From assembly GCA_028823175.1 (NCBI GenBank), contig JAPKBZ010000001.1, positions 96,350 through 160,349 on the forward strand: a DNA stretch of 64,000 nucleotides, given 5' to 3'. Of this stretch, positions 1-64,000 are shown piece after piece. Under the pieces are notes generated by a model. The model had not been told where the DNA came from. It saw only the letters and a list, made by a program, of their open reading frames with translations, and searched no databases. How positions within the stretch are numbered: the first letter of the stretch is position 1; the number at the start of each line of letters is the position of its first letter. The position numbers were made by a program, and so were the translations under genes. Origin of the DNA: Myxococcota bacterium (GTDB lineage Bacteria > Myxococcota_A > UBA9160 > UBA4427).

Positions 1-327
1 CCAAGTTCCAATCTCCGGGTGGTCGAGGTTTTTGAGTGCGGTAGGGACCATGACCGCGGAGCCAAGAAAGGGCGTCGGGGTGACGGCGTGCCCAAGGGAT
101 TGGGCAGCGATACAGGCGTCGAGAAGTCCCAAATCGCTGCCGCCGCTTTGCTCGGGCAAGAGAATGCCGGTCATCCCCAATTCGGCGAGGGATTGCCAGA
201 TTTCGGGATCGTTCGGACAATCCTCGTGGCGGAGTTCGCGGACTCTTTCGATGGGTACACGATCCGAGAGAAAACTTCGTAGAGTTTCTTCGAGTAGAAT
301 CTGATCTTCCGAAATTCCAAAGTCCAT
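1..327 (-). CDS. acyl-CoA dehydrogenase, N-terminal part (C-terminus lies beyond the left window edge)
   Basis: Not in the ORF track. The reverse complement from ATG at 327-325 reads MDFGISEDQILLEETLRSFLSDRVPIERVRELRHEDCPNDPEIWQSLAELGMTGILLPEQSGG..., a typical ACAD N-terminal helical domain, open to position 1. Confidence 0.7.
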   Translation of the reverse strand, partial: MDFGISEDQILLEETLRSFLSDRVPIERVRELRHEDCPNDPEIWQSLAELGMTGILLPEQSGGSDLGLLDACIAAQSLGHAVTPTPFLGSAVMVPTALKNLDHPEIGTW

Positions 328-406
328 GATTATTTCCTTGTGCGTGCTCGGTTCGTCCTGATTTCACTTATCCAGGAATGGGGTGGGCATTCTGAGGTGG
401 AGCCCT

Positions 407-1603
407 TCATGCCTTGGCAGGCTTGGGCTCCCTGGGCATCCCGAGGCCGCGCTCCGAAATGATATTTTTTTGGATCTGGGCTGTTCCTCCGCCAATAATG
501 AGGCCGAGGGAGAAGAACGAGTGAGCCTGCCAGTAGCCAAGGTCTCGTTCGTAGGGCGTGTGGTCGTAAAGCGCTCCGAGTTCGCCCATTACGTCGATCG
601 CCAGGGAGGAGATGTCGAAATTCAGCTGGCAATTTCTAAGCTTGGTCACGAGGCCAGCCACTCCGGGCGCTTCGTCCCTCAGGCTACATGTAACCATCCG
701 CATCGCGTGGAATTTCATCGCCATGGATCGCGCTTGGAGTTGCATGAGACGATCCCTGAATACCGGGCTCGCCATGGCAGAAACGCCGTTGCAGGTTTCT
801 CTCTCCATTAGACGCATCAGCTTTATCATTGTCCCCTCGCTATTCGCGTTGAGACTATTTCGCTCATGCTTCAGGGTGGTATTTGCGATGCGCCAACCCT
901 CTCCTCGTTTACCCACGACGTTGACTTGGGGCACTCGGACATCGGTAAAGAAGACCTGGTTAAATGAATTTTCGCCCAAATCTCCCGACATGGTTCGAAG
1001 CGGTTGCACCTCGATGCCAGGGGTGTCCATGGGGAGCAGGATGTAGCTGATACCCGAGTGCTTGGGTGCATCGGGTTCTGTGCGTACGAGGATGAAGATC
1101 ATCTGAGATCTGTCCGCCGTACTTGTCCAAATTTTCTGGCCACTGATGAGAAAATCGTCTCCATCCTCCTTCGCAGAAGTCTGGAGGCTGGCAAGATCGC
1201 TACCCGAGCCCGGCTCGGAATAACCCTGGCACCACGTGATTTCGCCTCGCATGGTCGGGGAGATCCAGCGGAGTCGTTGTTCCTCGCTTCCGTGTTCGAG
1301 GAGTGTGGGAACGAGCATCGAAGGTCCCTGGCTCGACATTCCGCGAGGGATACCCGCGCGGTTGAATTCCTCATCCATGATCACGGTCTCGAGCAGGTCG
1401 GGTTCTGCGCCGTAGCCACCGTATTTCTTCGGGATGGTACGGGCCCAATATCCGTGCTCGATCTGCAGGCTCAGCCATTCGACCAGCCGCTGTCGTCGGC
1501 CACTCGAGAGGGGTGATTCGCTCTGGAGGGGCTTGTTCTCTTCGAGAAAGGATCGGACCTCCATCCGAAACTCTTCGTATTTCTGTCCGTATGATAGATC
1601 CAT
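407..1603 (-). CDS. acyl-CoA dehydrogenase
   Basis: 398 aa. ACAD hallmarks include 'WCQGYSEPGSGSDLASLQTSA', 'ISGQKIWTSTA' and a C-terminal 'GGTAQIQKNIISERGLG'. Confidence 0.9.
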   Translation of the reverse strand: MDLSYGQKYEEFRMEVRSFLEENKPLQSESPLSSGRRQRLVEWLSLQIEHGYWARTIPKKYGGYGAEPDLLETVIMDEEFNRAGIPRGMSSQGPSMLVPTLLEHGSEEQRLRWISPTMRGEITWCQGYSEPGSGSDLASLQTSAKEDGDDFLISGQKIWTSTADRSQMIFILVRTEPDAPKHSGISYILLPMDTPGIEVQPLRTMSGDLGENSFNQVFFTDVRVPQVNVVGKRGEGWRIANTTLKHERNSLNANSEGTMIKLMRLMERETCNGVSAMASPVFRDRLMQLQARSMAMKFHAMRMVTCSLRDEAPGVAGLVTKLRNCQLNFDISSLAIDVMGELGALYDHTPYERDLGYWQAHSFFSLGLIIGGGTAQIQKNIISERGLGMPREPKPAKA

Positions 1604-1665
1604 GCGTTTCCTTTCACGTGTTACATGTGCTGGACGTCGTGCGCCTCACGAGGCAAGGGTCCAGT

Positions 1666-2457
1666 CTATTTGCGTTCGCCAGACTTCGGAGGGTCGACAG
1701 GGCCGCCTGCGAAACACTGGGCGATGCTCATCCATTCTTTAGCGACTTGGCCGCCGACTTCGAGGGCGGTATCCCCGACATTTCTCCCCTGGGTCACGAC
1801 GTGGCAAAACTCCGCCGCGCTTCCTCTGACGTAGTCGGTTTCACTCGGATCGTTCCATTCCCAAATTTCGCCTGATGGGGCAACGAGGCGCACATAGGGG
1901 GGAGGGCCCGGGGTCTCACGTTTCCGGTTGATAAAAGTCCAGCCGAAAGTCCGTATTCCTATGGCGGCGACATTTTTGATTCGGTCGTTGTAGCTACGCT
2001 GCGCGCCCTTGAGGTCGTAGACCTCCTGGCCGTGGGCCCAGGTTTCCATGTATCGGGCGGTGGTGAACATACGGACGCCCATATCGGGACCGAACCAGGG
2101 CAGGCGCTTTTTTGGATTCGACTCTCCCAATTCCGTCGCCATCAGGCGGCAGGTTGTTAGCCATCGCTCGAGGAGTTCGTCCGGGGGTATTTCGCCGAAC
2201 TCGCTTCGCGCAATCTGGGCGTTGGTCATGCCCTTGCCAATGGAGCCGATCAAGGCATCACGTTTGGCAATAAAGGGCTCCTCACCCTCGAGCGCTGTCA
2301 GGGAGACCAGGTCGAAATAGTGAAGGTGGGCCACCACATCCCAGGGCGTCCAGCTCATGAAGCCGGTCGGGCGATCCCAGTCTTCTGGGTCCAGGCTCAG
2401 CAGGAAGGCGTGAAGCTCTTCGACTTCGGCGAGGAGGTCAGCACTTTCTTGTAGCAT
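1666..2457 (-). CDS. DinB/MDMPI_N-superfamily protein (TIGR03084-like)
   Basis: 263 aa. The N-terminal 'WDRPTGFMSWTPWDVVAHLHYFD' resembles the mycothiol maleylpyruvate isomerase N-terminal metal-binding fold. The family name is recalled from memory. Confidence 0.6.
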   Translation of the reverse strand: MLQESADLLAEVEELHAFLLSLDPEDWDRPTGFMSWTPWDVVAHLHYFDLVSLTALEGEEPFIAKRDALIGSIGKGMTNAQIARSEFGEIPPDELLERWLTTCRLMATELGESNPKKRLPWFGPDMGVRMFTTARYMETWAHGQEVYDLKGAQRSYNDRIKNVAAIGIRTFGWTFINRKRETPGPPPYVRLVAPSGEIWEWNDPSETDYVRGSAAEFCHVVTQGRNVGDTALEVGGQVAKEWMSIAQCFAGGPVDPPKSGERK

Positions 2458-2538
2458 TTGGTTTTTCTCCTGATCCTTCCGCTCGGCTGAGAGTTGAATC
2501 TTTGGGAATAAGGCGGGAGTCGTGCCCCCAAAAATCTT

Positions 2539-3717
2539 CTAAAAGCCTAATTGCTTGGCGAGATAATGCATCATTGTTTCGTCGGAACCACCACCGATGC
2601 TCCCCAGCCTGGAATCGACGAATGCGCGCCCGGCCGGGCTCTCTCGCATATAACCGTACCCTCCGCTGAACTGGATACATTGGTCAGAGACGCTCCGGGA
2701 TACACGCGCACAGAAAAGCTTCGCCATGCTGATCATCTCGGTGGCGTCCTCGCCCGCCACGACTCTGCGCACGCAAGCTCGGACGAGCTCATGGGCCGCA
2801 GTAATGTCGGTGAGCATTTCGACGAATCGGAACTGGGTGTTTTGCATCTTGGATAGAGGCTTCCCGAAGAGAATGCGTTCCTCGGCCCATTTCCGCGTCG
2901 CTTCCCAGACATCTTTAGCGCTGGCGATACTGGAGACGCAAGCGACTAGGCGTTCGTCCTGGAATTGCATCATCTGCTGTTGGAAACCTCGGCCGATCTC
3001 ACCGATGGTGTGGCTGACGGGAACGCGGACGTCGTCAAAAAAGAGCTGGCCCGTATCAGACCCCCTATTTCCGATCTTGTCGAGGAGTTCGTAGCTAAAA
3101 CCCGCTGAGTCCGTTGGGACGATAATCTGCGAGTACCCGCCGTAGCCCGCGTCGGGGTCCGTCACCGCGAGCAGGCAGAGCCAATCCGCAGTGGCGGCAT
3201 TGGTGATGTACATCTTTGATCCGTTGATCACCCATTCATCACCATCGAGGACAGCGCGGGTCTTGATCCCGGCCACGTCCGAGCCCGCGTCGGGCTCGGT
3301 GACGGCAATCGCACTGACCATCTCTCCGGCAATCGAGGGCACGAGAAAATGTTGTTTAAGTTCGTCACTTCCGAATTGATGGAGAGAGGGCGTGGCCATA
3401 TCGGTATGGACGCTGATTCCCATGGTGACGCCGGCATTGTCGCTGCGGCCAATTTCCTCGAAGAGAACCGCCGAGTAGGACCAGTCAAGACCGGAACCTC
3501 CCCACTTTTCGTCGTAGCGAAGGCCCAACATGCCGAGGTCGCCCATCTTTTTATAAAGAGATTTGTCGAAATGTCCCTGGGCATCAAATTCCCTGGCTCT
3601 TGGTCTCATCTCTTCGTCGACAAATTGGCGAACCGTCGCTCTAAAAAGCTGGTGTTCGGGCGTGGAGTAAATATCGTCACTCATGGGTGGGCTCTTTTTA
3701 TTCGAGGAATCGGCCAA
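2539..3717 (-). CDS. acyl-CoA dehydrogenase
   Basis: 392 aa with 'AVTEPDAGSDVAGIKTRA', 'INGSKMYITNA' and 'GGGSDETMMHYLAKQLGF'. Confidence 0.9.
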   Translation of the reverse strand: MADSSNKKSPPMSDDIYSTPEHQLFRATVRQFVDEEMRPRAREFDAQGHFDKSLYKKMGDLGMLGLRYDEKWGGSGLDWSYSAVLFEEIGRSDNAGVTMGISVHTDMATPSLHQFGSDELKQHFLVPSIAGEMVSAIAVTEPDAGSDVAGIKTRAVLDGDEWVINGSKMYITNAATADWLCLLAVTDPDAGYGGYSQIIVPTDSAGFSYELLDKIGNRGSDTGQLFFDDVRVPVSHTIGEIGRGFQQQMMQFQDERLVACVSSIASAKDVWEATRKWAEERILFGKPLSKMQNTQFRFVEMLTDITAAHELVRACVRRVVAGEDATEMISMAKLFCARVSRSVSDQCIQFSGGYGYMRESPAGRAFVDSRLGSIGGGSDETMMHYLAKQLGF

Positions 3718-3746
3718 TCGGGGTTTTGGTTATGGCCAGCCCCCGC

Positions 3747-4865
3747 CTACTCGTCCGCCAGATCGTCCAGGCGTGACATGGTATCGGCGTACTCGCCAAC
3801 GAGATCTTCGATGACTGTACGGACCGATTTCACGTGGTTCATGGAGCCGACGATCTGCCCTACAAAGTAGTTGTCCAGAGCTCGCGCCCCGGCATTTTTG
3901 TGGGAAGATCGCGAGATGCGCGCCCGGGCCTCGCGCACGAGTCGGGGCTGCAGGGGCATGGGAAGCGGGTCGGGGTTGGAAGGATCGTCCCAGGCATCGG
4001 TCCAGGCACTCCGGAGCTGCCGGGCGGGCTTGCCCGTGAGAGATCGACTGCGCAGGGTGTCGTTCGAGCTGGCCGCGAGGAATTTTTCCTTGACCACGGG
4101 ATGTGTTTCGGCCTCTTCGGTGGTCAGCCAGATGGAACCGGCCCAAACACCCTGGGCTCCCAGGGCCAGGGCGGCTGTAACCTGCCGCCCGTTGCCGATG
4201 CCCCCTGCGGCCAGAACAGGAACCGGATGGACGGCGTCCACGACTTCAGGGACCAGAACCATTGTAGAGACTTCGCCGGTATGCCCGCCGGCTTCGTAGC
4301 CCTGGGCGACTACGATATCCACGCCCGCTTCTACGTGGCGCCGGGCGTGCTCTACGGTTCCTGCGAGGGCGGCGACCTTCACGCCCTTCTCCCGGCCTCG
4401 TTCGATCATCCAGGCCGGAGGCGGGCCGAGGGCACTCGCGATCAGGCTGATATTGTGCTCGAACACGAGTTCGATGACATCTCTCTGCTTCTCGTAGCCG
4501 ACGGCAAATTCCGGGGCCAGGCGGACGTCCCCGGAGAGCTCAGGAACGTCGTGCTGTTTGAGGAGGTCGTCGAGAAAACGCTTGTGCTCCTCGGGAATTC
4601 GCTCATCCAATTGTGAACCGTCGAAGCCGCCTCGATCACTGCCGGCGAATTTGGTCGGCAGGAGCAGGTCGACACCGTAGGGCTTGTCGCCCACTTCGTT
4701 TTCGATCCACTCGAGTTCCATCTTGAGGTCTTCCAGCGAATGGCCCGCTACCCCCAGAACGCCGAGTCCGCCCGCCTTCGAGACAGCGGCGGCGACGTCA
4801 CGACAGTGGGTAAAAGCAAAAATGGGGAACTCGAGGCCCATTTCCTGGGCAAGCTTGGATCGCAT
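3747..4865 (-). CDS. nitronate monooxygenase / 2-nitropropane dioxygenase-type FMN oxidoreductase
   Basis: 372 aa. TIM-barrel NMO motifs: 'FPIFAFTHCRDVAAAVSKAGGLGVLG', 'VVAQGYEAGGHTG', 'VLAAGGIGNGRQVTAALALGAQGVW'. Confidence 0.85.
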   Translation of the reverse strand: MRSKLAQEMGLEFPIFAFTHCRDVAAAVSKAGGLGVLGVAGHSLEDLKMELEWIENEVGDKPYGVDLLLPTKFAGSDRGGFDGSQLDERIPEEHKRFLDDLLKQHDVPELSGDVRLAPEFAVGYEKQRDVIELVFEHNISLIASALGPPPAWMIERGREKGVKVAALAGTVEHARRHVEAGVDIVVAQGYEAGGHTGEVSTMVLVPEVVDAVHPVPVLAAGGIGNGRQVTAALALGAQGVWAGSIWLTTEEAETHPVVKEKFLAASSNDTLRSRSLTGKPARQLRSAWTDAWDDPSNPDPLPMPLQPRLVREARARISRSSHKNAGARALDNYFVGQIVGSMNHVKSVRTVIEDLVGEYADTMSRLDDLADE

Positions 4866-4993
4866 CTGGGGGGCCCTCCGTGTGCCGCGATACCGAGAGA
4901 TCCGGTGCGCGGACTTGACAGGTTTTCGACTTTTCTATTTAGATCGGAGATCGGGCAAGCCCAAGGGCTAATAGCGCGCATTTCGCGAGGGGC

Positions 4994-5770
4994 TCAGGCG
5001 TCCCCTTCTTCGGTCCATGCGGCCTTGCGACGCCCGAGAAAAGCCGCCATGCCCTCCTTTGCTTCCTCCCCCGCAAAGAGCTTTGCAGAGAGTCGCGCGG
5101 TGTACTTGAAAGCTTCTTGCTGCTCCATGGCAGGGACCTCGTAAACGAGGCGCTTGGCGAGGCCCAGGGCGCTCGGCCCACCCTTGCGAAGGTCGGCGAG
5201 TACTTCCTCGAGGGCGGCGTCGAGTTGATCGGCAGGGACGGCGCGATTGATCAGCCCGAGCTCGGCTGCACGACTGGCAGGAAAGCGATTGCCGCGCAGG
5301 AAAGCTTCCATGGCTTCACCGGCGCGCATCTTGGGTAGACAGACTACCGAGATGATCGCGGGAATCACGCCCAGGCGGACTTCGGTGAAACCGAATTTGA
5401 CCTCTTCGTCGGCGATGGAAATGTCGAGGGCTGCGGCGAGTCCGTTGCCGCCTCCGACCACGTGCCCGCGAATCTTTCCGAGGATCGGGGTCGGGGATTG
5501 CTGAATGGCCTCAAGGAGATCGCCGAAGCCGATCTTGGAATGGCCCTGGGTTTTGACTGCGCCAGATTGTTCCTTGAGGTTCGCACCCGCGCAGAAGGTT
5601 GATCCCTCGTTGGTGATGACGACGGCTCGCACATCCGGGTCGGCGTTGGCCTTTGCGATGGCGTCGATCAGGCCGTTGAGAAGGGCCGATCCCAGGGCGT
5701 TGCGGTTGTCGACATCGACCAGGGTGGCGGTCATGATGCCGCGTTCGGTCGTGACTCGGACGGGTTCCAT
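4994..5770 (-). CDS. enoyl-CoA hydratase/isomerase family protein
   Basis: 258 aa. Crotonase fold with 'VVITNEGSTFCAGANLKE' and 'GHVVGGGNGLAAALDI'. Confidence 0.9.
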   Translation of the reverse strand: MEPVRVTTERGIMTATLVDVDNRNALGSALLNGLIDAIAKANADPDVRAVVITNEGSTFCAGANLKEQSGAVKTQGHSKIGFGDLLEAIQQSPTPILGKIRGHVVGGGNGLAAALDISIADEEVKFGFTEVRLGVIPAIISVVCLPKMRAGEAMEAFLRGNRFPASRAAELGLINRAVPADQLDAALEEVLADLRKGGPSALGLAKRLVYEVPAMEQQEAFKYTARLSAKLFAGEEAKEGMAAFLGRRKAAWTEEGDA

Positions 5771-5785
5771 CAGGGCTCCAATTAT

Positions 5786-6604
5786 CTAGCGCCCCTTGAA
5801 CTGAGGCGGTCTCTTCTCCACGAAAGCCATGATGCCCTCTATGGTGTCCTTGCTTCCGAAATTTACGGTTTGGGACCACGCCTCGGCATCCAGGGCCTCG
5901 GAAAAACTCGAGCCCAGGGAGTTGGCGAGCATGCGCTTGGTCATCTGGAGGGCGAGAGGGGGGCCAGCTGCGAGCCGATTTGCCCAATCGTCCACGAAGG
6001 CATCGAGTTCGTCATCGGGGATGACGCGGTTGACGATGCCGAGTTCCATCGCTTCGCGTGCAGGAACGATATCGGCCAGCAAGGCCAGCTCCTTGGCTTT
6101 GTGGATCCCCACCAGTCGCGGCAGGAGCCATGTCCCACCGAAATCAACCGAGAGGCCGCGGCGGGCAAAGATTTCCGAGAAGCGGGCGCTTTCCCCCGCC
6201 ACGACGAGATCGCAACCGAGGGCCAGATTCATGCCGGCCCCGACTGCGTCTCCGCCAACCTTGGCGAGGGTAGGCTTGGTCAGCGTGTGAAGTGCCAGGG
6301 CGGCGGCGTTGACAGTGTGCATGGAATCCATCGCGTGCCCGCCGGTCGCCGCGCCTCCGCTCAAGTCGGCGCCGGCACAAAAAGCACCCGCTGCGCCGGT
6401 AATGACGAGGACCCGGTCGTTCGGATTCTCACGGACCTCATGGAAAATCTGACGAAGGGGCTCCCACATTTCGGAGGTGATGGCGTTCTTCACGTGGGGC
6501 CGATTGAGGGTGAGGGTGACGACCCCGTTGTCTGATCGTTCGACCCGGAGTTCTTCCGAGAAGTCCTTGGCCTCGTGGATTGCGTTCGGCTCTGACCGGC
6601 TCAT
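5786..6604 (-). CDS. enoyl-CoA hydratase/isomerase family protein
   Basis: 272 aa with 'LVITGAAGAFCAGADLSG' and 'GDAVGAGMNLALGCDL'. Confidence 0.9.
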   Translation of the reverse strand: MSRSEPNAIHEAKDFSEELRVERSDNGVVTLTLNRPHVKNAITSEMWEPLRQIFHEVRENPNDRVLVITGAAGAFCAGADLSGGAATGGHAMDSMHTVNAAALALHTLTKPTLAKVGGDAVGAGMNLALGCDLVVAGESARFSEIFARRGLSVDFGGTWLLPRLVGIHKAKELALLADIVPAREAMELGIVNRVIPDDELDAFVDDWANRLAAGPPLALQMTKRMLANSLGSSFSEALDAEAWSQTVNFGSKDTIEGIMAFVEKRPPQFKGR

Positions 6605-6623
6605 AGACCCCCCCCTTGGAGAT

Positions 6624-6661
6624 GGTAATATTGATTGAATATTGTTACCATAACTGTTACC
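6624..6661. promoter_or_regulatory. candidate operator/promoter element in the divergent intergenic region
   Basis: An AT-rich island, GGTAATATTGATTGAATATTGTTACCATAACTGTTACC, sits in GC-rich context. AATATTG occurs twice (6627, 6638), TGTTACC twice (6643, 6655), and GGTAA/TTACC are inverted. It lies between divergent starts at 6604 and 6723, and a TetR gene closes the right-hand operon. Confidence 0.3.
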
Positions 6662-6722
6662 TCTCTGTCAACGTGAGCCGATCCGGTCTTTAGGACCCCA
6701 ACAAAGGATAAAAGAGAAGCGA

Positions 6723-8390
6723 ATGCGCCCCTCCTTGCTTGCTCCCCCCTTGAATTCGAGCCTCAATACGCGCAGCGACGAGTTCAGCGAGAACCGCGAG
6801 GCGATGCTCGAAAAATTGTCGGTCATCGATGAACTTCTTGAGGAGGCCGAGGCCGGCGGAGGCCCGGCCCATCACGAGCGCCTGGCGAAGCGCGGAAAGT
6901 TGCCGGTTCGCGAGCGCATTGCCCTGGCTCTCGACCCCGATAGTCCCTTCCTCGAGATCAGTTCGCTGGCCGGTTACAACTCGGACTATGTCGTCGGGGG
7001 CGGTGCGGTGTTGGGAATTGGAGTTATTGCGGGGGTCGAGTGCGTAATCTTCGCGAATGATCCCACCGTGCTCGGCGGGGCATTGACTCCCTATGTCGGG
7101 AAGAAGTGGATGCGTGCCCTAGAGATCGCACGAGATAACGGGATTCCCTACGTGAGCTTCGTCGAATCCGCGGGCGCTGATCTTCGCCGAGGGGGAGGCG
7201 GGGGCGATGGTGGAGACAAAAAGAAAAAGAAGAGCCGGCCTGCGAAGGTGGACCACTTCGCCGAGTCGGGTCGCTTCTTCTACGAAATGATCGAACTCTC
7301 AAAGCTCGAGATTCCGACGGTTTGCGTAGTGTTCGGCTCCTCGACTGCGGGTGGCGCCTACCAGCCCGGAATGTCCGACTACAATATTGTGATCAAGCAG
7401 CAGTCCAAAATATTTTTGGCAGGTCCGCCGCTAGTAAAAATGGCGACGGGCGAGGAGTCCGACGACGAGACTCTGGGTGGCGCCCAGATGCACTCGGAAA
7501 TTTCGGGCCTGGCGGAATACCTGGCCGAAGACGAACCCGATGCACTTCGTCTCTGCCGCGAGGTCGTCTCTCATCTGAATTTCCAAAAGGCCGGTCCCCC
7601 CCCCAGTCTGAAATCCGATGAACCGGTTCACGACCCCGAAGATCTTCTGGGGATCATGAGCGCCGATCTCCGCCGGCCGGTCGATGTTCGCGATGTGGTG
7701 GCTCGGGTGGTCGATGGGTCGCGCTTCGAGGAGTTCAAGCCCCGCTACGGCACTACCCTGATCTGCGGTTGGGCATCGATTCAAGGCTACCCCATCGGAA
7801 TCCTCGGGAATAATGGGGTTCTCAACCCCGAAGCAGCGGAGAAGGCGGCGCATTTTATCCAGCTCTCCAATCAGATCGATGTACCGCTGCTCTTTCTGCA
7901 AAACGTGACAGGCTTCGTGGTTGGGCGAGAAGTTGAGCATGCCGGGATTATCAAGAAGGGTTCCCAAATGATCAACGCGGTGACGAACTCGACGGTCCCG
8001 CACATCACGGTGATTCTCGGAAACTCGTATGGGGCGGCCACTTATGCGATGTCCGGCCGGGCCTACAACAACCGCTTCACCTTCATCTGGCCGAGCGCAA
8101 AAATTGCCGTGATGGGCGGAAAGCAGATAGCCGGCGTCATGTCGATGGTTCGGAGAGGTCAGGCCATGCGCAAGGGCGAAGAATTCGACGAAGACGCGGA
8201 TACAAAAATCCGAGCCGGCGTCGAAGCGGCCCAGGATGCTGGCTCCCTCGCTCTTGAGGCCAGCGGCGCCATCAGCGATGACGGGATTATTGATCCCCGG
8301 GATACCCGCACGGTTCTCGGGATCTGCCTTTCCGTAGTTCGGGCCAAGGCGGTCGAAGGCACGGATGGATACGGGGTGTTCAGACTGTGA
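6723..8390 (+). CDS. acyl-CoA carboxylase carboxyltransferase (beta) subunit, methylcrotonyl/geranyl-CoA carboxylase type
   Basis: 555 aa. Carboxyl-transferase domains include 'GSSTAGGAYQPGMSDYNIVIKQQSKIFLAGPPLVKMATGE' and 'GAATYAMSGRAYN'. The stop overlaps the next start (GTGA at 8387-8390). Confidence 0.9.
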   Translation: MRPSLLAPPLNSSLNTRSDEFSENREAMLEKLSVIDELLEEAEAGGGPAHHERLAKRGKLPVRERIALALDPDSPFLEISSLAGYNSDYVVGGGAVLGIGVIAGVECVIFANDPTVLGGALTPYVGKKWMRALEIARDNGIPYVSFVESAGADLRRGGGGGDGGDKKKKKSRPAKVDHFAESGRFFYEMIELSKLEIPTVCVVFGSSTAGGAYQPGMSDYNIVIKQQSKIFLAGPPLVKMATGEESDDETLGGAQMHSEISGLAEYLAEDEPDALRLCREVVSHLNFQKAGPPPSLKSDEPVHDPEDLLGIMSADLRRPVDVRDVVARVVDGSRFEEFKPRYGTTLICGWASIQGYPIGILGNNGVLNPEAAEKAAHFIQLSNQIDVPLLFLQNVTGFVVGREVEHAGIIKKGSQMINAVTNSTVPHITVILGNSYGAATYAMSGRAYNNRFTFIWPSAKIAVMGGKQIAGVMSMVRRGQAMRKGEEFDEDADTKIRAGVEAAQDAGSLALEASGAISDDGIIDPRDTRTVLGICLSVVRAKAVEGTDGYGVFRL

Positions 8391-10324
8391 GATTTTCAAC
8401 TCTTCTGGTAGCCAACCGAGGTGAGATCGCCCGGCGCGTCATTCGCGGCGCCCAGGCCATGGGAATTCGAACGGTGGCGGTTTACGTCGATGCCGATGCC
8501 GAGGCGCCCTTCGTCGACGATGCGGACGAGGCCGTTCGCTTGTCGACTTCCTACCTCGATGGCAAGGCGATCTTGGAGGCGGCCCTGGCGACTGGCGCCG
8601 GAGCCATTCATCCTGGCTACGGTTTCCTTTCCGAGAACGCGAGCTTTGCCGCCGATGTCACTGGTGCGGATATCGCTTGGGTGGGCCCATCTCCGAAAGT
8701 CATCGAGCAGATGGGGGACAAGATCACGGCCAAGGCGCTTGCCGAGAAGGCCGAGGTGCCCACGCTTCCTGGTAGCGAAGATCCCACGGCGGGAGATGCC
8801 GTGGGCTACCCCCTTCTCGTGAAGGCTTCTGCGGGCGGCGGTGGTAAAGGCATGCGAATCGTTCGCTCCGCCGACGACCTGGAAGAGTCCGTCGCTGCCG
8901 CCCAGCGCGAGGCCGCCAGCGGATTCGGCGATGACCGAGTCTTCCTCGAACGATACGTGGCGCGCGCCCGGCATATCGAGATTCAGATTCTCGGCGATTC
9001 TCATGGGGCGGTGGTGCATCTGGGCGAGCGCGAATGCTCGATTCAGCGTCGGCACCAAAAAATTATCGAAGAGTCCCCGTCACCCCGGATCGACCCGGCT
9101 ACTCGCGAGGCCATGGGTGAGGCCGCTCTTCGTTTGGCCCAGATACTTGGATACCAGTCGGCGGGAACAGTGGAATTCCTGCTCGACGATGAAACGGGCG
9201 ACTTCTTCTTCCTGGAGGTCAATACCCGACTCCAGGTGGAGCATCCCGTGACCGAGGCAGTGACTGGGCTTGATCTGGTCCGTGAGCAACTCCGAATCGC
9301 TGCGGGTGAACCCCTTGGTTATAGCCAGACTGATATCGGTTTCCAGGGTGCGGCGATCGAAGCGCGGCTCTATGCCGAAGACCCGGAGAATGATTTCCTT
9401 CCCGCCACCGGAACGCTGGAAGCCTTCGCGCCTGCCGCCTCGCCCGAAGTACGCTGGGACTCGGGCGTCGCTCAGGGTTCGGTCATCGGTGTGGATTTCG
9501 ATCCCATGCTGGCCAAGGTGATCGCCCACGGTCCGACTCGGGCCGAGGCCGCCGGCCGTCTGGCTCTCGCGCTGGAGCGCACTCATCTCGGCGGCTTGAT
9601 CACCAACCGTGATTTCCTGACGGCGACTCTGCGCAGCGCTGAATTTCTGGCAGGCGATACGACAACAGATTTCATCGAGCGGGTGGCACCGCCGAGATCC
9701 CTGTGTCCCTCTCCGGCGGAGCTCGGGCGCGCGGCCCAGGTGGCGGCGCTCTGGGTGAGCCGGGCGAATAGGGCCGATGCAGGCGTGCTGGCCCAAACGC
9801 CCTCGGGCTGGCGCAATGCCCGGATGCCCGACCAGGAGTTGGTCCTTGCCTACGGTGAAGAGCAGGTGCCGGTTCGCTACCGGACCCTGAGGGATGGCCG
9901 GTTCAAGTTTTCCGAGGGAGCCGAAGCTCGCATCCATGCTTGGAGCGAAGAAGGCATTGATGTCGAGATCGGCGGACGCCGAAGCTATGCGCGGGTGACC
10001 CGAGCCGGGGATAGAATCATCGTCCTCGGGCCGAGAGGTGATCTGGAATTCAGCATTGAGCCGCGCTTCGTTCTTCCGGGTTCCGATGAATCCGCGGGTG
10101 GCTTCGTGGCACGGATGCCCGGGAAGGTGATCGATCTCCGAGTGCAGGCCGGCGATCGGGTTTCAGCGGGCCAAACCCTGGTGGTCTTGGAAGCCATGAA
10201 GATGGAACATCCCATGAGCGCCGCCGAGGATGGCGTGGTGTCTGAAGTGCGCATTGCTTTGGGAGACCAGGTTGAAAGTGGAACATTGCTGCTCGTCGTC
10301 GAGGCCGAAGCAGCGGAAGCATAG
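8387..10324 (+). CDS. acyl-CoA carboxylase alpha subunit (biotin carboxylase + biotin carboxyl carrier domain)
   Basis: 645 aa. N-terminus 'LLVANRGEIARRVIRGA', ATP-grasp 'KASAGGGGKGMRIV', and a C-terminal biotinylation motif 'LEAMKMEH'. Confidence 0.92.
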   Translation: MRFSTLLVANRGEIARRVIRGAQAMGIRTVAVYVDADAEAPFVDDADEAVRLSTSYLDGKAILEAALATGAGAIHPGYGFLSENASFAADVTGADIAWVGPSPKVIEQMGDKITAKALAEKAEVPTLPGSEDPTAGDAVGYPLLVKASAGGGGKGMRIVRSADDLEESVAAAQREAASGFGDDRVFLERYVARARHIEIQILGDSHGAVVHLGERECSIQRRHQKIIEESPSPRIDPATREAMGEAALRLAQILGYQSAGTVEFLLDDETGDFFFLEVNTRLQVEHPVTEAVTGLDLVREQLRIAAGEPLGYSQTDIGFQGAAIEARLYAEDPENDFLPATGTLEAFAPAASPEVRWDSGVAQGSVIGVDFDPMLAKVIAHGPTRAEAAGRLALALERTHLGGLITNRDFLTATLRSAEFLAGDTTTDFIERVAPPRSLCPSPAELGRAAQVAALWVSRANRADAGVLAQTPSGWRNARMPDQELVLAYGEEQVPVRYRTLRDGRFKFSEGAEARIHAWSEEGIDVEIGGRRSYARVTRAGDRIIVLGPRGDLEFSIEPRFVLPGSDESAGGFVARMPGKVIDLRVQAGDRVSAGQTLVVLEAMKMEHPMSAAEDGVVSEVRIALGDQVESGTLLLVVEAEAAEA

Positions 10325-10379
10325 AGGGTGATTATTTACGCCCGTCCGTTGAGAGAAAAATGCACTGAGAAGGAGAAAA

Positions 10380-12137
10380 TTGATGGCCAATCCTGTTCGA
10401 GTCGCGAATTGCTCGGGTTTTTTTGGGGATCGGATGTCGGCGGCAAAAGAGATGGTCGAAGGGGGTCCGATCGATTTCCTGACCGGTGATTGGCTCGCCG
10501 AACTCACAATGCTCATATTGGCACGAACCCAGGCCAAGCGGCCGGGCGCGGGCTATGCGCGCACCTTTGTGACCCAGATGGAAGAGGTGATGGGCACCTG
10601 CCTCGACAAGGGAATCAAGGTTGTAACGAATGCTGGGGGCCTCGATCCCGACAATTGCGCCGAAGCTGTCGCCGAGGTGGCGCAGAAATTGGGATTGAAT
10701 CCAAAGATCGCATACGTGCAGGGCGACAATTTGATGCCGCGGATGGACGACCTCATAGCCGCCGATCAGCTCCGCCATTTCGAAACGGGGGAGCCCATCA
10801 AGGAAGCCTCTTTTCTCACGGCGAACGCATATCTCGGGTGTTGGGGCATCGTCGATGCCCTCGAGCGGGGCGCGGATATCGTGATCACTGGCCGAACAAC
10901 TGATGCCGCGGTTGTTTGCGGGCCTGCAGCCTTCCATCACGGTTGGGCGCGTGATGATTGGAATGCCCTGGCGGGTGCTGTGACGGCGGGGCACGTGATC
11001 GAATGCGGAACTCAGGCTACGGGTGGTAATTATTCTTTCTTCACCGAGGTGCCCGGGATGATTCGAACGGGGTTTCCGTGGGCAGACATCGCGGCGGACG
11101 GCTCCTCTATTATTGGGAAGCACGATGGAACCGGGGGCGAGGTGTCCATTGGGACGGTGACATCCCAGCTCCTTTATGAGATCGGTGGCCCCGAATATTT
11201 CGGGCCCGACGTGACCACACGCTTCGATACGATTGAACTCGAACAGGTTGAGCCCGATCGTGTTCGTATGCACGGAATCCAGGGCGAGCCCCCGCCGTCG
11301 ACTCTGAAAGTCTGCATCAACCGCGCCGGGGGGTTCCGTAACGACGTCAACGTTTGTCTCACCGGCCTGGATATCGAAGCCAAAGCGGCTCTGATCGAAG
11401 AGGCTTTTTGGTTGGCGTCACCCTATAACCCGGACGATTACGCCCAGGCTACCACTCGGCTTATGCGCAACGACTGCGAAGATCCCGAGACCAACGAAGA
11501 GGCCGTGGCGATTTTGAAGATCAGCGTCAAGGACCCCGACGCCGCCAAGGTGGGCCGTGCCTTTTCGAATGGAATGGGTGATCTCGCGCTGGCCACGATT
11601 CCTGGCTTCTTTGGGGTGGGGGGTGGTCCGGGCAACGGTCGACCCTTCGGCGTCTATGAACCCGCCTGCATCTCGTCGGCGACCGTTCCCCAGGAAGTGG
11701 CTGTCCTGGGCGAGGAGACCCGAGAGGTTTCTTCTGTGATTCCGCCGGGCGATGTGTCGGTGAGTCCCACTGCGGGCCCGGATGTCGAGGTTCCGACTGG
11801 CCCCACACGCCGAGTCCCCCTTGGCTTAGTCTACGGATCGCGCTCCGGGGACAAGGGCGGCAACGCCAACCTAGGGGTATTCGCTCGGAGCGATGAGGCC
11901 TGGGCCTGGTTGGACGGATTCCTCACTACTGAGAAGCTCCAGGAGTTGCTGCCGGAGACGGCCTCGATGCAAGTGGATCGGCACGCTCTGCCGGCTCTGC
12001 GCTCGCTGAATTTTCTGATTCATGGCCTGCTCGAGGAGGGGGTCGCGGCCTCGACTCGACAAGATGCTCAGGCGAAGAGCCTGGGCGAGTGGCTTCGGGC
12101 CCGGGTCGTCGACATGCCCGAGGCGCTGTTGTCGTGA
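10380..12137 (+). CDS. atuA: acyclic terpene utilisation AtuA-family protein (DUF1446)
   Basis: 585 aa. The N-terminal 'VRVANCSGFFGDRMSAAKEMVEGGPIDFLTGDWLAELTM' is the signature start of AtuA/DUF1446 proteins. Confidence 0.8.
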   Translation: MMANPVRVANCSGFFGDRMSAAKEMVEGGPIDFLTGDWLAELTMLILARTQAKRPGAGYARTFVTQMEEVMGTCLDKGIKVVTNAGGLDPDNCAEAVAEVAQKLGLNPKIAYVQGDNLMPRMDDLIAADQLRHFETGEPIKEASFLTANAYLGCWGIVDALERGADIVITGRTTDAAVVCGPAAFHHGWARDDWNALAGAVTAGHVIECGTQATGGNYSFFTEVPGMIRTGFPWADIAADGSSIIGKHDGTGGEVSIGTVTSQLLYEIGGPEYFGPDVTTRFDTIELEQVEPDRVRMHGIQGEPPPSTLKVCINRAGGFRNDVNVCLTGLDIEAKAALIEEAFWLASPYNPDDYAQATTRLMRNDCEDPETNEEAVAILKISVKDPDAAKVGRAFSNGMGDLALATIPGFFGVGGGPGNGRPFGVYEPACISSATVPQEVAVLGEETREVSSVIPPGDVSVSPTAGPDVEVPTGPTRRVPLGLVYGSRSGDKGGNANLGVFARSDEAWAWLDGFLTTEKLQELLPETASMQVDRHALPALRSLNFLIHGLLEEGVAASTRQDAQAKSLGEWLRARVVDMPEALLS

Positions 12138-12169
12138 ACGCTGCCGAATCCGCCGGGGAGGGAAAGGCG

Positions 12170-12796
12170 ATGCGCTTTCGCCTCCCGGGTGTTCGCCCTC
12201 CGAAGCCGTTGCTCCCCCAAGAAATCGAGCACCGCCTGACAGGCCGTCAGCGTCAACTCCTTGACGAGCTCGAGGAGTTGGTCGTTGCAGAGGGCCTGGT
12301 GGATGTCACCATGGCCCAGATCGCGGCCCGGGTGAACTGTTCGCTCCGTACCCTCTACGAAATTTCACCCAGCAAGGATGAATTGGTGCTGACGGTGACC
12401 GACCGCCGCTTGCACCGGATCGGGCGGGAGGCCATTGAGTCTATCGACCCTGAGTTGCCCCCTCTCGCTTCGCTGCGCAGCTACCTCGCCAACGCTAATC
12501 GGGCTGTGCAATCTGAGAAGGGGGAGATGGCTCGGAGCTTTTCGTCCCTGCCCGGGGCCAGACGAATATTCGACGCCCACGAGAACTACTTGACGGAGAT
12601 CGTTCAGAGGCTGCTCGATCTGGCGGTCGAGGGCGGCGATATCTCGTCCATGGATACCGCCGCAGTGGCCCATGTATTGGCTGGCCTCGGCCAGCAATTC
12701 TCCCACCCCGACGTCCTTCCCATGATTTCGAAGTCGGCCAAGCAGACGGCTGACGATCTTACTGAGATCATCCTGCGAGGCCTCGAGCACGGCTAG
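12170..12796 (+). CDS. TetR/AcrR family transcriptional regulator
   Basis: HTH motif 'VTMAQIAARVNCSLRTLYEISPSKDELV'. ATG 12170 has GGGGAGGGA upstream. An alternative GTG at 12134 overlaps the atuA stop (GTGA). The track ORF begins at 12089. Confidence 0.8.
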   Translation: MRFRLPGVRPPKPLLPQEIEHRLTGRQRQLLDELEELVVAEGLVDVTMAQIAARVNCSLRTLYEISPSKDELVLTVTDRRLHRIGREAIESIDPELPPLASLRSYLANANRAVQSEKGEMARSFSSLPGARRIFDAHENYLTEIVQRLLDLAVEGGDISSMDTAAVAHVLAGLGQQFSHPDVLPMISKSAKQTADDLTEIILRGLEHG

Positions 12797-12841
12797 CGCC
12801 TAGTGTGTGGACGGGCGAGAGGCCACCGCGGAACGCTCCGC

Positions 12842-14029
12842 TCAGCGAATTGAGCTTGGGTCGAGCACACAATGCGTCCCCTGGTAGATCGTCGGGATGC
12901 ATTTGTTGCAGTGGATGCACAGCGCCTCCCCCCGATTCCCCTGTTGCCAGCGGTTTATCAGGTTGGGTTCGCGCAGAAGCGCGCGTCCCAGGGAGACGAA
13001 TTCGAAGCCCTCTGCCAGGGCGGACTCGACGGTAGCGATCTGGCCCAGCCCGCCGAGTAGGATCAGGGGCATTTTGAGTGCACTGCGAAACTGCCGGGCG
13101 TAGGGCAGAAGAAAAGCCGGTTGGAAGGGGTAGTCGCGCAGGAAGCGTCCGGCGCCGAGCTTGAAGCCGGTACGGAGGGGCTGGGGGAAGGCGGATGCCA
13201 TTTCGTGGATGGGGGCTTCGCCCCGAAAGATGTACATCGGATTTTGAAAAGAGCTTCCGGCGGTGAGTTCCAAGGCATCTAGGTGCCCGTCGGATTCAAG
13301 GAGTTCCGCCACGGCGACACTTTCGTCGAGCCAGAATCCGCCCTTGGCCCCGTCGGCCATGTTGAACTTGGCGATCAGGGCCGTCTCATTCCCAATCGCG
13401 TCACGGACGGCTCGGGCAGTCTCCCTCGCCAGGCGAGCCCGATTCTCGAGACTTCCTCCCCAGCGGTCCTTGCGGCGGTTCAGCGATGGGCTGAGAAAAG
13501 AACTGATGAGGTAGCCATGCCCAAAATGCAGTTCGATCGCATCGAATCCCGAATCGACCACAATTTTGGCAGCGCTCGCGAAGTCCTGAATGATTCGTTC
13601 GAGATCGGCTTCGCTGGCGGCCCGAGTGAAGCGTAGGGCCTGGGGCGAGAAGACCTTGGAGGGGGAGAGCCCTTTTTGACCCGCTCCCGCGGCGACGGGA
13701 CCCGCGTGCCCGAGCTGGATCGAGGCAGCGGCGCCTTCTTCGTGGATTGCATCCACGAAGCGCCCGAGGCCTGCTGCAGCCGAGGGGCGGACGATGATCT
13801 CATTAGGCGCTCCCTGCCCATCCGGAGCGACCGCGCAGTAGGCGATCGTCGTCATGCCGACTCCGCCCTGAGCCATTCGCCGATGAAATGTAATCAGCTC
13901 TTCGTTGACTACGTTTTCCGAAGCCAGTCCCTCAAAGGTCGCCGCCTTGATGAAGCGATTGCGAAGGGTAAGCGGACCGAGCTGGGCGCTGTCGAATGGC
14001 TTGAAGGAGGCCTGGGAGTTGGTTTCCAT
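12842..14029 (-). CDS. Old Yellow Enzyme-type NADH:flavin oxidoreductase with C-terminal 4Fe-4S motif (FadH N-domain-like, stand-alone)
   Basis: 395 aa with 'LRNRFIKAATFEG' and 'IELHFGHGYLISSFLSP'. The C-terminal 'CIHCNKCIPTIYQGTHC' is a CxxCxxC...C cluster. It lacks the FAD/NAD(P) C-terminal half. Confidence 0.85.
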   Translation of the reverse strand: METNSQASFKPFDSAQLGPLTLRNRFIKAATFEGLASENVVNEELITFHRRMAQGGVGMTTIAYCAVAPDGQGAPNEIIVRPSAAAGLGRFVDAIHEEGAAASIQLGHAGPVAAGAGQKGLSPSKVFSPQALRFTRAASEADLERIIQDFASAAKIVVDSGFDAIELHFGHGYLISSFLSPSLNRRKDRWGGSLENRARLARETARAVRDAIGNETALIAKFNMADGAKGGFWLDESVAVAELLESDGHLDALELTAGSSFQNPMYIFRGEAPIHEMASAFPQPLRTGFKLGAGRFLRDYPFQPAFLLPYARQFRSALKMPLILLGGLGQIATVESALAEGFEFVSLGRALLREPNLINRWQQGNRGEALCIHCNKCIPTIYQGTHCVLDPSSIR

Positions 14030-14033
14030 GGGT

Positions 14034-14651
14034 TTAGTCCAAGCTTTCGAGCGGGGTTCCGTGGGAACCCAGATAATGAGCCGAAAAAGCGGGACGCTCT
14101 TTGAGAGCCTGATTGATTTCGTAGATTCGCTCGTAGCGCGTATCCTTGATCAGCCAACGTCCATCCACCTTGAGATATCGATCCCAATAGATGGCAGTAC
14201 CCGTCGTGAAAAAGTTGTAATTCATTACCCACATATTATCGGCGAGGTACCAGATCCCCGTGGCCTCGGTTTCACTGAGCATTTGGATCTCGGGATGGTG
14301 GCCGTTATGATGGCCGACGGATTGATCGGTGAATGACTTCTTGACGGACCCGAGATACTCGTCCTTGCCCTGAAGCTTCCATTCGTAGCTTCCACCGACG
14401 AAATGGACAAAGACATCTTCATGGAAGAGCGATCCGAGTTCTTCGAAGTTGGCGGTATCGATACAGCGAAAATAGGCGTGTTTGAGTTGGCGAATCGCTT
14501 CGATGTCCATGAGCATCTGAATACCCTTGCGGAGATCGTCGACGCCTCCGTCGCCGACTTCCAGCGGGAGGCCGTCTTCGATGCCTATGCCCGCGCGTGT
14601 CAGGCTTCGCTGAGTCTTCTTTTCGTCTTTTGCTGCATCGCTCATGGTCAA
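14034..14651 (-). CDS. SnoaL-like / NTF2-fold protein
   Basis: 205 aa. 'DIEAIRQLKHAYFRCIDTANFEELGSLFHEDVF' is a typical SnoaL_4/NTF2 start. It is sandwiched between the two flavin reductases on the same strand. Confidence 0.7.
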   Translation of the reverse strand: MTMSDAAKDEKKTQRSLTRAGIGIEDGLPLEVGDGGVDDLRKGIQMLMDIEAIRQLKHAYFRCIDTANFEELGSLFHEDVFVHFVGGSYEWKLQGKDEYLGSVKKSFTDQSVGHHNGHHPEIQMLSETEATGIWYLADNMWVMNYNFFTTGTAIYWDRYLKVDGRWLIKDTRYERIYEINQALKERPAFSAHYLGSHGTPLESLD

Positions 14652-14686
14652 TCTCTCCTGTGGACTGTTTGCTTCTCGTTGCAGTA

Positions 14687-16837
14687 TCAGCTCTCGGGAT
14701 CATCCAGGGCGAGGGCTGCTTTGAAGCCTTCGTGGATGGCGCCCTCGATATAGCCGACGCCGGTGCAGTCCCCGATAGAGACGACCCGCACAGCGTCCGA
14801 CTTAAGGCGAGTGGACAGATCAAGGTCGGGTTCGAGCCCGAGGGTGACGATGACGCTTTCCGCCGAAATCTCGCGGGATTCTGGCTTCTCGCCTTCGGGT
14901 GAAAGGGTCAGCTCAACGCCATGGCGCGTGATCCGGTCGACGCATGCCCGATTGATGAGTTCGACTCCGGCTTCGCGTAGGTCGTGGAGCACCCGCCATC
15001 GCCGGGGGTGGGCCATCTGGGCGGCGAAGAGTTCCCCCTCCTCCACGAGCGTCACAGAGCGCCCGCGCTCCGCAAGGAATTCGGCGAGTTCGGCCCCCAC
15101 GAGGTCGCCGCCGACGATCACAACTCGCTTACCGATCGGCATGTAGCGGTGGGAAAGCGTACGCAGCCGGCCCGGGCTGCGAAGGATTCCCAAGAGCCTA
15201 CCGGCTCCGATGATCACCCGGTCGAAAATCCCAAGATCCGGTGCCGGTCCGGTAGACGTTTCCCCAGTCATCAGCGCTCGCAGGGAGTCGCCGTCCAGCA
15301 CATGCGGGAGGTCGATTCCTTCGATGGGTGGTTTTTCTCGCCGGGCTCCGGTCGCGACCATGACGACATCGGGTGCTTGCTCGGCGACATCAGCGGTGCC
15401 CAGAGTTCGGCCCAGAACGATTTCGACACCCAGTTCGCGAACCTCGTGCTGCAACCAGTCCAGGAGGCGTTCATTGGGTTCATAGACGAGGGCGGCGAAG
15501 CGAAGGGTCCCACCGAGCTGGCTTGCCTTCTCGTAGAGGGTGACCCTGTGCCCCCGAGTCGCCGCAACCCGGGCGGCCTCGAGCCCAGCAGGGCCGCCTC
15601 CCGCGATCAATACGCGCTTGGGTGTCGATGTCTTTTCACGGAGTCGAGACGACAACTCGGCCTCGTTCGCCGTCACGGGGTTGACCGCACAGCGGACCGA
15701 CCGGTCGAAGAAGGCCTGGGCTACGCAGGTATAGCAATACACGCAGGGGCGAATGGAGGCTTGGCGGCCCTCGGCGAGCTTGATGGGCATGGCCGGGTCG
15801 GCCAGGGTGGGCCGCCCGAAGGCGACCAGATCCGCTGCGCCCCGCTCGATCAACGTGTCGGCGGCTTCGGGAGAGATCCGCCCCACGGCGATGACCGGGA
15901 CCGAAACCCGCGCCTTGATGCCCGCGGCGAGTTCCGCGAAGCCGCTCTCCGCGTGGACGATGGGCGCCAGGGTGAAGCCTGCACCGAGGGGATGCGCGTA
16001 GGCGCTGACATGGATCGCGTCCGCCCCGGCTTCCACCGCGAGTTCAGCCGTGAGCTGGGCATCCGCGGGGCGAATGCCATCCTCTTCTCCGAATTCCACC
16101 GCGTCGATCCGGCACCAGACCGGGAAATCTCCTCCCGTCGCCGCCTTGCAACCCGCGATGACTTCACAGAGCAGCCGCGCTCGATTCTCCAAGGCGCCGC
16201 CGTACTCGTCCTCTCGGAAATTCCAGGCGGGGGAGAGAAACTCCGAGAAAATATATCCGTGAGCGCCGTGGATCTCCACCGCGTCAAAGCCGGCCCGTTG
16301 GGCTCTCTCTGCCGCTGCGGCAAAGTCCTGGACGAGCGCTTGGAGGTCTTCGACTGTGGCTTCGTGGACGGTTGGGCGGCCCTTGCCAGCGGCGGCGGCC
16401 ATGAGCCCCATTTCTTCGAGACTGAGGTCGAGGGGGCCATCGATGCGTAGGCCCTTGCGAGGGGTCGAAGGCATCAGGAGTGGCCGGTTCTGCTGGGTGT
16501 CGAGGCGACCCACCTTTCCATGGTGGGCGAGCTGAATCGCGATTGGCGCGCCGTGGGCATGAACCCGCTCGGTCAATGCCTTGAGCCCCGGCAGGAAATC
16601 GTCGCTCGAGACACCGAGCTCGTGAGCCGAATTTGCACCCCGGGGATAACACGCCGAGGTGTTCTCGGTGATGATGAGTCCGGCGCCACCGCGAGCACGT
16701 TCCTCGTAATAAGCGATGACGGGCTCGCGAACTTTCCCATCGGCCTCGGCGATTTCGACGCCCATCGGCGCCACCGCGATGCGATTGCGGAGTTCGAGAG
16801 TTCCGATTCGGGTTGGGGAAAGTAGGTTTTTCAGCAA
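14687..16837 (-). CDS. 2,4-dienoyl-CoA reductase-like FMN/4Fe-4S/FAD oxidoreductase
   Basis: 716 aa. The OYE domain has 'LELRNRIAVAPMG' and 'VEIHGAHGYIFSEFLSP', the cluster motif is 'CVYCYTCVAQAFFDRSVRC', and two Rossmann motifs follow ('VLIAGGGPAGLEAA', 'VVIVGGDLVGAELAEFL'). Confidence 0.9.
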   Translation of the reverse strand: MLKNLLSPTRIGTLELRNRIAVAPMGVEIAEADGKVREPVIAYYEERARGGAGLIITENTSACYPRGANSAHELGVSSDDFLPGLKALTERVHAHGAPIAIQLAHHGKVGRLDTQQNRPLLMPSTPRKGLRIDGPLDLSLEEMGLMAAAAGKGRPTVHEATVEDLQALVQDFAAAAERAQRAGFDAVEIHGAHGYIFSEFLSPAWNFREDEYGGALENRARLLCEVIAGCKAATGGDFPVWCRIDAVEFGEEDGIRPADAQLTAELAVEAGADAIHVSAYAHPLGAGFTLAPIVHAESGFAELAAGIKARVSVPVIAVGRISPEAADTLIERGAADLVAFGRPTLADPAMPIKLAEGRQASIRPCVYCYTCVAQAFFDRSVRCAVNPVTANEAELSSRLREKTSTPKRVLIAGGGPAGLEAARVAATRGHRVTLYEKASQLGGTLRFAALVYEPNERLLDWLQHEVRELGVEIVLGRTLGTADVAEQAPDVVMVATGARREKPPIEGIDLPHVLDGDSLRALMTGETSTGPAPDLGIFDRVIIGAGRLLGILRSPGRLRTLSHRYMPIGKRVVIVGGDLVGAELAEFLAERGRSVTLVEEGELFAAQMAHPRRWRVLHDLREAGVELINRACVDRITRHGVELTLSPEGEKPESREISAESVIVTLGLEPDLDLSTRLKSDAVRVVSIGDCTGVGYIEGAIHEGFKAALALDDPES

Positions 16838-17089
16838 TTGGGCGTTCCGTGCTTATCGAGCCGGCTCGGCCTCTTGGGTGGGCTTGGATTCTCTCCTCAG
16901 TATGTAGCATCTGCAGCTCGCTTGGGCGGTTGGCGCCTGGCAGGCGTTACACTCTCGCTACGGATTTTGGTTGTCTGTACGGTTTTGGACAGTCTGGCTG
17001 CGAAGACTCTCGGGCCAGGGCATCCGCCCGACGCAGAGGCCAATGAGAGTGGTAGGCTTGAGACAAAACGAGAAGGAGATTGGAGAGCC

Positions 17090-17971
17090 ATGAAGGATTT
17101 GAACGGGAAGGTCGCAGTCGTCACAGGCGGAGCTGGAGGGATAGGAAAAGCGTTGGTCGGGGCGCTCGTTGCTGAGGGCGCGAAGGTCGTCGTTGGCGAT
17201 GTGGAGGAGAAGGTCCTGAATGCAACGGTCTCGGAATTCGCTGATTCTGGAGCGGATATCAAGGGATTCGTCACGGATGTTTCGGATAGTGCATCGGTCA
17301 ACGCCCTGGCTGATCATGTCTTTGAGGTTCATGGGGCCTGTCACCTTCTCTTCAATAATGCTGGCGTTGCGGCTCCCTCGGCGAATGTCTGGGAGACGAC
17401 ACCCAATGACTGGCTCTGGGTTCATGGCGTCAACGTGATGGGAGTCGTCTACGGTGCCCAGGCTTTCGTGCCGCGGATGATCGCGTCGGGTGAAGAAGGC
17501 CATGTCATCAACACGTCTTCCGGGGATGGAGGCATTTCTCCGCTCCCCTTCCAATCGGTCTATGCATCGAGCAAGGCAGCGGTCTCCACGATTACCGAAT
17601 GCCTAGACGCCCAACTCCAGATAGAGCAGACCCAATTGCGGGCATCGATCTTTTATCCGTCGGGCGGTTTGCTCGAGACGGGGATCTGGACGACCGCCCG
17701 AAATCGGCCCGAAGATCTGGCGCGTGAAGAGGAGCCGGCGGTGCCGGCGCCGACGATCGGTCAGTTCAAGGATGCCGCGAAGGCTGCGGGCATGGAGTTG
17801 CATTTTCAAGATCTGGATGATCTGGCGCGGCACTGCCTCGAAGGTATCCGGCAGCAGCAATTCGTCATTATGTTCGGCCACGAAGAGACCGAGGCGACAC
17901 TCAAAGATCGGGCGTCTCGAATTGGCCGGGGAGAATTGCCCTTCGACCTCGCCAGCCTCCCGATGATGTAG
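17090..17971 (+). CDS. SDR family oxidoreductase
   Basis: ATG 17090 is preceded by AAGGAG/GGAGAG. It has 'VAVVTGGAGGIGKA' and 'YASSKAAV' (YxxxK). The track ORF's 84-aa upstream extension (from 16838) is not protein-like. Confidence 0.85.
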   Translation: MKDLNGKVAVVTGGAGGIGKALVGALVAEGAKVVVGDVEEKVLNATVSEFADSGADIKGFVTDVSDSASVNALADHVFEVHGACHLLFNNAGVAAPSANVWETTPNDWLWVHGVNVMGVVYGAQAFVPRMIASGEEGHVINTSSGDGGISPLPFQSVYASSKAAVSTITECLDAQLQIEQTQLRASIFYPSGGLLETGIWTTARNRPEDLAREEEPAVPAPTIGQFKDAAKAAGMELHFQDLDDLARHCLEGIRQQQFVIMFGHEETEATLKDRASRIGRGELPFDLASLPMM

Positions 17972-17989
17972 CCGGATTGCAGTTCGGAG

Positions 17990-19615
17990 GTGAATAGAGT
18001 GCTGCTCCCGTCTGCGGGATCTCTGCTGGTGCTGGTGGTCTTTTTGCTCGGCTTTCCCGGGTGGACCGTTCTCGCTATCGCCGACGAATCGCCTGAGTTT
18101 TGTTCCACGCTCGCCGGAGTGAACCGGGGTGAGGTCGATACTCGGGAATTTCCGGAACTGGCAGGGCATGTTCGCGTCATTGAGACGCTTCTCGATTCGT
18201 CGCCCGACGAGATCCGGAACGATCTCACAACGCTCCGCGATACCTTTGCGGCCTGGCTGAATGCAGTGGACGGCGAGGTCCCCATGAGCCAGACCTTCGC
18301 GATCCTCCGCGACCCAGAACTGGCGGGAGTTCAGGGCCGTATCGCGGATTATATTGCCGAGGAGTGCGGGCTCCGACTTGGGGACGGTCGTTATAACGTG
18401 GGGAGCTTGGCGTCGAGGGAAGGGCGCTGTCCGGCTTGGCCGAGCGTGGGTAATCCCCTGACTTTCAATCACTTCCCCAATCTCCCGGACATATCAGGGG
18501 GCAATTATTTCGCCCAACGGTATTGGGTAGGAAAGGCGGAAGATGCGCCGCCGGGCATGTTTCCTGTGGAGCCGGGTGGTCGGGTGAAAATACGCGGCCA
18601 GTATCCGAGGGCTCGGTATTTTGCGTTCCACCCCAACGACGAAGATCTGAATAACCTTCGAACTCTGCGCGATATTGATCTCGATCCCGATGAGGGGAGT
18701 ATCAATCCCTTCCGAGAAGTTCCCAAGAAAGATGTGCCCAACTATTACACGGCTTGGCTCGTTTTCGATCAGCCCCCGATCGACCCCGCCCCCAATACCT
18801 ATTATGTGGGCGCCCGTAAAAGTGGTATTCGCCCGACTCGTTGGGTCTGGAATATGCTTCGCCTCTATGCGTCGGACCTTGGAGATGGACCGAACTCGGG
18901 TGGGGTCCCGCTTCCGGCTCTGACTATCTATGGAGCAGACGGCAGCGAGAGCCAACATTTCGAAGAGTGCGAACCCTTCCAGCCGGGCGAGATGCACGCC
19001 GAGACAGATATCCTCTTCCCGGTTCTCCCCATCGCGGATCATAGGGCTGTCTACCCGGCGGCATGGAGCACTTCTTCGAATTTCGACAGCCCCTCGGACA
19101 CGCTTGCCAATGCCGACGTTCAATACCTGGCCACTTTCTTCAGTCGCCGACACGGCGATATCTTTATCGTACGAGCAAAAAATCTCAGGACAGCCGATTC
19201 ACGCGAAGGTCAACCCGTGAGTTCGCCAGGGATGGACATCCGACTTTTCACACTCTGCACCTACAATATCTGGTCTGGTAGCGCGCAGGATTGCATGCTC
19301 GAGCAGGAACTTAAAGAAGATGAAGAAGGCTTCTATACCCTTGTGATTTCCGATCAAACTCATAAGCCGGATAATCTTGAAGGGGTCGACGCTTCGTGGA
19401 TCGATTGGGGACCCTACCTGGACGGCCAATTGACTTACCGCATGGTCTACCGTGAAAATCCCTTTGCCCGACGAATCGCCTTTGCGCTCAATGGCGGCTT
19501 CGTCCCCCGGGAGCTTCGGGACTATATCCCCCGCTCGGCACCCTGTAGCCGTGCCCGCTTTGAAGAGGCGGGTTGGAAGGGTTGCTTCGAGGATGCCGGC
19601 CTCGAAGCCCGGTAG
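17990..19615 (+). CDS. hypothetical secreted protein (no family recognised)
   Basis: 541 aa. The GTG start follows GGAGG, and the N-terminal hydrophobic signal is 'LLVLVVFLLGFPGWTVLAIA'. It lies 19 bp after the SDR, and the long ORF has gene-like composition. Confidence 0.6.
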   Translation: MNRVLLPSAGSLLVLVVFLLGFPGWTVLAIADESPEFCSTLAGVNRGEVDTREFPELAGHVRVIETLLDSSPDEIRNDLTTLRDTFAAWLNAVDGEVPMSQTFAILRDPELAGVQGRIADYIAEECGLRLGDGRYNVGSLASREGRCPAWPSVGNPLTFNHFPNLPDISGGNYFAQRYWVGKAEDAPPGMFPVEPGGRVKIRGQYPRARYFAFHPNDEDLNNLRTLRDIDLDPDEGSINPFREVPKKDVPNYYTAWLVFDQPPIDPAPNTYYVGARKSGIRPTRWVWNMLRLYASDLGDGPNSGGVPLPALTIYGADGSESQHFEECEPFQPGEMHAETDILFPVLPIADHRAVYPAAWSTSSNFDSPSDTLANADVQYLATFFSRRHGDIFIVRAKNLRTADSREGQPVSSPGMDIRLFTLCTYNIWSGSAQDCMLEQELKEDEEGFYTLVISDQTHKPDNLEGVDASWIDWGPYLDGQLTYRMVYRENPFARRIAFALNGGFVPRELRDYIPRSAPCSRARFEEAGWKGCFEDAGLEAR

Positions 19616-19621
19616 CGCAGA

Positions 19622-21469
19622 TCAATCGGCTTTGGCATCGAAGTGGGCTGGGGGGAAGTCTGCGCATCGCCCCTGGGCCCAGTCGAGATATTGCGGCCGC
19701 TGATAAGTCGGTTCATCCTTGATATTCAGATAGACCAGCCAGCAGACGTCTTCTTCGCTTTGCGCACGTTCGTCGCTGGCTGCCGCCATCAGAATCCCTT
19801 CGAGGAAAACCTCATCTTTTGACATGCGGACGCCGCCGCCGGCGGCCGTATCGAGAATCAGGAATTTGTCGCCACCGTCGGCGAGATTCCAGACCATCCA
19901 ATCGGGCAAGTCGCCTCCCCGCCCCCGGCCAGGGTTTCCCGTATAGGCGAACTCTGCCCAATACGATTGCATCGTTCGCGAGAGGGCAAGCCTGCCTTTT
20001 GCGTTTGACTTGGTGAAGATCAAGCCAGCCAGGCCATCTTGGGGGAAAATTCCGGTTAGGAAAGTAGTTTCGAGACCATGGGCGGCGCCTACGAGGAGCG
20101 AAAAGTCACCCCATACACTGTCGGGTTCTTCATCCCAGTCCCAGCGATAGGCGAAGGCCTGTCCGCCAGCCGCGCGGGTCCAGCGACTCGGATCGTCGGC
20201 ACCCCGTGCCTTCCACCCCTTGGCTCGATATTCGGAGAAGTAACGGTAGCGATCTTTGTCTTTTGGCCGATAGAAAGCGCCGAAGTAGTCGTTGACGAGT
20301 TCGGGGCTGAGAGCCAGCCACAAATTGTTTTCATCGCGGTTGGTACCCGCGATCAGGGGAACTGGATGAATTTCTCCGTGGCGATACGCTGCAGCGATCC
20401 CGTCGGCGGGGATGACGGTTCCGTCCTGGATCATGATGGGTGCGCCGTGACTCTCACTCTCCGCGTAATATCCCATGACGAGTTCCTCTGGGCTTCGAGA
20501 GCGGAGAAAATTGGCGAGGTCTGCGGGGGGCATGGTCTGGGTTTTCTGCAAAGCAGCCTGTCGGGAATCAGCCAACTCGGATTCCTGGAGCCAATAGACC
20601 AGCATATCGCCGCTGGTTGCCGAGCCGGTGCGCCGCGATGTCGAGGTCGCAATTTGGCTGGCTTCTTCAAGTCCGACGCTGTTCGTATACCCGCTCTGGG
20701 CGATCGCACCTTGAAAGAGACCAGTGGCCAGAGGAGAAACCATCAAGGCCAGAGTGTTCTGCCCGCCCGCGGATTCTCCGAAAATGCTCACTCTGTTGGG
20801 ATCACCTCCGAATGCCGCGATATTGGCCTGGACCCATCGGAGCAGTTCTAGTTGGTCGAGCAGGCCGTAATTTCCCGAGCGATCGAGCGCGTCGTCGCCT
20901 TCACTCCAGAGCGCGGGTTGGTAGAACCAGCCCAGGCCCCCAAGCCGATAATTGAAGCTGATCATTACGAGATCAAAGCGCTCAGCCATTTGGCTGAAGT
21001 CGTAGGAGCCGCCGTGGCCGGTCGTGTTGCCACCGCCATGAATCCAGACCATGACGGGCAGGCCGTCGTCCGGGACTTTTTCGGGCGCCCAGATATTCAG
21101 GAACAGGCAATCCTCGGATCCGAAGACTTTTCCGATTGACTCGGCTGGGGCGCCGCCCAGCCAGGATCCTCGCTGCAGGCATGCACTCCCAATTTCAGTG
21201 GCTTCACGCGAGCCCTGCCATGAATTGGCCGGGCGAGGGGACCGCCAACGAAGGTCGCCCACTGGGGGCGCCGCGTAGGGGACGCCCGCCCAAGCCAGAA
21301 CGCCACTGGAGGCACGGTAACCGATGAGCTTTCCCTGGGGCAGAACGCGCTCGCTGGCAGGGTCTATTTTGGGTGGCTTCTGATTTCGAGGGCCGCAGGC
21401 TGGCAATAAGACCGTTAGGGCACTGAGGGCGAGCAAGAGCAAGAGCTTGGGCATGGCAATGGCTTTCAT
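19622..21469 (-). CDS. carboxylesterase/lipase type B family lipoprotein
   Basis: 615 aa with lipobox 'VLLPAC', oxyanion 'VWIHGGGN' and nucleophile elbow 'FGESAGG'. Confidence 0.9.
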   Translation of the reverse strand: MKAIAMPKLLLLLALSALTVLLPACGPRNQKPPKIDPASERVLPQGKLIGYRASSGVLAWAGVPYAAPPVGDLRWRSPRPANSWQGSREATEIGSACLQRGSWLGGAPAESIGKVFGSEDCLFLNIWAPEKVPDDGLPVMVWIHGGGNTTGHGGSYDFSQMAERFDLVMISFNYRLGGLGWFYQPALWSEGDDALDRSGNYGLLDQLELLRWVQANIAAFGGDPNRVSIFGESAGGQNTLALMVSPLATGLFQGAIAQSGYTNSVGLEEASQIATSTSRRTGSATSGDMLVYWLQESELADSRQAALQKTQTMPPADLANFLRSRSPEELVMGYYAESESHGAPIMIQDGTVIPADGIAAAYRHGEIHPVPLIAGTNRDENNLWLALSPELVNDYFGAFYRPKDKDRYRYFSEYRAKGWKARGADDPSRWTRAAGGQAFAYRWDWDEEPDSVWGDFSLLVGAAHGLETTFLTGIFPQDGLAGLIFTKSNAKGRLALSRTMQSYWAEFAYTGNPGRGRGGDLPDWMVWNLADGGDKFLILDTAAGGGVRMSKDEVFLEGILMAAASDERAQSEEDVCWLVYLNIKDEPTYQRPQYLDWAQGRCADFPPAHFDAKAD

Positions 21470-21493
21470 TTGAGGGGGGGGAGATTTCTTTTT

Positions 21494-22825
21494 TTACCTG
21501 GCCCAGTCGGCGATCAACTGGTGGCGACCGCGCAGGGCGTAGTAGATGAGTCCGAGGCCGACGAGCCCTGCGAAAAGAAAACCGACCTGCGGGTTGTAAT
21601 AGAAGAGCGAGACGAGGCAAAGCGAGGCCAGGCTAAGAGCAAGGATGGCGAGGTAAGGGTAGCCGACGGCCTTGAAGGGCCTCGGCAGGTCCTTCTCGAT
21701 CTTGCGCAGCCGGATCAGGGCGGCCATGGAAAGGATATAGAGAGATACAGCGCCAAAGCAAGCCAATGTGATGATGTCTGCTGTTTTTCCCGATAGGATC
21801 GCGATAATGCCCGCCACGAGGTTCACGGCGAGTGCTATGCGGGGTGTCCCGCTGGCGGAATGAATACGCGCCAGGATTTTCGGGGCGAAGCCTGAGCGCC
21901 CGAATTCGAAGGTCGCTCGGCCAGCGGCGAAGATGATGCCATGAAACGAAGCGATCAGACCCAGCAGGCCGATGCCCAGGAGCAGTGTGTACCAGACTGA
22001 ATCGCTTCCCACGACGAGGGCCAGGGCCAGCGGCAGGGGAGCATCGCTCGCTTCGGCGCCGGGCACGGGATAAACGATTTGTTCCCAGCCGGCCACGCCT
22101 GTTGCGCTAAAGAAGACAGCCAGGGCGAGGATGACCAGGGTGAACATAGCGGTGCCGAAACCGAGGGCCACGTTGCGCTGAGGGTTGCGGGTTTCTTCGG
22201 CGGCGTTGGCCACGCCCTCAATGGCCAGATAGAACCAGATCGCGAAAGGAAGGCAGGCGAAAATTCCAGAGTAGCCGTTGGGGAGAGGATCTATAGAGAA
22301 ACTCGTCCAACTGAAAGAGGGCAGGGTGAGGCCGCAGAAGAGCAGGAGTTCACCCACCGCAAGGATCGTCACCGTCAATTCGAAGAGGGCTGCCTGGCGG
22401 ACGCCCCAGGCATTGAGGCCGGTGAAGACCAGATAGGCCCCGATGGCAATTCCCTCGACAGGGATACCGCCGAAGCGCTGATGGATATAAGCGGCGACGG
22501 CCATTGCGATCGCTGGAGGCGCGAAGACGAATTCGATGATCTGAACAAGCCCCCCCACACATCCCCCGAGTGGTCCGAAAGCTCGAGCGCAATAGACGAA
22601 AGCGCCGCCTGCCCTGGGTATGGCGCAAGCCAGTTCGGTGTAGCTGAGGATGAAGCTGACGTACATGAAGGTGACGAGGACAGTCGCGGCGAGCATTCCA
22701 TAGCTGCCGCCGATGGGCAGACCCAGATTCCAGCCGAAATATTCGCCGCTGATGACATAGCCGACCCCGAGTCCCCAGAGGGTAAAAGGGCCGAGAGCCT
22801 TTTTGAGTTGGGAGTCTTTGCTCAT
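21494..22825 (-). CDS. APC-superfamily amino acid permease, ethanolamine permease-like
   Basis: 443 aa, multi-TM. The N-terminal 'LWGLGVGYVISGEYFGWNLGLPIGG' matches my recollection of ethanolamine (EAT) permeases. Confidence 0.8.
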   Translation of the reverse strand: MSKDSQLKKALGPFTLWGLGVGYVISGEYFGWNLGLPIGGSYGMLAATVLVTFMYVSFILSYTELACAIPRAGGAFVYCARAFGPLGGCVGGLVQIIEFVFAPPAIAMAVAAYIHQRFGGIPVEGIAIGAYLVFTGLNAWGVRQAALFELTVTILAVGELLLFCGLTLPSFSWTSFSIDPLPNGYSGIFACLPFAIWFYLAIEGVANAAEETRNPQRNVALGFGTAMFTLVILALAVFFSATGVAGWEQIVYPVPGAEASDAPLPLALALVVGSDSVWYTLLLGIGLLGLIASFHGIIFAAGRATFEFGRSGFAPKILARIHSASGTPRIALAVNLVAGIIAILSGKTADIITLACFGAVSLYILSMAALIRLRKIEKDLPRPFKAVGYPYLAILALSLASLCLVSLFYYNPQVGFLFAGLVGLGLIYYALRGRHQLIADWAR

Positions 22826-23004
22826 TTGCGCATTCTAACGCGTGGCGGTATTCCTGCTCGGCACGGAGATCATCGCCTCGGGGGGGGGCTCGGTTTTTTC
22901 GGTTCGACGCTTGCTTCAACCTTTTTGATTTTCCACCGAAGGGATATCCTAGGGACTCGACATTTCACGCACTAGGGTTCGGGCTTTTCTGAGGAGGACT
23001 CGAG

Positions 23005-23805
23005 ATGATCAAGAGCATCGACGTAAACTGGGGAAGATACGATCCGAGGAAAAAGTGGAATACGCTTGGGTCGACTCGAGTCGTTCTTGCAGCGCTTCTC
23101 TTAGGGATCTTCGGCTGTGTAAGTCCGAATAGTTCCGGGATCTACTACAAATCCGGAGAAGAAGCGAGCACATTAGACGGGCTATACCAGACGCGTTGGG
23201 CGCCCTTCGAAGCGACATTTCTGCGCCCTGGCGTGCACATGGATCGTTATAAGAAAGTTGTCATCGAGCCGCTGACCATAAGTTATAGGCAAGACCCAGG
23301 CGTGCGGCGTATTGGTAATCGGGCCTTCGGAACTTACGAGCCCCTCGACCCGAATTACCCGCTTACCGGTTCGGCCAGGGGGGTGATGGAGACCGTTTAT
23401 CTCGACTACCTGAAGAGTCAGCTCGTCGCGACGGGACACTTTGATGAAGTCACGGTTGGTACGGCCGAGGGCAATGAAAAAGGAGTTCTCATTCTCAGAG
23501 GGCAGATTATCGACCTGGTGGTCTCGGTAGCCGCCATGGTCAATCAGCCTCCGGATGCCACCCAAATAGTCAACGATTCGGGTCAGATGACCCTTTTTGT
23601 CGATTTTATCGACGCATCGACTGGGAGTTCGATCATTCAAATGGCGGATGCTCGGCTGATCAGAGGCGAGCATGACTACTACGTCAGCGAGGGAATTTCT
23701 CAGCTGAGTGCCTTGCGCCTGATTTTTGGAGAGTGGGCTGGAGGTGTGCGCCGGCAGATCGAACAACTGAGCGCGCTTGGCGAAATTCCGACTCCCGAAG
23801 GGTGA
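23005..23805 (+). CDS. putative lipoprotein (possibly DUF3313-like)
   Basis: 266 aa with a lipobox-like 'LLLGIFGC'. No catalytic motifs were seen, and the family assignment is tentative. Confidence 0.5.
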
Positions 23806-23836
23806 TTCGCAGGCTGGGAAATGTTATCCGTATGGC

Positions 23837-24352
23837 ATGGCAAACCCCAGTGCAATCTTGGAAACATCCGAAGGCGAGATCACCGTTGAGCTCTTTCTAG
23901 ACGAGATGCCGGTCACGGCTGGCAACTTTCTCGATCTGGCGGAAAGCGGTTTCTACGACGGTCTTCATTTTCATCGCGTGATCAATAGCTTCATGCTTCA
24001 ATTTGGCTGCCCCCATAGCCGTGATCCGGAGAGTGGCCGGGCGGGAACGGGTGATAGCCCGAATGGAACGATCGACGATGAACACCTTAGTGGAGCCCAG
24101 TTCTCCAACGAGCCAGGGACGCTCTCCATGGCGAATACCGGTCGACCGAATAGCGGTAGCTGCCAGTTCTTCGTCAATACGGTGCACAATGATAACCTTG
24201 ACTGGTTTTCTCCCGGGCCTTCCCAACATCCCGTGTTCGGGCGAGTGACCGATGGCATGGACGTGGTGGCAAAGATCGAGAAGACCCCGACCAACGCCCA
24301 AGATCGACCGGTGGATCCGGTCCAGATGGTTCGGGTTCGGATCGAGCGGTAG
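23837..24352 (+). CDS. peptidyl-prolyl cis-trans isomerase, cyclophilin type
   Basis: From ATG 23837: '[12 protein letters not shown]', '[15 protein letters not shown]', '[20 protein letters not shown]'. The track ORF starts 60 nt earlier. Confidence 0.9.
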
Positions 24353-24443
24353 CCCGCTCGCCCAACGGTGAGTTGACGCCCGGGTTCTGGCCGGGGAAGA
24401 GCGCCGTTGCTTGGGCTTGATCGCCGGAACCGAGTGAGCCGCC

Positions 24444-26597
24444 TCAGTAGGTGAGGCGAAACGAAAAAGCGAGCCCGATCCCCTGGGCTTGGATGCCTGA
24501 GCCGTGCTCGCGGTAGCTGGCGTTGGTCAGGTTCCGCAGTTCGGCCGAGAAGCTCATTTGGTCATCCCAGCGGTAGTGGCCCTGGATATTAAAAGTGGCC
24601 CAGCTTGGGGAGCCAAGGGGGTTGATCCGGGGATCTCGTTGATCGCGGGCACTTAGCCTGGGTTGGCTTGCTGCGAAGCGCATGAAGGGTTCGATCCAGA
24701 GCCGGTCGCTTGCTTGCCAGGGAAACCCGAGCCTGCCTTGCAGGGGGGGGATTCGATCGGCGCTTTCGAAGCCACCACTGAGCAGCGACTCTTCGCCCCA
24801 GGTCCAGAAGAACGAGAACTCCAGGGCTACGGACTCATTTAGGCGAATTCTCTCGAAGGCCTCGATCCCCGTGATCCTGACTTCTGCGGTATTGGCACTC
24901 TGGACGATATCTCGGCCATCGGGCGTTTTCTGATTCGTATCGATGGACTCGATCTTGTTGTCGTAGTGTGAGTAGTAGAAGAAGATCTCGGTTTGGGCGA
25001 TTTCCCCGAGGTGACGAAAGCCGAAATCGGTCGTATATATTATCTCGGGGGTCAGGTCGTTACTGGGTTGGTTGTAACGATTCCCAGGCCTCGGGCCCAG
25101 GGTTCCCAAGTCAAAAATATTGGGCGCCCTAAAGCCCCGCCGGAAGCTCGCAATGAACTCAGTATTGACCCAAGGTTCAAAAAGTAGGCCGATCGATCCG
25201 GTTAGATCGTTGAGTTGACTGCGCCCTTGGGGAGTCGATGCTGTGGCCGCGATTTCGGTGTCGATGTAGCTGTAGCGAAGGCCGCCGTCCAGGGTGAGCG
25301 AAGGAAGGATGGCGAGGGAGATGTCGGCGAAGGCTCCGTAGCTATGCATGCTTGATCCATTGGGGAACCTCGAAGGTGCATCCAAAGATGTACCGGCTTG
25401 GAGATTTTGTTTCTGGCGTGCGCTCGAAACCCAATCCAGGTACGCGTCGACTCCCCAGTGGATTTGAAAGCCGATTTCGAAATCCTTATCCGCCCTTAAA
25501 GTGATTCCCAGGAGTTCACTCGTGTTCTGTTCTCTGATTTCGATATCGCTCTGGTAGGCGCGGGTTCGACGATCATCGCGGATCTTTTGGAAGGCGATAT
25601 TCAGGCCCAGGCTGTCGAAATAGGGAGTGGGTCGCTCTTCTTTCAGGGCGATGCGGGTGAAGAGTCGCGACAGAGGTTCGTAGTAGAACTCGGAAGAGGA
25701 GGGGTGGGGCTGATCGAAGCCCGCACTCATCTCGTCGTAGCGCGGGCTTTTGGGCTGCTCCGCATATTGGACATCGACGGAGAACGTCCTGCTCGAGGTG
25801 GGCTTCCAATCCAGGGAGAAATCACCACCCAGGGTGCTGTACGCGCTGGGTATTTGCCTCCCGGTGTCGCCTCCGCCCTCGAGGTTGCCAGTTTCGAGCC
25901 CGGAAAAGCCGCCCCGTAGGCCAATCTTCTGGTTCCCACCCTCGAGTTCGACGCGAATGCCTCTGGCGAGGTCGGCGGAATTGAAAATTCCTTGCACGAG
26001 GCTTCGTGTTTCCCACTCCTTGCCTTCGAACTCCGGGCGGCGAGTGTGAAGCTGGATGACTCCCCCCATGGCATCGCTTCCGTGACGAACTGAGGCGGGG
26101 CCACGAACGATTTCGATCCGTTCGATCAGACGGGGTTCGACTAGCGCGAGATAGGGCGTGGGAGCGGAGCGGTAGATTGCATTGTTGAGCCTCATACCAT
26201 CCACCAGATTCAGGACGCCCGAGCCCGTCAGGCCTCGGATAAAAGGTGAGCCCTGGCCCGGGGTGGTGGTCTGGAGGGCAACATCGCGAACTCCGCGCAA
26301 GGCGTCGGTGAGCACCTGGGGGATCGAGACTTGGAGTTGTCTTTGGTCGACGAGGATTGCGGGCACCGCGTCGTCGATGGTTTCCGTTCCCGATGCGAAT
26401 CCAACGATGCGAATGTCTTCGCGTTCGGAATTCTCTGCTTCCGAATTTTCTGCTTCCAAGGGAGAGTCGGCAAGCGATGGGCTGGGGGCATAAATGGAGG
26501 CTGCCAGGATCAGGCTCAGCAGGGCCTTCGCTGCTGCCCAGGATGCTCCATACCGCGCCATAGTACCGATCGGGTTTTCCAGAAATCTCGGCATCAC
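24444..26597 (-). CDS. TonB-dependent receptor
   Basis: 717 aa. The plug region has 'VLNLVDGMRLNN' and 'IERIEIVRGPASVRHGSDAMGGVIQL', and a beta-barrel ends in '...AFSFRLTY'. The start is GTG 26597, ATG 26594 or Met-13 (26561). Confidence 0.9.
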   Translation of the reverse strand: MMPRFLENPIGTMARYGASWAAAKALLSLILAASIYAPSPSLADSPLEAENSEAENSEREDIRIVGFASGTETIDDAVPAILVDQRQLQVSIPQVLTDALRGVRDVALQTTTPGQGSPFIRGLTGSGVLNLVDGMRLNNAIYRSAPTPYLALVEPRLIERIEIVRGPASVRHGSDAMGGVIQLHTRRPEFEGKEWETRSLVQGIFNSADLARGIRVELEGGNQKIGLRGGFSGLETGNLEGGGDTGRQIPSAYSTLGGDFSLDWKPTSSRTFSVDVQYAEQPKSPRYDEMSAGFDQPHPSSSEFYYEPLSRLFTRIALKEERPTPYFDSLGLNIAFQKIRDDRRTRAYQSDIEIREQNTSELLGITLRADKDFEIGFQIHWGVDAYLDWVSSARQKQNLQAGTSLDAPSRFPNGSSMHSYGAFADISLAILPSLTLDGGLRYSYIDTEIAATASTPQGRSQLNDLTGSIGLLFEPWVNTEFIASFRRGFRAPNIFDLGTLGPRPGNRYNQPSNDLTPEIIYTTDFGFRHLGEIAQTEIFFYYSHYDNKIESIDTNQKTPDGRDIVQSANTAEVRITGIEAFERIRLNESVALEFSFFWTWGEESLLSGGFESADRIPPLQGRLGFPWQASDRLWIEPFMRFAASQPRLSARDQRDPRINPLGSPSWATFNIQGHYRWDDQMSFSAELRNLTNASYREHGSGIQAQGIGLAFSFRLTY

Positions 26598-29557
26598 CCG
26601 ACGAGATTAGCGGACTCCCGCATGCTCTTTCGAGCAGGCTCCCGGCCCCGTAGGACCTGGGTTCCGAGCAGGAAGAGGATGCCACTGACCATCAGAAGAG
26701 AACTGCTCGGTTCGGGAACCTGGGTTGGGGCAAGGCACCATTGGTCGATGGCGCCTACGTCTGCGGCTACAGCGTCTTCGGCGAGCAAAATCCAGGTTCC
26801 GGCAAGATCCTCACCGGCGAAAACCGAGAGGGGATTATTCGGAGAGAGTGTTCCAATGATAGAGGGCGTGGTGGTTCGACATTCGTTTTCTATGGGAAGA
26901 GACGCCGAGTCGGAAAGAGTGGCGCTGATGTTGTTTCGGCTGCATCCGTAGGTGCTAGCCGGGACACCCGGGCGGTCTACCAGGAGCGCCGAAGTTCCTG
27001 TTTCTTGGTGGGTCAAGGTAAACTTGAGATCGCCTATGTAGGTGTGGCTGACATTTAGGGTCATATCGAGTCCGGTCAGCGCCCCACCTTGAGTGAGTGT
27101 CATACTATCCGAAACCGATCCATTATCCGGGATCGCCAGGGCGGGGTTATTGCAGAAGAGATCGGCTGAGCTGGTGGTAAAGCTTCGAACCGGTGTCGTC
27201 GATTCGCCGCACGGATTGCTCGTTCGGATGCGCCAATAATAGGTTGTGTCCGCTAGGAGAGCGGTCTCCGCGATGACCTGACTTCCGGCACCTGTGGCCG
27301 TGAAGTCGATGCTTGAGAATGAAGGGTCATCGTCGACCTCGACGGTGTAGTTTTCGGCCTGGTAGCTGGGAGGCCAGTTGAAGGGCGCCTTCCGGGGAAT
27401 ATTGACTGCGCCATCGACGGGAATCTGGGCATTGGGTACGTCGGGAACCTGAGTGAATACCTGAATATCCGCCTGCAGACTTTGGGGGTCGGCTCCGGTC
27501 GGCGTAGCCAAGATTTCGATCGGATGGTTTTTGAAAATGGTAGTCGGTTGAAGCGTGAAGTTGATGGTGCTCTGGGCGGAGGGGATAACGGGGGTCGCCG
27601 AAAATGTGCCCGTGATGTCTGGCGGAAGGTAGGGGAATGAAAGTTCGGTACTGCCGGTGAAGCCGCCAGAACTGATCACCTCGAGCGCGATGGGGGTGGC
27701 GCTTCCCGGTGCGCAAATGGCTTGAGACAGATTGGAGGCGGAAAGAACAATCCCGGGAGTTCCGCAGGAGTCGAACTTGAATTTTCCGATCTGGGTTCCC
27801 CAGGTACCGTTCGAGCGAGCATACTCGCTGGTATACCAGAAGGTACAATCGTCGACGGGGTCGACGTTAATCGCGCTGTAATCGCCCCAGCGTTCATTCG
27901 AGTGTGTACCCGCGCCGGCGATAATGGTGGTCTCGCCCTGGGTCAGGGTGCCCAGTGGGTCGGCCTGGAGCCTCCCGTTGTAGCTCAAGCCCGCTGCGAG
28001 AGAAGCGCTTCCGATGCTATACCCGATCGCAAGGTTGCCATCGCCATCGGTGGCCACACTCGACATCCAACGGCTGTGGCCGTCGGGTGCGTAAGTACCC
28101 TCCTGGACAAGGCTCCAGGCGCCGCCGCCGCTCCGGCTCAGCTCCCACCAACGAATCCCGGAGTGGTCGGTATTGTCGACATCCGTCGCGTGGCTTCCCA
28201 CGAGGGTCTCGGTGGCACCCTTGTTGCGGTATTGAACCCGGAACATTGAGACTTCACGGAGGGGGTCGAGGCCGATTCCCCCGTTGGGTTGGGGGATGCA
28301 AACGAAAGAGGAGAGCCCGCAAAGATTCGAGTCGAATTCGGCGATGGGAATCTGAAGAGGTCCGGTGAAGGTGGAGTTGGCCGCGTTCACGAAGTCGACT
28401 TGAAACTCGAAAATCTCAAGAAAGTCGCTCGACGGATCATTGGAGGATGGATTATGCGACTCATCGTCATTATGGCGGACGAAGAAGTTCGGCGTTCCCG
28501 GAGGCGGCAGGATCGAACCGTCGGCATCGGCGGGGTTGATGATCTGGAAACCGAAGCCCGCCAGAGAGGGGGCTGTAAAGCGTTGCATGCCGGCGGGCTG
28601 TCCAGCGAGCATGCTCGTTCGATCTAGGGCGTAGACCCCTGGACCCGCCGACTCATTGGTGCCCACATAGTAGGCGTCGTGCCAGATTCCATATTTGGGG
28701 TAGTCAGGGAATTGGGGCGCGGAAAACTCGTAGCCGTACCACCCTCCAGCGAGCGGATCGCCGGTGGCACTGATGTAGACGCAGAGCTTGTTTCCCGTAT
28801 CGGAGAACTCGGAAAGGAGCCAACGGCCGGCGAAACTGTCGTAGAGAACGATGGGGTCACCCGCACCGTTCGAGCAATCCGCCAGGCCTGTCGAGAGTGA
28901 ATCCATGCTGAGGGGACCAGCGACGAGGGCTCCAGTTTCCTTGTTATAAACCCTGAAGGTCGAGCCCGCGGAGGCGTTCGTGGATTGGATATAATAATTT
29001 GTCCCTATATCGCCCACGGTATCCGGCGGCGATACGCCGGTGAAGCCGCCGCCTCCAATATTGAGCTCGAGCATCGAGAATGCCTTGTTCGCCGCCGCCT
29101 GGGCCTGAATCTCGAGGAGAGGGTCGGCGTTCTTGCCGACGGGTTTCTTGGCCTTGCTCTGGGCGTCGACCAGCTTCGCGCTGAGATGGAAGCGCCGGGG
29201 GACAAAGCGGATTCCTTCTCCGGCCCTCCATGACTGGCGAAGGGGAATCGAGCGGAGGTCGATGTCGGAGAAGCGTGCGGGGACCGGGGGCATGGCCTCG
29301 GCGCCGCGGACGACGGGCGCCGGGTGGATTGACTGGGGTTGGGCGAAGGCGGGTTCGCCGCTGCCGACCAGGGCGATGAGCGCCAGCGTTAGGCTTGCGG
29401 CCACTCGCGATCGATCAGGGTTGGGGCGGCCGAGGGGGAGCCGTCGCCTCAGCCAATTCGCTACGCTTTTTATGGGGTACACGTTGTGCCTCGGGACAGT
29501 CGTCGGTTCGCTCGTCAGCCTAGCCTCGCTCTCATTCTGGCACGATCCTGGGAGCAA
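26594..29557 (-). CDS. large secreted PEP-CTERM-anchored protein with proprotein-convertase P-domain
   Basis: 987 aa. The signal is 'AASLTLALIALVGSGEPAFAQ'. The P-domain reads 'LTGLDMTLNVSHTYIGDLKFTLTH', and the C-terminal 'VPEPSSSLLMVSGILFLLGTQVLRGR' is a PEP-CTERM. The exact start is uncertain. The stop overlaps the TBDR start. Confidence 0.8.
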   Translation of the reverse strand: MLPGSCQNESEARLTSEPTTVPRHNVYPIKSVANWLRRRLPLGRPNPDRSRVAASLTLALIALVGSGEPAFAQPQSIHPAPVVRGAEAMPPVPARFSDIDLRSIPLRQSWRAGEGIRFVPRRFHLSAKLVDAQSKAKKPVGKNADPLLEIQAQAAANKAFSMLELNIGGGGFTGVSPPDTVGDIGTNYYIQSTNASAGSTFRVYNKETGALVAGPLSMDSLSTGLADCSNGAGDPIVLYDSFAGRWLLSEFSDTGNKLCVYISATGDPLAGGWYGYEFSAPQFPDYPKYGIWHDAYYVGTNESAGPGVYALDRTSMLAGQPAGMQRFTAPSLAGFGFQIINPADADGSILPPPGTPNFFVRHNDDESHNPSSNDPSSDFLEIFEFQVDFVNAANSTFTGPLQIPIAEFDSNLCGLSSFVCIPQPNGGIGLDPLREVSMFRVQYRNKGATETLVGSHATDVDNTDHSGIRWWELSRSGGGAWSLVQEGTYAPDGHSRWMSSVATDGDGNLAIGYSIGSASLAAGLSYNGRLQADPLGTLTQGETTIIAGAGTHSNERWGDYSAINVDPVDDCTFWYTSEYARSNGTWGTQIGKFKFDSCGTPGIVLSASNLSQAICAPGSATPIALEVISSGGFTGSTELSFPYLPPDITGTFSATPVIPSAQSTINFTLQPTTIFKNHPIEILATPTGADPQSLQADIQVFTQVPDVPNAQIPVDGAVNIPRKAPFNWPPSYQAENYTVEVDDDPSFSSIDFTATGAGSQVIAETALLADTTYYWRIRTSNPCGESTTPVRSFTTSSADLFCNNPALAIPDNGSVSDSMTLTQGGALTGLDMTLNVSHTYIGDLKFTLTHQETGTSALLVDRPGVPASTYGCSRNNISATLSDSASLPIENECRTTTPSIIGTLSPNNPLSVFAGEDLAGTWILLAEDAVAADVGAIDQWCLAPTQVPEPSSSLLMVSGILFLLGTQVLRGREPARKSMRESANLVG

Positions 29558-30478
29558 TCGAAAGTTTTTTTTAGAGGAAGTAAATTGTCCTTAAAAACAG
29601 CTACTTACGGACTCTCTGATGGGGCTCGCGGAGGCGGGTTCGCCGCCTCCCCGGGAGGCCCGCGGCCCGGCCCGGGGGCTCGCTGGACGAAGTTCTCCTG
29701 CCTGCTTCTCGTCCTCTGTCTTTTTCCCTGGCGTGAAGCCGATTGCGTTGAAACCGATGAAGCTCAGCCCGAGGTGTGGATCCATACGACCCGGCAGTCG
29801 GCCGAGCTGCCCGAGGCTTCGCTGCTGCGGGTGTCGAATCAGTTGGGAGACGTGCGGGGACGCAGCAGCGGCGACGGCACGCTCCTCGTCGCCGCGACGA
29901 TCCAGCGCTTCGCCCCGGATCAGGCAGACGCGGAGGTCCTGATTACCCACGAGGATGGTGCAGTCGTTGTGCGAACCCGTTATCCCAGCGCCGAGCAGCG
30001 TCGGCCCGACGGTCGCCTGAACGGGCGCATCGACTTGGCGGTGCTGGTTCCGGCCGGAGGCCGCATGGTCGTCGAGACCGATGACGGCTTGGTCGAGGTG
30101 AAGGGAGTCGATAGGGACCTGTCGGCCAAGACGGGCTCGGGTCGGCTTCGTGTGACGACCCGTCGAGGCCTCGAGGCTGAAACCCGGGAAGGTGAGTTGG
30201 TGGCGGTGATTCGAAATCCCGCAGCAGAAAGCCCCGCGCGCGTGGTCACCGAGAGCGGCCGTATCCATGTGGACGTATTGAACCGACCAGATTTGACGCT
30301 CTTCGTGAGAAGCAAAGGTTCTATTCGCAAGCGACTGGATGCTTATCCGGGGGCAGCGCTTGTTAGCGAAGGTGAAGTTTCGGAATTGAAGCTGGGAGAA
30401 GCACCGTGGTTTTTGCAAGCGTCCAGCGCGACAGGTTCCATCGATATCCGCGCGCTTCCTGCGAACGAACTGCGTTAA
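29486..30478 (+). CDS. hypothetical secreted beta-rich protein, DUF4097-like
   Basis: Repetitive 'G-x-I/L-x-V' strands ('GRIDLAVLVPAGGRMVVETDDGLVEVKGV', 'GSGRLRVTT', 'ESGRIHVDV', 'ATGSIDIRA') and a hydrophobic 'FSCLLLVLCLF'. The real start is probably downstream of 29486 (for example TTG 29585 after GAGGAAG). Confidence 0.5.
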   Translation: MPRDSRRFARQPSLALILARSWEQSKVFFRGSKLSLKTATYGLSDGARGGGFAASPGGPRPGPGARWTKFSCLLLVLCLFPWREADCVETDEAQPEVWIHTTRQSAELPEASLLRVSNQLGDVRGRSSGDGTLLVAATIQRFAPDQADAEVLITHEDGAVVVRTRYPSAEQRRPDGRLNGRIDLAVLVPAGGRMVVETDDGLVEVKGVDRDLSAKTGSGRLRVTTRRGLEAETREGELVAVIRNPAAESPARVVTESGRIHVDVLNRPDLTLFVRSKGSIRKRLDAYPGAALVSEGEVSELKLGEAPWFLQASSATGSIDIRALPANELR

Positions 30479-30589
30479 GTCTCCGCTGGTTGAGGGTCTA
30501 ATTTTCTGCCCAGTCGCTTCATTCGGCGCGGTCTGATTTGATGATATGAGCCGGGTTTTTCGAAACCTGAGAGAAAGATGGATTAAGAA

Positions 30590-32812
30590 GTGGTAGGCGT
30601 AACGAATCAACTCAGGGTTCTGAGCCTGGTCCTATTTCCCCTGGGACTCTTGGCCTCACCTCTCGGCGCGGACGAGGCCCGACCGAGCGTGACCATCGCT
30701 TGGATCGAAACGGCGCCCGAGATCGACGGAAGACTCGACGACCCGGTTTGGGAGAAAGCGGCTCTCATCGATAAATTCCGCCAAGTGACGCCCGTTCCCG
30801 GCGCTGAACCCTCCCAGAAGACCGACGTTCGCATCATGACGGATGGCGAGTTCATTTATTTCGGTGTGCGCTGTCACGACACTGATCCCGAGGCCATTGT
30901 GGCCAATCTAATGCTGCGTGATGCCATGGCGTGGTATGACGATCGCATCGTGATCGCGATCGATACGTTCAACGATCATCGCAACGGCTACGCCTTCGAG
31001 GTCAACCCTCGGGGTTCTCGTCACGACGTGCTCGTAGAGGGCGACGCCTATAACGGGGATTGGCAAACTCTGTGGTTCGCCGAGGCGACCATCGACTCCG
31101 GGGGCTGGAGCGCTGAGGTCGCCATCCCGTACCACTCGCTGAATTTTAACCCGGGTTCCGATATCTGGGGGTTCAACTTTTCCCGGGGTATCCGGCGCAA
31201 CGACGAACGGATTCGTTGGACCGATACGGACCCCACGCGTTTCGCGAGTGATTTCGGCGTTGCAGGAAGCATCGTGGGAATGCGGGGGATTGATCAGGGG
31301 CTTGGGCTCTCCATAGCTCCCTCGACAACTTTCGCGAGGGTCGATGAGCGCGTGACCGGAGTTCCTCCCGAGAACAAAGTCGAGCCCAGCTTGGACGTCT
31401 TCTACAACGTCTACCCTTCCGTAGTCGCGTCGGTCACCACCAATACCGGATTTGCAGAGACTGAGGTCGATGATCGTCAGGTCAGCCTTTCGAGGTTCGC
31501 TCTCTTTTTTCCCGAAAAGCGAGCCTTCTTCCTTCAGGATGCGCTGATCTTCGATTACGCAAATTTTGGCGACAAATATGGTCGAAAAAATGGGAACCCG
31601 TTTGACTCGCGCCGGATAGGGCTGTCGCCTTCGGGAGAAATCGTAGACGTGCTCGCTGGGGGCAAGGTGACCGGGCGGGTGGGCAACCTGAAATTTGGAT
31701 TTATGGACGTCGTTCTCGACGAGCATGAAAATGTCGGGAGGCAGAATATCGCTGTGGGCCGTGTGGCTTTGAATGTCCTTGAGGAGTCGAGCGTCGGCGC
31801 GATTTTTACGAGCGGAAGCCCCGAAGGGGGGCCGGATAATGCCGTGGCGGGCCTGGACTTCAACTATCGGAACAGCGATGTCAACGGAGGCCAGACCCTC
31901 AATGGCCAGGCCTGGTTTACCCAGAGTTTTACAGGCGGAGTAGAGGGGGACGAATCGTCTTTCGGTGCCCTGATCGAGTATCCGAATGATCGAACGAACT
32001 GGAAAATCGGCGCGGTTGAAATTGAAGAAAATTTCAACCCTGAGATTGGCTTCGTGAACCGTACGGGAATTCGTCGCTACGACGGCTCCTATCGAAATCG
32101 CTTGCGTTGGGGAGGGTATGTTCGGACCCTCGATACCAAGGTCTCGGGTTACGTTGTAACCGATATGGACAATGAGATTCGATCAGCACAATTTAATTTC
32201 TTGCCGATCAGGATTTCAAGCGATATCGGTGACTCTATTGCGGTGGCATACCGGCATGATTACGAGCAGCTCGACCGATGCTTCATTGTGGATCCGGGTT
32301 CGGATGGAATCTACTCGGGAGATTGTGCTACGGACCCCACCGGAGACGACATTGTCATCCAGCCGGGTAGTTACCCGGTCGACCGCGGCTATGTGCGGAT
32401 CCAGACCAGTCGAAATCGCAAGCTCCAAGGTGCGCTCCAGGTGACCTCGGGCGGATTTTTCGGGGGAACGTCCACGAGTTTTTCTCCAGAAATTACGTGG
32501 CGTCCAAATTTCCATTGGCTCTTCGAGGTAGATTATGTGCTCAACGACGTCAGCCTTCCCCAAGGCGATTTTAGGACTCATCTGGTTCGCGCACGAGTCA
32601 ACTACCAATTCACGCCCAACCTCGCGTGGATCACGGTTGCCCAATGGGACAACGTGACGGACACGGCCGGGATCAACAGCCGTATACACTGGATCATCGA
32701 GGATGGCCGGGACCTCTTCATTGTCTTCAATCAGGGGCTCGATACCCGGGATGGTGTTACCGCAACCCGCAGCGAACCTCTCATTAAATTCGAGTGGACT
32801 TTTCGTTTCTAG
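30590..32812 (+). CDS. CBM9-like / DUF5916 domain outer-membrane-type protein
   Basis: 740 aa. It has a signal peptide, then 'IDGRLDDPVWEKAALIDKFRQV...IYFGVRCHD' (family-9 CBM-like), then a long beta-rich region ending '...FEWTFRF'. Confidence 0.7.
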   Translation: MVGVTNQLRVLSLVLFPLGLLASPLGADEARPSVTIAWIETAPEIDGRLDDPVWEKAALIDKFRQVTPVPGAEPSQKTDVRIMTDGEFIYFGVRCHDTDPEAIVANLMLRDAMAWYDDRIVIAIDTFNDHRNGYAFEVNPRGSRHDVLVEGDAYNGDWQTLWFAEATIDSGGWSAEVAIPYHSLNFNPGSDIWGFNFSRGIRRNDERIRWTDTDPTRFASDFGVAGSIVGMRGIDQGLGLSIAPSTTFARVDERVTGVPPENKVEPSLDVFYNVYPSVVASVTTNTGFAETEVDDRQVSLSRFALFFPEKRAFFLQDALIFDYANFGDKYGRKNGNPFDSRRIGLSPSGEIVDVLAGGKVTGRVGNLKFGFMDVVLDEHENVGRQNIAVGRVALNVLEESSVGAIFTSGSPEGGPDNAVAGLDFNYRNSDVNGGQTLNGQAWFTQSFTGGVEGDESSFGALIEYPNDRTNWKIGAVEIEENFNPEIGFVNRTGIRRYDGSYRNRLRWGGYVRTLDTKVSGYVVTDMDNEIRSAQFNFLPIRISSDIGDSIAVAYRHDYEQLDRCFIVDPGSDGIYSGDCATDPTGDDIVIQPGSYPVDRGYVRIQTSRNRKLQGALQVTSGGFFGGTSTSFSPEITWRPNFHWLFEVDYVLNDVSLPQGDFRTHLVRARVNYQFTPNLAWITVAQWDNVTDTAGINSRIHWIIEDGRDLFIVFNQGLDTRDGVTATRSEPLIKFEWTFRF

Positions 32813-32864
32813 TGAGCCCGCTCGTGAGCACCCCACTTAGTGGCGGCGGAGGAGGAAAGAGAGC

Positions 32865-33476
32865 ATGAGGGAAAAAGTTTCCACCCGTGGATTGAACCGT
32901 ACGAAGTCCGCCCGTAGGTGGGTCCGCATCTTCTTCGGAATCTGCCTGGGTGTCACGGTGGTGCTTGCTCTGCTGAGCGAGATGCCTGCAAGCCGCCCAG
33001 AGGTTTGGAGCCAAGCGCGCTCCGAGTTCGTCGTGCGCCTGCCCCAATCGGCTGTCTGGCAGAAGCTTCAGGACCTGCGCTTAGCCCACCATTACGTGCC
33101 GGGGGTCGAGGGGGTCGAGATTTTGACGCCCGAGGCGAAGGGGGTTGGGGCAAGCCGCCGAATTCTCCAAGAGGATGGAAGTACCCTCGATGAGACGGTG
33201 GTCGAGTGGGAGGAAGGCCGAGGTTTTGTCATTCGCCTCCACTCGGGCTCTGAGGGCCCGCCGCTTCCTTTCGAGAGCGCAAAATTTCGCTATTGGATCG
33301 AAGGTGAGGAGGCTGACGGAACTCGCCTTTCCCTGACGATTTCCTATCGACCCGCAGGCGGCCGGTTGGGAGAGTGGGTGGATTCCGCTGTTCTGAACGC
33401 CGAGATGCGTTCGAGTATGGATGGCCTGGGGGCGAGCATGAAGGACTACTACGAGTCCGGGGGCGATGTGCGCTAG
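32865..33476 (+). CDS. SRPBCC (polyketide cyclase/dehydrase-like) family protein with N-terminal TM anchor
   Basis: 203 aa with TM 'IFFGICLGVTVVLALL', then 'WQKLQDLRLAHHYVPGVEGVEIL...GVGASRR' typical of the SRPBCC/Bet v1 fold. Confidence 0.6.
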   Translation: MREKVSTRGLNRTKSARRWVRIFFGICLGVTVVLALLSEMPASRPEVWSQARSEFVVRLPQSAVWQKLQDLRLAHHYVPGVEGVEILTPEAKGVGASRRILQEDGSTLDETVVEWEEGRGFVIRLHSGSEGPPLPFESAKFRYWIEGEEADGTRLSLTISYRPAGGRLGEWVDSAVLNAEMRSSMDGLGASMKDYYESGGDVR

Positions 33477-33527
33477 CTTCGAAAACCCGAAACTTTCGAT
33501 GCGATGCGATAGCGAGGAGAGCCTAGT

Positions 33528-34361
33528 ATGAGCGAGAGCCGAACGATCGAAACCGGCAGCGAGGACATTCTGGGCCGGATCGAAAACCGCATCGCTGTTT
33601 TGACGATGAACCGACCCAAGCGCCGCAACGCACTCTCCGGCGAGATGCTGGTTGGGTTGGAGAGAGCGCTGATCGAAGCGGAGAGTTCTCCGGATGTGGG
33701 GTGTGTCGTCTTGACCGGGACGGGTGGTGCCTTTTGTGCCGGCGGTGATGTCAAGGGTATGGCCGAATCCAGCGGTACGGGCAGTGGTACGGGTCGCGGC
33801 ATTGACGACGCGATTCATCGCCAGCGCCTCGCCCAACGTGGAACGGCGGGTCGTATTTACGAAATGCCCAAACCGGTCATCGCCATGCTGCCCGGTGCAG
33901 CGGCGGGCGCGGGTTTGGGGCTCGCACTCGCATGCGATCTTCGTTTCGCCTCGGAGAACGCGATCATGACCACCGCCTTCGCCAATATTGGATTTAGCGG
34001 GGATTGGGGGGGCACCTTCTTTATGACGGGGTTGATCGGCGCCGCCAAGACCCGCGAACTTTATTATCTCTCCGAGAAGATCTCTGCGGTAGAGGCGGAG
34101 AGGCTTGGGCTTGTGAATCGCGTTTTCGCCGAGGATCAACTCGAGAAGGAGACCATGGCTATCGCCCAACGAATAGCCACGGGGCCTACTGTCGCTTACC
34201 GCTACATGAAAGAGAATATCAATCGCGCAGTGTCCGGGGACATGGGCGAGTGCATGGACCTCGAGGCGACGCACCACGTCCACACCTCTCTGACGAGAGA
34301 TCACAAAGCCGCAGTTCAGGCCTTCATCGAAAAGAAGAAGCCGAGCTTCGAAGGCCGATAA
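33528..34361 (+). CDS. enoyl-CoA hydratase/isomerase family protein
   Basis: 277 aa with 'VVLTGTGGAFCAGGDVKG' and 'PGAAAGAGLGLALACDLRF'. Confidence 0.9.
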   Translation: MSESRTIETGSEDILGRIENRIAVLTMNRPKRRNALSGEMLVGLERALIEAESSPDVGCVVLTGTGGAFCAGGDVKGMAESSGTGSGTGRGIDDAIHRQRLAQRGTAGRIYEMPKPVIAMLPGAAAGAGLGLALACDLRFASENAIMTTAFANIGFSGDWGGTFFMTGLIGAAKTRELYYLSEKISAVEAERLGLVNRVFAEDQLEKETMAIAQRIATGPTVAYRYMKENINRAVSGDMGECMDLEATHHVHTSLTRDHKAAVQAFIEKKKPSFEGR

Positions 34362-34409
34362 AACTGGAAATCCGATTAGGATTCCCGAATCGGATCAACG
34401 GAGAAAACG

Positions 34410-35279
34410 ATGAGTGGCGGATCTCAAATTAAGCGTCTTTCAGCTGCTCTGGGGGCGGAGGTGCGCGGGGTCAAGCTCGCGGATGCGAGCGAAGCGCTGA
34501 TCTCTGAGATCCCGGATCTGCTTTGTGAGCATAAAGTTCTCTTCTTTCCCGATCAGCACTTCGACCAGCAAGAGCACGTCGCGTTCGGCGAAAACTTTGG
34601 CGAACTCGAAGGGCACCCTCATCTCACGAACAGTGACGAAGAGCAGAGGCTTTTTGTTCTCAAAGCGAGCCGCGGCGGTGTGGCGGACGAGTGGCATAGC
34701 GACCTGAGCTTTTTGCCCAAGCCGGCTCTGTATTCAATTCTTCAGATTATGTCGTGCCCCGAGGTGGGCGGAGATACGCTCTGGACGAACACGGCTCTCG
34801 CTTTCGAGAAGTTGTCGCCTCCTTTGCGCGATTTATGTGAAGGTTTGTCGGCCCTCCACAACGCCGAGCCTCACGGAAGACCCGAAGTGATGTTTATTCA
34901 TCCTGTTGTTCGAGTTCATCCAGAGACGGGTCGCAAATGTCTTTTCGTCAACGAGCACTTTACTCGTAGAATCGTCGAATTAAGCGTCGGGGAAAGCAGG
35001 ACCTTTCTTGATTATTTGACCAATTGGGTGAAGAGCCCCCGGTTTACGGTTCGCTACCGATGGCAGCCGGGCACGGTTGCCATCTGGGATAACCGCTCGA
35101 CTCAACACAACGTCTTGAACGATTTCGAAGGCGAGCGTGTGATCCAAAGGGTGACGGTTATGGGAGATGAGCTCGAAGGAGAGGCGCCGCGCTGGCCCCC
35201 CTACACAAGGCAGGGCGGCCCCAGCGACACCAGCCGTCATGATCGAATGCTCAGGAATTATCTCAAGAGCCGACCCTGA
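34410..35279 (+). CDS. TauD/TfdA family Fe(II)/2-oxoglutarate dioxygenase
   Basis: 289 aa with 'LGAEVRGVKL', 'EWHSDLSF' (HxD), 'GGDTLWTN' and 'VAIWDNRSTQH'. Confidence 0.9.
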   Translation: MSGGSQIKRLSAALGAEVRGVKLADASEALISEIPDLLCEHKVLFFPDQHFDQQEHVAFGENFGELEGHPHLTNSDEEQRLFVLKASRGGVADEWHSDLSFLPKPALYSILQIMSCPEVGGDTLWTNTALAFEKLSPPLRDLCEGLSALHNAEPHGRPEVMFIHPVVRVHPETGRKCLFVNEHFTRRIVELSVGESRTFLDYLTNWVKSPRFTVRYRWQPGTVAIWDNRSTQHNVLNDFEGERVIQRVTVMGDELEGEAPRWPPYTRQGGPSDTSRHDRMLRNYLKSRP

Positions 35280-35326
35280 GGCCCCATTAGCAGAAAATTT
35301 AAAGTTGTCGGTCTACGGAGAAGCTA

Positions 35327-36076
35327 ATGCTCGAAGGAAAAGTTGCGCTTATCACCGGAGCAGGGCAGGGGGTCGGTCAGGGAATAGCCCTTGCCCTCGC
35401 GGCCAGAGGAGCCAGGGTCTCGGTCGCGGGCAGAACCCTTGCGAAGTGCGAGAACACTGTAGAAATGATCACCGGTCGCGGAGGTCGAGCGATCGCCGTT
35501 GAATGCAATGTTAAGAGCCTTGCTTCCCTGGAATCCGCCGTGAGAAAGACGATCGACGATTTCGAAACCATCGACATCTTGGTGAATAATGCCCAAGAAG
35601 TTCCTCTCGGCCCGATCCGAGAACTGAGCGACGAAGCATTCGAGGCGGGCTGGGAGTCGGGCCCTCTGGCGACCCTCCGGTTGATGAAGCTTTGCAGGCC
35701 CTATCTGGTGGGTGGTGGATCCATCGTCAACCTCGCGAGTACCGCCTCGAAACGCTGGGATGCCACGGGCTATAGTGGCTACGCGGCCGTGAAGGAGGCG
35801 ATTAGGGCCCTTACTCGAGGTGCTGCAAGCGAGTGGGCTGGAGATGGTATCCGGACCAATGTGATTCTCCCCCACGCCAAGTCACCGGGTCTGAAGTACT
35901 GGATCGAGAACAACCCGGAGGAGTCCGCCGCATTCATCGCTTCAATACCCATGCGGAGAGTGGGTGAATGCGAAGAGGATATCGGTCGCTTCGTCGCGAC
36001 TCTTTGTTCCGACGATTGCGCTTATATCAACGGTCAGAGTATCGCGGTGGATGGCGGCCAGGCCTATATGGGCTAG
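35327..36076 (+). CDS. SDR family oxidoreductase
   Basis: 249 aa with 'ALITGAGQGVGQGIA', 'NNAQ' and 'YAAVKEA' (YxxxK). Confidence 0.9.
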   Translation: MLEGKVALITGAGQGVGQGIALALAARGARVSVAGRTLAKCENTVEMITGRGGRAIAVECNVKSLASLESAVRKTIDDFETIDILVNNAQEVPLGPIRELSDEAFEAGWESGPLATLRLMKLCRPYLVGGGSIVNLASTASKRWDATGYSGYAAVKEAIRALTRGAASEWAGDGIRTNVILPHAKSPGLKYWIENNPEESAAFIASIPMRRVGECEEDIGRFVATLCSDDCAYINGQSIAVDGGQAYMG

Positions 36077-36083
36077 GCGTGTG

Positions 36084-36632
36084 TTATGCGCTCCAGTCGA
36101 TGACGTGCAGCATCAAGTACACGAGAACGCCGGTCACGGAAACGTACATCCAGCCTCCCCACGTCCAGCGCGAGAGCCTCTTGTGGCTTTCAAATTTTCC
36201 GCTCAGCCCTAGGTAGACCGAAGTCAAAATCATCGGGAGCACTACGATGGAGAGGACGACGTGGCTGATGAGCAGTCCGAAGTAGACAATGCGAATCGAA
36301 CCCTGGCCTTGAAAGAGCGTATCGCCCTGGGTGTAGTGGTAGTAGATGTAGTTGATGAGGAAGAGCGTCGAAAATATCAGGGCGCAAAACATCAGCTGTT
36401 TATGGAGAGCTCTCTTGCCCCGCTTGATCGCGGCCAGACCGGCTCCGAGGAGCAGGGCACTGATCGAGTTGAAGAAGGCATTGAAAGCGGGGAGCCTGGG
36501 ATCGGATTCTCCTGGCGAGCCTTCGTGGAAATAAATTAGCCAGACGAGAAAAAGCACAGCCACCGAGCAGATCGAAGCGTTGATGATGGCGAAGCGCCTG
36601 GGCGAGAGCGAGATCGACTCGATCGATTTCAT
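36084..36632 (-). CDS. DUF420 family membrane protein
   Basis: 182 aa, 4-5 TM, with 'FNAFFNSISALLL', 'HKQLMFCA', 'YFGLLISHVVLS' and 'HKRLSRWTWGGWMYVSVTGVLVY'. Confidence 0.75.
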   Translation of the reverse strand: MKSIESISLSPRRFAIINASICSVAVLFLVWLIYFHEGSPGESDPRLPAFNAFFNSISALLLGAGLAAIKRGKRALHKQLMFCALIFSTLFLINYIYYHYTQGDTLFQGQGSIRIVYFGLLISHVVLSIVVLPMILTSVYLGLSGKFESHKRLSRWTWGGWMYVSVTGVLVYLMLHVIDWSA

Positions 36633-37543
36633 ACTGGGTCCTCAACTTTTTTGCCGGCCTGGCGCATCGGTGCCCCACCATCGCCCAGCCCCGTGAGCTC
36701 AAGGCTGGCGTTCCAGAGAGTCAGGGCATCGCCAGGGGCGAAAACCCGTCGAGAGGGCTCAATGGCCTTCATATCGTAGAAGTATTTTCCGCTGGCGGAT
36801 TCTATTTCCGGGGATGTGCAAAGGTAGATTCCCGTTTCGGCACCCTTTTCGGGGCTCCTCGTCCACGGGCCGGCGAGGGTCATCAGGGTACGGGCCAGTG
36901 TCCCGTTGTTCTTGCTGAAATCACTGCCGACGAAGCCCGGATGAAAGCAGTTGGCCGTAATGCCCCGGCCCGCCTCCCGCCGGGCCAGTTCCTGGGTGAA
37001 GAGGATATTGGCCAATTTAGAGCGGCCATAGACGGTGAAGGTCTTGTAGGCCTTTTCGGCTTGGAGATCTGAGAAGTCGAGTGGGCCGCCGAATTGATGC
37101 GCTCCCGAGGCTGTTGAGACCACGCGTCCGGCTCCGCTCTCTCGCAGTTTTTCGAGCAGGAGCAGGGTGAGGAGGAAATGCCCGAGATGGTTCACGGCAA
37201 AGGTCTCTTCGTAGCCATCGGCCGTGATCCTGCGCCTTTGATTGATCACCCCCGCATTGTTAAAGAGAACATCTATGGGCCTTTGGGTGCTGAGCACGGA
37301 CTTGGCCATTTCGCGAACATCGGCCAGATTCCCGAGGTCACCCAATGCCAATTCGATTTGAGACTGGGGAAAGCGGTGCCGGATCGCATCGACGGTTCTC
37401 TCGGCCTTCGAGGGATTCCTGGCGAGCAGATAGAGGTCGGCCCCTCTTTCTGCCAGGGCGAAAGCAGCCGCTTCGCCCAGGCCTGCGGTGAAGCCTGTCA
37501 CAACGACCAACTTCCCGATCATGTCTTCCCCGGCTGTGCTCAT
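36629..37543 (-). CDS. SDR family oxidoreductase (retinol dehydrogenase-like)
   Basis: From Met-25 (37543): 'VVVTGFTAGLGEAAA' and 'YGRSKLANILF'. The track ORF extends to 37615. There is a 4-bp overlap with the DUF420 gene. Confidence 0.85.
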   Translation of the reverse strand: MSTAGEDMIGKLVVVTGFTAGLGEAAAFALAERGADLYLLARNPSKAERTVDAIRHRFPQSQIELALGDLGNLADVREMAKSVLSTQRPIDVLFNNAGVINQRRRITADGYEETFAVNHLGHFLLTLLLLEKLRESGAGRVVSTASGAHQFGGPLDFSDLQAEKAYKTFTVYGRSKLANILFTQELARREAGRGITANCFHPGFVGSDFSKNNGTLARTLMTLAGPWTRSPEKGAETGIYLCTSPEIESASGKYFYDMKAIEPSRRVFAPGDALTLWNASLELTGLGDGGAPMRQAGKKVEDPV

Positions 37544-37793
37544 CTGGTTTCCTTTTCGTTTTTTCATGAGTCTTGAGGGGTGAGAGGTGAGAGGTGAGGG
37601 GGGAGAGACAGTCAAGGCCTGCAGGCCGGCTATCCCGTCCTGGGTTTCTCGGCGAGTGGCAGAGATAATGGCGAACTTCCGGGCAGTCCGCGTTGCAGAG
37701 AGTAGCCTTTTCCCTGAGTTCGATTGTTTTTCAGGAAATTGTCCGGGGGGTTTTTCTTCTTTTGCGTATCCCCGCTTCGAAGAGGGAGACCGC

Positions 37794-38640
37794 TTGAACT
37801 TCGTGGCCGACTGGCAGCGGCGCTATACGGTAGTGGGCTTCTCGTTTTTGGCCGTGGTGATCTGCTAGGTCGATCGGGTGAACATCTCGGTGGCGATCAT
37901 CCCCATGTCGGCGGATCTGGGCTGGGATCTGGAAACGCGCGGGATCGTCCTCGGAGAAGGCGTATATCGAATCCGACCTCGCCGGCAGCGGCGAGGTGGA
38001 GTCGCCCGCCTGGTGGACATTTCTCGGTTATGCCCCGGTCTGGGCCAGCGTGGTCGCGCATTTCTGGAATAACGGGTCGCTCTACGTGCTGCTCTCGTGG
38101 CTTCCGGCCTTCGTGAGCGAGGGCCTTGGGGTCGACTTTCATTCCGTCGGCTGGATGACCATGGTCCCGCATCGAGCGTCGTTCTTTTTCCTGAATTTCG
38201 CCGGCAATGTCACCGACCGCTTGATTGCAGTGGGATGGAAGTGGGTCGGGTTCGCAAGTTGATGCAGACCATTGGCTTCGGGGGCATCGCGGGCTCCCTA
38301 CTAATCGTGGGTGAGGTCGAGAGCGCCTGGGCGGCGATTGCGGCGATTGCGGCGATTGAGGTGATGGAGGTGATGGCGGTGGGCAGTGCTCTGGGGGCCT
38401 TCGTGACAGGAGGCTTCTCGGTGAATCATATGGATATAGCCCCCCCGCTATGCGGGGACTTTGATGGGGATCACGAATACCGCGGGGACAATCCCCGGCA
38501 TCATCGGCGTGTATGTCAGTGGACTGACCCTTCAAGCGACGGGCTCCTGGGCGCGGGTCTTCCAGGTGACCGCCGGGGTGACCTTCTTCGGACGGGTCTT
38601 CTTTTTGATCTTCGCGAGCGGCCGCCGAATCTTCGACTGA
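37794..38640 (+). pseudogene. MFS transporter (anion:cation symporter-like) pseudogene with nonsense codon, internal deletion and frameshifts
   Basis: MFS segments are spread over three frames: 'RRYTVVGFSFLAVVIC*VDRVNISVAIIPM' (TAG 37866), 'KAYIESD...WWTFLGYAPVWASVVAHFWNNGSLYVLLSWLP', 'VRKLMQTIGFGG...GGFSVNHMDIAP', and after a C7 run (38440-38446) 'RYAGTLMGITNTAGTIPGIIGVYVSG...FLIFASGRRIFD*'. TM2-TM6 are missing. Confidence 0.8.
38331..38375 (+). repeat. 9-bp tandem repeats (GCGGCGATT x3, GAGGTGATG x2) inside the MFS pseudogene
   Basis: Read directly: gcggcgatt gcggcgatt gcggcgatt gaggtgatg gaggtgatg. It encodes AAIAAIAAIEVMEVM. Confidence 0.9.
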
Positions 38641-38822
38641 GCCTCCTGCGCCCAAAGTCCTAATTTCGCCGGAATTATGGGCGCTCATTGGACCGAAGAG
38701 GCGACTCCCCCCGACTCCTGATCCTAAGACTGGATACGTGCGACCGGATTCCCGATCGGGGGTCGCTTCGTGCGCCCACCTTTACGCCCACGTCATATAC
38801 GCCCACCTTTAGGAGTCTACTG

Positions 38823-40970
38823 ATGCTGAAGCACCCTATCGCTGCCTTGCCCTGGCTCGCTCTTTTTCTTCTCGTCGGTTGTATCGAAAATGGGCCCGAT
38901 TTTCAGGTTCTCGCCCCCGAGCAGGGGCAATTGATCCGGGATCTCGACAAATTTCAGGTCGAGATTCAGATCTCAGAAGAGGCCTACGATCCCGAGAGTG
39001 TCGCCGCATTCGTCAACGGTATCCCCCTCGAGTTGCTTGCGAGCCTGGGAGGAGGCTACTCGGGTATTCTGCCTCGGGGCCTGGGCCTGGGCCTGGAGCC
39101 CAGCAATCAACTCCTGGTCTCCGCTACGCGGCTGGACGACGGCAGCTCCCGGGTGAGAACGGTGGAGTTCTCCTGGGAGCCCTTAGCCCCCGATCTCGAG
39201 TTCCAGGAGCAATTCGTCCAAGCTCCTCCGCCGGTCGAAACGGCAAACCTCGAAATCCTTCATACCGAGGGGCGCCGGCAGAACGCTCTCCTCGAGGTCA
39301 CCTTTCGCGAGGGCTTCGCTGCTCCCAAGCAGATCCCCTACCGGGCGGATGACCAGACGGTCTTCATCCTGAGCGATAACGGGTTGGGCGATGACCCCTT
39401 CGCGGGAGACGGGGTTTTCACCGCTCGGGTTGATTTTGACTTCGAAAACTACAGGGAACGCAAGAGCCGAGAGTTGCTCAGTCTGGCGCTTCGAGAGGAA
39501 GGGCCCGATGAATTGGAGTTTTCCGGTCGCGAAATCGTAGCCAAGAAACCACTGGCGTTGGGCCCGGCCTTGGCGGCTCTTTCGTCACCTACGTCCCTCA
39601 CCCTGGTTCCGGTGGCGGCCGCGGCCGCTACGATCGACTCTGAACGAGCCCTGATGGTTCGAGATCTGAGCGTCGTTGCCGACCCCTCTCGAACCTTCGA
39701 CCCCTGCGATATCGATGGCGACGGTTTGACGGGTAACCCGAACGGCGCCTGGAGTTTTAAGACGCTGATGAGCCAGATGGCCAACACCACGGCGACAGGG
39801 ATCCCCCTCGAAGTCTTCGTCAAGCAATGGCTTGCGGGGTGGGCCCAAAATTTCGACACGCTTAACGGAGGAAGTATCAGTGGCGATTGGATCGTGAACG
39901 ATGATGTCGTTCCAGATCGTGAGCCGGGTCTGATCTCGTCGATTGTGACGCCTTGGCCGAAGACGAGCGCTGGCGCCCTCGATATGGACAAGGCCCCATT
40001 TCGTCTGCTAGCCATCGTCAACCGGGTCGATCTGCGCGATGCCGTTGGCTATGGAGCCAGCACGGCGAGTGCAGGCGAACTGCGTTTCGTCTTCGGTCTC
40101 CTCGACATGAATTCGTGCACGCCCGATCGTATGAGCGCAATCTTCGAGTACACCGTCCAGGCAAATACCTGCCACGATGTCATCAATTATGCCCAGGAGT
40201 GGGAAGATCTCGATCTCGTTCATGCCCCGTTTCCGGCGACGCCCGGCTATCTATCTCACCTGCAGTCGATCACGGACCCCGTCGTGGCTCCAGGCGCGGC
40301 CCCCTTGGAGCCGAACGGAAGCTCGATCGGACAGGTGCGGACGAGCGAGGTCACTATGAACAACCCCTGGGAATTGCGCGAATTCACCTTGCAGCAGATG
40401 CCCCTGGGAACGCCGGTCCAGAATGTGCTGCGGATGGACACCACCAAGCAGACACCGGATATTAATTTCACCTTGAATTCCGGCATGCAGCCCACGCTCA
40501 CGAATTATATCAATTCGAATTTGGTCGATATTTGCAATGAGGAGCACGTGGTTCCTAATACCTGGATGGGCATGCCCTTCATGGCCGGCCGCGCGGATTT
40601 TTTCCCAGATACCCACTTCTGGGCCCCGGGCATCCTGGGCTCTGCGGCGTGCAGCAACGACGATATTCGCTTCAAGTTCTCGGTCAATACATGCTCGGGA
40701 TGCCACGGAGCCGATGCCATCGACCCCGGGATCGATCCGCACTTCTACCATGTGGACCCAACATCTCCGCCCGGGAGTCCGGTGGGGCTGTCACGCTTTT
40801 TGACGGGTACCGGGGGCTCGCCCATTCCAGACCCGAGCCCCACCATTGGAGGCGCCGCTCGAGATTTCGCCGACTTGGATCGCCGGGCCACCGACCTTCA
40901 GGACCTGCTGGCCACGGGCTGCCTCAAACTGACGCTCTCTGCGGCGAGCATGGTGGGGGCAGTGCACTGA
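38823..40970 (+). CDS. hypothetical lipoprotein with a single CXXCH motif
   Basis: ATG 38823 follows AGGAG, and the lipobox is 'LFLLVGC'. It is 716 aa from this start. The C-terminal region has 'FSVNTCSGCHGADAIDP...FYHV'. No family was recognised. The track ORF starts at 38688. Confidence 0.65.
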   Translation: MLKHPIAALPWLALFLLVGCIENGPDFQVLAPEQGQLIRDLDKFQVEIQISEEAYDPESVAAFVNGIPLELLASLGGGYSGILPRGLGLGLEPSNQLLVSATRLDDGSSRVRTVEFSWEPLAPDLEFQEQFVQAPPPVETANLEILHTEGRRQNALLEVTFREGFAAPKQIPYRADDQTVFILSDNGLGDDPFAGDGVFTARVDFDFENYRERKSRELLSLALREEGPDELEFSGREIVAKKPLALGPALAALSSPTSLTLVPVAAAAATIDSERALMVRDLSVVADPSRTFDPCDIDGDGLTGNPNGAWSFKTLMSQMANTTATGIPLEVFVKQWLAGWAQNFDTLNGGSISGDWIVNDDVVPDREPGLISSIVTPWPKTSAGALDMDKAPFRLLAIVNRVDLRDAVGYGASTASAGELRFVFGLLDMNSCTPDRMSAIFEYTVQANTCHDVINYAQEWEDLDLVHAPFPATPGYLSHLQSITDPVVAPGAAPLEPNGSSIGQVRTSEVTMNNPWELREFTLQQMPLGTPVQNVLRMDTTKQTPDINFTLNSGMQPTLTNYINSNLVDICNEEHVVPNTWMGMPFMAGRADFFPDTHFWAPGILGSAACSNDDIRFKFSVNTCSGCHGADAIDPGIDPHFYHVDPTSPPGSPVGLSRFLTGTGGSPIPDPSPTIGGAARDFADLDRRATDLQDLLATGCLKLTLSAASMVGAVH

Positions 40971-41013
40971 GCTTGCCCCACGGGTTGCTTTTGCGAGGGC
41001 CGGGTCGGGGCCG

Positions 41014-42963
41014 CTAGTTCTTGGCCTCGATCTGTCCCCTCAGTGCGTCGGCCTGCTCCTCGAGAACTTCCCATTCCGCCATGAAATTACGCACCTCGTC
41101 CATCAGTATTCGCTGCTCCGCTTCGAGCGCCGCGTTCTCTTCGAGAGGCGTATCCCGGTAGTAGTTTTCTTCGCAGAAGCGCGCATTCAGCGCCTCCACG
41201 CGTTCTTCTGCGTCGGCGATCTTGTCTGTTAGGTCCGCGAGCTTTGGTTCCAGCTTCTTCAATTGGCGCTCGGGAGGGACGGTGGAGCGGGTCTTTTGCT
41301 CATTGTCCGAACTCGACGGACTCTTCTTTTTCTTGCTTCCCCGGGCCTGGCGAAGAACAGCCTGACTGTCTAAGTGGTCGTCGCCGCTTCGCGCGAGATA
41401 TTCCTCGTAGGTTCCGGGGAAGTCGTTGATGCCGGTTGGAGTGATTTCGATGATCCGCGAGGCGAGCTCGCTGACAAACCAGCGATCGTGAGAAACGAAA
41501 ATGAGACTACCGTCGTATTCTTTCAGGGATTTTACGAGGGCCTCGATCGATTCGAGGTCGAGATGATTGGTGGGCTCGTCGAGAACAAGCACGTTCGGGC
41601 TCTCGACCACGTGTCGGGCAAAGATGAGCCGGGCCGCCTCGCCTCCGGATAGAGATTCAAGTTTTTTGCCCGACTCGTCACCCGAAAAAAGCACTGCGGC
41701 CAATTGGGCCTTCACGTAGCCGATTCCCTGGTGCGGGCAGAACTCGCCAAGCCAGGACTCAATGGTTTGGCCGTGGGTGCCGACCTGTTCCTTGTGGTCC
41801 TGGGCGAAGTAGCCCGGGTAGGTCTCGTACCCCCACTCAACACCGCCCGCATCGGGATTGACTTCCCCCATGGCGATTTTCAGCAGGGTCGATTTACCAA
41901 TGCCGTTGGGCCCGATGATGGCGACTTTCTCGCCGCGCATTACAGTCAATCCGACGCCCTCGAGAACCTGCTTGTCGCCATAGCTCTTGGAGATTTCGCC
42001 CAACTCGAGCACCTGACGCCCGCTCGGTCGCTTTTGCTTGAAGCGAAATCGCGGATAGCGGCGGCTGCTCTGGGGTAGCGATTCGATTTCGATCCGACCG
42101 ATGGCCTTGAGCTTGCTCTGGGCCTGTCTGGCCTTGCTCGCCTTGGCACGAAAGCGTTCGACAAAGGCTTTATGGTCGGCGATTTGTGCTTCGCGTTTCT
42201 CGATCTCTTTCTCGCGCCGGCTTCGCTCCTCGAATTTCGCCCGTATGAAGGACTGGTAATTCCCCGGGTAGGCCTTGGCGGTTGAGTAGTCGAGATCGAC
42301 GATCACCGTCGCCACGTTGTCGAGAAAACGGTGATCGTGAGAAACCATCAGGGCGGCACCGCGAAATTGTTCGAGGAAGCGCTCGAGCCAGCGGATAGAA
42401 AGAATGTCGAGATGGTTCGTGGGCTCGTCGAGGAGCAGGACATCGGGTTCCGAGGCCAGCACCTGGGCGAGCAGTACTCTCAGTTTGAAGCCGCCGGAGA
42501 GGGTCGAAAGCGGCTGTTCATGGACCTCGGATTCGATTCCGAGTCCCTCGAGAATTTCACCAGCTCGTGCCTCCAGGGTATAGCCGTCCCCCTGAAGAAT
42601 GATGTCCTCGAGCTCGGCATAACGTTCACCGTCGAAATCTTTTTCAGCATTGGCGAGAATTTTCTCTTTCTCCGCCATGGCATCCCAGAGGTTTTTGTTG
42701 CCCATCATGACGACATCGAGGATTCGGCTTGCCTCGTACTCGAAATGGTCCTGCTTGAGGACGCCCAGAGTGGCGCGTTTCGGGATGTTGATTTCGCCTG
42801 CGCTGGGACTTTCCACGCCGCTGAGAATTTTCAGTAGCGTCGACTTGCCACAGCCATTGGCGCCGACGATCCCGTAGCGCTCGCCAGGAATGAATTGGAG
42901 AGAGGCGCCTTCGAAGAGGGTTTGGTCGCCATAGTGCTTTGCAAGGCCAGAGACTGAAAACAT
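41014..42963 (-). CDS. ABC-F family ATPase (Uup/YheS-like, no TM domain)
   Basis: 649 aa with two Walker A sites ('GANGCGKST', 'GPNGIGKST'), two 'LSGG' signatures, a Lys-rich linker and a C-terminal coiled coil. Confidence 0.92.
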   Translation of the reverse strand: MFSVSGLAKHYGDQTLFEGASLQFIPGERYGIVGANGCGKSTLLKILSGVESPSAGEINIPKRATLGVLKQDHFEYEASRILDVVMMGNKNLWDAMAEKEKILANAEKDFDGERYAELEDIILQGDGYTLEARAGEILEGLGIESEVHEQPLSTLSGGFKLRVLLAQVLASEPDVLLLDEPTNHLDILSIRWLERFLEQFRGAALMVSHDHRFLDNVATVIVDLDYSTAKAYPGNYQSFIRAKFEERSRREKEIEKREAQIADHKAFVERFRAKASKARQAQSKLKAIGRIEIESLPQSSRRYPRFRFKQKRPSGRQVLELGEISKSYGDKQVLEGVGLTVMRGEKVAIIGPNGIGKSTLLKIAMGEVNPDAGGVEWGYETYPGYFAQDHKEQVGTHGQTIESWLGEFCPHQGIGYVKAQLAAVLFSGDESGKKLESLSGGEAARLIFARHVVESPNVLVLDEPTNHLDLESIEALVKSLKEYDGSLIFVSHDRWFVSELASRIIEITPTGINDFPGTYEEYLARSGDDHLDSQAVLRQARGSKKKKSPSSSDNEQKTRSTVPPERQLKKLEPKLADLTDKIADAEERVEALNARFCEENYYRDTPLEENAALEAEQRILMDEVRNFMAEWEVLEEQADALRGQIEAKN

Positions 42964-43056
42964 GGGGACGGGAGAATACCGAGAGTTGGCGCCGGCGCCC
43001 GGCCGAAATTCCAGCTTCTCTGGATTCCCGGCGAAGCGAAAGGTTGCACTGGCTCT

Positions 43057-43134
43057 CTAGACGGAGAAAAAGGCGTATAGGAGCCCGGCCGCGAGAATCA
43101 GGACGATCAGCCCGGCGTAGACGAGAGAATTCAT
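43057..43134 (-). CDS. possible 25-aa hydrophobic micro-protein
   Basis: Not in the track (under 60 aa). It reads ATG AAT TCT ... = MNSLVYAGLIVLILAAGLLYAFFSV*, with only a weak GGGGG upstream. It lies 93 nt upstream of the ABC-F gene on the same strand. Confidence 0.25.
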   Translation of the reverse strand: MNSLVYAGLIVLILAAGLLYAFFSV

Positions 43135-43267
43135 GCCCCCAGTCTAGCCCCAGAAGCCCGGGCGGGCTTGGCTCGCGGGGGCTACGAGAAGCTCGGTGTT
43201 TCGGCTACCCTGGCCGATATTTGGATCCAATCGAAATCCAGAAAGAGAAGAGAGAGGTTGCCATTAC

Positions 43268-43762
43268 ATGCCCCATCCCGGACTTCCTGAGCGACTCCCC
43301 GCTGATTTCCCTGCCGCCCTGGCCCAGCTTGGGGAGGCCGAGAAAATTGGCGTCGAGGAGATGAAGCTGCTGATTCTGCTCGAGATGGCGGGTGAGCCGC
43401 TCTACGGGAAACTCGCCGAACTCGCCGGGAACGAGGAGAGTCGCGAAATCTTGCTCAAGAACGGGCGCGAGGAAACGGCACACGCCCACCGGCTAAAGAA
43501 GGCGATCGAGATCTTGACCGGGGAGGAATTCGAGATTCCTCCCATGAGCGCCAATCCCTATGCCGCCGCCCCCCCCCTGACCGAGCTCTCGGTGGAGGTA
43601 CTCCGCGGCCTGGAAGAAGGTGAGAAAAAGGGGGGAGTTGATTATGAGCGGATGGCGGCGGCGGAGACGAACGCCGAAATTGCCGAATTGTTGCGGCAGA
43701 ACGGGCGCGAGGAAACCAAACACGGTGAGCGGGTGAGCACGGTGATCGATCTGCTGGGATGA
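43268..43762 (+). CDS. ferritin-like di-iron carboxylate protein (rubrerythrin-type four-helix bundle)
   Basis: From ATG 43268, 164 aa. Two internally repeated halves each carry E...ExxH ('LEMAGE...GREETAHAHRL' and 'LEEGEK...GREETKHGERV'). Confidence 0.7.
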   Translation: MPHPGLPERLPADFPAALAQLGEAEKIGVEEMKLLILLEMAGEPLYGKLAELAGNEESREILLKNGREETAHAHRLKKAIEILTGEEFEIPPMSANPYAAAPPLTELSVEVLRGLEEGEKKGGVDYERMAAAETNAEIAELLRQNGREETKHGERVSTVIDLLG

Positions 43763-43793
43763 ATTTGGGCGCGAGCCCGGAGGAGGATCGAAG

Positions 43794-44246
43794 ATGACGC
43801 CCGATAATCTATTTTTGATTTTCAATAACGGTGTCTTGTTGGGTTGGCTCCTGCTGGTCTTGGCTCCGGGCTGGGAGTGGACCCAGAGAATCGTCCACTC
43901 CTTTGGAATTCCGCTGCTGGTGGCTGCGGCCTACGGTTTTTCGATCTTGGCCGGCTCTGGCGAAGCGGACGAGAATGCGAGTTTTTTCAGCCTGGCCGGC
44001 GTGATGCTCTTTTTTGCTTCGCCCTGGTCCGCCTTGGCGGGTTGGCTTCACTACCTGGTCTTCGATCTCTTCGTCGGTGCCTGGGAGGTTCGGGATGCTC
44101 GCCGCCGGGGTATCCCTCACCTTGCCGTGGTGGTCTGCCTTGTGTTCACCCTGATGCTTGGGCCTATCGGCCTGGGTCTCTATGCGCTGGTTCGTATTTT
44201 CAGGGGTAGGGTCTTTGGTCTCGAAGAGACAGCGGAAGTCGCTTGA
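43794..44246 (+). CDS. ABA4-like (DUF4281) membrane protein
   Basis: 150 aa with 'LFLIFNNGVLLGWLLLVLAPGW' and 'LAGWLHYLVFDLFVGAWEVRDARRRGIPH', matching the ABA4-like family pattern. Confidence 0.75.
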   Translation: MTPDNLFLIFNNGVLLGWLLLVLAPGWEWTQRIVHSFGIPLLVAAAYGFSILAGSGEADENASFFSLAGVMLFFASPWSALAGWLHYLVFDLFVGAWEVRDARRRGIPHLAVVVCLVFTLMLGPIGLGLYALVRIFRGRVFGLEETAEVA

Positions 44247-44277
44247 AGCGGGGCCAGTCGGAGCCGGGGAGGGCATC

Positions 44278-45039
44278 ATGGAATTGAGTCAGGAAGCGCT
44301 TGGTCTTTTTCGCCGCGACGGTTTTGTGAACGCCGGAAAAGTTTTCGAACAGGATGAGCTCGCGCAGATCGCTGGGGAATACGACCGACTCGTACGCAAG
44401 GAAAACCAGGTCCTGGGCAATGAGGAGGACGGCGTCTTTCCCTATCGGGCCATGCTCAATTTTCGGAGCCCGGCGCTTCAGGCGGTGATTCTTCACCCCG
44501 GTCTGGTCGCGGTGGCGCGGGAGATCCTGGGTGACGAAATTCGATTTTGGTGGGATCAGGGAATCAATAAGTCGCCGGGGGCTGGGAGTCGGATCCCCTG
44601 GCACCAGGACAACGGATATCACCAGGGCCGTACCCAAGAATTTCTGACGTGTTGGCTCGCGTTGGATGACTCAAGCCTGGAAAACGGGGGCCTCGAGGCG
44701 ATCCCGGGTTCGCATAAGGCGGGGCATCGGGAACACGGCTGGGAAGGGGTCCACGCGGCGATCCCGCCGCAGTCCATCGAGGACGAAGGCGCGATCCCTC
44801 TGGATGTGAAAGCCGGGGAACTCCTGATTTTCTCCTCGCTGCTTGTCCACCAGACCGGCGGCAACACCACCGAGGATCGCCAGCGCCGTTCTTGGGTGAT
44901 CCAGTACTGCCGAGGAGATCAACGCAACGAGATCACGGGTGAGGTCTACGACAACAGGCCCTGGGTCATGCGGGACGGCGAACTCGCGACCACACTGGTC
45001 GCCGAGCGTCCATTCGATCTGAAGCGCAAGCACGCCTGA
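44278..45039 (+). CDS. phytanoyl-CoA dioxygenase (PhyH) family Fe(II)/2OG oxygenase
   Basis: From ATG 44278: 'FRRDGFVNAGKVF', 'PWHQDNGY' (HxD), 'LEAIPGSHK'. The track ORF starts at 44158, overlapping the previous gene. Confidence 0.85.
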   Translation: MELSQEALGLFRRDGFVNAGKVFEQDELAQIAGEYDRLVRKENQVLGNEEDGVFPYRAMLNFRSPALQAVILHPGLVAVAREILGDEIRFWWDQGINKSPGAGSRIPWHQDNGYHQGRTQEFLTCWLALDDSSLENGGLEAIPGSHKAGHREHGWEGVHAAIPPQSIEDEGAIPLDVKAGELLIFSSLLVHQTGGNTTEDRQRRSWVIQYCRGDQRNEITGEVYDNRPWVMRDGELATTLVAERPFDLKRKHA

Positions 45040-45286
45040 GGCCAGCGCGTCTGAGGGAGAAGGGCGCAGGCTCGAAGCAGGCGCTGAGGTCTAGGCTTGT
45101 TGTCGAAGCGCTGCCCTGCCGACTTCGGCCTCCAGGCTTCTCGACGGTATAGATGAGAAAGGCGCTGAACGTGTCGAAGCAATTTTGCCCCGGCTTTCCT
45201 GGCAGTCCCAGGGCAAGAAGATTATTCAGTACCCGGCTTCTTCCGCATTTTTTCGGGAAAAGAGAATCTTCAGGGGGTGTGAATAG

Positions 45287-46114
45287 TTGATGGCCCGCCG
45301 ATTCCCCAACCATCCGAGGGATTGGAAGCGCATTGCTGAGCGCAAGTTCGGGAATTTCATCACTGAAATCGAACTCCTCGACGATGTCGGCCGCCATATC
45401 CTCTGGAATGCCCGCCGCCATCGAAAGGGGCTCGGCCCCCTGGTGGACAATAAGATCTCCAGGGCCAAAACCTTTACCCAGCATCTCAACGGCCCCATCG
45501 CCGGGCTCTTCATCGTGGGTGCCAGCCTTTTCATTGTGGGCAGCCTGCTGAGCCTGCTTGTCAGCGCGCCAGAATTCTCTCCGGGTAGGGTCTTTTTCGC
45601 GGGCTCGATTTTCTTTACCTCGGCGGCCTACGTCCAATACCTGCAATCGATCAACAACAGCGAACATCTCCATCTCAAAAAGAACGACAAGGGCTGGGTC
45701 TTTTGGGCCTGGCAGACCGGGCGAATCGATTTTTGGGTGACCGGCACACAGTTGCTGGGAGCTGTGTGCTTCAACTTCAATACATTCGATGGCCTTCGAG
45801 AACTTTCGCGCACTGGCGAGTTTGCCACGGTCTGGCTGCCCAACTTCATTGGGTCGATCCTTTTCATGGTTTCGGGCTATCTCTCGGTCATCGAATTCAA
45901 TACACGGCCGATCTTCTGGCCCCGGAAATCGCTCCAGTCCGTCATTACGCTGCTCAATTTCTGGGGCTGCGTTGCTTTCATGATTTCGGCCTTGCTCGCC
46001 TTGGTGGGTGTGGTCTCTCCCGGGGGGATCAGCGGCAGCCTCTCCCTGATTCTGACGGCGATTGGAGCGGGTGGTTTTCTATCCGCATCGACCCTGATGC
46101 TCTTCGAGAAGTAG
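45287..46114 (+). CDS. YrhK-like membrane protein
   Basis: 275 aa. About 6 TM with paired YrhK-type repeats ('FFAGSIFFTSAAYVQYLQSIN', 'NFIGSILFMVSGYLSVIEFN'). The overlapping minus-strand ORF 44966..45673 is rejected. Confidence 0.65.
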   Translation: MMARRFPNHPRDWKRIAERKFGNFITEIELLDDVGRHILWNARRHRKGLGPLVDNKISRAKTFTQHLNGPIAGLFIVGASLFIVGSLLSLLVSAPEFSPGRVFFAGSIFFTSAAYVQYLQSINNSEHLHLKKNDKGWVFWAWQTGRIDFWVTGTQLLGAVCFNFNTFDGLRELSRTGEFATVWLPNFIGSILFMVSGYLSVIEFNTRPIFWPRKSLQSVITLLNFWGCVAFMISALLALVGVVSPGGISGSLSLILTAIGAGGFLSASTLMLFEK

Positions 46115-46116
46115 GC

Positions 46117-46329
46117 TCGAACCGATCCCGCAACGAAGTGCTCGAGCACTACAGCGTCGGTGTCGTCACGAATAGCCCCAGCCTGGACACGGCCCTCCGC
46201 GCCCGGACGCAGCAGGGCCCTCTTTCGCCCGCCACCATCCAGGGGCTCAAGGCTTTCCTCTTGATGCTCAGCGACCCGGGCTTCCTGACCAACCCCGATT
46301 TCCAGAATCCCTTTCCGCGGGCTCCCTGA
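46117..46329 (+). pseudogene. C-terminal remnant of a di-haem cytochrome c peroxidase/MauG-family gene
   Basis: Only the last 70 codons of track ORF 45703..46329 look protein-like: 'EVLEHYSVGVVTNSPSLDTALRARTQQGPLSPATIQGLKAFLLMLSDPGFLTNPDFQNPFP'. This is the characteristic CCP/MauG C-terminus. No haem-binding part is present upstream. Confidence 0.5.
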
Positions 46330-46363
46330 GCCCGCGCACCCGGGAAGCTCCGAGGCCAAGGAC

Positions 46364-47536
46364 TCAGGCGCCGAGCACCCCGGCGAAGATCCGCTGGAAA
46401 TTGCCCGACCAGAAAGCCGTGGCATTCGCTTCGTTTTGACCGGCCAGGGTCTCCTCGAAGCGGCCGATGGGGTTGCGGCCCCCCTCGGCGTGGGGGTAAT
46501 CGCTCGAGAAGAGATAGAGATCGGGGTTCGATCGCTCGATGAGCCGGGTCACGTTTTCCGTGGAGAAGGGCGCGAATGCGAACTGCTCGAGGATCTGCTC
46601 GGAGGGTTTTCGTTTCATCGCCTGAAGCGCCGCTTCGGTGCGTCCGAAGATCGCGACGAGATCATCGAGGCGCTCGATCATGGAAGGCGCCCAGTTAGCG
46701 CCGAGTTCCACCGCCGCCCCGCGCAGCGCCGGGAAGCGTTCGAAGACGCCATCGAGGATTAGGGCGGAGAGAAAGCGTTCGGGGGCATGGTGCATGACGG
46801 AGAAATCGCGGCCCCGAACATTCTCGCCGCCGCCCATCCAATCCGTTGGGGCGACCTGGCCATTATTCATCCATGCCTGACCGATGTGGAGGGGATAGCC
46901 GCCCACATGAATCGTGAAGGGCAGCCCCGCCTCGGCGAGCCGCGCCCAGAAAGGGTCGAAATCGGGATGCCCGGGGGAGCGCCCGCCGGCGTCGCCATGC
47001 GGGACCCAGACGCAATGCATCCCGTCGTTGATCACGGTTTCGAGTTCGGCGATGGCGCGCTCGGCATCTTGGAGCGGGATGCTCGCCACCCCCATCAAGC
47101 GGGAATCCTCGCCGCAGAACGCCGCCATGCCCCGGTTGTGAGCCCGGGCCGCGCCGTATTGAATCTCGGGATCGAGGCGATGATCGAAAACCACAGTTCC
47201 GCTGAGAGTCGAGAAGACCAGCTGCTTTTCGAAGCCCAGGAGATCCAGGGCGCGCGCGCGGTCGGCGGCATCGAAAGCGCCTAGGGCCTTCTCCTCCTTG
47301 GGGCCGCGGATCAACCCCAGGCCGCCGAGATCTTCGAGCCCAGCCGCGTATTCGCGATCGTGTCCGCCGGCCTCGGATAGCCGCCAGCCCTCGCCCTCGT
47401 CCATCGACGAGCGGGAGTAGTTGATGGGGGGAAGGCGATCGCGCATTCCCGGGTCGGCGTGCTTGGAAAGGAAATCGGGCAATTCCATGATGTGGCTGTC
47501 GGCGTCGAAGAGCAGGCGGCCTGCGGCGTAGGTCAT
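46364..47536 (-). CDS. amidohydrolase-2 family metal-dependent hydrolase/decarboxylase
   Basis: ATG 47536 follows AGGAG. It has 'LLFDADSHIMELPDF', 'HVGGYP' and 'LFSSDYPHAEG'. The track ORF's 49-aa extension runs through the tandem repeat and is not credible. Confidence 0.85.
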   Translation of the reverse strand: MTYAAGRLLFDADSHIMELPDFLSKHADPGMRDRLPPINYSRSSMDEGEGWRLSEAGGHDREYAAGLEDLGGLGLIRGPKEEKALGAFDAADRARALDLLGFEKQLVFSTLSGTVVFDHRLDPEIQYGAARAHNRGMAAFCGEDSRLMGVASIPLQDAERAIAELETVINDGMHCVWVPHGDAGGRSPGHPDFDPFWARLAEAGLPFTIHVGGYPLHIGQAWMNNGQVAPTDWMGGGENVRGRDFSVMHHAPERFLSALILDGVFERFPALRGAAVELGANWAPSMIERLDDLVAIFGRTEAALQAMKRKPSEQILEQFAFAPFSTENVTRLIERSNPDLYLFSSDYPHAEGGRNPIGRFEETLAGQNEANATAFWSGNFQRIFAGVLGA

Positions 47537-47573
47537 GAGTTTCTCCTCTGCAAAATTTGCCAATCCTCTTGCT

Positions 47574-47655
47574 TTGGCGGTTGGCGGTTGGCGTTGGCGG
47601 TTGGCGGTTGGCATTGGCGGTTGGTGTGGGCGGTTGGCATGGGCAGTTGGGTCAG
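47574..47655. repeat. degenerate G/T-rich tandem repeat (TTGGCGG-type units; CCGCCAA on the transcribed strand)
   Basis: Read directly: GGCGGTTGGCGGTTGGCGTT GGCGGTTGGCGGTTGGCATT GGCGGTTGGTGTG GGCGGTTGGCATG GGCAGTTGGGTCA. It spans from the sulfatase stop (47652) toward the amidohydrolase RBS. Confidence 0.85.
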
Positions 47656-49667
47656 GGGCGCACGATTTCGAAATCGGTCTCAAAGCGGTCGAAGAGACCG
47701 CCGAAGGTCGCGAGGGCCAGGGGGTTGCCCGATAGATCGATCCGGCCGGCCGCCAGCAGAGTAGTCACTCCGATTTCGCCCGCGAGCAGTCCCAGGAAAT
47801 CCGGGCGCGTCATCTCCAGAGCGATATCCGGGTCGGGGTGTGGAGTCCCCTCCCGGGCATGCAGGACCCCGTTCTCCACGTCTACCACCCAGAGCTCTTT
47901 CCTGTCGCTGAAACGGATCTGCAGCGCGAGTTCTTCTTCCGCGGCTTCGAGACCCTTGAGCCGCACCGCCATGAAATCGAAGACCATGGCGGAATCCATG
48001 CCCGCGACGACGTCGGAGTTGGCGGTGTTCACCCGGCCGCTGACGATGACGCCCTCCCTGAGTTCCCGAGCTGCGCTGAGGTAGAAATTGCGCCAGGGGC
48101 CTGACTCGGCCTGGTAACCCAATTGCTCTAGGGCGTCGGCCTGGAGCCAGCGTGCACGCGCGTTGTCGGGCTCGGCGAAGACCAGGTGGTTGATGACCTC
48201 GGCGACCCAGCGATATTCGCCCCGGGCCAGGGCCGTTTCGCCCTTCTCGATCATGGCGTTGGCGCCGCCCATCCACTCGACGTAGTGGGCGCCGCTCTCG
48301 GTCGGGGGCAACGGGCTCAGGTTCGCGGGGTTCCCGTCGAACCAGCCGAGATAGTACTGGTAGGTGGCCTTGGAGTTGTGGCGCACGGTGCCGTAGTAGT
48401 CGCGGTTGTACCATTGCTGGCCGAGGCTGTCGGGGAGTTCGATGATTTCGGCGATCTCCTGGGGCGTCAGGCCCTGGTTGGCCAGGCGCAGGGTTTGGTC
48501 GTGGACGTAGCCATAGAGGTCTCGCTGGTTGGTGAGATATTCGACGGCCTCTTCGCGGCCCCAGCGTGGCCAATGGTGGCTTCCGAAAACGACTTCCAGA
48601 TCGTCGCCGAAGAGCTCGATGGCCTGCTCGAGCCAGGCCGCCCAATCCTTGCCGCTGCGCACCTGAGCCCCGCGCAGGGTATAGAGATTGTGAAAGACCG
48701 CGTTCGCCTCCTCTGCGGGGCAGAAGGCCTTCCATTGGGGGAGATAGAACATCATCTCGGCGGGCGCCTCGGCGTTGGGGGTGTACATAAAGATCATCTC
48801 GACGCCGTCAAGGGTAATGGGGGTGGGCGTCTCGCCGATGATGTCGGTGGGGGCAATCATGGAGACGCGTCCGCGCGACGTCGTCTTCCCCAAGCCCGCG
48901 TCGACCCGGCCCTGAGGTCCCTCGTCGAGGAGCCCACCAAACATGTACTCCGCTCGCCGGGTCATCACGTTGCCCGCCAGCACGTTCTCGCTGACCGCGT
49001 GATGGCTGAATCCCTCGGGCGCCAGGATTCGCACCCGGCCCGCAGCGACGTCCTCGGGAGTCGTCACTCCGCGGACACCGCCGAAATGGTCGGCATGGCT
49101 ATGGGTGTAGATCACCGCCACCACCGGACGCTCTCCCAACTCGGCATTGACCAAGGCCAGGGCCGCCGCAGCGGCTTCGACGGTGATCAGCGGATCCACC
49201 ACGATCCAGCCCGTCTCGCCGCGAATAAAGGTGATGTTAGAGAGGTCGTAGCCCCTGACCTGATAGATGCCGTCGACGACTTCGAAGAGTCCGTGGATAT
49301 TATTGAGTTTGGCCTGGCGCCAGAGGCTGGGGTTGACGGTCTCTGGGGCGTCGCCCTCGATGAAATCGTAGGCCGCCATATTCCAGACCTCGCGGCCATC
49401 CTCGTCCTGAATGACGAGGTTATCGGGCCCCGCGATGAAACCCCGGCGGGCTCGCTCGAAATCCGATTCGTCGCCGAAGGGAAGGCTCTCGAGGACCGCC
49501 GTGTTGGCGGCTGCCGTGAACTGGCTTGCCGGCTTGATCTCGGGATTCAGGCTCCCGGCTGGCGCTGGCGAAGGGGCGGGAGATTCCGCGTTACACGCGA
49601 GCCATAGGGGAAACAAGAAAATGGCGAGAGCAACACGATATCGAGACAAGTCAGATCCCCTGTTCAT
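47652..49667 (-). CDS. alkyl/aryl-sulfatase (MBL fold + dimerisation + SCP2-like C-terminal), lipoprotein
   Basis: 671 aa with lipobox 'LWLAC' and MBL motif 'YTHSHADHFGG'. The C-terminal 'LLAGEIGVTTLLAAGRIDLSGNPLAL' is SCP2-like, as in SdsA1/BDS1-type sulfatases. Confidence 0.88.
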   Translation of the reverse strand: MNRGSDLSRYRVALAIFLFPLWLACNAESPAPSPAPAGSLNPEIKPASQFTAAANTAVLESLPFGDESDFERARRGFIAGPDNLVIQDEDGREVWNMAAYDFIEGDAPETVNPSLWRQAKLNNIHGLFEVVDGIYQVRGYDLSNITFIRGETGWIVVDPLITVEAAAAALALVNAELGERPVVAVIYTHSHADHFGGVRGVTTPEDVAAGRVRILAPEGFSHHAVSENVLAGNVMTRRAEYMFGGLLDEGPQGRVDAGLGKTTSRGRVSMIAPTDIIGETPTPITLDGVEMIFMYTPNAEAPAEMMFYLPQWKAFCPAEEANAVFHNLYTLRGAQVRSGKDWAAWLEQAIELFGDDLEVVFGSHHWPRWGREEAVEYLTNQRDLYGYVHDQTLRLANQGLTPQEIAEIIELPDSLGQQWYNRDYYGTVRHNSKATYQYYLGWFDGNPANLSPLPPTESGAHYVEWMGGANAMIEKGETALARGEYRWVAEVINHLVFAEPDNARARWLQADALEQLGYQAESGPWRNFYLSAARELREGVIVSGRVNTANSDVVAGMDSAMVFDFMAVRLKGLEAAEEELALQIRFSDRKELWVVDVENGVLHAREGTPHPDPDIALEMTRPDFLGLLAGEIGVTTLLAAGRIDLSGNPLALATFGGLFDRFETDFEIVRP

Positions 49668-49703
49668 TTTTCGGTTTAGGTTCGGTTAGAATCATCTTGA
49701 CGG

Positions 49704-50138
49704 TCAGGCTCCGAGCTTTCCGTAGTTTACGGTGCGCCAGCGTTCGGGTTGCATCGTGAAAGCCTTCACCTTCCCGGGTTTCTCGGAATCCGTGTAGAAA
49801 TCCCCCAACTCGGGTCCGAAATAGCGGTGGGCCATGGGGCGTGAGTCCTGTTCCCGGTCGGCGTCTCGCACTGAAACGATGGGGCCGGAGACGGAAACGT
49901 ATTGATAGTGGGGCGGCTCCTCGACCTGGGCACAGAGAGTGAAACGTCCGGCTGCGGCCAGGGCGCGGCCCTTGAGAGAATTCTCTTCGGTGAGTATCCA
50001 GAGCCCGGTTTCGGGTGCGTAGTCGTACCAGATCGGCACTGTGAGCGGCGGCCCTCCGGGCTCCTCGATGCTGATCACGCCCACGTGGAGGTCGGCAAGA
50101 AAGGCCTCGCGCTCGCTACGGCTCATGGCCAGGGACAT
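49704..50138 (-). CDS. pyridoxamine 5'-phosphate oxidase family (FMN/F420-binding split barrel) protein
   Basis: From Met-28 (50138): 'SRSEREAFLADLHVGVISIEEPGGPPLTVPIWYDY...GLWILT', a typical PNPOx-like fold. Confidence 0.7.
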   Translation of the reverse strand: MSLAMSRSEREAFLADLHVGVISIEEPGGPPLTVPIWYDYAPETGLWILTEENSLKGRALAAAGRFTLCAQVEEPPHYQYVSVSGPIVSVRDADREQDSRPMAHRYFGPELGDFYTDSEKPGKVKAFTMQPERWRTVNYGKLGA

Positions 50139-50319
50139 GATCGTTTCTCCTAGGGGCGGGTGCGGCCGCGCGGGCCGTCGCCTCCCGGTTCGATTGCATG
50201 GGAAAACGTTCTTAGCCACTCAGCGTCTTAAAGGGTTGCAAAAGAGGGGGCTGCCCGTCAGTCGCCAGGGCCTGGAGGGGGCTCGGTCCGCGTCGCCGGG
50301 GGCCGAGTTGCAGGGTCGC

Positions 50320-51204
50320 TCAGGGTGACCAGGCTCGCCAGCCAGATTCCGGGTCGCCCTGGAGGGCCCCGGCGGCCACGCGTTCGAGGCCTGGGGATCC
50401 CAGAGCCGCGCTGGCCACTCGGGCCGCCCATTGGCCCTCGGCTTCGGACTCGACCTTGTTGATCAGAATCGTTCGCCGGGCACCCCGGGGCGATCCCTTG
50501 CCTCCCCCCGCTGGCGAGGCCAGGAGTGCGCCGAGAGCCTCGGGGCTGAGAGTCGCGTCGGGGGAAAGGCCAGTGAGGGCGCAGACCCGTTCGGGCCGGT
50601 GGGCGATCTCTGCGATGGGCGCCGAGAGGGCATCGATCCCCGCCACCGTGATCAGGTGGTGGGTCTCCGGAGGGATCACGGGTTCGTGTTCCGCGGGTGC
50701 CTTGACCGGGAGCCGGCGGGAGCCGTCGGCCTCCACCACGACCCAGTCGACATTCGGGTGGGCAAGGATCTGACCCGGAATTTCCGGACCCACGCCTAGG
50801 GCATGGCGCTCTTCGACCCGTCCGACCACCAGCAGGCTTCCCGCTCTATCCACGAGGCTACTTTCCCAGCCGACGTCCTCGACACACGACACGCGGTGGG
50901 CGAGGCGGGCCTGGCTCGCGAAGATTCGCGTGGTCGTCGTCAGCACTGTGCGTCCGGGAAGCGCGCGAGCCAGGGCGAAGAGAAGGGTGCTTTTTCCGCC
51001 TCCGCCCACGACCGCGATTAAACCCGGTGGGTTTCCCAGCTCGAGAGCTTCGACGAGACTCAGTTCGGATCTCTCCTCGAGGTCTCTACTTATTCGCTGC
51101 ACCGTGCCTCCAGTTCGTGCCCACTCTGCTGGGCAAAAGATACACCGGATCGCGTAGCAATCGGGGGCGGCTCGGGCGGGCTCTCTGGGGACGGTGGCCA
51201 GCAA
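50320..51204 (-). CDS. yqeC: selenium-dependent hydroxylase accessory protein YqeC family
   Basis: P-loop 'IAVVGGGGKSTLLFALA', 'VVVEADGSRRLPVKAPAEHEPVIP', 'HRPERV', 'GGGKGSP...ILINKVE'. The likely true start is GTG 51102 (GGAGG upstream), giving about 260 aa. Confidence 0.75.
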   Translation of the reverse strand: MLATVPREPARAAPDCYAIRCIFCPAEWARTGGTVQRISRDLEERSELSLVEALELGNPPGLIAVVGGGGKSTLLFALARALPGRTVLTTTTRIFASQARLAHRVSCVEDVGWESSLVDRAGSLLVVGRVEERHALGVGPEIPGQILAHPNVDWVVVEADGSRRLPVKAPAEHEPVIPPETHHLITVAGIDALSAPIAEIAHRPERVCALTGLSPDATLSPEALGALLASPAGGGKGSPRGARRTILINKVESEAEGQWAARVASAALGSPGLERVAAGALQGDPESGWRAWSP

Positions 51205-51248
51205 CTGGGCTAGGGTCAGGGCATCGAAAAACCAACGCCGGAGTGTGA

Positions 51249-51625
51249 ATGAGTTTGATTCTCTACGGGGCGCCGCTTTCTCCCTTTGTCCGCAAGGTTG
51301 AAGTTCTCTTGCGAGAGAAGGGGGCCGAGTTCGAGAGCGAGCCGGTGAATATCATGCCCATGCCCGACTGGTTCAAGGAGATTAGTCCCGCCAAGCGAAT
51401 CCCCGTGTTGCGCGATCTCTCGGTGGGGCGCGAGGGCGCGAGGGCCCGAAGGGAACGATCGCCGACTCGTCGGCGATCTGCGCTTTTGCCGAACGGAAAT
51501 TTCCCGAGCCAGCCTTCTACCCTGCAGATGCGTTCGAACTCGGCCAAGCTACGTGGTACGAAGAGTGGGCGGACACCGAACTCGCAGGAAAGATCGTCAA
51601 GGAGAGCGTCGATCTAAACGCCTAG
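51249..51625 (+). pseudogene. glutathione S-transferase pseudogene (8-bp tandem duplication frameshift; C-terminal domain truncated)
   Basis: The N-terminus 'MSLILYGAPLSPFVRKVEVLLREKGAEFESEPV...RIPVLRD' is GST/thioredoxin-like. GCGCGAGG occurs twice in tandem (51428-51435, 51436-51443). Removing one copy restores '...GTIADSSAICAFAERKFPEPAFYPADAFELGQATWYEEWADTEL...', which stops at 51623-51625, about 90 aa short of a full GST. Confidence 0.7.
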
Positions 51626-51665
51626 TCCCGGGCCTCAAGATAAGAGAAAAGGAACAATTCGCTTT

Positions 51666-52418
51666 ATGCTTTGGGTTTCCTGGCTGCTGGTTCTAGCTTG
51701 CTACGGGTGGTTTGTCGGCGGCGCCATGGGCAATGGCCCGCTGATTGGCCACGACGAATTCATTCACGCTCGCGTGCCCTGGCGGGTGCTTGGGTTGCTC
51801 TGGTTGGGTGGCGGTCTGGGTCTCGCGGTTCTGGCGAAGCGCCGAACTCTTCTTTCCGCCACCAGCTTTGGCCTGCAGGTGCTGCTGGTGGGATTCTTTT
51901 CCTCCTACTTCCTCCAGGATAGTTTTCTGCCCGACCATGCAGTGGCCCTGAAGGTGGGGGAGGCCTTTCCGAGCTATGCCCTCCTCGACCAGGATGAGAT
52001 CGTTCATTCGAGTACTTCGAACGAGCCCCGGGAGCCGGCGCTCTACATCTTTTATCGCGGCGATTGGTGACCTTTCTGCCGAACCGAGCTGGTCCAGCTC
52101 GAAAGCTACTACGACGCGATTCAGAGCGAAGGGGTCGAGCTCTACGCCGTGAGTGTCGATCCCCCAGCAACTTCCCGTCGCCTGCGTGACCGCCTGGGCG
52201 CGCGCTTCACTTTCCTGTCGGATCCAGGAGGCCTACTCCTGGATGCCTTGAATATCCGTCATCGGGGTGCGAACGAGGGCAGCGATATCGCCTTCCCCAC
52301 CGCGATTCTCGTGGACCGATGGGGGTCCGCACGTTGGATCTACGAATCCGAAACCTATCGCCAACGCGCCGAACCCGAAACGATCTTCGCCGCGATCCGA
52401 GCGATGAACACGCGTTGA
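51666..52418 (+). CDS. candidate selenoprotein: membrane-anchored PRX-like2 (AhpC/TSA-redoxin) thiol:disulfide oxidoreductase with U-x-x-C
   Basis: Track ORFs 51666..52070 and 52149..52418 share one frame, and the only stop between them is TGA 52068-52070. Read-through gives 'ALYIFYRGDW-U-PFCRTELVQLESYYDAIQSEGVELYAVSVDPP...FLSDPGG...PTAILVD'. The TGA therefore sits exactly at the first Cys of WCPxC. A SECIS-like hairpin lies downstream. The N-terminus has 3 predicted TM helices. Confidence 0.7.
52072..52105 (+). promoter_or_regulatory. putative bacterial SECIS element
   Basis: CUUUC[UGCCGAAC]CGAGCUG-GUC-CAGCUCG-AAAG. There is a 7-bp upper stem (52085-52091/52095-52101), a lower stem CUUUC/GAAAG (52072-52076/52101-52105, alternative pairing of G52101), and an apical GGUC at 52091-52094, i.e. 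+24..+27 from the U of UGA. Confidence 0.55.
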
Positions 52419-52425
52419 TTTCGGC

Positions 52426-52575
52426 CTAGGCGAAGGGCGAGCGAGACGCCGCCCGGGGCGCTGCAGAGTCGGGTGCCGAGCGGTTCGCCCGCTGGATGAT
52501 GACGAGGCAGAGCATCGCGACCAAGATCTCGCCAGCCCCGGCGAACTGTTCCAGGAGAGGCATCAGCGCGTTCAT
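52426..52575 (-). CDS. possible 49-aa single-TM peptide, translationally coupled to the upstream Zn-ribbon ORF
   Basis: ATG 52575-52573 overlaps the upstream TGA (ATGA), with a perfect AGGAGG 7 nt upstream. It reads MNALMPLLEQFAGAGEILVAMLCLVIIQRANRS.... The rest of track ORF 52426..52854 is Arg-rich noise. Confidence 0.4.
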   Translation of the reverse strand: MNALMPLLEQFAGAGEILVAMLCLVIIQRANRSAPDSAAPRAASRSPFA

Positions 52576-52898
52576 CGTCGTTCCTCCTGGAAGGATTCGG
52601 CTAGCCGCTCGCGACCCATGATCTCGACGATGAAGCCCTCGGAGCCCAGGGTGAGGGCCCCGGATGGCTTCCGCCGCTCTCCGGTGAGGGGGGTGAGGGT
52701 CGTGAGGGACTGGGAGCCCGCTGAATTCAGCCCCCTCGATGCCTCGAGACAGTCGCCGCAGACCACTGCGTCGGCGCTGAGCAAGGCGAATTGGCCCACG
52801 GGGAGCCCGTACCGGGCGTAGGCTTCGAAGGGCGGTACCCCACAATAATCGCATTTTTCCTGGGCATCGCGCCCCGCCCCCAAAATCTGGATCTCCAT
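52572..52898 (-). CDS. hypothetical CxxC...CxxC (zinc-ribbon-like) protein
   Basis: 108 aa with 'KCDYCG...(26 aa)...VCGDCLE'. The ATG is preceded by GGGAGAG, with an in-frame TAA 6 codons upstream. No family was recognised. Confidence 0.45.
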   Translation of the reverse strand: MEIQILGAGRDAQEKCDYCGVPPFEAYARYGLPVGQFALLSADAVVCGDCLEASRGLNSAGSQSLTTLTPLTGERRKPSGALTLGSEGFIVEIMGRERLAESFQEERR

Positions 52899-53178
52899 CT
52901 TCCCGCTCTCCCTCGGTTAAGCGCGCCGCTGCTCGGGTTATTCGCCCTGATACCCCGAGCTCACCGCGCTTTCATGCACTTGTTATGCACCCTCCATGCC
53001 AAGGCTCTCGAGGGAGTCAGGCCGGTCTAGGGGCTGGCGGGGCCCAACCCTTGCCGATTTCGTACGGACCTCTCCCGGTGAGGTGTTCCATATCGTGCTC
53101 GGACGGGGCCGGGATCGGGGGCCTAGACCCATGCCCCAAGCCAAGTTCTGAGCCTCTCGTCGTCGGGCACCCCGGGGC

Positions 53179-55599
53179 TTAGCGGCTGGGCGGGGCGACG
53201 CTCTGATTTCGGTAGACGAGGCTCATGAGTGCGGGGGAAACCAGGATATCGATGAGGAAGGCATTGGCGATGGTAATCCCCGTCAGCAGCCCGAAATAAT
53301 AGAGATTGCTCATCTCGGCGAAGATGAAGATGAAGAAGCCAAGCGAGAGCACTACCGAGGTTACGAAGAGGGCGCGCCCGGTGGTCCTCAGGGTTTCCCG
53401 GTTGGCGGCGTGGACGTCGCCACTCTTGAGAAAAGAGCGCCTGAAGTTGTACATGTAGTGGATGGTGTCGTCTACAGCGAGGCCGATCGCGATTCCGCCG
53501 AGCATCAAGGTGAAGACATCCATGATAATGCCGGTCCACCCCATGATTCCCAATGTGATGATGATGGGGGCGAGGTTGGGAAGCATGCTGACGATTCCCG
53601 TTCGCAGAGATCCGATCAGGAGAATCATGAGTGGGGTGATGATCAGAAGAGCGAGAATATAGCTTCTGGTCATGCTTCTGATCACCGCTCTGAGGGTGGC
53701 GCTCATGATGGGAATAAATCCCGTGGTGCTGACGCGAACATCTGGGCCAAGCCTCTCCTGGAAGAGGGCCAGGGTGGATGTGATATAGGGTTGATATTCG
53801 ATGGGGTCGACATAGGGGACGCGAATCGACACTCGCGCCATGCTGAATAGAGAATCCACCACGGGTTCGAGATCATCGGCCCCGCTATTTCCGAAGAGGA
53901 GCATTTCCTGAGCGATCAGTTCCCGGCTTTGGGGAATCGCATAATGCATCGGGTTATTTTCGTTCAGGGCCTGGCTGATCTCTTTGGTGATGGTGGCAAT
54001 AGAAATGGCTTTGCCCATTTTGACTCCCTCCATGGGCGGGAGCTGGGCCAGTTCGGCTTCAACTGAGTCGAGGGCCGTCATGAACTCGACGGACTGAACA
54101 CCATTTTCGGTGCCGCTATCGGCCAGAATTTCGATGACCATGGATCCGTTCATTTGCTCGTCGAAGAGTTGGGTAGCCAGGCGAAAAGAGTGTGATTCCG
54201 GCAGCCATTTCATGATGTCATGACCGAAACGGATCTGGGATGCCCCGAGGAGGCTGATGGCAACGACTGCCAGGGTCAGGAAGACAGCGGCTTTGGCATG
54301 GCGAATTGAAAAATCGCCTGTGGCAACGAGGATCTCTCCGATCCAGTCCGCTTCCTGCCCGACCTCGGTGTGATTTTCCTGGGTTTTTCGCGGGCGAATG
54401 GGCAAGGCGGCGAGCAGGGCGGGCAATAGGACCAAGCAATAGATGAGCGCCAGCAGGATGCCGATTGGGGCAAATATGCCGATGGCCATAACCGGTGCTA
54501 TCTCGGCGGAGATAAAGGAGAAGAGACCTCCGGCGGTGGTCAGGCTCGTCATACAAATCGGCAGACCGGTGTGCTTCAAGCTGAGCGCAATCGCCTCTTC
54601 CCGCTCGATCCCCCGATCGAGGTATTGGTAGAAGATGCTCAGGATGTGAACCGCTGCTCCGATGCCGACGGCGAGCAGAAGGGAAGGGAGAACTTGAGTG
54701 GGCGCGCTGAGAAACTCGCCGGCAATCGCCATACTCCCAATGGTTCCCGAGACCGACGGCAGCACGACGGCCAGGGGGAGTATCACGCCAGATATTCGTC
54801 GGAATAACACGAAGAGAAGCAGGGCAATGATCAAGATCATGAGGGCGACGAAACGAGCCATGTTGGTCTGGATCGCCTCGACGAGATCACTTTGGAGAGC
54901 GGGCTGCCCGCTGACCTGTATTCTGAATCCTTCCGCATCGAACCGGCGCGCAATCTCCCGCACTGCGACAACGACTTCGGTGTTCTCGGCCCCCGATAAG
55001 AAATCAGCTTGCTCATCGACCAGATCGTCAGCGAACCCTTCCTCGTAGTTGAATTCATCACTCACGGAGTAAGCGACGGTTTCGATACTCACGGTTGCCA
55101 GCCGGCCATCCCGTGAGATGAGAAGGTTTTCGTAGAGGGGGTTGCCCGTGACGTAGTTCCGAAGCCTCTCCCAGTCCTCTGGGTTCTCAGGCCAATCTTC
55201 GAGCAGGTCTTCGACGATGAGCTCGTCGGCTTCGCCCCGAGTCACCCGGGCATTGATCAGGCTGCGGACTTCCTCGAGATAGGGCACCTGCTCTTCGAGA
55301 GATTCGTGGAGTTCGCCCAGGCGGGCGAGAAAGTCGGGCGCCAGAACGTCGGGTCCCTCGATGGCCATGATCAGAACTTCGCCGCGCCCGAATTGATCGC
55401 GGAACTCGTCATAGAGTTCTTTGGCGGGAGCACCCTCGCGTAGAAAGGATTCCGTGGAGGTATCGATAATGACGTTCGGTGCCTGGGAAGACAGCGAAGC
55501 CGCGAACCCGAGGGTGAGCGCGATGATCACCCAGCGGCGACGGGAGATGAAATAGCCGAACGACTCGAAGCGAGACTCAATTCGATCTCTTATGTCCAA
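53179..55599 (-). CDS. MMPL/RND-superfamily exporter (COG1033-type, two SSD-like 6-TM bundles)
   Basis: 806 aa. It has an N-terminal TM, a large periplasmic loop and two blocks of 5-6 TM ('MARFVALMILIIALLLFVLF...', 'ILALLIITPLMILLIGSL...'), as in HpnN/MMPL-like transporters. Confidence 0.85.
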   Translation of the reverse strand: MDIRDRIESRFESFGYFISRRRWVIIALTLGFAASLSSQAPNVIIDTSTESFLREGAPAKELYDEFRDQFGRGEVLIMAIEGPDVLAPDFLARLGELHESLEEQVPYLEEVRSLINARVTRGEADELIVEDLLEDWPENPEDWERLRNYVTGNPLYENLLISRDGRLATVSIETVAYSVSDEFNYEEGFADDLVDEQADFLSGAENTEVVVAVREIARRFDAEGFRIQVSGQPALQSDLVEAIQTNMARFVALMILIIALLLFVLFRRISGVILPLAVVLPSVSGTIGSMAIAGEFLSAPTQVLPSLLLAVGIGAAVHILSIFYQYLDRGIEREEAIALSLKHTGLPICMTSLTTAGGLFSFISAEIAPVMAIGIFAPIGILLALIYCLVLLPALLAALPIRPRKTQENHTEVGQEADWIGEILVATGDFSIRHAKAAVFLTLAVVAISLLGASQIRFGHDIMKWLPESHSFRLATQLFDEQMNGSMVIEILADSGTENGVQSVEFMTALDSVEAELAQLPPMEGVKMGKAISIATITKEISQALNENNPMHYAIPQSRELIAQEMLLFGNSGADDLEPVVDSLFSMARVSIRVPYVDPIEYQPYITSTLALFQERLGPDVRVSTTGFIPIMSATLRAVIRSMTRSYILALLIITPLMILLIGSLRTGIVSMLPNLAPIIITLGIMGWTGIIMDVFTLMLGGIAIGLAVDDTIHYMYNFRRSFLKSGDVHAANRETLRTTGRALFVTSVVLSLGFFIFIFAEMSNLYYFGLLTGITIANAFLIDILVSPALMSLVYRNQSVAPPSR

Positions 55600-55822
55600 A
55601 GGATTCTCTCGGCTCTCATATCGGGGTTCGGGGCTTTGAACAAGCGCGACTGATAATAGGTCTACATTGTATGTGCTTCTTAGTATCGCTGCCCTCGGAC
55701 TCGCCTTCCCCTATGGTGTGAGAGCGAAAGAGGTTGTCGTCCATTCTTATTGGGCCGCAGTAAAAAATCGCAGACACGACCCCGGCCAGCGAGTGAACTC
55801 AAACGGAGAGGGAAACCGTCTC

Positions 55823-57253
55823 ATGCGTTACCATTTCAAATATCCCGCAAGCCCTTCGAATAATCGGCGTCGCTTGGGGGGCGCTATTCGGATATCGAGC
55901 CTGCTCTTGGTCGTGATCGGAGCGGTGCTGAGCCTATTGCTGGCTCTGTGGTTGTTCTCTCCATCGGTTCGCAAGGCGACCACCCTGGGCGTCGCCGAGA
56001 TTGCCGGGAACGTGGCAGAGGGCTACATGGCCGACACTCGACCCGTTGAGGTGATTCAGATAGCGGATATCGTTTTCCAGGCGACAGGGATAGCCAATAC
56101 CCAGTTGATCCCGACATCAGAGGGCTATGTCGTCTTCGATACAGGCCTCTCGATCCAGGCAGCCAAGCAAAAGAGGCTTCTGGAGGAAGCCGCCGGTATA
56201 GGCCCGATTACCGAGATCATCCTCAGCCACTCTCACCAGGACCATGTCGGGGGTGTTTCCTTCTGGCTCGAAGACGACAGCGAGATCATTGCTCATGCCG
56301 AGTTCGAAGAAGAGCAACGCTATTTGAAAGAACTGGAGCCCTATCTCTGGACTCGAAATAGGCGACTCTTTCCCTGGATGCCCGAAGAGCCCGTTTCAGG
56401 GGGGCCTCTAGAGTTTGGGAAGATAGAGCCGACGCTTAGAGTGGACGGAGAAGAGAGCCTGACCTTCGAGCGGGGCGGCATCCGGTTCGAGGTGATTCCG
56501 ACGCCGGGCGCAGAAGGTGCCGACAACCTTTGCCTCTGGCTTCCCGATCAGAAAATTTTGCTCTCGGGCGATTTCTTTGGCCCCATCTTTCCCCAGTTTC
56601 CGAATATCTTCACCATGCGCGGCGAGAAGACAAGGAAACCCATCGAGTATATCCGCTCCCTCGATCGTCTTATCGCCCTCGAACCTGAAATCGTGATCCC
56701 GTCGCATCTCTCGCCGGCTTACGGGAGAGAAGAGATCAAGGCAGCGATGACGAGAATGCGCGATGCGGTGCAGTTCGTTCACGATGCGACGGTGGAGGGA
56801 ATGAATTCGGGCCGGACTGTCTATGAACTGATGGAGGAGATCGAACTTCCGCCAGAGCTCGAACTTAGCCAGATCCACGGAAAGGTCTCTTGGGGGGTCA
56901 AGAGTATCTGGGAGTACTACGCGACATGGTTTCACCATGATTCGACGACCGAACTCTACGCGGTGCCCGCCCGTTCCCTCTATGGTGAGCTCGCTGAACT
57001 CGCGGGCCCAGAGAAGTTGGTGGCGCGGGGGCGCGCCTATCTGACGGAAGGGAAGCCGGTGGAGAGCCTCCACTTCTCCGAAATTGTGCTCGAGGCGGAT
57101 CCGAACTCCCGCTCCGCCCTGGAATTGCATCGAGACGCTCTCGAGGAGTTGCTCGCCCGGGCGAGGAAGGGTCACCAGAATGCTTTTGAGCTCGGGTGGC
57201 TTGGATCCCGTCTGGGGGAGATCCGGGCTCGTTTGGAACTCGCGGCTCCCTAG
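55823..57253 (+). CDS. membrane-anchored MBL-fold hydrolase with alkyl-sulfatase-type dimerisation domain
   Basis: ATG 55823 follows GGAGAGGGA. The TM is 'SSLLLVVIGAVLSLLLALWLF', the MBL motif is 'ILSHSHQDHVGG', and the C-terminus is TPR-like/alkyl-sulfatase dimerisation-like. The track ORF starts at 55667. Confidence 0.8.
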   Translation: MRYHFKYPASPSNNRRRLGGAIRISSLLLVVIGAVLSLLLALWLFSPSVRKATTLGVAEIAGNVAEGYMADTRPVEVIQIADIVFQATGIANTQLIPTSEGYVVFDTGLSIQAAKQKRLLEEAAGIGPITEIILSHSHQDHVGGVSFWLEDDSEIIAHAEFEEEQRYLKELEPYLWTRNRRLFPWMPEEPVSGGPLEFGKIEPTLRVDGEESLTFERGGIRFEVIPTPGAEGADNLCLWLPDQKILLSGDFFGPIFPQFPNIFTMRGEKTRKPIEYIRSLDRLIALEPEIVIPSHLSPAYGREEIKAAMTRMRDAVQFVHDATVEGMNSGRTVYELMEEIELPPELELSQIHGKVSWGVKSIWEYYATWFHHDSTTELYAVPARSLYGELAELAGPEKLVARGRAYLTEGKPVESLHFSEIVLEADPNSRSALELHRDALEELLARARKGHQNAFELGWLGSRLGEIRARLELAAP

Positions 57254-58614
57254 GCAAATCCCAGGGGCTGAACCGGGAATTCCTGGGCTTCGAGGCGTTC
57301 GGAAAGGGTCTCGAGGGAAGGGGAGGGGGTACCCTCATGGGGCGTCAGGAAGGAGGCTTCCTCCAAGGCGGCCTCGAGCGGCATATTCTCGAGGCCCGCG
57401 TCGCGCAGGGCATGGATCAGCTTGAGGCTCCTGAATCCATCGAAGTGCCCAAGGATTCGGGGGCGAAGGCCGCTTCCACCGGCGGCGAGCATGCTCTCCG
57501 CCGCCTGGAGGTCGCCCCGCTCACCCAGGGTTCGGGTCAGCAGGTCGGCATCGACCCGGGGGTCGGCTTGGGCGTGCTGCCCGACGAGTTCGGCCAGCGG
57601 CGGGTTTGGGCTCCCGGCTTCGCACGCGTCCTCGAGAGCGGCCTGCCAGGCCCTTAGGGCGTGGAAAACCCCAGGAGCATAGGTCTGGAGCTCCAGATTC
57701 CCCTGCTCAAGAAGGCGCCGTATCGCGGCCCCGGTTCCGAAGGGAACGCGAGAGGACACTCGGGAAGAGAGCTCGAGGGCCTGGCCTTGCAGGGGCCGAA
57801 TGCTTCCGACTTTCGCGAGTTTGTTGAGCAGGTAGAAATCTTCGGCCGCTTCGCGACGAGGGAAGCCTCTCACTCGCGCGTATGCGTTGGCATGAATCGC
57901 CAGGGTGCTACCGATCGAATGAAACGCATAGGGTGAACGCGCGAAGCGAAGGCCGAGGACGTAATAACGAAGCGAAATCTCATAGCGAAGTGCTGCCTGG
58001 TAAGCATTGCGATCGTCGCCCTCCACATGACGGAATCGGTATAGAAGAGCTGCTTCGTTCTTCTCTGATTGAGATTCGGTCTGTTCGAAATAATCCTCGG
58101 GGAAGATGGCGTCGGCATCGCTGCAATGAATCCAGGGGGATTCGATGAGGCCTTCGTCGACTAGCGCATGAAGTAGGTCGGCCCCGATCTTTCGCGCCAA
58201 ACCCACTCCTTGACCATCCGGCAGTGGGCTCTCCGAGCTTCGATCAATCACGAGCAATTTTCCGGCTGAATGTGAGTGGATACGTACCGAGGCCCCGAGT
58301 GATTTTCCCTCGCCATAATCGGCCCGGATACCCAGGAGCGTGCGAGTATTGGTTGCCTGAGATTCGGGGGAGGCGCCCCCGGGAGCATTGACGACCAATA
58401 CGATCAACGCTTCGCCTCGAGGCCCCGGGCGGAGAGAGCGAAGGCCAGGCGTGATTCCCTTTCCCTCATTGAAGCAGGGTATGGTGAGCCCATGGCCGAA
58501 GACCATCGAAAGACCGTGAAGTTTTTCGAAGAGAGCACTTTCCGGCTCTGCGTAGAGGGCACGGTACTTTCGGGCAGATTTCTCGCCTGAAGAATAGGTA
58601 GTGGGCTTTCGCAT
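57250..58614 (-). CDS. GT-A fold glycosyltransferase family 2-like protein with helical C-terminal extension
   Basis: It has 'LTIPCFNEG', 'GVGLARKIGADL', 'CSDADA' (DxD) and 'AEDFYLLNKLAKVG'. The start is uncertain (58614 or Met-37 at 58506). It lies 23 bp downstream of miaE. Confidence 0.6.
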   Translation of the reverse strand: MRKPTTYSSGEKSARKYRALYAEPESALFEKLHGLSMVFGHGLTIPCFNEGKGITPGLRSLRPGPRGEALIVLVVNAPGGASPESQATNTRTLLGIRADYGEGKSLGASVRIHSHSAGKLLVIDRSSESPLPDGQGVGLARKIGADLLHALVDEGLIESPWIHCSDADAIFPEDYFEQTESQSEKNEAALLYRFRHVEGDDRNAYQAALRYEISLRYYVLGLRFARSPYAFHSIGSTLAIHANAYARVRGFPRREAAEDFYLLNKLAKVGSIRPLQGQALELSSRVSSRVPFGTGAAIRRLLEQGNLELQTYAPGVFHALRAWQAALEDACEAGSPNPPLAELVGQHAQADPRVDADLLTRTLGERGDLQAAESMLAAGGSGLRPRILGHFDGFRSLKLIHALRDAGLENMPLEAALEEASFLTPHEGTPSPSLETLSERLEAQEFPVQPLGFA

Positions 58615-58636
58615 CTTGAACTTCGATCTCGGGCGA

Positions 58637-59269
58637 TCAGTGGACGATCGGTCGGACGGGGAGCGAGCGCAGAACTGCGGCCTCGCACTCGAATAATTCG
58701 CCTTGACGTTCGTCGACTAGGCTGGCGTCGAAATAGTTCTGGGCGAGTCGGTAGAAGAGCATGTGGTGCCGAGATTCAGAGCGTGTGATGTCCTGGTAGA
58801 AATTTTTGAGTGGGCCGGCTTCGAGGGCGTCGGCGACCAACCCGAAGCGCTCACACCCCCGGGCCTCGACGATCCCGCTGACCAGTAGGCGGTCGAGAAA
58901 GTAGTCTTCAGAGCCTTTTCGGATTTCCTTCCGAAGACCCTGAATATAAAGGTCTTTTTCATCACGACCCAGGACGAGACCAGCGGCCTGGACGAGCCAG
59001 ATTGTCTGGTGAAAGTGTTCGAGTTCCTCGCGTGCGAGAAGCAGCATATCCCGCACGAGTTCCGGCCGGTCCGGGTAGTGGCTCACCAGGGAGAGGGCGG
59101 TGGCGGACGCCTTCCTTTCGCAAGTCGCGTGGTCGAGAAGGAAAGCATCGAAGTTGGCGAGAACAACTTCGACCCACTCTCTTGGGCTCGCGATCAGAAG
59201 CTTCGACACGTTGGGTTCTCCGTTCAGAGAGGGGCAGCGGGGGTTTTGAAAGAACCGGACTTTGGGCAT
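58637..59269 (-). CDS. miaE: tRNA-(ms2io6A37)-hydroxylase MiaE family (di-iron)
   Basis: 210 aa with 'FLLDHATCERKASATALSLVSHYPDRPEL', 'REELEHFHQ', 'IVEARGCERF' and 'SESRHHMLF', the MiaE ferritin-like di-iron ligand pattern. Confidence 0.8.
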   Translation of the reverse strand: MPKVRFFQNPRCPSLNGEPNVSKLLIASPREWVEVVLANFDAFLLDHATCERKASATALSLVSHYPDRPELVRDMLLLAREELEHFHQTIWLVQAAGLVLGRDEKDLYIQGLRKEIRKGSEDYFLDRLLVSGIVEARGCERFGLVADALEAGPLKNFYQDITRSESRHHMLFYRLAQNYFDASLVDERQGELFECEAAVLRSLPVRPIVH

Positions 59270-59307
59270 TCCGTTTTGAGGTCGAGGCTATCTTTCCTGA
59301 CCGTTGT

Positions 59308-60735
59308 CTACTTCTCCGTACCGAGCCCGAGGTGTTCAAACATCAGTCCGTATATTTCGGGTTGTGTCACCATTCCGGGAACCAGGCCTCTGCCCACCTC
59401 ATTGGCCATGAGGGGAACTTGTGCACCCGTATGCTCCTCCATCATGAAATCGTTGGTCGCGTAGTTGACGGCGAGTCCCGCGCCTTCGGGTGTCATCAGG
59501 CGAACGATCTGCCCCAGGCTGTAGACCGGTGCACCGAATTGCCCGAAGAGGCTTTCGTAGGGGATGATTTGCGCTGCATGGCCGTGGTCGGCGGTGACCA
59601 AGATCAACGTGTTCGGATTTTTCTCGGCGAATGCGAGCGCGCTCTCCAGTGCTTCGTTGAGTTGTTCAAGCTCGCCGATAGACCCGCAGGCATTTCGAGC
59701 ATGCGCCTGCTTGTCGATCGATGCCGATTCAATCATAAGGAAGAAGCCGTTTTTATTTTCGTGACCGAGCTGAAGCAGGGCGGCATCTGTCATCGCCTTG
59801 AGACTGGGAGTATTCCCGTAATCTGGGTTGGCTTCACATTTCATTGGTTCGGGAAGCTCAACGCTTCCGAGGTACCAGTGGACACTATTGAGAAGACTGG
59901 GGTCGGCCTTCTCGGCGCCCCGGCCATCCTCGCCCCGGGTGCGTACCGGTAGAGTGCTTTCACCAAAGAGTCCCAACACGCGTTTACCAGCGGGCAGGGA
60001 GGCAAGCTCGTCTCCAGTAGTGACCACTTCGAAGCCGTTCCTCCGCGCCAAATCGCTCACGCTTTCGCCGCCCGCCTCGGTGGGGGTTTCGAAATGCTTG
60101 CTTCCTCCCCCAAGAATGACGTCCACCCCCGAGTTGGCGAGTTGCTCAGAGATCGAGCCGGGACCCCCGTTCGCGATCAGGTCGTCGGGACAACTGCCCA
60201 GGGCGACGCCCATGTAGGTGATGTCGATCATATTGGCAGGATCGGCACACATTCGAAGCTTGACATGAGCGGCAAAGGAGGCCGGCGTGGCGTCTGTGAC
60301 GCTCGAGGTGGCCACGAGCCCTGTTTTGAGCCCCTTTTGCTGGGCTTGCTCGAGAATGGTCACAACGTCCTCATCGCTGCCAGCTCGAGTCCCGATTCGG
60401 CCTCGGCTAGTGACGATTCCGGTGGAAATCGAGGTCGCGCTATTCGCCGAGTCCGCGACATAGACGGGTAGATCCGGATTTTCTTCATCGACCGTGAGAA
60501 CTTGGGCCGTGCTGCGAACTGGAAGTGAGTCGAGAATCAGCCGGCCATTGGCACCGACGAGGTAATTGCGCGCGATAGAAATCTGCACGTCGTCCATGCC
60601 GTCGCCAATGATCAGGATCACGTTCGGTGGATAGGATGCTTCGTCGCTTGCTAGAGCATTAAAGCCGGGAGCAGCAATGCAGAGCACCAGGGCGGCGAGG
60701 TATAGGCGTTTGAAAGAATTCGATATCGGTTGCAT
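59308..60735 (-). CDS. phoA: alkaline phosphatase (PhoA family), secreted
   Basis: From Met-78 (60735): signal 'LYLAALVLCIAAPGFNALA', 'NVILIIGDGMD', active-site 'DSANSATSISTG' and 'TADHGH'. The track ORF extends to 60966. Confidence 0.9.
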   Translation of the reverse strand: MQPISNSFKRLYLAALVLCIAAPGFNALASDEASYPPNVILIIGDGMDDVQISIARNYLVGANGRLILDSLPVRSTAQVLTVDEENPDLPVYVADSANSATSISTGIVTSRGRIGTRAGSDEDVVTILEQAQQKGLKTGLVATSSVTDATPASFAAHVKLRMCADPANMIDITYMGVALGSCPDDLIANGGPGSISEQLANSGVDVILGGGSKHFETPTEAGGESVSDLARRNGFEVVTTGDELASLPAGKRVLGLFGESTLPVRTRGEDGRGAEKADPSLLNSVHWYLGSVELPEPMKCEANPDYGNTPSLKAMTDAALLQLGHENKNGFFLMIESASIDKQAHARNACGSIGELEQLNEALESALAFAEKNPNTLILVTADHGHAAQIIPYESLFGQFGAPVYSLGQIVRLMTPEGAGLAVNYATNDFMMEEHTGAQVPLMANEVGRGLVPGMVTQPEIYGLMFEHLGLGTEK

Positions 60736-60797
60736 ATGATGAGCCTCGAGTAGATTGGAATCAGGTGAAGTAGGGGAAGCCGAGTGGGCTCGGCAGG

Positions 60798-61670
60798 CTA
60801 ATGCGGCGGGCGCGGGAAGAGGACGGGTGTTCGTTGTATGTAGTTCTGGTAGTTGCTGTTCTCGCCCCAGCGTTTTTGGCCCCGGGCTTTCAGTAGCGGA
60901 ATCCCACTGATACGGGTGAGGAGGATGAACACGAATAGAGGAGAAATGAGTGTCAACAACTGCCACCCGACTAGGCTGGGCAAAGCGACAAGGGCGATTC
61001 CTAGCCAGAGAAGGATCTCTCCGAAATAGTTAGGGTGCTGCGACCAGGCCCAGATTCCCGTGGTGATAAAACGGTTCTGGTTCTCCGGGCGGAGTCGAAA
61101 GCGCTTTTTTTGCTGGTCGGCGGTGATTTCGATGAGCATGCCGATGAGCCAGAAGCTAATTCCGATTGCCGCCATGATTCCTAGGGGAGCCTTTGTCGCG
61201 GAATTGATCGCGGTGAGTCCGCATGCGGCCGTAAGAAGAACCCAAAGTCCCTGTAGAACCCAGACCATGAGAAAACGCGGTGCTCGCGTTTTGAGTCGAT
61301 CGAAACGGCCGTCGGATCCATCGCGACGAATTCGCATGAATAGAAAAGTGCCGAGACGGGTGGCCCATAATGCGATCATGCCGCCGATCAGAAAGTCGCG
61401 TTTATCGAGGGCCGGCGATAGGGTCAGGCTGATTATAAGAAGGATCCAATAGGTAATAGAGCCGGCGAGATCAAAGTAGCGTTCCGTCTGGTAGGTGTAG
61501 GCAGGAATGAAAAAAATCCCATTCAGCCCGAAGGAAGTGGCTGCGCAGAGGGCAAAGACTGGGACGTTGCCCACGATCGCCCCTCCCTGACTCCCCGCCC
61601 ATGCGATGCCACCGCCGACGAGGAGAATGATGAAGATGAAGAGGATTGACTGTGCGGGCTCTCGGGGCAT
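60798..61670 (-). CDS. DUF1295 / steroid 5-alpha-reductase-like membrane protein
   Basis: 290 aa, multi-TM, with 'YQTERYFDLAGSITYW', 'TTGIWAWSQHPNYFGEILLWLG' and 'RTPVLFP'. Confidence 0.8.
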   Translation of the reverse strand: MPREPAQSILFIFIILLVGGGIAWAGSQGGAIVGNVPVFALCAATSFGLNGIFFIPAYTYQTERYFDLAGSITYWILLIISLTLSPALDKRDFLIGGMIALWATRLGTFLFMRIRRDGSDGRFDRLKTRAPRFLMVWVLQGLWVLLTAACGLTAINSATKAPLGIMAAIGISFWLIGMLIEITADQQKKRFRLRPENQNRFITTGIWAWSQHPNYFGEILLWLGIALVALPSLVGWQLLTLISPLFVFILLTRISGIPLLKARGQKRWGENSNYQNYIQRTPVLFPRPPH

Positions 61671-61904
61671 GGCAATTGACTAGCGCACCTCGCGGATTCG
61701 GAAAGTCGAGGTGCCCGCCTTCCGTGAAGAAAACTGCAGTTCCGCGTGGAAAAGGCGCGCAGGGAGCGAGATTCAGCCAGTTGGGGCGGTTTCTGTGGTG
61801 TTCTTTTTGACTCCGAAGGGTACGAAAAATCCGCCTCGATCGTCTATTCTCTAGCAGTTGTTCGTGAGCCCCAACTTAGTAAAACCGACAAGGAGAGAAA
61901 ACCG

Positions 61905-62669
61905 ATGTCCGCTCCCCAGACCTCCCCCGGCGAAATCGCTGGCTGGCCGATCTTGAAAATCAAGTACCGGACCGATCCCGAAAAAATCGCGGCTCTTTTG
62001 CCTCCTGGAATTGAGCCGAGTGATACCTCGAATGTGTCCCTGAATATCTACAACGTCCCGGTACCCGATGAGCCCGAGCAAGGGGTTTTGATCATGGTGG
62101 ACGCGGAATATCGCGGAACCAAGGGGCTCTACTCCATCGGATATGGCATCGATCAGGAATCCGCGATCATGATCAGCCACGACATGAACGGACAGCCCAA
62201 ATACCCCTGCGCTCTCGACTACTACCGCATGGGCGACAGTGTGACCGCTCGATGTACTCACCAGGGGTACACCTTTATCGAGTTCTCAGGAACGGTCACC
62301 GGGCCCGCTGCGGATCTCCCGGAGTACGAGGAAAACGAATGGTGGGTCAAGGTTTCCCGTGCCGTGGGAGGCGCCGAGAAGAGTTACGATTTTCCGCCCC
62401 ACGTCGTGAAGGTGCGGAGTTCCTATGCGACGACGTACCGGGAGGATGTTGAAGGAAGCCTGAAGCTGATCGAGAGCCCCTGGGATCCGATTCAAAGCCT
62501 GTTGCCCGTAACAGAATACCTTTCGGCTCAACTCGACACGCCAGCATGGCTCGGGCGCGAAATTACGTTGGAAGGGAAGCTTGACCCGGAGGCTTTCTGG
62601 CCCCATATCGATACCATCGGCGGCTCGCGGTGGCCGGGCGAGAACGGCGGACCGCGAAAGAGCGGTTGA
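61905..62669 (+). CDS. acetoacetate decarboxylase (ADC) family protein
   Basis: ATG 61905 follows AAGGAGAG. 'GWPILKIKYRTDPEKIAALLPPGIEP' and 'NVSLNIYNVP' are typical of ADC-family beta-cone proteins. Confidence 0.75.
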   Translation: MSAPQTSPGEIAGWPILKIKYRTDPEKIAALLPPGIEPSDTSNVSLNIYNVPVPDEPEQGVLIMVDAEYRGTKGLYSIGYGIDQESAIMISHDMNGQPKYPCALDYYRMGDSVTARCTHQGYTFIEFSGTVTGPAADLPEYEENEWWVKVSRAVGGAEKSYDFPPHVVKVRSSYATTYREDVEGSLKLIESPWDPIQSLLPVTEYLSAQLDTPAWLGREITLEGKLDPEAFWPHIDTIGGSRWPGENGGPRKSG

Positions 62670-62799
62670 GTATTTCCCTGGCTTGTGCTGGGACGGCCCG
62701 GTATTGATCCAGTGGGATTCAAAATGAGTTCGGGAAGCGTCGCGCCCAAGGGTCGCGGCGCTTCCCACGCCTCCTGTCCAGCTTCAAAAAGACTTCCTT

Positions 62800-64000
62800 C
62801 TAGAAAGCTCGGAAGCGCTTCTGGACATGGGCCCTGCGAACTTCGATCTCCCTCAGCCGCTCTTCTTGGCTCACCTCTCGAGTCTCCGAATGAAGATGCT
62901 TTCGAATTTCTGAAAATAGAACCTTCTTGGCTGAGAGGGTGGGCCACTGGTCAGGGGGCGGGGTCTTGGTATAGGCCCAGCGCGGAGTGAGGAAGCCCTC
63001 GTGGTGCCCTGTGGTGTCGAGCCAATTCGGGACCCCAGGGTCATGGTGCGCCACGACCAGGCGGATTACACCGTCGCTGTCGGCTTCCGTTTGCGCTCCG
63101 TTGAGGCTCCCGTAGCTGTTTGCGTACTCCATCGACTCGCCCCATAAGTTGGCGATCTGGAAGCCATAATATTGGGGTTGAATGGGTATACGGTTTTCGA
63201 TGATCAGGGCTTCGTCGGGTCCGAGTTCGAAAATACCTCCGGCGTAGAGGTTGGTGCTCATTCCGCCGCCGGTTTCACCCGCCGCGGAGTTGATCCGATT
63301 GAAGCCGTTCCGGGGGAATCCAATGCCGGGGATCGTTCCCTCCCTCGGCCCGTAGACCCCCATCAGGACCGTCCAGAACGCGTTCCAGAAGTGCATCTGC
63401 CCCCGCACCAACTCGCCACATCGTCTCAGTTCGGCGGCGGCTCTTTCCGGGCTGTACTCCGATAGGCCCGGGTCTCCTCCCAAGTGAATCAGCGAAAGGT
63501 GAATGGGCTCTTCGTTTTGCCAGTCATTGAATATCTGCCGCCCGCTGATGTAGGTGGCGAAGCGCTCAGGGGCAGCATCCGCGTCGAAGGGGTGAGGTTT
63601 TTCGACGAACCTGGCTGTCGATATGAAGTTGCCTTCGTGGCCTGTTGGTCTTTCGGGGCCAAGCAGAATTTCAAAAGAGCCGTCATCCGAAACCGCGAGA
63701 TCGCTGGAGTCGATGCGGCCGGTCATGGTTTTGACCCCAGGCGTGAGTTCTCTGAGGTCGCCAGAATCGCCCGCGAGCACTCCTGAGCTGGCCTCGAAGA
63801 TCAGATAATGGGGAGCCTTGGGACCCTCGCCGGTCGCTTCCTGGCCCCTCCATTCGCGCCAATCACCGACGTGCCCACGGATTAGATATTGCTCTCGCCC
63901 ATCGATGGGTGCGTAAAAATAAATTGCGTCAGCATTGTCGATGGTGGCCCGGTTGATTATGGATAGGGCGTTGCGAAAACTTGGACGGTTCGTGTCTTCG
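62800..64000 (-). CDS. DUF1214-type protein, N-terminus beyond the right window edge
   Basis: The track ORF 62800..63780 stays open upstream to the window end ('...EDTNRPSFRNALSIINRATIDNADAIYFYAPIDGREQYLIRGHVGDW...'). The C-terminal part has 'YYGFQIANLWGES', 'PNWLDTTGHHEGFLTPRW' and 'SEIRKHL'. The family name is recalled from memory. Confidence 0.65.
   Translation of the reverse strand, partial: EDTNRPSFRNALSIINRATIDNADAIYFYAPIDGREQYLIRGHVGDWREWRGQEATGEGPKAPHYLIFEASSGVLAGDSGDLRELTPGVKTMTGRIDSSDLAVSDDGSFEILLGPERPTGHEGNFISTARFVEKPHPFDADAAPERFATYISGRQIFNDWQNEEPIHLSLIHLGGDPGLSEYSPERAAAELRRCGELVRGQMHFWNAFWTVLMGVYGPREGTIPGIGFPRNGFNRINSAAGETGGGMSTNLYAGGIFELGPDEALIIENRIPIQPQYYGFQIANLWGESMEYANSYGSLNGAQTEADSDGVIRLVVAHHDPGVPNWLDTTGHHEGFLTPRWAYTKTPPPDQWPTLSAKKVLFSEIRKHLHSETREVSQEERLREIEVRRAHVQKRFRAF

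Follow-up and report, generated by a model that had tools for sequence, protein, structure and literature searches.

A candidate membrane-anchored UxxC selenoprotein of the Prx-like type, split at an in-frame UGA in a Myxococcota genome

Known Prx-like selenoproteins and the split gene

Prx-like selenoproteins with a UxxC motif have been known since 2004-2008 (PMC1088965, PMC2398784, PMC13188914), which bears out the initial annotation in treating them as an established class. They appear as 'Prx-like protein' in the Sargasso Sea survey and as 'Prx-like 1' (pfam00578, UxxC, 225 genes) in GOS, and the type member given in a 2026 review is WP_010940744.1. Like the gene described here, they have a small G-containing hairpin after the UGA, and Cys homologues exist; unlike them, going by published descriptions, the present clade possesses an extra three-helix N-terminal module with the motif IHARxPW. 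Neither PMC2398784 nor PMC13188914 uses the word 'transmembrane', and literature searches of incomplete coverage for a transmembrane bacterial Prx-like selenoprotein or a selenocysteine histidine kinase returned nothing relevant. The kind of selenoprotein is therefore already known, whereas the membrane anchor and the histidine kinase fusions of a sister clade are undescribed in the literature searched.

Other membrane-tethered redox proteins offer partial parallels. TlpA, ResA and StoA, extracytoplasmic thiol-disulfide oxidoreductases, share an N-terminal membrane anchor followed by a thioredoxin-fold CxxC domain, which in the present protein probably faces outward; they have one helix rather than three, and the present fold is nearer to peroxiredoxin than to TlpA. 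ResA is the top NCBIfam match, at 36.1 bits against a cutoff of 170, and StoA scores 23.2 against 210, both below cutoff. The iodothyronine deiodinases of eukaryotes have a Prx-like fold. They differ in active-site position and motif, in their single transmembrane helix and in their eukaryotic 3'-UTR SECIS; they too are membrane-anchored selenoenzymes (PMC11592359), an architectural analogy only.

Within the window (the whole 64,000-nucleotide stretch of DNA analysed), forward-strand positions 51666-52418 translate as a single frame with one internal stop, TGA 52068-52070. Translation thus upholds the proposal that two open reading frames lie in one frame, separated only by this TGA, and that read-through yields 250 residues: 134 codons, the UGA as the inferred selenocysteine codon for residue 135, aligned with a Cys column in homologues, then 115 codons (not 116, as first counted) and a terminal TGA. 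In GenBank the first part stands as MDE0884006.1 (hypothetical protein, 134 aa) and the second as MDE0884007.1 (redoxin domain-containing protein, 109 aa), and a close relative (JAQWRT01) carries the pair MDG2334493.1/MDG2334494.1. All public sources checked break the gene in two, a 'hypothetical protein' followed by a fragment called 'redoxin domain-containing protein' or 'peroxiredoxin'; an NCBIfam profile search of the read-through protein gave no model above cutoff. TGA is the normal stop for 24 of the 51 called open reading frames of the window, and there is therefore no genome-wide reassignment of this codon. When the window was scanned for further genes broken by a single TGA, only 51666-52418 was credible, other candidates being antisense to called genes or ordinary gene ends. 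For the reasons set out below, we consider 51666-52418 very probably to be one gene for a 250-residue selenoprotein, with the UGA read as selenocysteine.

Recurrence of the in-frame TGA and the downstream hairpin

Alignment with 28 homologues places the TGA at the first Cys of FYRGDW-C-PFC, a motif that hardly varies, and in the column to which the initial annotation had assigned it. The read-through protein aligns over its full length with about 45 TGA-containing loci and with about 22 more distant homologues that have Cys in this column. A DNA pattern search finds FYRGDW-TGA-PFC, its TGA always at that same place, in 111 metagenome stretches and 54 species-representative genomes, so that the suggested tabulation of Cys against TGA yields both states; in every one of these stretches and genomes the frame after the TGA is open and homologous as far as the contig permits. 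The 165 other TGA loci span several phyla, with protein identity down to about 30%; the pattern also brings up short soluble UxxC forms, which are about 30-37% identical across the domain. Among the 39 matches to the N-terminal 134 residues in a library of 1.84 billion proteins, 34 stop at ...RGxW, directly before the TGA column, and none has Cys there. Identical or near-identical copies of the gene, from the same population, occur on 17 contigs from independent sequencing runs, and the TGA is kept in all three that were checked. One seemingly close Cys-containing relative (P0023) was rejected, its contig entering Illumina adapter (CGACGCTCTTCCGATCT) exactly at that codon.

Selection on the protein does not slacken beyond the TGA, contrary to what the initial annotation had named as grounds for abandoning read-through: downstream dN/dS ranges from 0.09 to 0.21 (0.11 at locus L158, 0.13 at L110, 0.16 at L095, 0.09 at L052 and L129), and at these five loci it is equal to or lower than dN/dS upstream. 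On these comparisons, the predicted selenocysteine is fixed at the position of residue 135 throughout the clade.

The Cys homologues (P0001-P0022; about 237 aa, 'peroxiredoxin' in JGI) share with the read-through protein three hydrophobic helices, an AhpC/TSA domain and the motif FYRGDW-x-PFCRTEL, at 40-46% identity. They differ in having TGY (Cys) for TGA, in having no hairpin, and in the peptide encoded where the hairpin would lie, which is TEL-xx-[LIM]-N in the Cys homologues and TEL-[VG]-[QE]-L in the Sec forms.

The hairpin put forward in the initial annotation, a 7-bp stem CGAGCUG/CAGCUCG closing an apical GUC loop at 52085-52101, is both the minimum free energy and the centroid structure (-10.6 kcal/mol) and lies 17-34 nt 3' of the UGA. 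A lower stem CUUUC/GAAAG, also proposed at the outset, does not hold up: G52101 would belong to both stems, folding does not yield the lower one, and its conservation stops at the nearest relatives. The SECIS element of Escherichia coli fdhF is likewise a hairpin in the coding region just after the UGA, and its apical GGUC lies at +22..+25, as the initial annotation had it (the sequence is 100% identical under annotated fdhF in more than 5,400 E. coli genomes), compared with GGUC at +24..+27 here. A bulged U and the G/U of the loop are determinants of SelB recognition. The two elements differ in build. In fdhF the apical stem is 3 bp long and carries a loop of 4 nt, there is a bulged U, and a long lower stem with interruptions extends back to the UGA; in the window the stem is an unbroken 7 bp, the loop is the 3-nt GUC, and there is neither a bulged U nor a conserved lower stem.

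The published consensus for bacterial SECIS elements specifies an apical loop of 3-9 nt, an upper stem of 4-16 bp, G within the first two loop positions, a spacing of 16-37 nt and a minimum free energy of -7.5 kcal/mol or lower (PMC13188914, Fig. 2), and the present hairpin agrees with all four published criteria (loop GUC, 7 bp, 21 nt, -9.1 kcal/mol). Under a strict version that allows no bulge, 65% of Sec forms overall and 77% of those in the window's clade pass, as against 0 of 6 Cys forms, the only Cys-encoding DNAs in this control, and 6.9% of null codon positions. Local folding energy averages -10.9 kcal/mol over 128 Sec forms and -5.3 kcal/mol over the 6 Cys forms, from all of which the hairpin is missing. 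Retention of the hairpin by TGA-containing homologues, which the initial annotation had proposed to check, is evident across 77 sequences: 82.5% of cells are paired, compared with 24.5-33.3% in slid registers, and the covariation score is reached by 0 of 500 shuffles, a statistic that ignores phylogeny. The changes are compensatory, with CG in 38, GC in 23 and UA in 9 sequences at pair 18-34, and GC in 42 and CG in 19 at pair 24-28. The synonymous third base of the Leu codon at 22-24 tracks the first base of the codon at 28-30, CUG accompanying CAG in a ratio of 42:0 and GAG occurring only with CUC (Fisher p = 1.6e-9, uncorrected for phylogeny). In the middle of the stem AGCU/AGCU never varies; it falls on Glu-Leu and (Gln/Glu)-Leu codons, and so constraint on the protein could account for part of the pairing.

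The hairpin carries little weight by itself. Compared with shuffles, the 66-nt segment scores z = -0.26, so that folding of the single sequence is not significant; the authentic fdhF SECIS gives z = -1.33 by the same statistic. In the other genes of the window, a SECIS-like hairpin of equal quality follows 3.0% of in-frame codon positions, and no Rfam family matches, either in the whole window at the gathering threshold or in a permissive scan of 52030-52150. It is the comparative data that carry the case. This locus thus illustrates how single-sequence folding statistics fail for SECIS elements, covariation between a synonymous site and its partner base being decisive instead.

Alternative readings and the selenium machinery

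A TGC-to-TGA nonsense mutation that killed a Cys-type membrane peroxiredoxin is the explanation that the initial annotation itself had warned of, and it draws colour from the neighbourhood: the flanking glutathione S-transferase gene (GST) is truly decayed, as had been supposed, by an 8-bp duplication and the loss of about 315 bp, and gene callers and GenBank alike give two open reading frames. We consider it hardly credible, and on the comparative data effectively refuted. The same TGA stands in the same column at the 165 other loci, 34 of the 39 library representatives end there, and relatives with TGA, reaching down to about 30% protein identity, do not form one recent clonal lineage; the redoxin gene has no second disabling lesion. 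Because the TGA is recurrent and present in independent sequencing runs, the codons after it are under purifying selection and the hairpin is conserved with compensatory changes, a simple nonsense mutation is excluded. Two genuine products, a 134-residue membrane protein and a separately initiated redoxin fragment of 89-109 residues (starting, for example, at GTG 52149), would correspond exactly to the public gene calls. That arrangement is nevertheless very improbable, since the 26 in-frame codons that separate the TGA from GTG 52149 (PFCRTELVQLESYYDAIQSEGVELYA) belong to the best-conserved part of the family, the first fragment would stop in the middle of a beta-strand and active-site turn, the second would have neither the CxxC motif nor helix alpha-1 of the thioredoxin fold, and the Cys homologues are single proteins of 237 residues.

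Read-through without selenium, in which the hairpin or the sequence context would help a near-cognate tRNA to insert Cys or Trp in a lineage that lacks the Sec machinery or has lost it, is improbable, though somewhat less so than the two preceding explanations. In its favour, selA, selB, selD and tRNA-Sec are absent from the 64-kb window and from 0.9 Mb of related loci: ARAGORN finds no tRNA in the window and two in the related loci, neither of them tRNA-Sec; tblastn with E. coli SelD and SelA queries gives no match in either; and Pfam and NCBIfam searches of 50 of the 51 called open reading frames of the window, together with the read-through protein, find no sel genes and no YqeB. The adjacent gene is yqeC, as first annotated (TIGR03172, 165.6 bits against a cutoff of 73), but its link to selenium is weak because a lone YqeC without YqeB is no signature of selenium use (PMC5029168). 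Among 89 loci no neighbour gene is conserved across the clade, yqeC and an alkylsulfatase gene being common only to the closest 7; a large neighbour cluster of 54 loci proved to be the antisense shadow of the redoxin gene itself. Against a selenium-free mechanism, the hairpin fits the SelB-type bacterial SECIS consensus in loop size, G/U content and spacing, and its loop resembles that of fdhF; the UGA occupies the redox-active Cys of a CxxC, the classic site of Sec/Cys exchange, in a known selenoprotein family (PMC1088965, PMC2398784); TGY would suffice to encode Cys without the cost of a stop codon, yet TGA is fixed clade-wide; and the host groups (Myxococcota; 'Deltaproteobacteria') are part of a selenoprotein-rich lineage (PMC5029168).

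Under the preferred reading, insertion of selenocysteine, the ribosome would not take UGA 52068-52070 as a stop; the hairpin 17-34 nt downstream would act as a bacterial SECIS element, recruiting SelB with Sec-tRNA(Sec); and selenocysteine would be inserted at residue 135. The recoding itself we infer from comparison of sequences.

Membrane module, active site and the wider clade

The architecture given in the initial annotation, three N-terminal transmembrane helices and an AhpC/TSA domain, is supported by the AF2 model, hydropathy and Pfam. The AF2 model (pLDDT 89.1, pTM 0.80) consists of three long helices and a Prx fold. The predicted membrane module (51669-51920), identified also by hydropathy and charge, comprises hydrophobic helices at residues 2-20, 39-58 and 62-85; loop 1 bears the conserved IHARxPW motif, and a KRR loop joins helix 2 to helix 3. 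The module matches no Pfam family in a search with the read-through protein. Across 20 complete members of the clade, the analysis of hydropathy and charge gives loop 2 a mean of 2.8 K+R and 0 D+E, while loop 1 and the linker after helix 3 are net acidic. The same charge rule gives 'C-in', correctly, for the relatives fused to histidine kinases, in which the redox domain must be cytoplasmic; for the window's own sequence the crude charge count is a tie. The distribution of charge suggests, by a slight balance of probability, that the redox domain of this clade faces out of the cytoplasm.

The peroxiredoxin-fold domain (51954-52328, residues 97-221) matches Pfam AhpC-TSA PF00578 (2.2e-19, 70 bits against a cutoff of 26) and Redoxin PF08534 (1.1e-13), and Foldseek retrieves Bcp4, BcpB and AhpE with target TM-scores of 0.84-0.90. 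BCP/PrxQ and AhpE (2cx3, 3hjp, 1xxu) share the fold and have their peroxidatic Cys at the position of C138, but are soluble, whereas the present protein is membrane-anchored with predicted Sec in place of Thr/Ser and Pro in place of Arg. Alignment to BCP (2cx3) puts Sec135 at the Thr/Ser position of the peroxiredoxin motif PxxxTxxC and makes C138 the equivalent of the peroxidatic Cys; to speak of the TGA as falling on the 'first Cys' is therefore right in the thioredoxin CxxC sense. Of the canonical peroxiredoxin residues, then, the peroxidatic Cys is present, the Thr/Ser three residues before it is replaced by Sec/Cys, and the catalytic Arg is absent, with Pro instead in 'AFPTAILVD' (the motif A.PT..LVD is conserved in the clade). 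These features all agree with CDD family PRX_like2 (cd02970), which we take to have a CxxC whose second Cys is the peroxidatic Cys and to be without the Thr and Arg of the triad. The redox motif U135-P-F-C138 (52068-52079; AF2 places it just before helix 137-147), nearly invariant as CPFC or UPFC, has the UxxC form of the Prx-like family, and as predicted from sequence the active site is a thioredoxin-style U-P-F-C and not a peroxiredoxin T-x-x-C/U. The protein is most likely a membrane-tethered thiol:disulfide-type oxidoreductase rather than a canonical peroxiredoxin, and its redox cycle would proceed via a Sec135-Cys138 selenenylsulfide.

At 50% identity the clade resolves into at least 34 clusters, from Myxococcota, Acidobacteriota, Binatia and other groups. 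In a sister subclade, the three-helix Sec redoxin (TM-SecPrx) is fused to GAF-HisKA-HATPase_c (loci L145, 876-2981; L167, 706-2964; L119, 4673-6805). We tentatively suggest that these genes may represent an undescribed, widespread clade of membrane-embedded selenoproteins that combine a three-helix module with a UxxC Sec domain, predicted to face outward in most members, and that the sister subclade may consist of cytoplasmic Sec sensor histidine kinases. If so, those kinases would be selenocysteine-containing sensors with Sec as the redox-sensing residue, and, if confirmed, the TM-SecPrx-GAF-histidine kinase fusions would extend the range of selenoproteins to signalling proteins. Split in annotation and matched by no NCBIfam model above cutoff, a family found in dozens of species-level genomes escapes selenoproteome counts; combining a profile of the clade with a SECIS rule would mend the annotation. 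Selenocysteine in a membrane-tethered redox domain of Myxococcota and other mostly uncultured soil and marine lineages would point to a wider range of Sec-based thiol chemistry.

Reading frame and homologues of the TGA-containing gene

The predicted selenocysteine (Sec) gene at 51666-52418 (plus strand) comprises 134 codons, an in-frame UGA (52068-52070, residue 135), 115 codons and a terminal TGA. As the initial annotation observed, the internal TGA is the only stop between two ORFs of one frame; its count of 116 downstream codons is corrected here to 115. With Cys in place of the stop, the read-through protein matches the Pfam families AhpC-TSA (2.2e-19, residues 97-221), the domain originally assigned, and Redoxin (1.1e-13). 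UGA is not reassigned genome-wide, since TGA serves as the terminator for 24 of the window's 51 called ORFs. The concern that selection might be relaxed beyond the TGA is refuted by low Nei-Gojobori dN/dS over the downstream 115 codons between the window and its relatives (0.11 for L158, 0.13 for L110, 0.16 for L095, 0.09 for L052 and L129, 0.21 for L156), which does not exceed the value for the 134 codons before the TGA. Seventeen contigs of independent sequencing runs carry the exact N-terminal ORF, and the three population loci examined, with 0-6 base differences from the window in ~4.4 kb, all keep the TGA. Among population copies, just two differences fall inside the gene (in L175 and L176, at gene positions 580 and 609; window 52245 and 52274). 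Both change the protein, as A194T and N203K, and both lie after the TGA at sites that also vary among relatives.

A search of 5.8 billion proteins identified ~22 full-length Cys-containing homologues (~237 aa) with the architecture of the window protein and a nearly invariant motif, FYRGDW-C-PFCRTEL; alignment to them places the TGA on the first Cys of that motif, as had been proposed. These Cys forms are confined to a more distant sister group (40-46% identity). The DNA pattern F-Y-R-G-D-W-TGA-P-F-C was found in 111 metagenome stretches and 54 species-representative genomes, with hosts among the Myxococcota, Acidobacteriota, Binatia, Gemmatimonadota, Chloroflexota and others; in every match the frame after the TGA is open and homologous to the contig limit, typically for ~105-140 codons, and ~45 loci align to the window full-length, hydrophobic N-terminus included. 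The closest of these is L158, from a Myxococcota MAG (JAQWRT010000045, 90% identity). When 1.84 billion cluster representatives were searched, with no word index, for the 134-aa N-terminal ORF, 34 of 39 matches ended in ...[FL][YF]RGxW, directly before the Sec column, and no true homologue among the 39 had Cys at that column; the predicted Sec is thus fixed in the window's clade. The residue before the Trp varies (GHW, GGW, GFW and GRW besides GDW, in proteins P0034, P0045, P0048, P0057, P0060, P0061 and P0067), so that the DNA pattern, which demanded Asp, undercounts the Sec clade.

The two closest N-terminal relatives, P0028 and P0023, are both short. P0028 terminates exactly at ...YRGDW; on its contig (L001) this column reads TGA, followed by an open, conserved frame and by a hairpin of different stem sequence at the matching offset. 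P0023 was rejected as a Cys relative: its contig enters Illumina adapter at that very codon. The end of this public NCBI contig (L002:4031-4088; GCA_003359175.1, PVMK01041207.1) consists of the adapter CGACGCTCTTCCGATCT and then an inverted repeat, which gives P0023 a spurious 'Cys' codon and makes it end, falsely, right at the Sec column. In a Chloroflexota-binned copy (L142, about 811-2100, plus strand), 292 codons follow the TGA; the Prx domain stops after '...LLDALGI' and in-frame alpha/beta-hydrolase-like sequence ensues, which may reflect a chimeric assembly or a genuine fusion/truncation.

Evidence for a probable bacterial SECIS hairpin

The hairpin originally noted at 52085-52101 (CGAGCUG-GUC-CAGCUCG, 7 bp) is recovered in both the MFE and the centroid structure; the lower stem proposed with it (CUUUC/GAAAG) shares G52101 with the upper stem and is neither predicted nor conserved. 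Published bSECIS criteria specify an apical loop of 3-9 nt, an upper stem of 4-16 bp, a G within the first two loop nucleotides, a UGA-loop distance of 16-37 nt and an MFE of -7.5 kcal/mol or lower (PMC13188914, Fig. 2 legend). The window hairpin, a 7-bp stem with a GUC loop spaced 21 nt from the UGA and a folding energy by itself of -9.1 kcal/mol, falls within every one of these limits. Rfam models gave no match to the hairpin, as expected from the diversity of bSECIS elements (PMC13188914).

The 66-nt segment around the hairpin is not significant alone (z = -0.26), and in the remaining genes of the window an equally good SECIS-like hairpin follows 3.0% of in-frame positions. The low z is no argument against a SECIS, because the authentic E. 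coli fdhF SECIS, whose sequence is 100% identical under annotated fdhF in >5,400 genomes, itself reaches only z = -1.33. Comparison across homologues is more informative. Under a strict, no-bulge version of the criteria, 65% of 130 unique Sec-form sequences pass (77% within the window's clade), versus 6.9% of 18,456 null codon positions and 0/6 Cys forms, a control of six DNAs only. Mean local folding energy is -10.9 kcal/mol in 128 Sec forms versus -5.3 in 6 Cys forms.

In a gap-free alignment of 77 distinct, mutually related sequences, the 9-pair helix is 82.5% paired versus 24.5-33.3% in slid registers, and the observed covariation score was reached by none of 500 shuffles. Pair 18-34 occurs as C:G (38), G:C (23) and U:A (9), and pair 24-28 as G:C (42) and C:G (19). 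The Leu codon CUG is always followed by CAG (42:0), and GAG appears only after CUC (Fisher p = 1.6e-9, phylogeny ignored); likewise, codon 16-18 varies at its wobble base in step with the first base of codon 34-36 (NNC/G.., NNG/C.., NNU/A..). This tracking of pairing partners by synonymous sites gives the clearest indication that the RNA is under selection. The invariant stem centre, AGCU/AGCU, coincides with conserved codons, a caveat on pairing there. Cys forms encode a different peptide in the hairpin region (TEL-xx-[LIM]-N versus TEL-[VG]-[QE]-L in Sec forms), and the Sec-form protein sequence therefore appears to be adapted to accommodate the stem. Judged by these comparative sequence data, the initial observation is real and its reading of the gene as encoding a predicted selenoprotein is correct.

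Protein fold, membrane orientation and kinase fusions

The AlphaFold2 model (pLDDT 89.1, pTM 0.80; 29-sequence alignment) bears out the three N-terminal TM helices first suggested (2-20, 39-58 and 62-85); loop 1 additionally forms a short helix (29-34), and the redox domain adopts a Prx-type thioredoxin fold in which the U/C-P-F-C motif immediately precedes helix 137-147. The best Foldseek PDB matches are Bcp4, BcpB and AhpE (target TM-scores 0.84-0.90), none of which, unlike the window protein, is membrane-anchored. In a HMMER alignment with the BCP 2cx3, the counterpart of the peroxidatic Cys is C138, the second Cys of the window protein, whereas Sec occupies the conserved Thr/Ser position and Pro that of the catalytic Arg. 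A canonical peroxiredoxin was rejected on account of the latter two positions, and the protein is classed as a predicted thioredoxin-style UxxC redoxin on a Prx scaffold. By analogy with CxxC/UxxC proteins in general, it would operate a thiol:disulfide exchange cycle through a putative Sec135-Cys138 selenenylsulfide.

Charges were counted in 20 unique, complete members of the clade. The 4-residue loop that joins helices 2 and 3 averages 2.8 K+R with no acidic residue, whereas loop 1 (1.1 K+R, 1.65 D+E) and the segment that follows helix 3 (0.35 K+R, 1.9 D+E) are net acidic, which by the positive-inside rule predicts an outward redox domain. Over 60 distinct complete N-termini, C-out is predicted for 36 and C-in for 12; another 7 are tied, and in 5 only two helices were detected. 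By charge, almost every member of the window's clade is C-out; the window's own sequence is a tie, and an outward-facing redox domain is only slightly favoured for it. An unexpected control for the rule is provided by three loci of Marinacidobacterales/Acidobacteriota, in which the predicted Sec-containing module of three helices plus AhpC/TSA domain runs on into a histidine-kinase core: L145:876-2981 (minus strand; Pfam HisKA and HATPase_c), L167:706-2964 (minus strand; sequence similarity only) and L119:4673-6805 (plus strand; Pfam HisKA, HATPase_c and GAF), with partial copies at L048:7524-9020 and L097:694-2007. The fusions have TGA at the matching column, then 574-613 in-frame codons into the histidine-kinase region. 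No further hydrophobic segment separates module and kinase in the three loci, the kinase core must be cytoplasmic, and their charge pattern is reversed, predicting 'C-in'.

Genomic neighbourhood, annotation and significance

Neither the 64-kb window nor 0.9 Mb of related loci contains selA, selB, selD or tRNA-Sec. The adjacent yqeC that had been noted is substantiated (50320-51204, minus strand; TIGR03172, 165.6 bits), lying divergently upstream of the Sec gene only in the seven closest loci (the window, L158, L143, L095, L130, L052 and L129) and not in more distant clade members. The Se-cofactor trait is marked only by YqeB and YqeC together (PMC5029168), and neither YqeB nor a molybdenum hydroxylase is encoded in the 64-kb window; the adjacency is thus weak evidence of selenium use and could reflect a functional link or mere inherited synteny. 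No neighbour is conserved across the whole clade, so the Sec gene apparently stands alone.

Between yqeC and the Sec gene lies a GST gene (51249-51625, plus strand), rightly called a pseudogene at the outset: it carries a frameshifting 8-bp tandem duplication, GGGCGCGA (about 51426-51441), and ~315 bp are deleted relative to L158 at about 51592, between GAAAG-(G/A)TCG microhomologies. The 122-aa remnant is also called on the independent contigs L174-L176, and the L158 copy is seemingly frameshifted too, at an A-run. The Sec locus is flanked by an MMPL/RND transporter gene (53179-55599) and two alkylsulfatase-like metallo-beta-lactamase genes, at 47652-49667 (minus strand; Lactamase_B, Alkyl_sulf_dimr and Alkyl_sulf_C/SCP2), which the closest relatives retain in synteny with yqeC and the Sec gene, and at 55667-57253 (plus strand; Lactamase_B and Alkyl_sulf_dimr). 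The window also encodes MiaE, alkaline phosphatase and lipid/terpene-type catabolism (acyl-CoA dehydrogenases, enoyl-CoA hydratases, carboxylase subunits and AtuA). Convergent with the Sec gene is a 108-aa ORF (52572-52898, minus strand) with zinc-ribbon-like cysteines (CDYCG...CGDC) and no Pfam or NCBIfam match, 76% conserved in L158, L058 and L081. At 17990-19621, a 541-aa plus-strand ORF without Pfam match lies opposite three minus-strand ORFs of one frame, downstream of a carboxylesterase gene (19622-21469) and separated only by TGA (19622, 19199 and 18494); the GC3 coding signal is similar on both strands.

UxxC Prx-like selenoproteins, which the initial annotation gave as a known class, indeed date from reports of 2004-2008 and carry the label 'predicted with high confidence' in a 2026 review (PMC13188914, PMC2398784) that also names 'Redoxin family protein PF08534 UxxC' and 'Peroxiredoxin-like cd02970 UxxS' (PMC13188914). 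The window gene may well have been counted already among Prx-like metagenomic fragments, and such a selenoprotein in a 'deltaproteobacterial' lineage will not surprise a specialist. Neither the three-helix membrane module nor the histidine-kinase fusions were found in the searchable literature; the gene is of a known protein class, and its architecture is modestly novel. All NCBIfam models score the protein below their cutoffs (best ResA, 36 bits versus 170), and GenBank splits the gene of this Myxococcota MAG into MDE0884006.1 ('hypothetical protein') and MDE0884007.1 ('redoxin domain-containing protein'), with an identical kind of split in L158. The value of the finding is that it fixes a systematic mis-annotation and opens the kinase-fusion lead: the L145, L167 and L119 proteins would be selenocysteine-containing sensor histidine kinases.
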